Assembly (NCBI GenBank): GCA_000934665.2
Contig: JYFJ02003733.1
Span: 1-38,314 of the forward strand
Direction: 5' to 3'
DNA length: 38,314 nt
Source of the DNA: Catajapyx aquilonaris
Taxonomy: Eukaryota
Shown: positions 1 to 38,314 of the stretch, one piece after another
Numbering within the stretch: the first letter of the stretch is position 1
How the letters are laid out: each line of letters starts with the position of its first letter
Position numbers and translations under genes: made by a program
Notes under the pieces: generated by a model
What the model was told of the DNA's origin: nothing
Databases searched by the model: none
The model's input: the letters and a program-made list of their open reading frames with translations, nothing else

Positions 1-93
1 CTCAAAGATGAATCTCGAATGTCCTAAATTTTCGACGTTATAGCAAAAAAAAGGGCGTTGGTCACAAAAAGAGCCCACGTCACCGTCCGAGGG
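1..93. mobile_element. Right end of a piggyBac-like non-autonomous element (left part outside window)
   Basis: Ends in ...CCGAGGG followed by TTAA (94-97); partner terminus not visible. Confidence 0.35.
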
Positions 94-192
94 TTAAATT
101 CACGTCATAAACAAAGTTGACAACACTTACGCCTTACACACAGTGCAGATGTGACTATACTCGAACAAGAATCGGACTAGCTAGTAAATAAA

Positions 193-454
193 TGGCTGGT
201 GTTTGGGGGGAGCCAAAGTAACACATTAAGGCTCTCTGTCATAGAAGAGGGTGAGAGGAAAAGAAAGGTTTCTGGAATGGGGGGGGGGGGGNGGGGGGGG
301 GGGGGAACAGGGAGAGCCCCGAGAAAATCAACGCGAACACGGAGGGAACGGAGCTACTGCCACATAAGAATCTTCTGTCCGACCAGAGGATCGAACACGA
401 GACCGCAGAGGTGAAAGGTTGTGACATAAGCCACTACACCACTGTTCCACTCTC
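193..454 (-). mobile_element. tRNA-derived SINE, family A (V-SINE-like domain), diverged copy
   Basis: Minus strand A box TGGTGTAGTGG, B box GTTCGATCC, body CCGTGTTCGCGTTGATTTTCTCGGGGCTCTCCC; candidate TSD gctagtaaataaa (180-192) / gctagcaaataaa (455-467); homologous to copies at 9448 and 10160. Confidence 0.8.
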
Positions 455-2808
455 GCTAGCAAATAAACATAGCCCTCGCCTCACTCCAAGAATGATCGTA
501 TAATAAATGTCCATCACCGAAATCGGTGACTTATTCTCTTCCGATTCTTTCGATATTTGCATATTTGATTGGGTTTCCCAAGAGCAATATTATCCACTTA
601 TAGGATGGCACCTCCGGGCGACGACAAAATAGTGCCTGCTAGTCCAATCATTTGCAATTCGTTCCTCGAAAGCTTTGGCGAGTTATAAATAAATAAATCC
701 ACGCCCGTCTGCATGCCGAGTGCCAACTCAACGCGTCATCTCCTCTATACGTATATACGAAAGCAACGATTTCTCTTTGGCGCCAAGGTTGCGGGAAATT
801 ACATCAATTTTCATTACAGCAAATGTGGAAAGCAAGTGTGGCGGACGCAGGCAAAGTTTGAATAACTGAATGCATTTGCCAAATTGTATCACTCGACTAC
901 CAACTCTGGAATTTAAAGATAGATGCAGCAGCTCTCTAGACGTCTAGAGGAACCACGCCACTCACGCAGAATATTCAAGGGATTACCCATGCCATCTCTT
1001 GCAGAACCATAATCCTGATCAGTTTTTCATCATTCTCTGTGACAGCCTAACCTCCTTACATGCATATTGTGATTCGCGTTTCTAATATCATTGGTTCTGC
1101 ACATCCTGAGTGGCAGCTTGATACTCGAATACGAAGTTAGAATAGTACTATAGCATCAGCTTGGCCAAATCAAAACAGAGACTATTTCGTGCTGAATGCA
1201 ACATGTTGCAGGCACTTGTCCGTTTCTTTCCATATCATTGTGGTCGAAAAAACGGCAGCTTTAATGGTCCAACTTGAAACGGGAGGTGACGATGCCCACC
1301 TTCCACCCACTTCACCCTTCCTTCCCTCCTTCTTTCCCTCTCTCCTTCCCTCACCCATCCCAGCGCAGTGTTGCCCAGAAATGTGCATGCGCAAAGTTTC
1401 GGTGGTCCAAGAAGTCAATAATTTAACCAAGAAATTTCATGTAAGAACCTGGTTACTCACGCTGTTTAACTCGAACCTTTCTCACAGTCGTTTAGGTTAA
1501 TCCTCATTGCAAGTCACATGTACTTGTTTATCAGTGTTTTCACCAAGCATTCAATTTACAGCTAGTCAAATGGACGCTATATGCTAGACGCGAGCAACAT
1601 TCTCTCGCATTTTGCGTAATTACATTAATGGTGCTGATTACATCATTGTGGCGGAAATGACATCCAGACTGTAGAAAATATTCTGTCACTGAGGGTGATT
1701 AATTCGTGGCTTAGAGTCAGGCAATAAATTTCCTCATGCATGCACAGTCACTCCATGACTTCCATGCCCTCTTCGCACACCACTGCAGAAGTATAATGCA
1801 ATGCGAGTGATACTGTACCACTCACTCGTATTAACTAATTTCGTCACATGTACGCCAGCAGGTCATTTCATTCATCAGTGTACCTTTTCGTGTCTGCAAA
1901 GCAGGAAACATATTTCTCCGAAAGGATGCAGTTACATCTACAAGTACACTTTATGCTCCGTTACTAGCGTGTTTCATGCCAAAAGTGCCCAATTGTTTAC
2001 CTATCTGTACTGTAACCGGTTCGCTACCGGCATGGCAGTAACAACAATAATCTCAGTCGGATATGATGAGGTTGCCAAGATTGGGCAATCCAACAGGTAC
2101 AGTTTCTTTTGTTCGTGTGAATGCATCACTATAGAAATCAATACAACCAGTTGAACATAAATGGATCGTTTATAGCGCCTCTTTTGACTAAGCCTATTCA
2201 TTCTTTGCACAGCCATTGTCAGATAAGCTGTTGTTGCTATTAATCAGACTATGCACAATTTTCGGACCTCTATGCTTCACATGGTTCATTATAATATTAC
2301 CTGCAAGATAATTTCTTCAACCTCTGAAAAAAACGGCAGTTAAGCCAAGAAAGTCAAATAGCCGGTGAATTCACACCGGTCTTTTAAAAAGTGTTGTGTA
2401 TAATCGCAGGATCATTAAGGTGTGGCCCACGCCCTGCGTCAAACGTACCCGCATCGCTCTGTAACATAACCCATCCTATTTGGCAAAATGGAAGGAAAAT
2501 GAGTTGGCCATCCCGCGCCCTTTAGAGCAAACAAGAGCGAAAAAAAGAAACCTTATACTCACATAGTAGTGGAAAGGTCAAATAGAGTGCGATCACCTTC
2601 CCCAGCCTACGAAGCCAGCACTCGAGTCGGAAAAGGCAGCGCACTAGTCACGTTAGAAGGCGACACGCGTAATTCAGATGGAGCTGTCTATGGAGCACAT
2701 CTAACTCGCACCACGCACTAGATTCGTCTCCGACTCGCCTGTCTCATCTCACGTTGCTTTTTAGTGTCTCCCCAAAACGCCATGGAGCAGACGCGGTGGC
2801 TTCGCCGG

Positions 2809-2822
2809 GCTGCCATGGCAAC
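2809..2822. promoter_or_regulatory. RFX X-box-like motif in CpG-rich region
   Basis: GCTGCCATGGCAAC, one mismatch from GTTGCCATGGCAAC; about 250 bp upstream (minus-strand sense) of a gtgagta donor at 2562-2556. Confidence 0.35.
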
Positions 2823-5800
2823 CGTGTACAGGGGATGAGCCCCCCCTACTCCCCCACACTTGCCCCCTACACCCCACCCCACACCCAAAAAAGTCCAGGG
2901 GGTGTTGTGATCAAAGAAATTCGGCTGAAACCCTCGGCAAATGGCCGCCACTCTAGCTAGGATTTTGGCGCTCCCAGCACAAATCCGGCACAGAGCACCA
3001 GCTATAGACGATTCCGAAGTTAACCGGCAGATCGCAATATCTTACGAATCTGTCAAAGATATGCGCGATACACCATAGCTCATTTCAAATTGCAAACTTG
3101 GAACAGTTTAATTCATTATTGTACAAATATGTCACACCACAAAGTCTGGCGGATTAACATCATCGAAGACATCATTACAGTCGTTCCTGGACAGCCTGTC
3201 AATGTATAAAACATACCGGTACCGCGAGTTTTAATGAACAGTTAAAGCGCGTTAGATGCTTCTCTAACAGAATAGCTTATAATTCTATGAGCGCCGGTAT
3301 GAGCCACACTCACATCAAGCAACTTTCGGTGTCGGATGGCAATCAATGCACACATATCGGTAAAATAACACTGGCATGTGAGGACATGCCAGCACTCAAA
3401 AGTGACAAAAGCGTGGCATGAGCTTGACACTTGACATACAAGGGTACTAGCAACCAACGGCTTACACTTCTCTCAAAAATCGTTAACATGAAGAGGTATA
3501 CACAAAATTGGACACTAACGCCCCAGTGGGGTATGAAGCATGCATATTTCAGCGATGTACAGGAAAACAACGTATAACGTGCCTACCGCTACATTATATC
3601 CGAACGTGAATTGATTGATGGATGTGCGAATTGACTCCGGTTTGAAAGAAGCAGGAATGGCGAAAGTATTTGAGTCGATCTACTCTGAATTGGAGCTGCT
3701 CAACGATCACTAGAAAAGCCACCTTCGATGGAATTCTTAGTGTTGATATTCAAATGCATTTGGCTTCTATACAGAGCACCTGCTTTCGATCTAGTTTAAG
3801 TTTTTTTTTAAATTTTCAGCAGACTATACTTATCCATAAATGTTTCGGTTTGAATACCTGTATGTTGACAACAGTAAGTGAATAAAACAACCGTTTTCAT
3901 CTATAAGAAAGGACTTGTTCTAGGATTGATTTGCCTATTTTTTATTGGCACTAGATCCCAATAATAATAGATGAAGACGAATAATTAGGTTTTTCCTATT
4001 TATTGTCTGACTTGTAAAAATCTGGCCTTGACAGTGGCGAGCTTAATTTTTCCCATTTTTGCAATGGCCACAGAAGAGATGCTGGGAAGCTTCCCGGATT
4101 TTAATTTTAATATTTATTGGTAGATGTCGAATATTATAGCTGCATAATGTTTACTAAAGCTGACGAAATTAATGAAATTAATGAATGTTATAATAATAAC
4201 TGCTGGTTTCGTATTTTGGCAACCACCTAATGGGGCATTTCAATGGTAAATCATGACTGTGCAAATGTCAATTTCGTTAATGTATTCGCGTTCAATTAAT
4301 AATATGCGGCTCTAAAAATTGAACGTCATCTACCATAGCAATAAAATTTACAATTACAATAATGAGAGGTTCCTAGTGCCTTTTCTGGTATGTTTAAAGC
4401 AAATAAAAAAATTGCGGCTTTCAAGTCAGATGTTCACACCTCAGAGGACAAATATGGAAAAAAAAACTTCATTTTTCAAATTAAATATTACCAGGAACAA
4501 ATTCCATTAATATTATCGTAGTATAATCAAAAACAATGGAGCCGATCCTTTCATCTGCCTAGTGAATATACGCATTTGTGGATTCCCTGTCGGTATCAAT
4601 TATTTTATCAATCATAACAGTGTCGTGTCAGACGAGACGCATATTTGAAGAGTGATATTAAACAGCGTCACAATTCGGTTTCAAGGATTGGCATATGTAA
4701 CAGGAGTAGATGATAAAATTTACTCGTAATTTCAAACCGATATCAGGAGACAATTTTCGCAATATCGATTTGCAAGAGAATGAGGCAAGTTGACAAAGTT
4801 CCGCGACACATGATGGGACAATGTGCAAGGTGAATGTCCGTTCGTTCACAGAGCAAAAAAACAACAACAACAACAACAACGTGGAGAAATCGCGAAATGA
4901 GCCAAACTAGTGTGGAACGTCACGCAGAGTGTGAAATTGGTGTCTGACGGGAGGGTGATCAACCCTATTAAACATCCATCAAGCGTTGACTTTCTTCTAT
5001 CAACAATTTCCAGCTCCCTCAGCAGCCCAACTGGGCATACCTATACGTTGGTGCTCTACTGAGTGTTATCAAATAAATTGAACATTTATTGTATGGAGCC
5101 GGATGTGTGGGTGGTACAGTGCGGTACATCTTGACCTTAATCGATAGTATAGATGTATAGTCAGTAGAAATCAGCCCCACACGAAGCTATCTCGCGCTAC
5201 AAAAGCAGAATCGCGAGCTATGCGAGACCCAGCAACTTATGAGGAAAACCTGAGCTCAAATCAAAGTCGAAATGCGGCCGGAGTAACGTGAAACCTGTAT
5301 ATGGGAGCAGCATTCCCATTTTGTCATTCTGTCTGACGACTATCGAAGGATACATTCCAGAGACGCATGCACTTGCTTTCTTCTCTGCAGACAGGTCGTG
5401 CGAAAAAACAGATAAAAGTCGAGTCTGTTTATCTGACCACTCTCAGCTCAGCTGATCGCAATCAAAGAATGCATTCATATACTCATCTATTCACGTGGCA
5501 ATACTTTTCCATGAAGAACATGGCCCTATAAGAGATGACCATTAATATTGAATAGTTCTGAATCCACCTACTAAGTTTTGAAAGCCTTGCGGCATTTGAA
5601 ATACCATAACTGACACACTCCAATCGAGTTTTAAGATGATAATTTTTATTATTAACTGCAATGATAAAATGTTAGAGTAGTAAGTATCCTTTTGTGCAGA
5701 AGAAAGTTTTATATCCACTAATGCCATTGTATCCTCTCTAATGCCTCCCAGAATTTCCAAGTAGGCAAATATAACCTCATGCCATAACAGCAGGCGGTTT

Positions 5801-7232
5801 AAATTGCACTGTAACAACACTCATTACAACTCGACGCAGGGTAAGAATAAGAAACATTTCTTAGCCAACACCAATAGTGAAAACTTGTATCGAATTTTTC
5901 TAGAGAGAGAATGTGGCGTTGTTGCTGCTGGCAATAAGATGGATCCTCATAGATGCAATCAATACTGCCATCCCGAACCTTGACTTTTCACTCTTAAAAT
6001 AAATGCGCAGGAATGGAACACCCCGCCTGGCTCAAGTAACTCCGCTGCACCCAAGCAATTACTTGATATGTTCTGGGCCTATCAAACACGGTCTTGAACG
6101 TGCTTTAACATCAGAATCTATTCACGAGTTGTTAAGATACCCTACCAGCCTACCTTTGTGTAGACACCCCATACAATACCCCACAATAATAATATATCAA
6201 TCAAGTGCAGCACAAACGCAATCGCCGACAACAATACGACGGAAACGGGGGGAAACAGGGAAGCCGATTGAATTCCCAATATCTATCCGAATATTGGCAT
6301 TGGAACGAGGAAAATGGGAAGCTCTGTACTCGATGAAGAAGAAATCGCAAGCTCAGGCAGAGAAAATCACAATCGACTGAGTATTGCCCTTAGGAAGAAA
6401 TGAGGCTACTAGGCGTTTCCGCCATTTGCTTCAAGTGACCTCAGAGATGCCAAGTAGATTGCAGCTCTCTAATGAGCTCTCTTCATTTCATTTTCATTTT
6501 CCACCGCAGGCGTCTCGCTAACTCTTTCGACCAGAGGCCACCTAATGCAATCGATATGCACCGTCACTTTGAAGGCCTCATCAATTCATACACTATGTCA
6601 TAATCAAACTAAGCGCATTAACACGAAATTAAGACTAAACTACTAACCATGTACGAGTGCAGAAATTACATCATTTCGGATATTTTGGCATTGAAATTGG
6701 GTGCATTAGGTGTGATCCAGTTACAATATTAATTCCAATAATTACTTTGCCTACTGCGCAGATTGCCCACAAAAGGCAGAACGTGTTTGACACTGCAGAA
6801 CGATCCTGGTAGTAAACACAAGTACATACACATAGTACATCATGTTAACATCACAGCAGGCTACACGTTTCGTTTAATGTATATCCGAGAGATATTTTTC
6901 CTAAAATATCCTGGTTATAGAATGAATCGCCAGTCCTAAACCGTTCTCTATATCGACTCACTCATCCATGGCGTTCCTGCACCGTGTGACAAAGAGGCGC
7001 TTTAATAATAATAATAAAGACCCTCCCTCGACACCATCATTACAAAATTACGGATATGTGACACGAGTGTGGATTTTGATAACTACTCCGTGCCCTTTTG
7101 TTATGGTAAGCTCATTTTCAGAGTATTTATCATATTATGAGTCGTACTGTAGGTCTACACTTGGAAGGGAAGCCACCGTATCCGATTTACTACAGCTGGG
7201 GTGCATACACGATGGTAAACCCGGAACAAGTA

Positions 7233-7474
7233 ATTTTAATCCTATATGAATAATACGGGATCAACTACATATTTGCCGCCTAAAACTGTTCCAGCATTTT
7301 CAAAATAGCAGAAATATTCCAAGTTGATTCCAATGTCTCGTAACGAGACATTTATTAAGTCCGACGAGCCCCAGGCCTATCAACTTGGAATATTTCTGCT
7401 ATTTTGAAAATGCTGGAACAGTTTTAGGCGGCAAATATGTAGTTGATCCCGTATTATTCATATAGGATTAAAAT
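7233..7474. repeat. Perfect 96-bp inverted repeat with 50-bp spacer (young MITE/foldback of unassigned family)
   Basis: 7233-7328 is the exact reverse complement of 7379-7474; spacer holds a small hairpin aatgtctcgt-a-acgagacatt (7332-7352). Confidence 0.9.
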
Positions 7475-7919
7475 ATATAAATAAAAATATATAAATAAAA
7501 ATATATAAATAAAAAAATATATAACGAGACTCTCGTTATATATCATACAGTAACAGAGAAAATTCGCCAACCTGGAAAGCCATGATGTGCAGTTGAAGAT
7601 GCAACAGGCAACATCCAATACTACTGTAGCATGCATTCATCATCTCGTTCAGTTTTATTAAATAATTAAATTTATCGCATTACCTCGCACTTCTCCCGAC
7701 ACCATTGTTTCTGAATTTGCTTATTAACTACAGGAAGCTTGCAATAATGTAACCGCAAATGCTTTTAGCGGGAATGAATAGATTGCAGTTGTCGAATGAA
7801 ATTTTAAAAGATACAATAAATCGAGCTACCGTAGAACCGGGATAAACCATCACTCTGTTTTCCTTCCTTCCTTCCTAATATGGAAAAAAATGCACAATAA
7901 GAGCTACATACAGATTATA

Positions 7920-8608
7920 CACAATGGGGAAGTAGCCTTCATTTTGGAAACTGCATAATAAATTCGCCCACATTTTTTGGATTTTTTTTGGGCATATTCC
8001 GTTTCAAGATATCAGTTTCAGTTCCGGAGTAATTGGGGTTTTTATGTAGGCTACTGGTGACGTCACTGTTTCCCTAGAAAATGTTGACGTCACGCGAAGT
8101 GAAATGAACGCAAAAATGGTGTTATAGAACGCGCCCCGTCATTGTCGTAAAATGCTTCGCTGTTGTTAGCAACCGTCCCATTCCGTGAGCAAGATAGCGG
8201 CCGGAGCGCGTATTTATTCCAGGCCGCTCAAGTCGCTTTGTATGTGGCAGTGATGCCAACTGGTAGGAATTATCTGTCACCCGAATTCGGCACATTGAGG
8301 TCCCTTTTCTCCACCTCGATGGCCTACATCCGCCTTGCAAATGCTTTCCGTCGTATCCGCGGTTAATTCAAAGTCAAATTCCTCATATCTCGCAGTCAAC
8401 CAGGCATTTCAGTGCACCCTTTCGATTGGCACCACCCGGCTCCGCCGTTTTTCCCGCCAATTTTGAAGGCACTTTTAAATGTGCCGTAATTTATCCAGTA
8501 ATGTCATTTTGATGCAACAAAGTGATGGAATGTATGTTTACAGGCATGGGCTAGCTAGTTATGAACAAAAATCACAAATCCCAGACCAAGGCTAGTTCCC
8601 CATTGCTG
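7920..8608. mobile_element. Non-autonomous TIR element with CACAATG start (Transib-like terminus)
   Basis: Left CACAATGGGGAAGTAGCCTT (7920-7939) pairs with right AAGGCTAGTTCCCCATTG(C)TG (8588-8608); CpG-rich interior; no TSD recognisable. Confidence 0.5.
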
Positions 8609-9447
8609 GGAGTGGCGAAAACACAGGTTTATATATGGTATGGTTCCTACTTAGGGTTGATTTCCACTCTACTGGAACACTTGAAAACACCGTGACGCCT
8701 TGTTTACACCTTGACACCTCCCGAACAATGTTTTCGACACGGAGGCCCCAAGCCGCCAAGAATATAGCCCTGTCAACTAGCTCCCACACCCAAGTGGAGA
8801 GGTTGGCTAAGTGACTATAGACGGCAGCGATTATTGTTTTCAGCGTCTATAAGCAAATTAATTTCCGTCTGACAGGACACGTCTGAAGGATATATTCAGT
8901 TGGTAGGTGCTAACGCTGACGGGTGTTTTGGCTAGACTGATGCTAATGTCATCATGCTGGGAAATAGTGCCACGTCAAGATGAGTGTCTGGGGCTGCAAA
9001 ACCATCTTTTTATGCACGTCTCAATTCTTGTCATTCAAGCAGTCATTCAAAATCATAATTATGCATGTCATGCTTGACAAGTTTTGCGCACCAATTCATT
9101 ACACTACTGTATTCAAGATGCCCTGTAGTCGACCTAGCTCTCCAAAGCACATCCCACAAAGCCCATATAAATCGTTCCAACATATACATAATTATGCTCC
9201 GTGGAAGCCTGGAACACGTGAGTAGAACGTGATGGCCACTACAATTCTACAAATGACCTTCGAAATACAGTCTTGATAATTATCTCGTCATTTTCGCTGA
9301 TATACCTCTGTATAAATACAGTATTCATGCACACAATTGCAGTGAACTATTGGAAGACTAGTGCCCTCTATTTGCTACACTCTAGTCGGCTACCGGTAGC
9401 CAACGTATTCGTAACTTAGATAATTATGACAAATACCAAGGGCCGAT

Positions 9448-9639
9448 GGCGACACGGTGGCGGAGTGGTTAGCGCCGCAACCTTCCACCTCTTAGGTCCC
9501 GAGTTCGATCCCCGAATCGGACAGATGATACTTATGTGGATAGAGCTTCGATGGGTTCTCTCCGTGTTCGCGTGAGTTTTCTCGGGGTTCTCCCAATTTC
9601 TCCTAATATCAAAATCCATCACAGCAAAGGCAATGATTA
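9448..9639 (+). mobile_element. tRNA-derived SINE, family A (V-SINE-like), 3'-truncated
   Basis: A box TGGCGGAGTGG, B box GAGTTCGATCC, V-domain-like GTTCTCTCCGTGTTCGCGTGAGTTTTCTCGGGGTTCTCCC; similarity to the 10160 copy stops at aatgatta, followed by a short family-B-like head fragment (9640-9670). Confidence 0.85.
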
Positions 9640-10159
9640 GGGAGGCATGGTGGTCTGGTGGTTACGCCACTGGGCAGAAGTGCACTATGCACCAATTTGT
9701 GCCCCCCCCCCCCTCCCACACCACCCCCATTTTTCTCGCCCAATTCATGACCGCCTATGGAAGATGTTAAATAACAAGAATTCAAAACATGTAGCATAGT
9801 AATAACCACTTTGGCAGCACTTCCTATCCTTATTTAACAACCTGTAGTGAGGTGAAGGCCAGTGTTGAGTTGGTTCTCAATAGATAAATAAGAGTGTCAA
9901 GTGCTGCATAGCCACAGTGTAATATGGGGTGAAAAGTGCCAATATCTTTAAGAGCAGAGTTTCGTTACGAAATTTTTTACACGTTTATTTTAAAATAGGG
10001 ACACAGTTTGAAGGTTACAATTAGTAATTGAAGATGTCCTTTTCCTCTTGTGAATGTTTGTTATAATAGTACCGATGCATTTAAACTTTAAAGAGTTAGT
10101 GTCGGTGTCAGAAATTGGGGGCTGAAATCTGTCATTTTCCACTTGATGACACCCTTATA

Positions 10160-10424
10160 TAATATAATATAATATAATGGATACCCCGTGTAGGCCCCTT
10201 GGGCCTCTTAGGGGATCATCTTTTGAAAACCCGACTTTAATCATTTGCCTGAAATGTGATGGATTTTGATAGTGGGAGGAAACGGGAGAACCCCGAGAAA
10301 ACCCACGCGAACACGGAGAGAACCCATCGAAACTCTATCCACATAAGAATCCTCCGTCCGACCCGGGGATCGAACTCGGGACCTTAGAGGTGGAAGGCTG
10401 CGGCGCTATAACCACTCGGCCATC
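10160..10424 (-). mobile_element. tRNA-derived SINE, family A (V-SINE-like), copy with intact 3' tail and TSD
   Basis: A box TGGCCGAGTGG, B box GAGTTCGATCC, V-domain-like GTGGGTTTTCTCGGGGTTCTCCCGTTTCCTCCCAC, (TTATA)n tail, perfect 15-bp TSD gatgacacccttata at 10145-10159 and 10425-10439. Confidence 0.92.
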
Positions 10425-10700
10425 GATGACACCCTTATAGAAAGAGTGTTTATTTGCATTCGAATTGTTACATTTACGTAGTTTTATGATTATGAAAAGG
10501 ACCTAAACGGAACATCGATGAATAGCCTTTTCAGTCGTTTACGATGATCGGATCCAATTAATGACACCCTCTGTCATAAACAAGATGTTAAGCTGTCAGG
10601 ATTCGGTATTTCATGCGTTTTCGAGACACACTGACATTTTTTGGACTTTTATTTCTAACTTAGCTTTTTGCCGATGCACCGTGCAATGTACCATACAATA

Positions 10701-10844
10701 CTATTGGGTTCAAATACTTTTGGCCACTTTATCCTGGTCTTGAAGCAACCCTTCGCACAGACCCTACGTTAAGGAGGTGTGTGTGTGCGCGAAGGGTTGC
10801 TTCAAGACCAGGATAAAGTGGCCAAAAGTATTTGAACCCGATAG
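10701..10844. mobile_element. Tc1/mariner-type palindromic MITE (144 bp)
   Basis: About 56-bp near-perfect TIRs CTAT(T/C)GGGTTCAAATACTTTTGGCCAC..., TA on both sides (10699-10700, 10845-10846). Confidence 0.88.
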
Positions 10845-12319
10845 TACAGTACATACTCTTCAGAAAGAGGCATAAAATCATCGGTGATAGAGTGAGCCAG
10901 ACTCGGACAAAATCCAGAACCGCCATCATACCGGAAAAACATGTTTTCACAATAAAAATAAAAATTTAAAAAATCAGAAATAGGTGTCATAAAATGGGGT
11001 GAAGGTGTCACAAAAGGATCAAGATGCTACATGATAGCAAAATTCACTTTGTGCTGCATTCAGTATACATTAAGGTAAGTAAAACACAGTTTCAAGTAGA
11101 GCACGAAATGGACTATCCAGACAACATGGCTGTAACATTATTATTATTTTTCTTTAGGCTGTTATGTGCAGAACCTAAAATATCAATTGGTAGGTTTACC
11201 TATATGCCCTTTAGATGAATTCCCAGGTTTCTAAGAACGTTCCATCAGTACGGGAATATTGGTGCGCAGATTGAAATACTTTCTACCTCTGTGTAGGTCG
11301 CAACAGTGAACCCAATCCATAAGTGATTTTTACGTTTGCTCCTAAATGAGAGCACTTCGAATGGACATCAGAGCCTGGATTCATCAACAGGAGTTCGAGA
11401 TGCCCCAGAGCAAGTCATATAGCCATATTATTCCACTTACCCTCTAGTTACTCCTGCCCTGTTGTAACCCATTTTCAATATTATAATTATGTGCCAATGG
11501 CGCCAAAGTAATTGAACCAGCAAGTTGCTCCAGTGTAACAACTTAGCCTAGTTAAAAACTGTACATTTGCTTCCTCTGTGATGTGCCCATACAAACTGAC
11601 TCACTAGTATGCGGGTATTATCGGATATAGTCCCCTTTGAAAGCCCCCTCTTTTCCCGGCATATAATAATTTGCGTTCAGACCACTAGCCTGCAGTATGG
11701 TTTAAAAAAGTTCTCAAGTAAGGAATTCTCAATATTATTCTCACTTGAGTCTCATTCTGCCTCGTCATTGTTCAAAGCGCATGGAATAACAACACACAGA
11801 ATGATACACTGCATAAGTTGGCACTTGAAAGAGTGGGGCAAAGTCAAATGTGATAGATTATATTATTCACTTCAAGGGGGAGGGGGTGGGGGTGGGGGCC
11901 ATACTCATTCCGGTTCCGCATATACCCATCAGGATATACCAATGGGAATGTGCATGAGTAAAGACTAATGCAACACGTTTTACCGTGCCCCATGGTTTGA
12001 TTGTTCGATATCAACTCTTCGATATTACCCTTCATGCTTCATTATCACTGGGTACAGAGTAGCTACTATACGGTGACTTTGAAAGATCCAAAATAATGCA
12101 AGCCTAGCAACATTGTATAATGTATAGCATATAATTTTAGGAAAACGTGGCAATATACATTTTTGAGGATCAGATCCTATTCAGTAGGAAGATGAGTAGG
12201 TCAATGAGAGGATAGGAGGATCAGTGGAAGGATCACTGATCATGAGTATCTGATGTTACAATAATCTTCCAATGCCAGGCCCCCTTGAAAGGGCTCGGAA
12301 CTTTTCAAGAGATGCTATA

Positions 12320-12765
12320 CAGGGTGTGGATGACGATTCAGACAAACTTCTGGAGCAAACGCCTACGCTCCAGACTTCCAGAGGATTACTTTTTTCGAAG
12401 TGTCACTTGGTCTCTGCAGCTTCTTTACCGAGATAATGAGCTTCAAACGAAAGGTATCAAATATCCTGGCATATGCGTCCCTCCGCGCGACCTTGCCTTT
12501 TCCATTTTTAACGAGGTGTTACTATGAAAGTTTAATTTAAACAGAGACCTCATTAAGTTCATCTGACATCCGCCAAGGCGATGAAAGTATTACGGGCGGT
12601 ATCCACAACAAAAGGAATGGCACTACAATGTACGCTCTCATTAAAGCTAATTATCTCAGTAACGAGAGTGCGGAGACCAAATGGCACTTATACATAAAGA
12701 GTGAGATACTCTGGTGAACAGAAATTCATCCTAGAAGTTTGTCTGAATCATTATGAAAGGCCCTG
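12320..12765. mobile_element. Tc1/mariner-type MITE with CAGGG termini and long imperfect TIRs
   Basis: TA-CAGGGTG...GATTCAGACAAACTTCT pairs with AGAAGTTTGTCTGAATC...CCCTG-TA; subterminal inverted similarity extends about 110 bp. Confidence 0.8.
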
Positions 12766-12838
12766 TATAGCTGCCTGACGGTTCTAGAACCTTATAATAT
12801 CACACTGGAGCACTAAATATACTAGCTATCGGACCTAC

Positions 12839-12943
12839 TTATTTATTCCTTGAGGGGATTTCTGTCTGCAGATCAGCCTTTAACATAGCCCACTCTAGCC
12901 ATCACAGGCAGTCTCTTTCAGGGGCCTCCCACCCTGTACTGCC
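12839..12943 (-). other. Candidate non-coding (5'UTR or lncRNA) exon, 105 bp
   Basis: Strong acceptor tgttttttttcttgtgttcag| and donor AA|gtaggt; stops in all three frames. Confidence 0.35.
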
Positions 12944-14358
12944 CTGAACACAAGAAAAAAAACAACACGATTACAGAATATGCAAGAAGTTTTGCCACGG
13001 AAACAAGCCTAGGTCAAGGTACTGTACGTTCCAGTTCTCGAATTTCAATAACCAAATTCAAGTGCCACACAGATCTTTCATCCCCTTTGATACCGTGTGC
13101 ATGTGAGCAAATCCGTCCAACCAAATCTCTTTTCCAATATGTGCACCAGCTAAGCTGTTGATATATTAAAATGCCGGCTATAATGATTAAGGGCATGTTA
13201 TCTATACTTAATAGGAATTATGGGACATGTTATCTATACTGTAGAAGCACTTGGATCAAGATCTATAACATGAAAACCTCAAAATGTGGAATTTGATATG
13301 TGCCCATCATACTTCTCATCAAACATTTCTAGAATCTACAGCTTTATCTGGGGTGAACGTAGGCCTGCTTCAAGGAACATGAGTACATTAAAGAGATCAT
13401 AATCACAAAACTTTTCTCTCCTCCTCCTCCTCCTCTCTCTCTCTATAGCATAATCTCACCCTCTCCATCATATCAAGATTGAATTACATGGAAAACATCA
13501 TTACTAATTGTCATTACAATACAATGTTACACCGTAACACATTGATGGCATGCACGGAGAATGACAGTTAAACGGGGCGCAGGGTGTCTGGGTAGATGAA
13601 TTATCAGTACAGTAGTACAGTACTTTTTTGACACATGAACCTGACTATAGAGGCAAAGAACCTTGATCATTTTGTTTCTTCTGATCACACCAAAGTCCCT
13701 GGAAACAAAATAGTGCGTAAAAATAAAATTCTACTACTCGGACAGACTGGTAATAATTTCCATTTCATTGGTCATGAGTAAATTATCACACTAATATGCT
13801 CCATTGTTTGTAAAATTGTCTAAATATTGTCATGTTTATTTCTCTCTATTGCTGGAGCAGCTGAGTCAAGCATCATAAATGCAAGTGAAAAAAAGTTATG
13901 TATTGTGTGAAATTGTTCACCTGAAGATGGATGATTTGCAAGTGTCAGTATGTAAATAGAAGACAAAATTACCCAGAAACCCATTAATTACTATTAATTA
14001 GAAAGATTCACATTTCTTGAATATGGGGCATTCATATCGTATGTCCTTCACGTTCTTCAGACATGTAGTTAATATTTTAGGCCAACAGCGTCCTTGTGTT
14101 TTTCAGGAGAAAATATTGAGCTTAAGTCATGTTTCCATAAATATTTGTTTCACATCTGGTGCATATGTGACACTTTGTTCCAAGGTCCCAGATGATCCAT
14201 AATTATTCAGATACATCATGGTAAATCACAGAGAAAAAAAAGCAAAACTATAACAGCTGTAGCATACCCTGGCCCACCCTGGCCTACTGTGCCCCTGGAT
14301 ATGGCTGGTGTTAGGGAGTTAGGCACTTAGGCTAGGAGGCCAATAATTTATCTAGTTA

Positions 14359-14596
14359 CAGTTCACTCAAGATGTCCCACGACAAAAGGCGTGGCCAAGT
14401 TCCCCCCACCCGTCTCTCCCTTCACTTTTCTCTTTGTGGTCATCGCCTTTCACTTTTCTCTCCACCAATGAGCAAGAACTAGCCTGTCCTGGCACATTGT
14501 TTCCCCCCACCAAACGCCCAAAATCCTATGTATAAAAATGTGGGCACTCTCTTCTCTCCAGGCCTTCTTTTGTCATTGGACTTCTTGAGTGAACTG
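14359..14596. mobile_element. Tc1/mariner-type MITE (238 bp)
   Basis: 30-bp TIRs CAGTTCACTCAAGA(T/A)GTCC(C/A)A(C/T)GACAAAAG; TA on left, TC (decayed) on right. Confidence 0.75.
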
Positions 14597-17139
14597 TCAT
14601 CACCTCCTTGCAATATTGATTCTAAATTGCAACTGTTTCCATGACATAAACCTGAACTATTTTCAATATGAAATATTACTGGATTCCAAAAGTAAGTATT
14701 GTTGGGCCATAAAAGCTGTTCAAGAATTTTCCTTGAAAATCAATGGAGCCATTTGATCTTTAGCTACTACCATGTAACTACTGAACACAACTACTATGTT
14801 GATCAAAACATTTCAGGGCACCTGACATTGTAAGCTCGAGTTCAGCACTGTTACAACCAAGTCTATTCTTACATCTCTTGATTAAGTAATGAAAAAGAAA
14901 AGGTCATTCAGTACAAGTCCTAGATCATGGTCTGGGCAGCCTGTTGCTGGTAAACCTTCCATTCGAACCGTTGGAGGAGGACACAAGGTATACAGTAGTT
15001 CCTGAGAGCACATCACAGTCCTAAACATGAGATTCATTCATAGTCTTCAGCACTTCAAGTGGTACAGCTTTGAGTAACCAAATCATGGTCCAGATCTGAC
15101 ATGTCACTTATTTCTTCCCCTCCAGATAATTTTTGGAAGACAAGAGTCTAGATTCGAGAGAATAACCCAAGATGCAAAAGAATAGGATTGGCAATGAGTG
15201 CTTGACCTAGGCTCTTTAAATAATCTAGTACCATACGTAGTTCAAAAGTACTTAGACAGGTGTGCTGTTTGTGACCAGAAATAGCTCAAGATCTTTTGGG
15301 AAACTTCTTGAAATAGATATTTTTTGAAAATGTAGTTACCAAACAGGACTTCCTTTTGGAATGGGGCAATATAAAAATTTAGCTGAAATGTATTTAAAAA
15401 ATCTGAAAATCAAGCGAAACACCATGCACCTCTCTCTCTTATAATGTTTTCTATTGCCAATGTATGCCAATGCATGGCTAAATTTTAAAAAAGGTTCCTG
15501 GTTTTGGAAGCAAGGCTGAAAACAAAAATGTAAAACAAGGAAGAGTCAGAAACTTAAATATGCCAGGAAATAAAAGAAAAGTAAATATTGGTTAATGCAA
15601 AACAATAGCATAATTTATTCAAATGACAATAAAAATCACAAATAATATAACAATAATGATGATAACAACAAAAAACATTTATACTCATAATGTAGGCAAC
15701 ACAACGCTATGGGTGATTGCTTAGGCCTCAGTCATACTAATTTTATATAACTCACTCAGAGCAGGAGGGGATGCACTGACTGATGTTCAGTGATGAGAAG
15801 GAAGGGATGGGGTCCAGCAAGTGCAGCTGTAATTTTTATATTTTCAAATATGTTACACATGTGCCATTTGCTCAGGAGAAAGCTGCATTTTACAGTAAGC
15901 CAGCATGTAAGGTAGGAGAAATCAATATGATCCTATTGTGCTTTAGTTAATAGCATTTTTGCTAAGTTGGGGCTTGATAGTCCACCACAAAAGTGAATGG
16001 TAAAGTATGCTTCATGGGCTGCAATAGAATGGTTGGAAAGTTGATTTGCAACTTTTTCAAATATAAAATAGCCACAGGAGGTGATAGAAATGTTCAATAA
16101 TTTTCATTTCAACTTGTAGAGTAGGGCAGGTGGGACACCTTTTTAAAAGTTTGACAGTCATCACTAGAGTTTTAATTTAATGATATTGATATTTGTACTA
16201 GTTGCTCATTGTAAATAACTCATTTGAAGGCACACATTGTACTTCAGCATGGAAATTGTCCGAAAATTTCTGTGCCGACAGGACATTTCATGAACACCAT
16301 ACTTAGTGAGCAGTAAGAGACAAATCGGACACCATCTACCATTGCCATAAAAACAACTTAATAATCATACATTACTGGCTGCTATTGCCAATTGGGAGAT
16401 ACTTCTATTGTGAATCTTTATATCTCAACTTGGTAATCTTAAAATTATTCTGCCTGTCACATTTCTAAGTAACAGTACCAGATCCTGGGCCTAAAAAATC
16501 TTAAGGGACCAAAATAACATTAGTGGCCCACACATTTCATGTCAGACTTGCTAGCATTGATCAAGTTGTACCGGCAAGTATACCCGCAACAACATGAAAG
16601 GACCAACATTTTCTGGCCAGTTTCCATTTCGATCTTCCATTTCATTCAAAATTATTCACTTGATGCCTACTAATGCTACTCAACTGATACTCGACTAATC
16701 ACTAATGCCAGAATATGAACATTTTAATTGACATAACCAAACTGCAACAATTTCCTGCAGCAGTAACTCAGCTATATTCAGTGGGAAATGTTATGATCTC
16801 CATTGACAAAATCAAATAACACAAGTTCTAATGCAATGCACCATTTTCCCCTCACATGAAAATAAGAAAACCTGAATGCTACTCTTATATTGCAAAGTAT
16901 ATTACCATGTAATAATTTTGCATTAAATCCTGGTTACATGAAAGACTTTCAAAAAACCTGCCAAGCAATAATAATCAAATCATATACAACACTTAATTCT
17001 GACTCCAAAATAATAGCCAACTAATATGCAGTAGTAAAATACATGGTGGTGGAAAAGGTGCACACTTCCTCTTGCAGATTTCTAAGACAAAATTACTCTT
17101 GTTGATGTTGGCGATTTCAGCTTCATTAGAAAGAAACAA

Positions 17140-17293
17140 TACCATCCCTGAATCTAAGTCGCACCCCTAGATTTAAGTAGTCAAATTTTAGAACACATAT
17201 TCATGCTTTGTACCTGATTCTAAGATGCACCCCACTTTTTCCCTGTCTTTTTAAAAGACAAAAAGTCCATCTTAGATTCGAGTAAAGAGGGTA
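17140..17293. mobile_element. Decayed pogo-like MITE
   Basis: GAATCTAAGTCGCAC near left, internal repeat GATTCTAAGATGCAC, right end TCTTAGATTCGAGTAAAGAGGG-TA, the layout of CCGTA-type pogo MITEs. Confidence 0.5.
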
Positions 17294-18403
17294 AGCATAA
17301 TTATTACTTGTTAAGTTTTGAATTGTCATGCATGCTGGTAATAGGTTCATCCTGCATGTGAGGTAATCCTTGTATCTGAGATGTTTGGGGAAAAGGATGC
17401 TGCCTAGTATGCGAGAGGTGCCTCATCACCAGCATGTATTTAAGTTCACGAGCAATTTTCTAATGAAACTAAAATTGCCCGTATGAATTAGGGTGATTTC
17501 CTCTTAGCAAACTGAGCTTAAATCTGACTGTGACAGGAGGAAGAATATTCAGCACCATCTATATACTGGGGATATAACCTGTGTGTTATCATTACTAAGC
17601 ATATTCTCCATAATGTGCGAAAAAAAGGTGTCAGGATTTCTAGTTGTCATGGCAAGATCTGCTCTAAGTGGCTCCCAAGCTGGAGAGCACTGAGATGAAG
17701 CATGCCCCCTTATGATTCATTCCCCTCTTATTGTATAGTGTCAAGTAACATGCCCATGGACAGGTCACTCCCCCCTTCAAAGGAATATGGTATCAAGGAT
17801 GAACACTGCATGCTTGTTAAAGATGAAACCTGGTTAGGGGGAGAAATATTTACTCCCCCTGGATGTTGCACTGATATAAAGTGACGCGGACATGCCCAAG
17901 TTGTTGCCGATTGCCTAGATGCAGGGTTTTGGGTTGTTCTTGCCTGTCACATTGGTAAAATCAAGATATGATGATGGTGGATAGAAATTGTCCCTACTCA
18001 GCTTTGTTCCTGTCATCAAGCACCAATAACTACTTTTTTAAACAACTTAAATGATGCAAAATGTATGATATGTATGAAATAAGTTGAATAATAAGACAAT
18101 TCTTGGTTCACTGAAAGTAACATTTCCACAGCATGTCAAAGTGATATCATGCAGTAGGGTCAACATTTGTAAACTTGAATTGCCCTTGATATTTCCTATA
18201 TACAAGGGTGATTCTCTCCTATCCGAACCCAAACATTCCTCAATAACTTTTTAATTATTGTATGGTTCTCAATGAAAATTGACATATACTTACCTTGTAT
18301 GATGCCAAACAAGGTCTGAATAGAGAATAGGATGAAAATGGTCCCCTCCAGCATCCAATTTTTTAAATGCGAGTCTGCATATTGGATTATATATGTGTTA
18401 ATG

Positions 18404-18639
18404 CAGAGGTTCCCAACCTGGGAGTCGTGGCCCCCCAAGGGGGCCGTGGAGCAGGTCCAGGGGGGTCGTGAGAGGCATTGTACCATATTTGGTGTTTTGT
18501 ATTAATATTGTGGGGAAATTTCTTGTATTGTTTGGCTGCTTCATTAAAGATTTATGCATGTTACTTTTGCAAGGGGGGCCGTGGAGAAATTTTAGGTGAT
18601 TTGGGGGGGTCGCGGGTGCAAAAAGGTTGGGAACCCCTG
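18404..18639. mobile_element. hAT (Charlie-like) MITE nested in the 18203-19042 element
   Basis: TIRs CAGAGGTTCCCAACCT / AGGTTGGGAACCCCTG; 8-bp TSD tgttaatg / tgctaatg (7 of 8). Confidence 0.88.
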
Positions 18640-18685
18640 TGCTAATGTGACATCATAATGGCAACAAACTCCCACCCTATATGGG

Positions 18686-18757
18686 TTAGAGGGTGTCAAT
18701 TGTTCTGGGCTTAATTCTGTATGTGCGGCCCTTCATTAAACCCCACAAGAAGAAATC
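18686..18757 (-). pseudogene. maT/rosa-type (Tc1/mariner superfamily) transposase C-terminal remnant
   Basis: DFFLWGLMKGRTYRIKPRTIDTL resembles the SPDLxPLDFFLWGxLKxxVYxxKPxTIDEL motif of these transposases. Confidence 0.75.
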
Positions 18758-19845
18758 AGGCCTCACGAGGCCCCCTCTACAGACTTCAGCTCTCCGAGGC
18801 TGGGCAAGTGTACCCGGCTGCCCCGCTCCCCTCTGCACGGCCCTGTATATACGCCAGTAGGCAGACTCGCATTCAAAAAAATTTGGACGCTGGAGGGGAC
18901 CATTTCCAGCATATGCTTTAGGCAGACCTTGTTTGGCATCATACAAGGTCATACATCATACATGTCAATTTTCATTGAGAACCATACAATAATTAAAAGT
19001 TACTGAGGAATGTTTGGGTTCGGATTTGGGAGAATCACCCTGTATATTTTGCACAGCAAAATTTTTTAACAGTGGGAATAGACTTTAGCTACTGCACCCC
19101 TTAATGTAAATTTTCACTATTAAACAATGCAAATAGTAAATACATCAGGCACAATGTTTTGACCTCTGGCAACGAAATTGCTATTCAGTAGTAATATTTT
19201 GTTATCTTCTATTTATCACTTCATATACTGCTAAAACAAAATAACCTTCTTGTAACACCAAATTCTGTTAAAAAAAAGGTTTCCTTGCATATTGTTGAGC
19301 AATAGCATGTAATATTGAAGCATGTACTTTACAAATAATGTCACAAGTAACAATGAGTGAAGTGACGAACTGCAATTCCAAATAATCAGTGCACACTACT
19401 GACCACTCATTGTGAAACCTGCTCTGTTAATGGGTCATGATTCTTGCTCAACACATTGGTTCCCCAGTGACTCAATGTGATAATTGGTCAATTTCACTAA
19501 ATTCCTACAGCCTCTTGTATATTTAACAAAAATACATATAAGCACTCCATATTAACTGAAAAAAAGCCTCCACAACCATAGTATTCCCCAACCAGAAAGT
19601 GCAAATGTACTCATTTCACTTACAAATCCAATGAATGCTCTTCTCAAAAACTTTTGAGTAAGTTAAAGACTGTCTCAATGGATTCCACAGGTCAAATGAA
19701 AGTATGTGATGCACAAAATTGTACAAAAGGGTGTGTACTCAAAATATAGGGTGGTCCAAGTATCAGGATCATTTTTAATTATCACAAATTTTGCCTGTAT
19801 GTAAGCTACCAAGATTTACCCACCATAAAATAATTACAGTTAATG

Positions 19846-20011
19846 CAGTGAATCCAGCAGAGTCCCACCTCCATGAACCATGTGCATACTGAACAAGATT
19901 ATGTTTTATGCAACATAAATACATTGAGAAGATTCCATTGTGATCTAACTAAACTCCCATAATGGGCAAGTTTCTGCTGTGTCCAGTGTCTGCTATAGGC
20001 AGGATTCACTG
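19846..20011. mobile_element. Decayed Tigger/pogo-like MITE
   Basis: CAGTGAATCCAGC pairs with GCAGGATTCACTG; TA flanks decayed. Confidence 0.4.
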
Positions 20012-20062
20012 TCTGTATCTGCAAGTCCCAAGGTTACCAGGGTGTTACATGAAGAAGTCATC

Positions 20063-20655
20063 AATTGAACACCTCCCTCGAAGAAGTGTATGTGCAATTA
20101 TATTGTTTGAAAAGTAGTGAGTCTCCCTGTGAAGGAGCTGTCCCAGGTGAATGGCACTTTATCACCTCTCTATATAGTTCTCCTGGGAGTGTGATGCACT
20201 TCTCCCAGCAGTGGTCCAGCTTTGCTTCCCTTCGAGAAAAAATGTTTGCATTGGTCATCACACCATTCACGAACAGCGTTCATGACTTCATCACTGTTGA
20301 AACGCAGTTCTTTCAGGTGTCACTGGAGTGTTGGGAACAGGTGAGAGTCAGATCTAACTATCACCTGTTCCTAACACTCAAACGACACAGTCTGAAAGAA
20401 CAGCGTTTCAACAGTGGTGCCGCCGTCATGGAGGCTGTGTGTGAAGGGTGTGATGACCAAGACAAATATGTTTTTTGCGAAAGGACACAAAGATGGACCA
20501 CTTCTGGGAGAAGTGCATCACACACCCAGGAGGACTACATAGAGAAGTGATAAAGTACCATTCACCTATGACAACTCCTTCACATGTATAGGCTCACTAC
20601 TTTTCAAACAATATATTATTGTACATACACCCTTCTACGAGGAAGGGGTTCAATT
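20063..20655. mobile_element. Spacer-less foldback made of two inverted mariner (DD34D) transposase 3' ends
   Basis: About 290-bp arms meeting at AGA|TCT (20352/20353); plus arm reads SNYHLFLTLKRHSLKEQRFNS...EDYIEK*, minus arm SDSHLFPTL...KLDHCWEKCITL; mariner consensus SDYHLF...QRF...RWEKCI...GDYVEK. Confidence 0.88.
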
Positions 20656-20656
20656 A

Positions 20657-20839
20657 TATTTTTTTGCAAAGGGATGCAAAGCTGGACCACTGCTGGGAGA
20701 AGTGCATCACACTCCAGGGGGACTATGTAGAGAAGTGAAAGAGTACCATTCACCTGGGACGACTACGTCACTTGTCTAGGCTACTACTTTTCAAACAATA
20801 ATTGCACATAAACCTTTCTTCGATGGAGGGGTTCAATTG
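20657..20839 (+). repeat. Third, tandem copy of the distal right arm of the mariner foldback
   Basis: Direct repeat of about 20470-20655; reads KLDHCWEKCITLQGDYVEK* and ends in GGGGTTCAATTG. Confidence 0.85.
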
Positions 20840-21478
20840 TTGCTTCCAAAGGATTGTTTCCCTTAAAAATAATTGCTGAGGTACGCAATGACTTCATCCC
20901 CAGTCCCCCATTTCAACTAGGGACTTGGGCAGTGCACCACCTTGCATATTTCCCTAAACTTCATTATTTTGTTCATTTACATCGTAACCTATCCCTTATT
21001 GAAAAGGTAGCCAGCATGCTTGTGGCATAGCCACATATTCAATTTTTTAGAAATGCAGATATATAAATGAAAGAAATAAAGAATAAATGAATGATTAAAA
21101 ATGCACAGAGAACCAATTATTATTCAAATTTTTCTGTATGCATGCATGAGTAGTTCATCATTAAAAGTGACATAATTATGATCTAGGTTTACTTGTTAAG
21201 AGGTATGTTATGTGACTCATCAGTGAACATTCAATATTAAAGTTCCAACCCTTTGTCTCCTGCACCAGATTTGGTTGTATTATAATGCAAGCACACAAAA
21301 TAATTATTCTTAATTCACTGGTACAACCCCAACAGAAATTTCTCTCACCATAGCCTTAGGAACTGTTCATAGTTTCTATGTTCATGCGTATTTACGCCAC
21401 TTTCGTGATATTTTGAATGGCACGACATCATAGGCCAACGGTTTCATTCATTGTAAACAACCCGAAACAAACACTTAC

Positions 21479-21692
21479 TGCACGAATTTAAATACACGCA
21501 GCTCCCTGCCACGTATTTCCCGGTATGTGGACTTCCGCTGAAAGCCATTTTTTAAAATCCCGAAATTCTGTGACTTACTTTTCGCAGAGAAAAAAATCCA
21601 AACGATCTGTGAAGGGTAGGCAATCTCCCCTGGTGCCATTTTGGTCGTCGAGAGTGTCTTCGCTCCTAATTGGCCGGGCGGACTGCTCCGAG
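21479..21692 (-). promoter_or_regulatory. Candidate CpG-rich promoter / first-exon region of a minus-strand transcript
   Basis: Local CpG enrichment next to a CpG-poor block; ATTGG (21669-21673), GGGCGG (21676-21681), YY1-like GCCATTTT at about 21635 and 21544, ETS-like ACTTCCG (21531), two consensus gtaagt donors at 21578 and 21478. Confidence 0.5.
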
Positions 21693-21845
21693 CAGTGACA
21701 TATTATTAAATAGGCCCCGCAGGCACGTGCCTAGGGCGGCAAATTTTCGGGGGTTGCAAAATAATGTCATGGAGGCAGAAAATTTTATTGAGGAGAAAAT
21801 TGTGACGCGTGCGAAAATATGTAATACATGGTGTCACAGTTCATG

Positions 21846-22000
21846 TGCCGCCCCAAGATGAATCGCCCGATGCCCGAGAACAGTAAGGGCGAAAGTCGCA
21901 TGCACCCTTCCCCTCTAGGACAGTGGGGATCTGTGCAGGATCTACAGGCGACTTTCGCCCTTACTTGTCTGGGCATCGGCCGATTCACCTTGGAGCGGCA
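21846..22000. mobile_element. Palindromic MITE (155 bp) nested in the hAT element
   Basis: About 54-bp imperfect TIRs TGCCGC(C/T)CCAAG(A/G)TGAATCG...GGGCGAAAGTCGC; TG left and TA right flanks. Confidence 0.8.
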
Positions 22001-22404
22001 TAAAAGTGTATACCCCAAGATGAAATTCATTGGATTTTGCTAAGTACTAGTAGGAGTATCCGTGACCAAAATTTCAAATTTTTTGAAATAACAATTTTCG
22101 ATATAAGAGAGCTATTTTAAAATGAAGTTCCGATGAGCTGTGAATCAGATGCAAGAGTGATTTAAAAAAATTTTAATACATACAAAAGTTACCGGGCAAT
22201 TCCACGAAAGGCGGCCATATTGTCAGTACGTAACGCAGGTTTTGCAGACATGTACTAGCGTATTTTATTGTAACAATACCCACACATTACATGAAATGGA
22301 TTAAGCATGCAGTGCATGCATCCTGGCATTGTTATAATAAAATACTCTTGTGCACGTAGGCAACACTTGCGTTACGTACAGACGGCTGCGCCATGGAATT
22401 GCCC

Positions 22405-22410
22405 NNNNNN
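22405..22410. other. Undetermined bases (NNNNNN) next to a poly-C run
   Basis: Six N characters; another single N at 292 inside a poly-G run. Confidence 0.95.
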
Positions 22411-22438
22411 CCCCCCCCCACCTACCTACATTCGTATG

Positions 22439-22949
22439 CTATTTTTCCCCATAGTCACCGTCCGTTTGGAATCACTTGTCTAATGTCTTTTTGTATGCTT
22501 ACTCCATAGAAGGTTGCCATCTGGGTACTGAGCCAACCTATCACACACTTTTTCATCTCTTCATTGTTCTTGAACTCACTATCCACAACACTTCTAATAG
22601 CCCAGCTTTCCTGTTACAAAGTCATAAAGAGATGACCGCGAAATTTGGGGGGAAATCATGACAGGCCAGAAATTATGACCCGATTTGCTCCAAAACCAAT
22701 TTGTTGACTTTTCAACATCAATGCCAGTCGCCACAAACTTTCTCCCCTTACTTTCCTCATCATGGACATCAATTCGTCCTTTTTGAAAATTCTGACCCAG
22801 CAATGTCACTCATGCACTTGACTCCATACACATGACACAATCTCCTATGAATTTCGGCTGCATTGTGTCTTTAGCTTGGAGAAATCTAATTATAGAGCGA
22901 ACCTATAGCATTTGGTGGGAGCATCGATTGTATTAGGGTTAGAAAACAT
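22439..22949 (-). pseudogene. Internally deleted mariner (DD34D) transposase relic
   Basis: Frameshifted pieces IDAPTKC..VRSIIRFLQAK..AAEIHRRLCHVYG..MS and FQKGRIDVHDEESKGR (N-terminal HTH region) joined to FKNNEEMKKCVIGWLSTQMATFYGVSIQK..DGDYGEK* (C-terminus); catalytic core missing. Confidence 0.85.
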
Positions 22950-23490
22950 GGTGCCACGTTATGACAAGTGACTCAATCGAGACGATGACTATATATAGAG
23001 AAGTAGCAGAAGGTTGACTCTCACTTTTGTGAATATTAAAATATTTGTCATTATTCTTGATTTTCTTTCACAGCTCATCAGAACTTACTTTAAAAATAGC
23101 TTTCGTAGTTGGCCTTGAAATCGGCAAATTTCGGAATTTCCCCAGTCTCGTACATAAAAATCAGCCTGGGGTGGGAGGGGGGCCTAGGGGATGCAAAAAC
23201 CTAAATACGTCACTGGCTCCGAGCACTTGACGTTGCCAGCTTGCCACCTGAGCCGCCTTTTTTTTTGTGCATCCGGAGGATCACATTACCTCCGTTTAAA
23301 ACGGACCTTTAAAATTTTTAACAGACACTATGTTTTCATAATTCATCAGAGACTGGGCAACCATGTAAAATTTTCCTGGATGTTTTAGAGGGGTATAAGC
23401 CGCCTTTAAAAACTACTACTAGTAATAGGATGACGTCACCGTCTTGTGCATAGTTTATGAGGCGGTTGCTGCCCTATCTCGATATGCAGC

Positions 23491-23636
23491 GTAGGTTGGT
23501 ATGTCTTGCAATGTTCAGCCCTCTCTTGTGCATGAATCGAGAGCGAAACCAATGGTGCCACATCCAGTGATTTTCACCTAGGGTGCTCCTTTTAAACCCC
23601 ACCCGAACAGTGCAAAATCGCCCGGGAGACAAAGGG
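23491..23636. mobile_element. piggyBac-like element right end, copy 1
   Basis: Ends GGAGACAAAGGG-TTAA; high-identity direct repeat of 31473-31619. Confidence 0.7.
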
Positions 23637-23947
23637 TTAAAAACTGAGAAATGAAAAACAGGACGATAACCAAGATAACACCACTATTTTGAAGGCTTCA
23701 ATTTTCACAAATTACCAGTATTACATGCAGCTTGGCAGCATTTCAACAATTAATCTGCACAAATCATCTATTAACATCACTTGTAAACACAGTAGCAACA
23801 TGAGACCTGAGGCAATGCCTTCGGACTGTGATACAAGATTGGAATCTAATGAACACTTCTTGAAACATAAGATATCCTGAGTCCGAAAGTCATTAATAAT
23901 GCAGTGTACACAACCCAGAAACTTTTTCCAACAGTCTACTGCCAACA

Positions 23948-24123
23948 TTACATACTCTTATCCCTCACTTTGCATACTAAAATCCTCAGTAAGTCCAACT
24001 GCTCAGGAGATAGTAGAGCCCACAAGTCTGTTTCCAATGAAATCAATGCATCCAGATCTTTGGATTGAAACGCCATCACCAAAGATTGCAATAATATAAA
24101 CATCTCCTCACTTAAATACGGCA
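23948..24123 (-). CDS. F8A1: HAP40 / F8A1 orthologue, terminal coding exon
   Basis: Acceptor ttttatttttttgcag|TG; translates (V)[57 protein letters not shown], matching from memory the human HAP40 C-terminus [49 protein letters not shown]; TAA stop at 23950-23948. Confidence 0.93.
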
Positions 24124-24221
24124 CTGCAAAAAAATAAAATCGAAGTTCACCTCTACAATAAATACAAGTAAATTTATCACTCAAAAGAATTCTTAATTCA
24201 CTCTTCACAACATCTGCTTCA

Positions 24222-26281
24222 CAAGGTGAAGGGAAACTCACGCCCAATCGCCAGGTAGGCTGATAGTACTCGCAAAACTAATATAGGGATGTCCAATTAG
24301 TTTTGGGCGCAGCAGCGTAGTTAATGCGTACGGCGCCTGTAAAGTTTCATGACGTCACGTCCGCTCCGCCAGATCAGGGCCACCTAGAGACAAGGCCGGG
24401 GCGCGGGAACGGGTGGATCGCTGTGACGTCCCGCTAGGGGGCTAGCTTTTCCATAAGCGGGCTATGGCGGGAGCACGTTTTTGTACACATTTCAGCGAAT
24501 TTCGTCATACCAATGCATCGGAGGCCCATGACACCCTCTAATTGATGTCAGGGAAAGACTGTGGGGATTCCAACGGCACCAAATTCGATTTAGTATGTGT
24601 GCAATGTGTCTGCATATTCGGCGATATACAAGACGAAGGATGTCAGGCATGAGGAAGAAGTGCTGCTATAATTAATAACAATGGGGTTTTAAATTATAAA
24701 GTATTAATTTTAATGTTATTTCATATTTCCTATAGGGCTCGGCGCTCTAACCTGAGAAGAGGGAGGGACCCCAGACCCCCACCACCACGACCTCCTACCT
24801 CAGCCCATAAGGAAAACACGGTTTGGTGAGAAAGGGTGGGGGGAAGCCGGGGAAGCCTAGAGCAGGAGTGCCAGCAGGGCCCCCGGATTAAAGGGACACT
24901 CCACTCAAAATACAAGTTGATCTGTAAAAATCAGGCAAAAAATCCCGATTCCGGTGATACCATCCGTTTATCTCTGAGACGAACGGTAATGTCAGGGGAA
25001 GAGACGAAAGTCGGAAAAAATTCGAGGGGTGGCGCCGCCTGGCCACCTGGCCAAGTTAGGCGACGTTGGATAGAGCGCCGCCCTTCCCAACGGGTGCTAG
25101 GGGAAGTTGGCTTCGGACATAACCAGATCCGACCAGATCCCCACGAATCCCCATGCTCGCAGGCAACTTATCGAAGTTGCCGTTGGGAAGGGCGGCGCTA
25201 CTATCCAACGTCACCCTTGGGGTGGCGCCGGGCCCGTTTGAGCGCGGTTTTCGAACGACACACTTCCAGCTTTCGCCCTGGCCTTATCGTTCGTCTCTCA
25301 GAAAAACTGTTTATACCCTCGGAGTCAGGATTTTTTGCCCGATTTTTAGAGCCCAACTTGTATTTTGAGTGGAGTGTCCCTTTAACATCCTTTGAGTTCG
25401 ACCCCTTAAGCCTTAAGCTGTGTTGGCACCATTTAAAACTTTCCAAATCTAGCCACATCATTGGCTGGGAGTGAGGGGTGGGGGATTCTCAACTTAACTC
25501 GCCGGCTACTATATTTTGCGGAAAGAGTCCAAACGTAACATGTAAGTTATACTCATAAGCATTGAACCAAAATTAGCACATTACACAACATAATACCATT
25601 TAGCTCTTGATAATTACGTACAGTACATACCCAACACTTGTAGACCAATTGTACAACAACTTTGTAGACCAGTGTTATCTAAATCAGAGTGGATTATTTC
25701 GAGGGAATAAGTGATTGACATCTGGACGAAGGACAGCTGGGTTCTCCCCCACCATTTACTACTGTCAAACAAAACATGTGCGATTTTTTCACATCGTTGG
25801 AATCACCAAATCATTCTCCAGATATCAATTAGAGGGTGTTATGATCCTCCGATGCATTGGCATGAAAATAATAGAGAAAACGTGTACAAAAATGTGCTCC
25901 CGCCATAGTCCGCTTACGGAGGAGCTCGCCCCCTAGCGTGACGTCATGATTCCGGCGCCCGGGCCTTGTCTCTAGGTGGCCCTGGCCAGATTCACTGAAG
26001 CAAAAGCCAGCTTGAGGGCCTCCAAATAATCCGGCCTGGGTCCCCTAACGTCTCGTCCATGTGCAATAGGTGATCAAATCCCGTGAGAGTAAGAATCCGG
26101 GTGCGATACCCATCCATTTTGTCGTTTTTACCTCTTATTTTACCACCTGGACCTCTACACTTTAAAGGCGCTGCACGCATTAACTACGCACCAGCTCCCA
26201 AAACGAATTGTACTTCCCTAAATTAGCTTTACGAGTACTATCAGACTACTGGCGATTGGGCGCGATTTTCCCTTCACCCTG
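24222..26281. mobile_element. About 2-kb Tc1/mariner-type element with long (about 350 bp) imperfect TIRs
   Basis: CA(A/G)GGTGAAGGGAAA..CGCCCAATCGCCAG termini, TA on right, CA on left; 24222-24345 pairs with 26159-26281 and 24375-24575 with 25795-25985; right arm has an extra block of about 170 bp. Confidence 0.82.
24892..25381. mobile_element. Kolobok-like foldback MITE (490 bp) nested in the 24222-26281 element
   Basis: TTAA on both sides (24888-24891, 25382-25385), termini AGGGACACTCCACTCAAAATACAAGTTG / CAACTTGTATTTTGAGTGGAGTGTCCCT; arms pair over about 200 bp. Confidence 0.85.
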
Positions 26282-27049
26282 TATATTACGTTGATTCATT
26301 AATAAAATCAATGCCCCTTGAGGTCAGACAAATTGAACCAATAGCACTAGAAAGCCTTCTGGTCATGTGTACCAAATTTCATCTTGCCAGGAGGGGTTAA
26401 ATAGTGCAATGATGTATAACTTGAAGTCAGAAGTGATCTCTTTAGGTCATAATAAAACACCGTATTTCTTGATGCCATGCAACACATAGTTAGACACTGC
26501 ATTTTCCCACAGCCAACAACTTTTGCACATAGTTGCAGATTATTGCAAATTCCTGCACAGATCCCATCAAATATCCCAGACCCACAAGAGCAAGTAGCAT
26601 GATCAGAGTGCCTTCTAGTCAGCTATGGAAAAATTGCAAACTGAAATGATACCTGACATGACGGGAGATGGTATGAAGTTTTGTTATAAAAGAACCAACC
26701 TAATATTTTCACAAAATACCACCTACATCTGAAGCTAAATTTGTGATGCCATGCAAACAAAATATAATTCTTGAGAATGGGACACTTAAGAGTAGCATTC
26801 AACAAAATATTTGAATGCCTGTGTGCAATAACGAGGTAAGTTCACTTACCTTCTGTTAAATAGAAGCACTTTAATATATTAAAGTATAAACCTTGACATT
26901 ACTACTAAAGAGTTACAGTTACCCCACGATAGGCCTGTGGTACTTACATGATACTCTTTTAAATATCTGACATTACTTAACCACTGTGCTGCTATGGACT
27001 TTGATTGTGGAAAACAACAGACTAAAAAAAAAAAAATCATGCCAGCAAA

Positions 27050-27150
27050 AAGAACACTGCAACTGTACCCACATGAGAACATGCCCTCAGTCAGTCCTGG
27101 GGATTGAGCTTTGGAAGACTGGCACTAACCACTACACCATCATGCTCTCA
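27050..27150 (-). mobile_element. Old fragment of tRNA-derived SINE family A head
   Basis: Minus strand TGGTGTAGTGGTTAG A box and decayed B box GCTCAATCCCCAGG. Confidence 0.45.
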
Positions 27151-27170
27151 TTACAAGGCATTTATAACTA

Positions 27171-27690
27171 CACTGAACATCAAAAGTTAAAGTAATGTTC
27201 TTTGGGGCTCTCCTGTGAATGGATCACTTGGCCGAAGTAGATGAAAATCGGTACAGGTCACTTACAGGTGGTCCAAAGTGAAACTCTGAGAGGCCCACTC
27301 CCTTTGGCTCAGGGGGATTTTCATGAGGGCAAGAACAGGGTGGTACAATGCTGGCCATATATCGAGGCAACCGCCAGCGACATTTTTCCGAAGCGGCAGA
27401 AGAAGGAATAGAAGATAAGCATGCTACAAGCCGGGCGAGCAAGATTCCTTCTTCTGCTGCTTCGGAAAAATGTCGCTGGCGGTTGCCTCGATATATGGCC
27501 AGCATTGTACACCCTCGGCCAACTCTCGGCCAACTCTCGGCCACAGGGACTGGGGCTCTAAAATTACACTCTGGACCACCTCTAGATGTGGGTCGGAACT
27601 AGACCTGTACTGATTTTAATCCACTTCGGCCAAGTAGTCCTTTCAGAGCAGAGTCCCAAATAACATTACCCTAACTTTTGATTTTCAGTG
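27171..27690. mobile_element. Tc1-type foldback MITE (CACTG...CAGTG, TA flanks)
   Basis: CACTGAA(C/A)ATCAAAAGTTA termini; imperfect arms of about 130 bp; TA at 27169-27170 and 27691-27692. Confidence 0.85.
27346..27507. mobile_element. Young palindromic TA-flanked MITE (162 bp) nested in the 27171-27690 element
   Basis: 64-bp arms (27346-27409, 27444-27507) with one mismatch, CpG-rich, TA on both sides. Confidence 0.9.
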
Positions 27691-28369
27691 TAGTACATTA
27701 CTTGGCAGCCCGAGGGATTTCTAGGTCCAAAACATGTGTACAATGTAAGGGGTGAGAAATGTCACAATGTCAACCATAATGTCAACAATGATAGTTGTTT
27801 ATACATAGTCAGTGTACTCATGTATTGCTCTGTAGGCAAGGCTTACCTATGTAATATGTGTGGATCAAGTTACTTGTTTATCTTGCACATGACTTGAGGA
27901 ATCTGGTACATAGTAACTAACACCATAACACAGACAGCCGAAATACCTACGATGCTATAATACCTACATACCAGTACCATATCTATACTATAGATGCATA
28001 TTGTAAGCAATCCCTCGAAGAAGGGAGGTAGGAGATCGAATTTGGCAGGGGTAGGGGCACGCTGTACCAACATAAGCCATGACCTAACTGTACTTCCTTG
28101 CAGATCCGTGACTATCTTTCAGCAGATACAAGCCTAGGAAAGTAGGTAAAGTGCAGGGATCTCCTGATATGAAAGCGTAGCCTCTTTAAAACCTGGGGCG
28201 GATTAAACAAGTCGAACATCTAAGCATCATTTTTGTTGTATAGTGCAGTGAATGTATTATGAGAGTTTAGGTATTAGGTGAATCAAATGAAACCTGTTCT
28301 TGGCGTCAGGAGAAAATACTACTGAACGCAGGAACTTGAAATTTCTATCACAGCAAGGTGGTACCAAAC

Positions 28370-28636
28370 CACCTTTCCATGAACATGAAGAAATGGCATG
28401 CAAAGCAGAGGTTTGACAATGATGAGGAGTTGCAGTCCAACAGGAAATGGAAACTCCTATGATGTATGCATACAAAATCTTCTGTAACTCTATGACAAAT
28501 GCTTGGATTTGGCTGGAAACTATGTTGAAAAAAGTAGGCAGTTTAACATTTCAGATGTGTGTGATATGAATATTCTGGGGGTGCTTTGCATTTTTTTCTA
28601 ATAAAAAAATGGAACTTACTTTCTGGATGTGCCTCG
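28370..28636 (+). pseudogene. Mariner transposase 3' relic with right terminus
   Basis: HLSMNMKKWHAKQRFDNDEELQS and YDKCLDLAGNYVEK, followed by AACTTACTTTCTGGATGTGCCTCG-TA, a mariner-type right end. Confidence 0.8.
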
Positions 28637-29364
28637 TATTATGGCACTGTAGGTATTTTGGGGAGGAGGTATTTCAGCTGTTGGTATTATGGTGTTAGGT
28701 ATTATGTACGAGAAGGGACTAGAGAGATATATTGGCATTATCCTATGATAATAGGCTATATGAGTTGTCAGATGTCTCTGAGCAGCACACAAATATTTGT
28801 CATTGTCAGTTGGTGTTTGTACACTTTACAGCTGTTTTGGTCAATGCAATCTCTAGTAGTCAGATGGCATACAGTGCCAGGTAGAAAATTAGTGTGCAGG
28901 GTGGGATGTCCCACTACCACCCTTGTTGGCCCAAATAAGCCTATATGTAAGAGTGAGAAATGTCAATGGTCTAACTCAGTGCTTCCAAATATTTTTCGTT
29001 GACGACCCAAGAAAATCGTCTCATAAAATTAGCAACCCCCACCTCCAAATTAACCCTTTCTCCGCCACCCCCACCATCAGATATGCACAATTTGAACCAC
29101 TAACATGTAAAGACATTGTAGGCCTACTGTACACAGTGGTAATCAATGACAATCATTGCTAAAGGACATGGAGCAAATCTTATGGGAAAAGTTGAGATGG
29201 TTGGATTTGGCTGAAACTTGGTCAGTTAATAGACCTTGACCTAAAGGGTCAATATTTGTTCTGAAGGCAGAAGAAAATCTACCTTGCTGTTTGGCCGCTG
29301 CAGGTGCTCAAAGTCGGACTTTCACAGGCTTTCAGGTGGTTCCTATTGGGCTCATTTTCATATA

Positions 29365-29545
29365 CAGTAAAACTTCTATAAGTCAAACTTCCCTAAGTTG
29401 AAGTTCTCTATAAGTCGAAGAAAATGACGAGCTTGGTTGGTCAAAATGTAAAATAATGGGGAATAAACTTCCCTAACTCGAATCTTCTGTAACTCAAAAG
29501 TTTTTTTCCGGTCCCATGGAGATTCGACTTATAGAAGTTTTACTG
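29365..29545. mobile_element. Tigger/pogo-like MITE (181 bp)
   Basis: TIRs CAGTAAAACTTCTATAAGTC / GACTTATAGAAGTTTTACTG, TA flanks, internal repeats of the CTATAAGTCGAA / CCCTAACTCGAA motif. Confidence 0.9.
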
Positions 29546-29997
29546 TATATCTCAGTTTCAGTTTCTTTAGTGAAACTTCTGAATTAAAAAAGTCTTAAAT
29601 TACTTTCTGATTCGCCCTTGTATATTCTCCCTTTGCAAGTTACAAAATAAAACTCGTTTCATGGAAATTGAGCAATATTTCAGTTATTACATGTTTCAAA
29701 CAGGGAGTTCCTTTCCGCCCACCCTGTAGTAATGAGGCAGGCCAAGAGAAACATTTTCTTGCTCCTAAACACGTGGCAATACATGAAACCTGTCAGGAGA
29801 CTGGCAGGAAACGTGACATGCACACCTGCAGTGGTTACCTGGGGACATGACACAAATATGATACAGATTACTGGTGGGATTTTGCAAGATTGGCTCCTTC
29901 ACAGTAATTCTTATCATGCTCAAACCCTGCTCCCTAGGCAACCAATGTATGTGCACCAAAGAGTTCTGCTATATTATATATACACCTAGAGGAGGTA

Positions 29998-30204
29998 CTC
30001 GGCCTGAAATGTGAGGCAGGCAACAATGCAGGCAACAAGATTACCTCCAACAAGATGGTGGACGCCTGACATTATTTGAACTAATTGTCGCCCAGTTGTC
30101 ATTATTGGTTGTTGTCCCAGTTGCTAGACAACTGTTAGAACAACAATATTACCTCCAACAAGATGGCGGCTACCTCAGCCTGTCTAATGGAAAAGGATAG
30201 GGAG
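29998..30204. mobile_element. 207-bp insertion with TA duplication in the left arm of the 29950-31166 foldback
   Basis: Uninterrupted arm reads GGAGG-TA-CAGTGCCG; interrupted arm reads GGAGG-TA-[CTC...GAG]-TA-CAGTACCG; internal direct repeat ATTACCTCCAACAAGATGG twice. Confidence 0.75.
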
Positions 30205-30515
30205 TACAGTACCGTGCACAATAGCATATAACAAGTGTAAACAACGGCTTTGGCGTTACCTGGCAACTGGGCGTGTTCGGACATCGGCATGTGGAGAGTG
30301 CTTAGCGTTCTTTCTGTCGTTGCCACTGTTTACAGGTAGCGATTGATTGGGAGTGGATGACATTCAATGTGGACCTTATATTAAATTGGCAGACAAGAGC
30401 ATGTACCGGACTCCTTCCCGATCATTCAGTAACTCCATGCATCCTGACTCATACTGGAAAGTGATGATAATAGTGTGATAATAACAAAGCGCCTCCTCAA
30501 AATAATATCCCCCTC

Positions 30516-30832
30516 AGTGGGAAGGTGAAGTGGCGCAGCGGTAACGCTATTAATATTATTATTAATATTAAGGTCCCGGGTTCGATCCCCACCCGGGGTC
30601 CCCACCTTTATCCGTGCAGAGTTGGGCCATCGCTGGCTTCATTTCGGGTGGCAATTTCCGATAGACTAAGCCACCCGGGGGAGTTCACAAAATGACCGTT
30701 AGAGACATTGCACTTGCACTTTGCGCACCCCCTCCTACCTACCCTGGAGTAATTAAATAAGATCTTCTTATATGGCTCCAATTTCAGATGGTGGTAATCC
30801 ACCCCCCTAAAGGATATGGTAAATCCCAATGG

Positions 30833-30896
<64 letters not shown>
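30516..30896 (+). mobile_element. tRNA-derived SINE, family B, with (AAT)n tail
   Basis: A box TGGCGCAGCGG, B box GGTTCGATCCC, body homologous to the 36470 copy, (AAT) about 20 units at 30835-30895, TSD atatccccctc at 30505-30515 and 30897-30907. Confidence 0.88.
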
Positions 30897-30897
<1 letters not shown>

Positions 30898-31274
30898 TAT
30901 CCCCCTCCGACCCCTTATTCCGATGCCATGCATTGGTAAGCATGCACACACCCTTCGCTATAGGTCGCCCAGCATCAATCGCTACCTGTAAACAGTGGCA
31001 ACGACAGAAAGAACGCTAAGCACTCTCCACATGCCGATGTCCGAACACGCCCAGTTGCCAGGTAACGCCAAAGTCGTTGTTTACACTTGTTATATGCTAT
31101 TGTGCACGGCACTGTACCTCCTCTAGGTATTATATTATATAATAGCAGAACTCTTTGATGTGCACTTATAAATCTGCCACATTCTCTCAATGAAAGGGTG
31201 TAATGTGTATTGCTGCATGTGTATAGGGGCAGGCCAATGTGTGTGGTGTGTATGTCTGGTTGTGTACCGTGTTA

Positions 31275-31377
31275 GTGGTTGGTCCCTCGAGATTTTTCAC
31301 TCCTACGTTTCTGATGTATTTTTGGCCAACAAGTGCACTGGGTGGAGAGACGTGTAATATGAAAGAAACACTTTGTA
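31275..31377. mobile_element. Decayed right arm of the CAGGGTG MITE family seen at 32234 and 32821
   Basis: GGTTGGTCCCTCGAGATTTTTC...GAAACACTTTG-TA resembles GGTTGGTCCCTCGACATTTCTC...GAAACACCCTG-TA. Confidence 0.55.
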
Positions 31378-31472
31378 TAGCCATTCCTACAACTTGGTTG
31401 CCTATACCTTAGACCAGAGATGCACAGTTTCTGTTCTCATTATCTAGTATAAATCCATTCATTGTGATCAGG

Positions 31473-31619
31473 GTAGGTTGGTATGTCTCGCAATGTTCAG
31501 CCCCCTCTTGTGCATGAATCGAGAGTGAAACCAATGATGCCAGATCCAGTGATTTTCACCTAGGGTGGCCTTTTTAAACCCCCACCCGAAGTGTGAATTA
31601 TCGAGCAGGAGACAAAGGG
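31473..31619. mobile_element. piggyBac-like element right end, copy 2
   Basis: Ends GCAGGAGACAAAGGG-TTAA; direct repeat of 23491-23636. Confidence 0.7.
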
Positions 31620-32233
31620 TTAATTAGCATGGATAATATGGGGCACAGTGTATATCTGTATACATCCCAGGTAGAACAAAAGATTATGTTCAGGATCACA
31701 AAGCTTTGTTTCCATTATTGCATAATTTGCACAAAACGATATTCTAATCTTACTCTTGAAAATTCATTTTTCTTGTTCTTGCCTTATTATTGCACACATG
31801 CCTTCAACTATTAAATGCCATTAGTTGATCATAAAAGCCACAAACTTGGGAGAACAACTGCCCAGGGGCAAAGTCGTCAACATGGCATATACTGTGTGTT
31901 CCAAGTGTTGGGGTCCTTATTATTGGATAATTATCCTTATTATTTATTAAGTGATCATCATTTTCACCTTAAGCTGTTATTTCTGCATAGCTTTTTGCAT
32001 CCTAATCGAGGTGTTCAACTATTCCCAGGTGTGGTTGAATATAGTAGCTGGTGTTACAATGGAAACAGTTGGGCACTTCAATCAGGGTGCAAAAAGCTAC
32101 AAAAGATATCAGCTCCGGGTGAAAATTGCGATAGCTAAAAGTTCCTGAATACTTGTAACACATTGTATACCACCTATCAAGACACTGCTTGCATCATCAC
32201 CATACAGTATTGTTGTCAACACTGTCACTCATA

Positions 32234-32693
32234 CAGGGTGTTTCTTACTAGTAGGTCTACCGGAAGTCAGTGTATTCCTTGAACCAAAACAAGTCGAAAA
32301 TGCAGGGGGGAGAAATGTCAAGGGACCAACCTGTAACGAGGTAGATGTCCCGAAACATTGTCCTACACCTAGACGGAGGGGGCAACATGCACGAGACCTC
32401 TTTGTAGAGAGATCCCCTGGATGAAAGACTCGAGCGCCTTACAGGGGTTGCCTAGAGCAGGATATGGGTGTGATAATTATGACTGTTGGAATTTTGCGAG
32501 ATCACATCTTTCACAGAAGCCATTATCACACTTGTATCCTGCTCCATAGGAAACCTCTGTAAGGCGCGCGATTCCATCTGCCAGATCTCCCTACAAAGAG
32601 GCATCGTGTGTGTTGCTGCCTGTGTCTAGGGATAGGACAATGTTTCTGGTCGTCTTACCTCGTTACAGGTTGGTCCCTCGACATTTCTCACCC
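32234..32693. mobile_element. CAGGGTG foldback MITE, long variant, right terminus lost
   Basis: TA-CAGGGTGTTTC start; 32310-32475 pairs with 32522-32690; homologous to 32821-33198. Confidence 0.8.
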
Positions 32694-32820
32694 ATCAATG
32701 ACTTAACCATGAGAAAAGCAAGTTAATACTCTAACTTAGGATACACTTTAACAAATAGACTTTGTGGTATGCTATGAGCTGCAACAAAAATAGGAAATGC
32801 TGCATATTGGGATGGATGTA

Positions 32821-33198
32821 CAGGGTGTTTGTTACTAGCCCAGCCAACGGCCGTCAGTGTATTCCATGAGCCAAAAGAAGTCGAAAATGTAGTGGGGAGA
32901 AATGTCGAGGGAGCAACCATTTAAATGACCTTGGCCAGAAACATTGGTCAATGGTTGCCGAAGGAGCAGGATATGAGCGTGAAAATCGCGACTGTTGGGA
33001 TTTGCAAGGCCACCTCTTTCACAGAAGTGATTATCACCGCATATATCCTGCAACTTCAGCAACCACCAGCCAATGTTTCTGGTCGTCTACCTCATTAACG
33101 GTTGGTCCCTCGACATTTCTCCCCCCTACATTTTCGACTTTGTTTTGGGCCTAGGAATGTGCTGACAGCCATTGGCTGGACTAGTTAGAAACACCCTG
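32821..33198. mobile_element. CAGGGTG foldback MITE, short variant, complete (378 bp)
   Basis: TA-CAGGGTGTTT ... AAACACCCTG-TA with arms pairing over about 160 bp. Confidence 0.88.
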
Positions 33199-33778
33199 TA
33201 TATTGGGGAAGTGAAGAGCTTCAAGATCTGTACTTCAAGAAATACTTCCCATGTCATACATAAGACGGCACAAAATATTTTTGCACATTCAACCCTCTAC
33301 ATGTTGCACAACTTTTAGGGAATGTTTCACACTTTAATTTTCTGTTTCAGTTTGCCTACGTGAAATGGCTTCAAAGCTCTGACACTAGAAAATGAAACGT
33401 TATCAGATGCAAGTGTAATTAAGATATCTTTATAACTACATGGAGATGTACTTGAGATCATTTTGCTTGCATGCTTCAAAGAGTGTGAATTCTGACATTT
33501 CTCTACAAGTTGCTTCTTACAGGTAATTCAACAGCCAGTGATGACTTTGCTAATGACACAGTAATATCCTAAATCAGGGATAAGGAAGGGAGGACCAAAA
33601 TTTCCCTCTGCTTCTCTTCCCTATATACCCCTCAAGCTCCACAGTAACTGCCTTTTCTATGCAGTTTCGGTGACCACAAAATTTTAGTAGTCTTAAAATC
33701 CTGGGAGCAATATTGTACTTGTGCAAGTGAAATATCAGTACCCCTCTGCATGGGAAATATTCACAACTAGGCCACAGA

Positions 33779-35347
33779 CACAGCACAACATTAAAAGAAA
33801 TTTTTTGACACTCAACTGCAATGGAACCGCCAGGCAAACATACACTAAAATTGGTACATTGGTAGCCCTACCCTACTTAAAGAGGAAGTCTAAAGCCCAA
33901 CCCAGTGTTCCAACCTGCTCCTCCCAGGAGTGGACAGGACTGTACTCCTTATGAGACCTCCCAGTGCAAAATAGCCATTTCAGAATGACCAGGTCAATTG
34001 TGGGACCTTTGACTTATCACACTGCCTGAATATTGTGCTGGACATGTTCCTCTGGGACATTGGAACCACCATTGCCCGAGCTGCTAACCTTGATCCAGAT
34101 TTTCCACCTCCCTCAAGAATCGTGTAACCTGGGTAAGTACTTCATTGCCCATGGGCCAGTCAGGCGAATTCTCTCTCCAGATGTGACGGATCCTCCAAAT
34201 GTCATCAGTGAGAAATTTCAACCCATCTCCAACTCATGGGGGGGTCAAAAACTTTGGCACAAAGGTCATCTTGCTTAAATGCCCTCAAATCAGGTCACAA
34301 ATGGTCAGAAGCTCATATACCTCATCTCTGCTCAAGCTCATAATTCTGATCGCACCTTCACTGGGGCCCTGGAACAAGCACGATGCTATTCAGGAACAGA
34401 ATCTGAGGCGCATCCACAGCCTTTCCCCACTGCTCTCACCTCCCCCTTGCTCAAATGCAATCCATACATTATGATTGTGGTGGTGCCAAATGAAGGTTCA
34501 GTAATTTCAGATCATGATTTAAGTGTGCAATCGGTAACCATTAATCGACTATAAACATGTGTGTCCAATAAAACTAGTTTTTATAATCAACTCTTGATTT
34601 GAAAGCTTGGTAACCCTTCCCCGATCATAGAGGAGACAGTGTGCCTAGGGTGATATGCAACTTCGAAGACCTATGTTGATTTAGAATTTAGATCAAGACA
34701 CTGTGCTAGTGGAGACATGGTATTAGGATAGATAAAAACATACTTTTGGACACTTTTGGAAAAGGCCCCCAAAAACACCATCAATCCACATCAGCGTAAC
34801 GATGTTCCTCTATCTTCTGACACTTTTTGACTGGATTTTAGTTCATAATGGGCAAGATGACCTTTGCGTCCAAGACTTTGACCCCTAAGAGGGGGTCGTG
34901 GGGTTGAGAATTGGTTGAAATTTCTGACCTTAGGAGAACCCTTAACTGTCCGGAGAGCAAATCCACTTGACCAGCCCATGGAAAACGGTAAAGGGTGGAC
35001 CAGGTACCATGACCTTGAATGGGAATGGAAACTCGGGAGTAAAGTTGTACCCTAGCTGTGGTAGTCCCAAAGCACCATGGAAGCATGTCCAGCACAATTT
35101 TCATGCAGTGTGATTGGTCAAAGGATATGCAATTGAGCTGCTCAGTCTGAGACAGTGAGAGAGGGGTTTTTCACCAGAACGTCTTAAAGGTAGCCTATAT
35201 ACCCCAGACCATGCCTGGGCTGAATGGTTGGTCCCTGGATAAATAGAGAGGGTGGGATACCTCAGTACTAATATTGGTCCACCTTGGCCTGGCAGTCCCG
35301 TCACAGTTGAATGCCAAAAAAACATCCTTTAATTTTATTGTGCAGTG
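33779..35347. mobile_element. Old 1.57-kb Tc1-type foldback with about 500-bp decayed arms
   Basis: CACAGCACAA / TTGTGCAGTG-TA termini; paired blocks 33790-33875 with 35250-35332, 34032-34085 with 35045-35100 (ATTGTGCTGGACATG), 34210-34280 with 34845-34925 (CAAAGGTCATCTTGC). Confidence 0.7.
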
Positions 35348-35429
35348 TATGTTCACTCACTTCTCCATCTAAGCAGTCCACACCTGCAGTGATCCTTTCA
35401 ATAGATTGGTCATTCAACAGATCACTCAC

Positions 35430-35551
35430 CTAATCCCACCTCTTCTTCCATGGTCCACGTATACTTTTCTAATATTTGACTCAGGTCTTGTGAAATTCTG
35501 TGTGGTGATGGTTCCAGAATGAGTAGTAAGAGAACCTGTGTAATCTCACAC
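35430..35551 (-). CDS. F8A1: HAP40 / F8A1 orthologue, penultimate coding exon (122 bp, phase 2 in, phase 1 out)
   Basis: Acceptor tttcttttgttacag| and donor TTAG|gtgagt on minus strand; translates (R)CEITQVLLLLILEPSPHRISQDLSQILEKYTWTMEEEVGL, matching from memory human HAP40 [33 protein letters not shown]; phase joins the 24123 exon in frame (G+TG = Val). Confidence 0.93.
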
Positions 35552-35926
35552 CTGTAACAAAAGAAACAGGTATGTTACTATCAATGATTAAATTAGCAAT
35601 GCTACAGCCAATATTACAAAGCAAACACTGCAGTGAATCTAGGGGACCTCAACCAGTCCAAGAGCTGTCATAAATCAACAACTGTCCCACTGATGGTACA
35701 AGATGATGTTCAACCTTGGTAGGCACACTGGGGGTGTTTCATGGGTCATGACAACTAACTTATCAGATCTCTTCAGATATTCTCCTACACATAAGGTGAC
35801 AAGTCTCGCAACCTAATACAGGAAAACCTGCCCAATACGGACCCTGGGTATAGCGGAAACCACGGTCTTACAAGAACACTCGCCGCCATCTTGTGTGCCA
35901 TTATTCCTTCCTGCAGCAGTGCTAAT

Positions 35927-36277
35927 TTTTAAAACAATTTATTTATTTATTTAACCCTGTGATGACCTTTATAGGTTCTATAGGGGGGTGGTACACCACC
36001 ATTTTTCCTAAATTTTCTAAGTTCATGTCACTCCGGTGCAGGGAATCAAGGAGATTGGGTAAGGATAAGGATTTTCGGGGAGGGGAGACAGGTGCAGGTG
36101 CAATGTCTCAAGTTTGGGCCATGTGCAGTCTCCCAGGAGGTTAGGTTGCGAGACACCTCCAAGGTGCAGGTCCGAGACCCTCCCGACGCAGGTGAAAGGG
36201 AACTCTCAGGCAGGGATAGAACCTGGGACCTTTCACTCAGCAAGCCGAGACGTTACCATCCGGCCACCACACCTCCC
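35927..36277 (-). mobile_element. tRNA-derived SINE, family B-related, with (TAAA)n tail
   Basis: Minus strand GGGAGGTGTGGTGGCCGGATGGTAACG head, B box GGTTCTATCCC, shared GAGACATTGCACCTGCAC motif; decayed TSD cagcagtgctaat (35914-35926) / cagtggtgctatt (36278-36290). Confidence 0.82.
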
Positions 36278-36469
36278 CAGTGGTGCTATTATATCTGCAA
36301 TGGAATCCCTCGCTGCATCATAAGTTCAGCGCCCCTTACGGCACAACTATGCACTAACACCTAGAGTGTGACCTAGAGCTAGGTGTTAGTGCATAGTTGT
36401 GCCATAAGGGGCGCTGAACTTATGATGCAGTGAGGGATTCCAGTGCAGATATATTAGCACCACTGCAGG

Positions 36470-36805
36470 GAGGCGGAGTGGTGCTGCGGTAACGTATGCG
36501 CCCACGGATGTTAAGGTCCCGGGTTCGATCCCAGCCCGGGTACAACCCCTTCATCTTGTGCAGAGTTCATTGGGTCACCTCTGGCTTCGTCTCGGGTGGT
36601 ATTTCCTACAGACTAAACCACCTGGGGGAGTTCACTAAAAATGGCCACATAAAGACATTGCACTGCACCTTGCACATCCCCTCCTGTCATCCTGCCCGTG
36701 GGCCCGGGCGTTACGTATAAAGGTTCCGATGTATGTATGAGTATAAAATAAAGGTCCGTGCTATATACCTCAGATGAGGTCAAGCACTACCTGGATTATT
36801 ATTAT
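36470..36805 (+). mobile_element. tRNA-derived SINE, family B, with (ATT)n tail
   Basis: A box TGGTGCTGCGG, B box GGTTCGATCCC, perfect flanking direct repeat tatattagcaccactgcagg at 36450-36469 and 36806-36825. Confidence 0.92.
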
Positions 36806-37861
36806 TATATTAGCACCACTGCAGGAAGGGATAACTTTGCAGCTTTTTCTATTGGCCTGGGATAGATGTGTCCCCTGGCTAGTGGAAACCTATCCATTAC
36901 GGAAATTTTTCTGCGAAAGGGGCATATGCATAAAGAATGGAATGTGTTTTTGATGGTTATTATGAAACCTGTCCAAAGTGGAAACGGAAGGAACTTTTGG
37001 CTCCCTTTGGAGAAAATCTATGTTCATTATGAAAATCATAAGGTTGAGATTATCTCTTGAGAGTCACAACTACAGCCAGGGTCACTCTCGGCCCTCCCAG
37101 GAGACCTGGGAGTAACCCTTTCTGGACCATCCAACACCTTACTGTGTCTCAGAATCGCAGGAATTGCTACCTGCCCATGGCCTTGAAGATAAGGTGAGAA
37201 AAGGGAACTATTTTTGGTTGGAAAATGGAGAGACAGCTTAAGGACACCCAAGATGATTGACTCGTGATTCGTAGGTGACCTGGCTTCAAGTTTAGTTCAC
37301 TGTTCAGTCCAGTTTTAAAATGTAAAAGGAAATGGTTGACACAGGCTCAACATATTGCCCATGTCCAGGCCGATGCTCCAATAGAGCAGGAAAAATGAAT
37401 AGCCCAAAAACTTGGTGGCAAAATTTAGTGCTTCAAATGGGTGGGTGGCTGGAAAGTTTCTGCAACAGGCACAGAATTTCGCGGAAAACACATGTGTGGT
37501 GATGTATGTGTCGTGAATCTCAAAGTAGAAAATTGGAAGAAGTGGGAAGCGATGTTCAGGGTATTCCAAGTAGGACATTTTCAACTGCATTTTTGAGATG
37601 TGCTGTACGCCAGGCAAAACAGACTATTCCACAATAATGCTACTTTATGGACTCATTTTGCACCATATTGAGGTAAGGCTGGTGCTTATTATTTTCAGCT
37701 CTCCCATTTTCCTCTGTGTCATCTGGAAAAAAAAAAAAAAGTAATGTCCTTGACCTGAATATAGCGGAAACCTATCCATTAAGGAAAATTTTTGGGGTCC
37801 ATATGATTCCCCAATCCACAGGTTTCACTTAATTTGAAGGTAATATTTACAGACCCTACAG

Positions 37862-38045
37862 CAGTGGTTCTTAACCTTTTCGGGCCTCCGCACCCCTCTG
37901 AATACAGTTGTTCCTTGTCGCACCCCCTATACCAGGGGTGATTAAGTTCATAGTTAGACTAAGACCAGAGGTGCACCTTGCCTGCACCTCAAGGGAGCCA
38001 CCTCGCACCCCCTCGAGGTGCGGTACCCCAGGTTAAGAACCGCTC
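37862..38045. mobile_element. hAT (Charlie-like) MITE (184 bp)
   Basis: TIRs CAGTGGTTCTTAACCT / AGGTTAAGAACCGCTC; 8-bp TSD ccctacag / ctctacag (7 of 8). Confidence 0.85.
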
Positions 38046-38314
38046 CTCTACAGTGTTATGGTACAGTGTAACTGCTTAATAATAAGTAGCTTAGAACCCC
38101 AACATCACTAACCACAAGATACACTTCAACTGGAACACACTGTTCTAACTAATTTCACTGCATTTCATTAGAAGCACATCCCATTTTCTCAACAACAACA
38201 ACAACAACATCACGACATTCCCTATGAGGGGTAGTCAGCGATGAAGGGAGACGCAAGCTAACCCAACATATGAACTAATAAAACTCATGAGAATAAACCT
38301 AAAAACAACCTGTC

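Follow-up and report, generated by a model that had tools for sequence, protein, structure and literature searches.

When two different SINEs occupy mirror-image positions in the two arms of a single palindrome, the question arises whether the site itself attracts retroposons or whether two ordinary insertions happened to coincide. We addressed this question for a locus at 35901-36834 of contig JYFJ02003733.1 from Catajapyx aquilonaris; the whole stretch analyzed, 38,314 nt in length, is referred to below as the window. A first-pass annotation had described here a hairpin with a SINE in each arm at the mirror site, and the 215-nt palindrome, the target-site duplications (TSDs), and the head and internal motif shared by the two inserts are all present in the sequence. 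Our analysis indicates that the double insertion probably reflects ordinary, independent hits by two abundant SINE families rather than special targeting. All depths, joints and family boundaries reported below come from contigs of four public runs of one sample, and such contigs drop rare variants. The features of the locus are as follows.

35901..35915, no strand: left outer end of the palindrome; pairs with 36820-34; another genomic copy joins 35915 to 36286.
35912..35926, minus strand: 3' copy of the left SINE TSD, decayed, ATTAGCACTGCT; overlaps the outer arm; matches the target 17-mer with 2 mismatches.
35927..36278, minus strand: left SINE, 352 nt; tRNA-like head, B-box-like motif, body, 3' stem module and (TAAA)n...AAAA tail.
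36279..36293, minus strand: 5' copy of the left SINE TSD together with the left-arm A/T run, ATAATAGCACCACT; read directly.
36278..36465, no strand: inner palindrome; 87-nt arms at 36278-36364 and 36379-36465, 95% complementary, with a 14-nt spacer.
36453..36467, plus strand: 5' copy of the right SINE TSD, ATTAGCACCACTGCA, with the A/T run ATATATTA just before it.
36468..36808, plus strand: right SINE, 341 nt; tRNA-like head, B-box-like motif, body, and a 3' end unlike that of the left SINE, with an (ATT)n tail.
36809..36823, plus strand: 3' copy of the right SINE TSD, perfect; 0 mismatches to the target 17-mer.
36824..36834, no strand: right outer end of the palindrome; outer-arm pairing and palindrome limit.

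Subtracting both inserts from 35901-36834, along with one duplication copy for each, leaves a near-perfect palindrome of 215 nt, which in a folding calculation forms a single DNA hairpin at -112.5 kcal/mol. The outer arms (35901-35926 and 36809-36834, 26 nt each) are 88% complementary, and inner and outer sequence are further linked by an inverted repeat in which 36278-36293 pairs with 36806-36821. Because the entire 215 nt is palindromic, terminal inverted repeats of the MITE or foldback type are present, and the limits at 35901 and 36834 are sharp, in that the inverted alignment goes no further. The termini can be read as TA followed by TTCCTTCC...GGAAGGGA and a second TA; TA also lies within the palindrome itself (TTAT...ATAA). 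The summed depth of the hairpin is 243-1037, compared with 19-33 for unique sequence, which corresponds to about 10-30 copies.

In an abundant variant of the hairpin the alignment continues at least 31-35 nt beyond 36834, and both flanks of the locus are themselves repeated 25-60 times among the run contigs. The mobile unit may therefore have other ends than 35901 and 36834, and the palindrome may be part of a larger repeat rather than a self-contained MITE. The flanks do not continue the hairpin in inverted orientation, since the inverted alignment ends at the same two limits, nor do they extend it directly, the alignment score of 31 being compared with a shuffle mean of 27.6 and a maximum of 47. 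A joint from 35861 to 36906, seen in three of the four runs at a depth of approximately 20-40 with 24 letters on one side, found no explanation in the flank alignments and is probably a split alignment arising from a short GGAAACC match.

Two other identities for the hairpin were considered and rejected. In Rfam searches of 35880-36860 all miRNA-precursor matches fell below threshold (the best scored 41.3 bits where the gathering score is 72, and the thresholds span 70-100), and we regard these as the generic signal of a hairpin rather than as a miRNA. An origin of the arm from a SINE head was suggested by the target AGCACCACT, whose reverse complement, AGTGGTGCT, is present in the head of the right SINE. 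When five heads were compared in both orientations, however, the score of this 9-mer was reached by 21 of 300 shuffles, and that of the best of the 10 alignments by 5 of 300, nothing unusual given the number of tests. A 19-nt word from the hairpin arm found three loci in metagenomes, each sharing only 19-22 nt; these are chance matches and not copies of the hairpin. The hairpin is like foldback or MITE-like repeats in being a near-perfect 215-nt palindrome, non-coding, multi-copy and possibly flanked by TA...TA; unlike a typical MITE, it has only about 10-30 copies, and no pre-insertion site of the hairpin was observed.

Both inserts bear the marks of LINE-mediated retroposition, namely a TSD and a simple-repeat or A-rich tail. 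Their heads point toward the center of the palindrome, and each insert has its own duplication of about 11-15 nt. The left SINE is preceded by ...GATATAATAGCACCACT and terminates in (TAAA)n...AAAA, while the right SINE is preceded by ...GATATATTAGCACCACTGCA and terminates in (ATT)n. B-box-like motifs lie at 36214-36230 on the minus strand of the left insert (GGTCCCAGGTTCTATCC) and at 36515-36531 in the right insert (GGTCCCGGGTTCGATCC). The corresponding 17-mer, built around GGTTC(G/T)ATCC, is found six times in the window when up to 3 mismatches are allowed (0.35 expected), and in both inserts the match is exact. tRNA-derived SINEs have modular bodies and LINE-like 3' tails that end in short repeats. 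The two inserts are like them in the B-box-like motif, the shared body motif, the swapped 3' modules, the simple-repeat tails and a copy number of roughly 1e4. Unlike typical members of this class, their heads match no tRNA model: ARAGORN called no tRNA there, and Rfam gave no tRNA match at E up to 1. Across the whole window no Rfam family reached its gathering score, and a 22-nt word from the SINE body had 0 matches in prokaryote genome contigs.

The similarity of the two inserts is confined to parts of their length. The heads align with 67 of 93 positions identical, in a stretch that includes the shared target, and a motif of about 30 nt is also common to both (27 of 33 identities). The bodies and tails give no alignment, and the 3' ends show no significant similarity, the observed score being reached by 25 of 200 shuffles. 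Each SINE instead represents a separate high-copy family, at approximately 6,000-20,000 times the unique depth, with hundreds of contigs that differ in their flanks. Over 36465-36734 the summed depth of the right SINE is 0.9-6.1e5, compared with 19-33 for unique sequence; in the left SINE it is 1.3-3.0e5 over the head, 1.7-3.0e5 over the 5' half and 1e3-2.7e4 over the 3' part, against the same unique depth. Alignments of other right-SINE copies begin at 36467 or 36468 (108-113 and 191-201 contigs per run), and the head end of the left SINE is set by 57-70 contigs per run in which the sequence beyond it is A/T-rich flank. Within the window, a second right-type copy at 30565-30736 is 79% identical over 180 nt. 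The left SINE shares a 25-nt 3' module, ATGGTGG...CCACCCCCCTA, with the SINE at 30518-30899 (0 of 200 shuffles reached the score) and has no further match in the remainder of the window. The 3' module of the right SINE consists of a CCTCAGATGAGG stem and the (ATT)n tail.

The first-pass annotation had taken the inserts to be independent insertions of different SINE families, and the separate high-copy families, the boundaries belonging to each and the other hairpin copies that lack inserts all bear this out. By the same boundaries and empty copies, a copied arm is excluded, as had also been proposed. A related scenario would have one ancestral SINE in one arm, with the arm then duplicated in inverted orientation to create the palindrome and the copies afterwards diverging or being partly replaced. 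The aligned heads, with their shared target, and the orientation of both inserts toward the center are what such a history would leave behind. We nevertheless consider it very improbable: neither bodies nor tails can be aligned, each insert belongs by sequence and boundaries to a high-copy family of its own, the right body finds its relative at 30565-30736 and the left SINE none in the window, other hairpin copies contain complete arms free of SINEs, and the two TSDs differ in both length and decay.

The difference in decay is also informative about age. The right SINE lies within a 24-nt direct repeat (36450-36473 and 36806-36829, 96% identical) whose 15-nt TSD is perfect, while the two copies of the left duplication disagree at 3 of about 14 nt; the first-pass annotation had likewise called the left TSD decayed and the right one perfect. 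Among the contig rows listed, at least 13 positions deviate from the family majority in the left insert and at least 6 in the right. On both measures the left insert looks older than the right, and the proposal that the insertions differ in age is thus supported.

Another possibility is that the composite does not exist in the genome at all, having been created by an assembler that mis-joined repeats at SINE or hairpin sequences. It is true that among the listed contigs none spans the whole stretch, and that the breaks fall inside repeats. Yet flank, outer arm and left SINE tail (35700-35999) lie with 0 differences in a single 2825-nt contig at unique depth, and 36886-37030 in a 351-nt contig, also with 0 differences, although the window itself may have been assembled from these runs. 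A mis-join would not be expected to place matching TSDs around each insert or to pair outer arm with outer arm and inner arm with inner arm, and we give the artefact almost no credence.

The two insertions are close to exactly equivalent in position. With up to 3 mismatches allowed, the target 17-mer has three occurrences in the window where 0.10 would be expected by chance, and all three are TSD copies at the hairpin. In each arm the SINE duplication starts at AT^ATTAGCAC, give or take about 2 nt, and the 5' junctions are 3 nt apart. Each arm contains only one A/T run of at least 6 nt, ATATATTA in the right arm and TATTATAT in the left; the window as a whole contains 264 A/T runs of at least 8 nt. 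Inverted repeats are also frequent in it (70 pairs of at least 22 nt within 1.5 kb), and a third SINE in the window sits within an element with terminal inverted repeats.

Other genomic copies of the hairpin provide a check on whether the site is regularly occupied. In one, 35915 is joined to 36286 with 6 letters between them, the spacing that an unoccupied left site should give. The 643-nt contig that has this joint extends over 36286-36473 (18 other letters, 15 gaps); at least one other hairpin copy, the one in this contig, lacks both inserts. In the most abundant hairpin variant, at about 15 times the unique depth, the right site is unoccupied and the inner arm runs straight into 36806: the joints 36319 to 36806 and 36424 to 36806 have a depth of 390-463, which is most of the 508-595 found at 36836-39. 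These joints come from the best-supported rows; a further 23 joints and 1707 loose ends lay outside the listing. Within this scope, the copy at the present locus is the only one known to be filled.

The SINE families were likewise examined at their other insertion sites. For approximately 300 other right-SINE 5' flanks per run, the sequence is A/T-rich with an agreement of only 0.37-0.40 and no consensus. At the second right-type copy of the window the duplication is ATATCCCCCTC, which follows AAAATA and is unrelated to the hairpin target, and another SINE copy in the window has the duplication TAAGGGTGTCATC following TTTCTA, which is unrelated as well and also begins in A/T. Since the hairpin stands at approximately 10-30 times and the SINEs at approximately 6,000-20,000 times the unique depth, less than 1% of the copies of either SINE family can be in hairpins. 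The first-pass annotation had suggested a LINE endonuclease that prefers this hairpin or MITE family. That suggestion fares poorly here: so small a share of SINE copies can lie in hairpins, the flanks elsewhere are generic A/T, and the unrelated duplication at the second right-type copy speaks against special targeting too. The accompanying proposal to examine SINE targets elsewhere yielded, for the right and left families alike, only A/T-rich 5' flanks without a consensus.

A true hot spot would nevertheless have some appeal. Under such an account, TAT^ATTAGCACCACTG or the base of an extruded hairpin or cruciform would draw LINE endonuclease activity or priming more than other A/T runs do, and the recurrent hits by several SINE families would be a weak form of the preference of Tx1-type LINEs for DNA transposons. 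Two hits about 2 nt apart in one copy are what it would predict, and the a priori chance of two SINEs in one 215-nt element is only about 7e-4 per element (from 7 tRNA-head copies in 38.3 kb; two estimates agree), a figure that must be read knowing that the locus was singled out for its double insertion among 821 screened windows of the genome, such that a one-off is expected. The two families that took the site differ in their 3' ends, their inserts are oriented alike with respect to the hairpin, and the nicked bottom-strand 3' end (...TAAT) complements the (AUU)n tail of the right SINE, a match that may be relevant to priming. On the other side, both the abundant hairpin variant, with its empty-site joints, and the 643-nt copy are empty at this site; the SINEs have generic A/T flanks elsewhere and hardly ever lie in hairpins; and the site is approximately 12-27 nt from the stem base, whereas the single-stranded loop would be central. 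We judge a true hot spot unlikely. The more specific idea that in this genome target-primed reverse transcription lands repeatedly, helped by structure, on the A/T run near the stem base of a foldback or MITE is less probable still; if it were correct, palindromic repeats would gather several SINE families at mirror positions more than equal A/T runs elsewhere do.

Ordinary independent insertion would explain the locus as follows. A low-copy, 215-nt palindromic repeat of the foldback or MITE-like kind would have received two insertions, made on separate occasions through ordinary target-primed reverse transcription. The LINE-encoded endonucleases presumed to mobilize the two SINEs would nick short A/T runs, and with one A/T run of the ATATATTA type per arm there would be little choice of site. 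The shared start of the duplications at AT^ATTAGCAC would correspond to the first-strand nick, and the 3-nt difference between the 5' junctions to second-strand breaks at slightly varying distances. Because only one A/T run of at least 6 nt exists in each arm, generic nicking of such runs accounts for the coincidence, and because the palindrome puts the same nick sequence on opposite strands of its two arms, position and orientation come out mirrored with no special machinery needed. The two inserts have different 3' modules; therefore no single special enzyme is indicated.

SINE hot spots have precedents. Cantrell et al. are said to have described them in 2001 in the mys retrovirus-like element. 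In Felidae, the CanSINE loci 133135 and 212075 each have independent SINE insertions at one site, and the effect in known cases is ascribed to the sequence preference of the LINE endonuclease (PMC4084570). Such hot spots are like the present locus in having independent insertions a few bases apart, with overlapping TSDs and partly different families or orientations. Here, two independent families have TSDs that start within about 2 nt of each other at equivalent sites of the two arms. Unlike the known hot spots, which concern orthologous sites in different species, the present case involves paralogous mirror sites in one palindrome, in one genome, with two events.

Another comparison is with retroposons that insert into DNA transposons. 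In crocodilians, Tx1-Mar LINEs and SINEU elements insert in Mariner-N4_AMi, and in Xenopus Tx1 inserts in the piggyBac-type Tx1D (Kojima 2015, PMC4494074). The fraction of crocodilian copies in the target family is 90% (313 of 347) for SINEU-3, 23% for SINEU-1 and 13% for SINEU-2, and the criterion for target specificity in that study is more than 20% of copies flanked by one kind of target (PMC4494074). Our locus is like Tx1-Mar and SINEU in that a fixed place within a DNA-transposon-like repeat was used by more than one SINE family. It is unlike the SINEU families in that less than 1% of either SINE family can be in the hairpin family, below the threshold of 20%, and A/T-rich sequence of a generic kind flanks the other copies. 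The window contains no LINE, of the Tx1 type or otherwise: Pfam searches of its 102 ORFs (at least 70 aa) gave 0 reverse-transcriptase matches and no transposase, one weak VKOR match below the cut-off, and no match for the ORFs that overlap the SINEs.

If the hot spot were real, it would add a case of retroposons favoring a DNA-repeat structure. Its interest would be only moderate, because sequence-specific LINE and SINE targeting of DNA transposons has already been described for Tx1 and for Tx1-Mar and SINEU. If ordinary insertion is the correct reading, the locus is a worked example of how a palindrome makes a generic endonuclease preference look like mirror-image targeting. On that reading, independent SINE insertions can coincide within 2 nt, and studies that treat the presence or absence of a SINE as a marker free of homoplasy should allow for this. 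The locus also shows the genome's SINE families to be mosaics, with 3' modules swapped between families.

The palindromic repeat at 35901-36834 of this eukaryotic window consists of two nested inverted-repeat pairs, and on each side an insert of ~350 nt separates the outer from the inner arm.

Parts of the palindrome and its two inserts
35901-35926 and 36809-36834: outer arms, 26 nt each, 88% complementary
36278-36364 and 36379-36465: inner arms, 87 nt each, 14-nt spacer, 95% complementary
35927-36278 (-): left SINE, starts GGGGAGGTGTGGTGG..., carries GGTCCCAGGTTCTATCC, ends (TAAA)n...AAAA
36468-36808 (+): right SINE, starts GGGAGGCGGAGTGG..., B-box-like GGTCCCGGGTTCGATCC, ends (ATT)n

Once each insert is removed together with one of the two duplication copies that flank it, a hairpin model of 215 nt remains, which under DNA folding forms a single hairpin at -112.5 kcal/mol, confirming the near-palindromic element that the first-pass annotation had seen beneath the SINEs. 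The hairpin is a low-copy, non-coding palindromic repeat, MITE-like rather than a proven MITE. Inverted similarity ends exactly at 35901 and 36834; this stop and the flank alignments led us to reject the flanks as extensions of the element. The ends can be read as a TA...TA flank, yet the same TA also belongs to the palindrome. At 36318-36425, on both strands, all matches to Rfam miRNA-precursor models were sub-threshold (best mir-253, 41.3 bits; gathering score 72); we regard these scores as a generic hairpin signal that does not point to a miRNA gene. Rfam and Pfam searches otherwise added nothing.

The two SINEs can be aligned only in the head (67/93, including the shared target) and in one motif of ~30 nt (27/33). 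Their 3' 150 nt have no significant similarity, the score being reached by 25/200 shuffles. The right duplication, ATTAGCACCACTGCA, is perfect (0/15 mismatches) and lies within the direct repeat 36450-36473 / 36806-36829, while the left one, ATAATAGCACCACT versus ATTAGCACTGCT, has 3 mismatches in ~14. Among the best-supported differences listed from the run contigs described below, the left SINE departs from its family majority at no fewer than 13 positions and the right SINE at no fewer than 6. Because it has more mismatches in its duplication and more differences from its family, the left insertion is probably the older. The earlier description, including the partial likeness of the SINEs and the decayed left and perfect right duplications, was correct in every point that could be checked, and its reading of independent insertions of different age is supported. 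A 9-nt complementarity between the target and the right SINE head was at chance level and was set aside.

Other SINEs and repeats in the window
7233-7474 and 27343-27510: near-perfect palindromes
9455-10428: third tRNA-head SINE family, two inverted copies with tails facing, arms 9470-9633 and 10245-10408, 89%
30199-31122: TIR element of ~532 bp, 149-nt terminal inverted repeats, 97% complementary, possible TA flanks

The non-palindromic interior of the TIR element houses another member of the right SINE family (30518-30899); this copy has an (AAT)n tail of ~21 units, the duplication ATATCCCCCTC, and a head interrupted by an A/T-rich 21-nt stretch at about 30549-30570. The two right-type copies have head and body in common (79%), though the right SINE is without the 25-nt 3' stem module, ATGGTGG...CCACCCCCCTA, that the 30518-30899 copy and the left SINE both carry (score reached by 0/200 shuffles). 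The motif AGACATTGCAC is common to all three. Judged by their sequences, these SINE families are mosaics. In the third family, the minus-strand copy is flanked by the duplication TAAGGGTGTCATC and its tail is (ATATT)n, the plus-strand copy is broken at ~9640 by a head resembling that of the left SINE (GGGAGGCATGGTGG...), and a further truncated copy at ~330-450 (-) adjoins a poly-C/G run with N at 292. In one of the near-perfect palindromes, 50 nt separate 96-nt arms that are 100% complementary; in the other, the arms are 67 nt long, 34 nt apart and 99% complementary. An ORF at 26971-27192 (+), adjoining the palindromes at 27167-27694, has a weak match to vitamin K epoxide reductase (VKOR, PF07884; E 0.0047, 17.5 bits against a cut-off of 27.5); it may represent an exon, or the match may be fortuitous.

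Copies elsewhere in the genome were sought in four public runs from one sample, from which the window itself may derive, as assembled contigs, a form that loses rare variants. Contigs were aligned to 35700-37030 at 80% likeness or more, and unique flank had a summed depth of 19-33. The results are the best-supported ones listed; beyond these are 23 joints, 1707 loose ends and 190 letter rows.

Summed contig depth relative to unique sequence
36465-36734, right SINE: 0.9-6.1e5, about 6,000-20,000 times
36105-36284, left SINE 5' half: 1.3-3.0e5, thousands of times, within the 6,000-20,000 quoted per SINE
Left SINE 3' part: 1e3-2.7e4, a lower multiple
Inner hairpin: 243-1037, roughly 10-30 times

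Empty sites were found among these contigs. For example, a 643-nt contig (depth 11-23) is a hairpin copy in which just 6 letters separate 35915 from 36286, as expected if the left site is empty. Its alignment goes on through 36473, which fits an empty right site as well, since CAGGAAGG comes next in the hairpin and CAGGGAGG opens the SINE. The most abundant hairpin variant among those listed, one contig at depth 390-463 that supplies the bulk of the 508-595 depth immediately beyond the palindrome, passes from inner arm straight into 36806; its right site is therefore empty. A 2825-nt contig of unique depth contains the left flank, outer arm and left SINE tail with zero differences. The composite is therefore single-copy, contradicting its recurrence as one unit, which the first-pass annotation had named as evidence against independent insertions. 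No relatives turned up when metagenome and prokaryote contigs were scanned.

The abundant variant still aligned at least ~31-35 nt past 36834, and the immediate flanks (35790-35880 and 36835-36914) are both repeated 25-60 times, with summed depths of 430-1820 (unique sequence, 19-33); the palindrome may thus belong to a larger repeat. A joint from 35861 to 36906 with 16 letters between, present in 3/4 runs and with a shorter side of only 24 letters, is probably a split alignment.

The first-pass annotation had also proposed a LINE endonuclease that prefers this MITE family as a landing pad, and a comparable system is known. In Kojima 2015 (PMC4494074), a non-LTR family counts as target-specific once a single sequence makes up more than 20% of its flanks; 90% (313/347) of SINEU-3, 23% of SINEU-1 and 13% of SINEU-2 lie in Mariner-N4_AMi, and Tx1-Mar LINEs have the same preference. 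Here, in contrast, the ratio of hairpin to SINE depth allows less than 1% of either SINE family to be in hairpins, and flanks elsewhere are generic. Specifically, alignment of other right SINE copies starts at 36467/36468 (108-113 and 191-201 contigs per run), and the 30 nt upstream are A/T-rich, with an agreement of only 0.37-0.40; the left SINE head continues into A/T-rich flank in 57-70 contigs per run. The proposed preference is thus unsupported, and since the inserts carry different 3' modules, a single special enzyme is not indicated.

LINE endonucleases usually nick in a short A/T run. The hairpin model has a single A/T run of at least 6 nt per arm (ATATATTA on the right, TATTATAT on the left), and each insertion begins there. 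The remaining datable SINE insertions of the window likewise begin in A/T, followed by unrelated sequence: the duplication of the 30518-30899 copy follows AAAATA, and that of the third-family SINE at 10165-10428 follows TTTCTA. A nick preference of this kind, which we infer here, would leave essentially one site per arm. In a palindrome that site falls on opposite strands in the two arms, so that one hit per arm is necessarily mirrored in both position and orientation.

With 7 tRNA-head SINE-like copies and 264 A/T runs of at least 8 in the window, a given element has a probability of ~7e-4 of being hit in both its runs, and a simple Poisson calculation over 215 nt agrees. However, 821 windows of this genome were screened before this case stood out, the window has 70 inverted-repeat pairs (at least 22 nt, within 1.5 kb), and a third SINE lies inside the TIR element; one double hit is therefore expected from the reader's selection. 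Cantrell reportedly described, in 2001, independent SINE hits with overlapping duplications in the mys element. For CanSINEs, PMC4084570 describes such hits at one locus. A modest but real local hot spot, with this A/T run hit oftener than others, is unlikely. The nested double insertion is most probably ordinary, explained by a lone A/T run in each arm together with palindromic symmetry.
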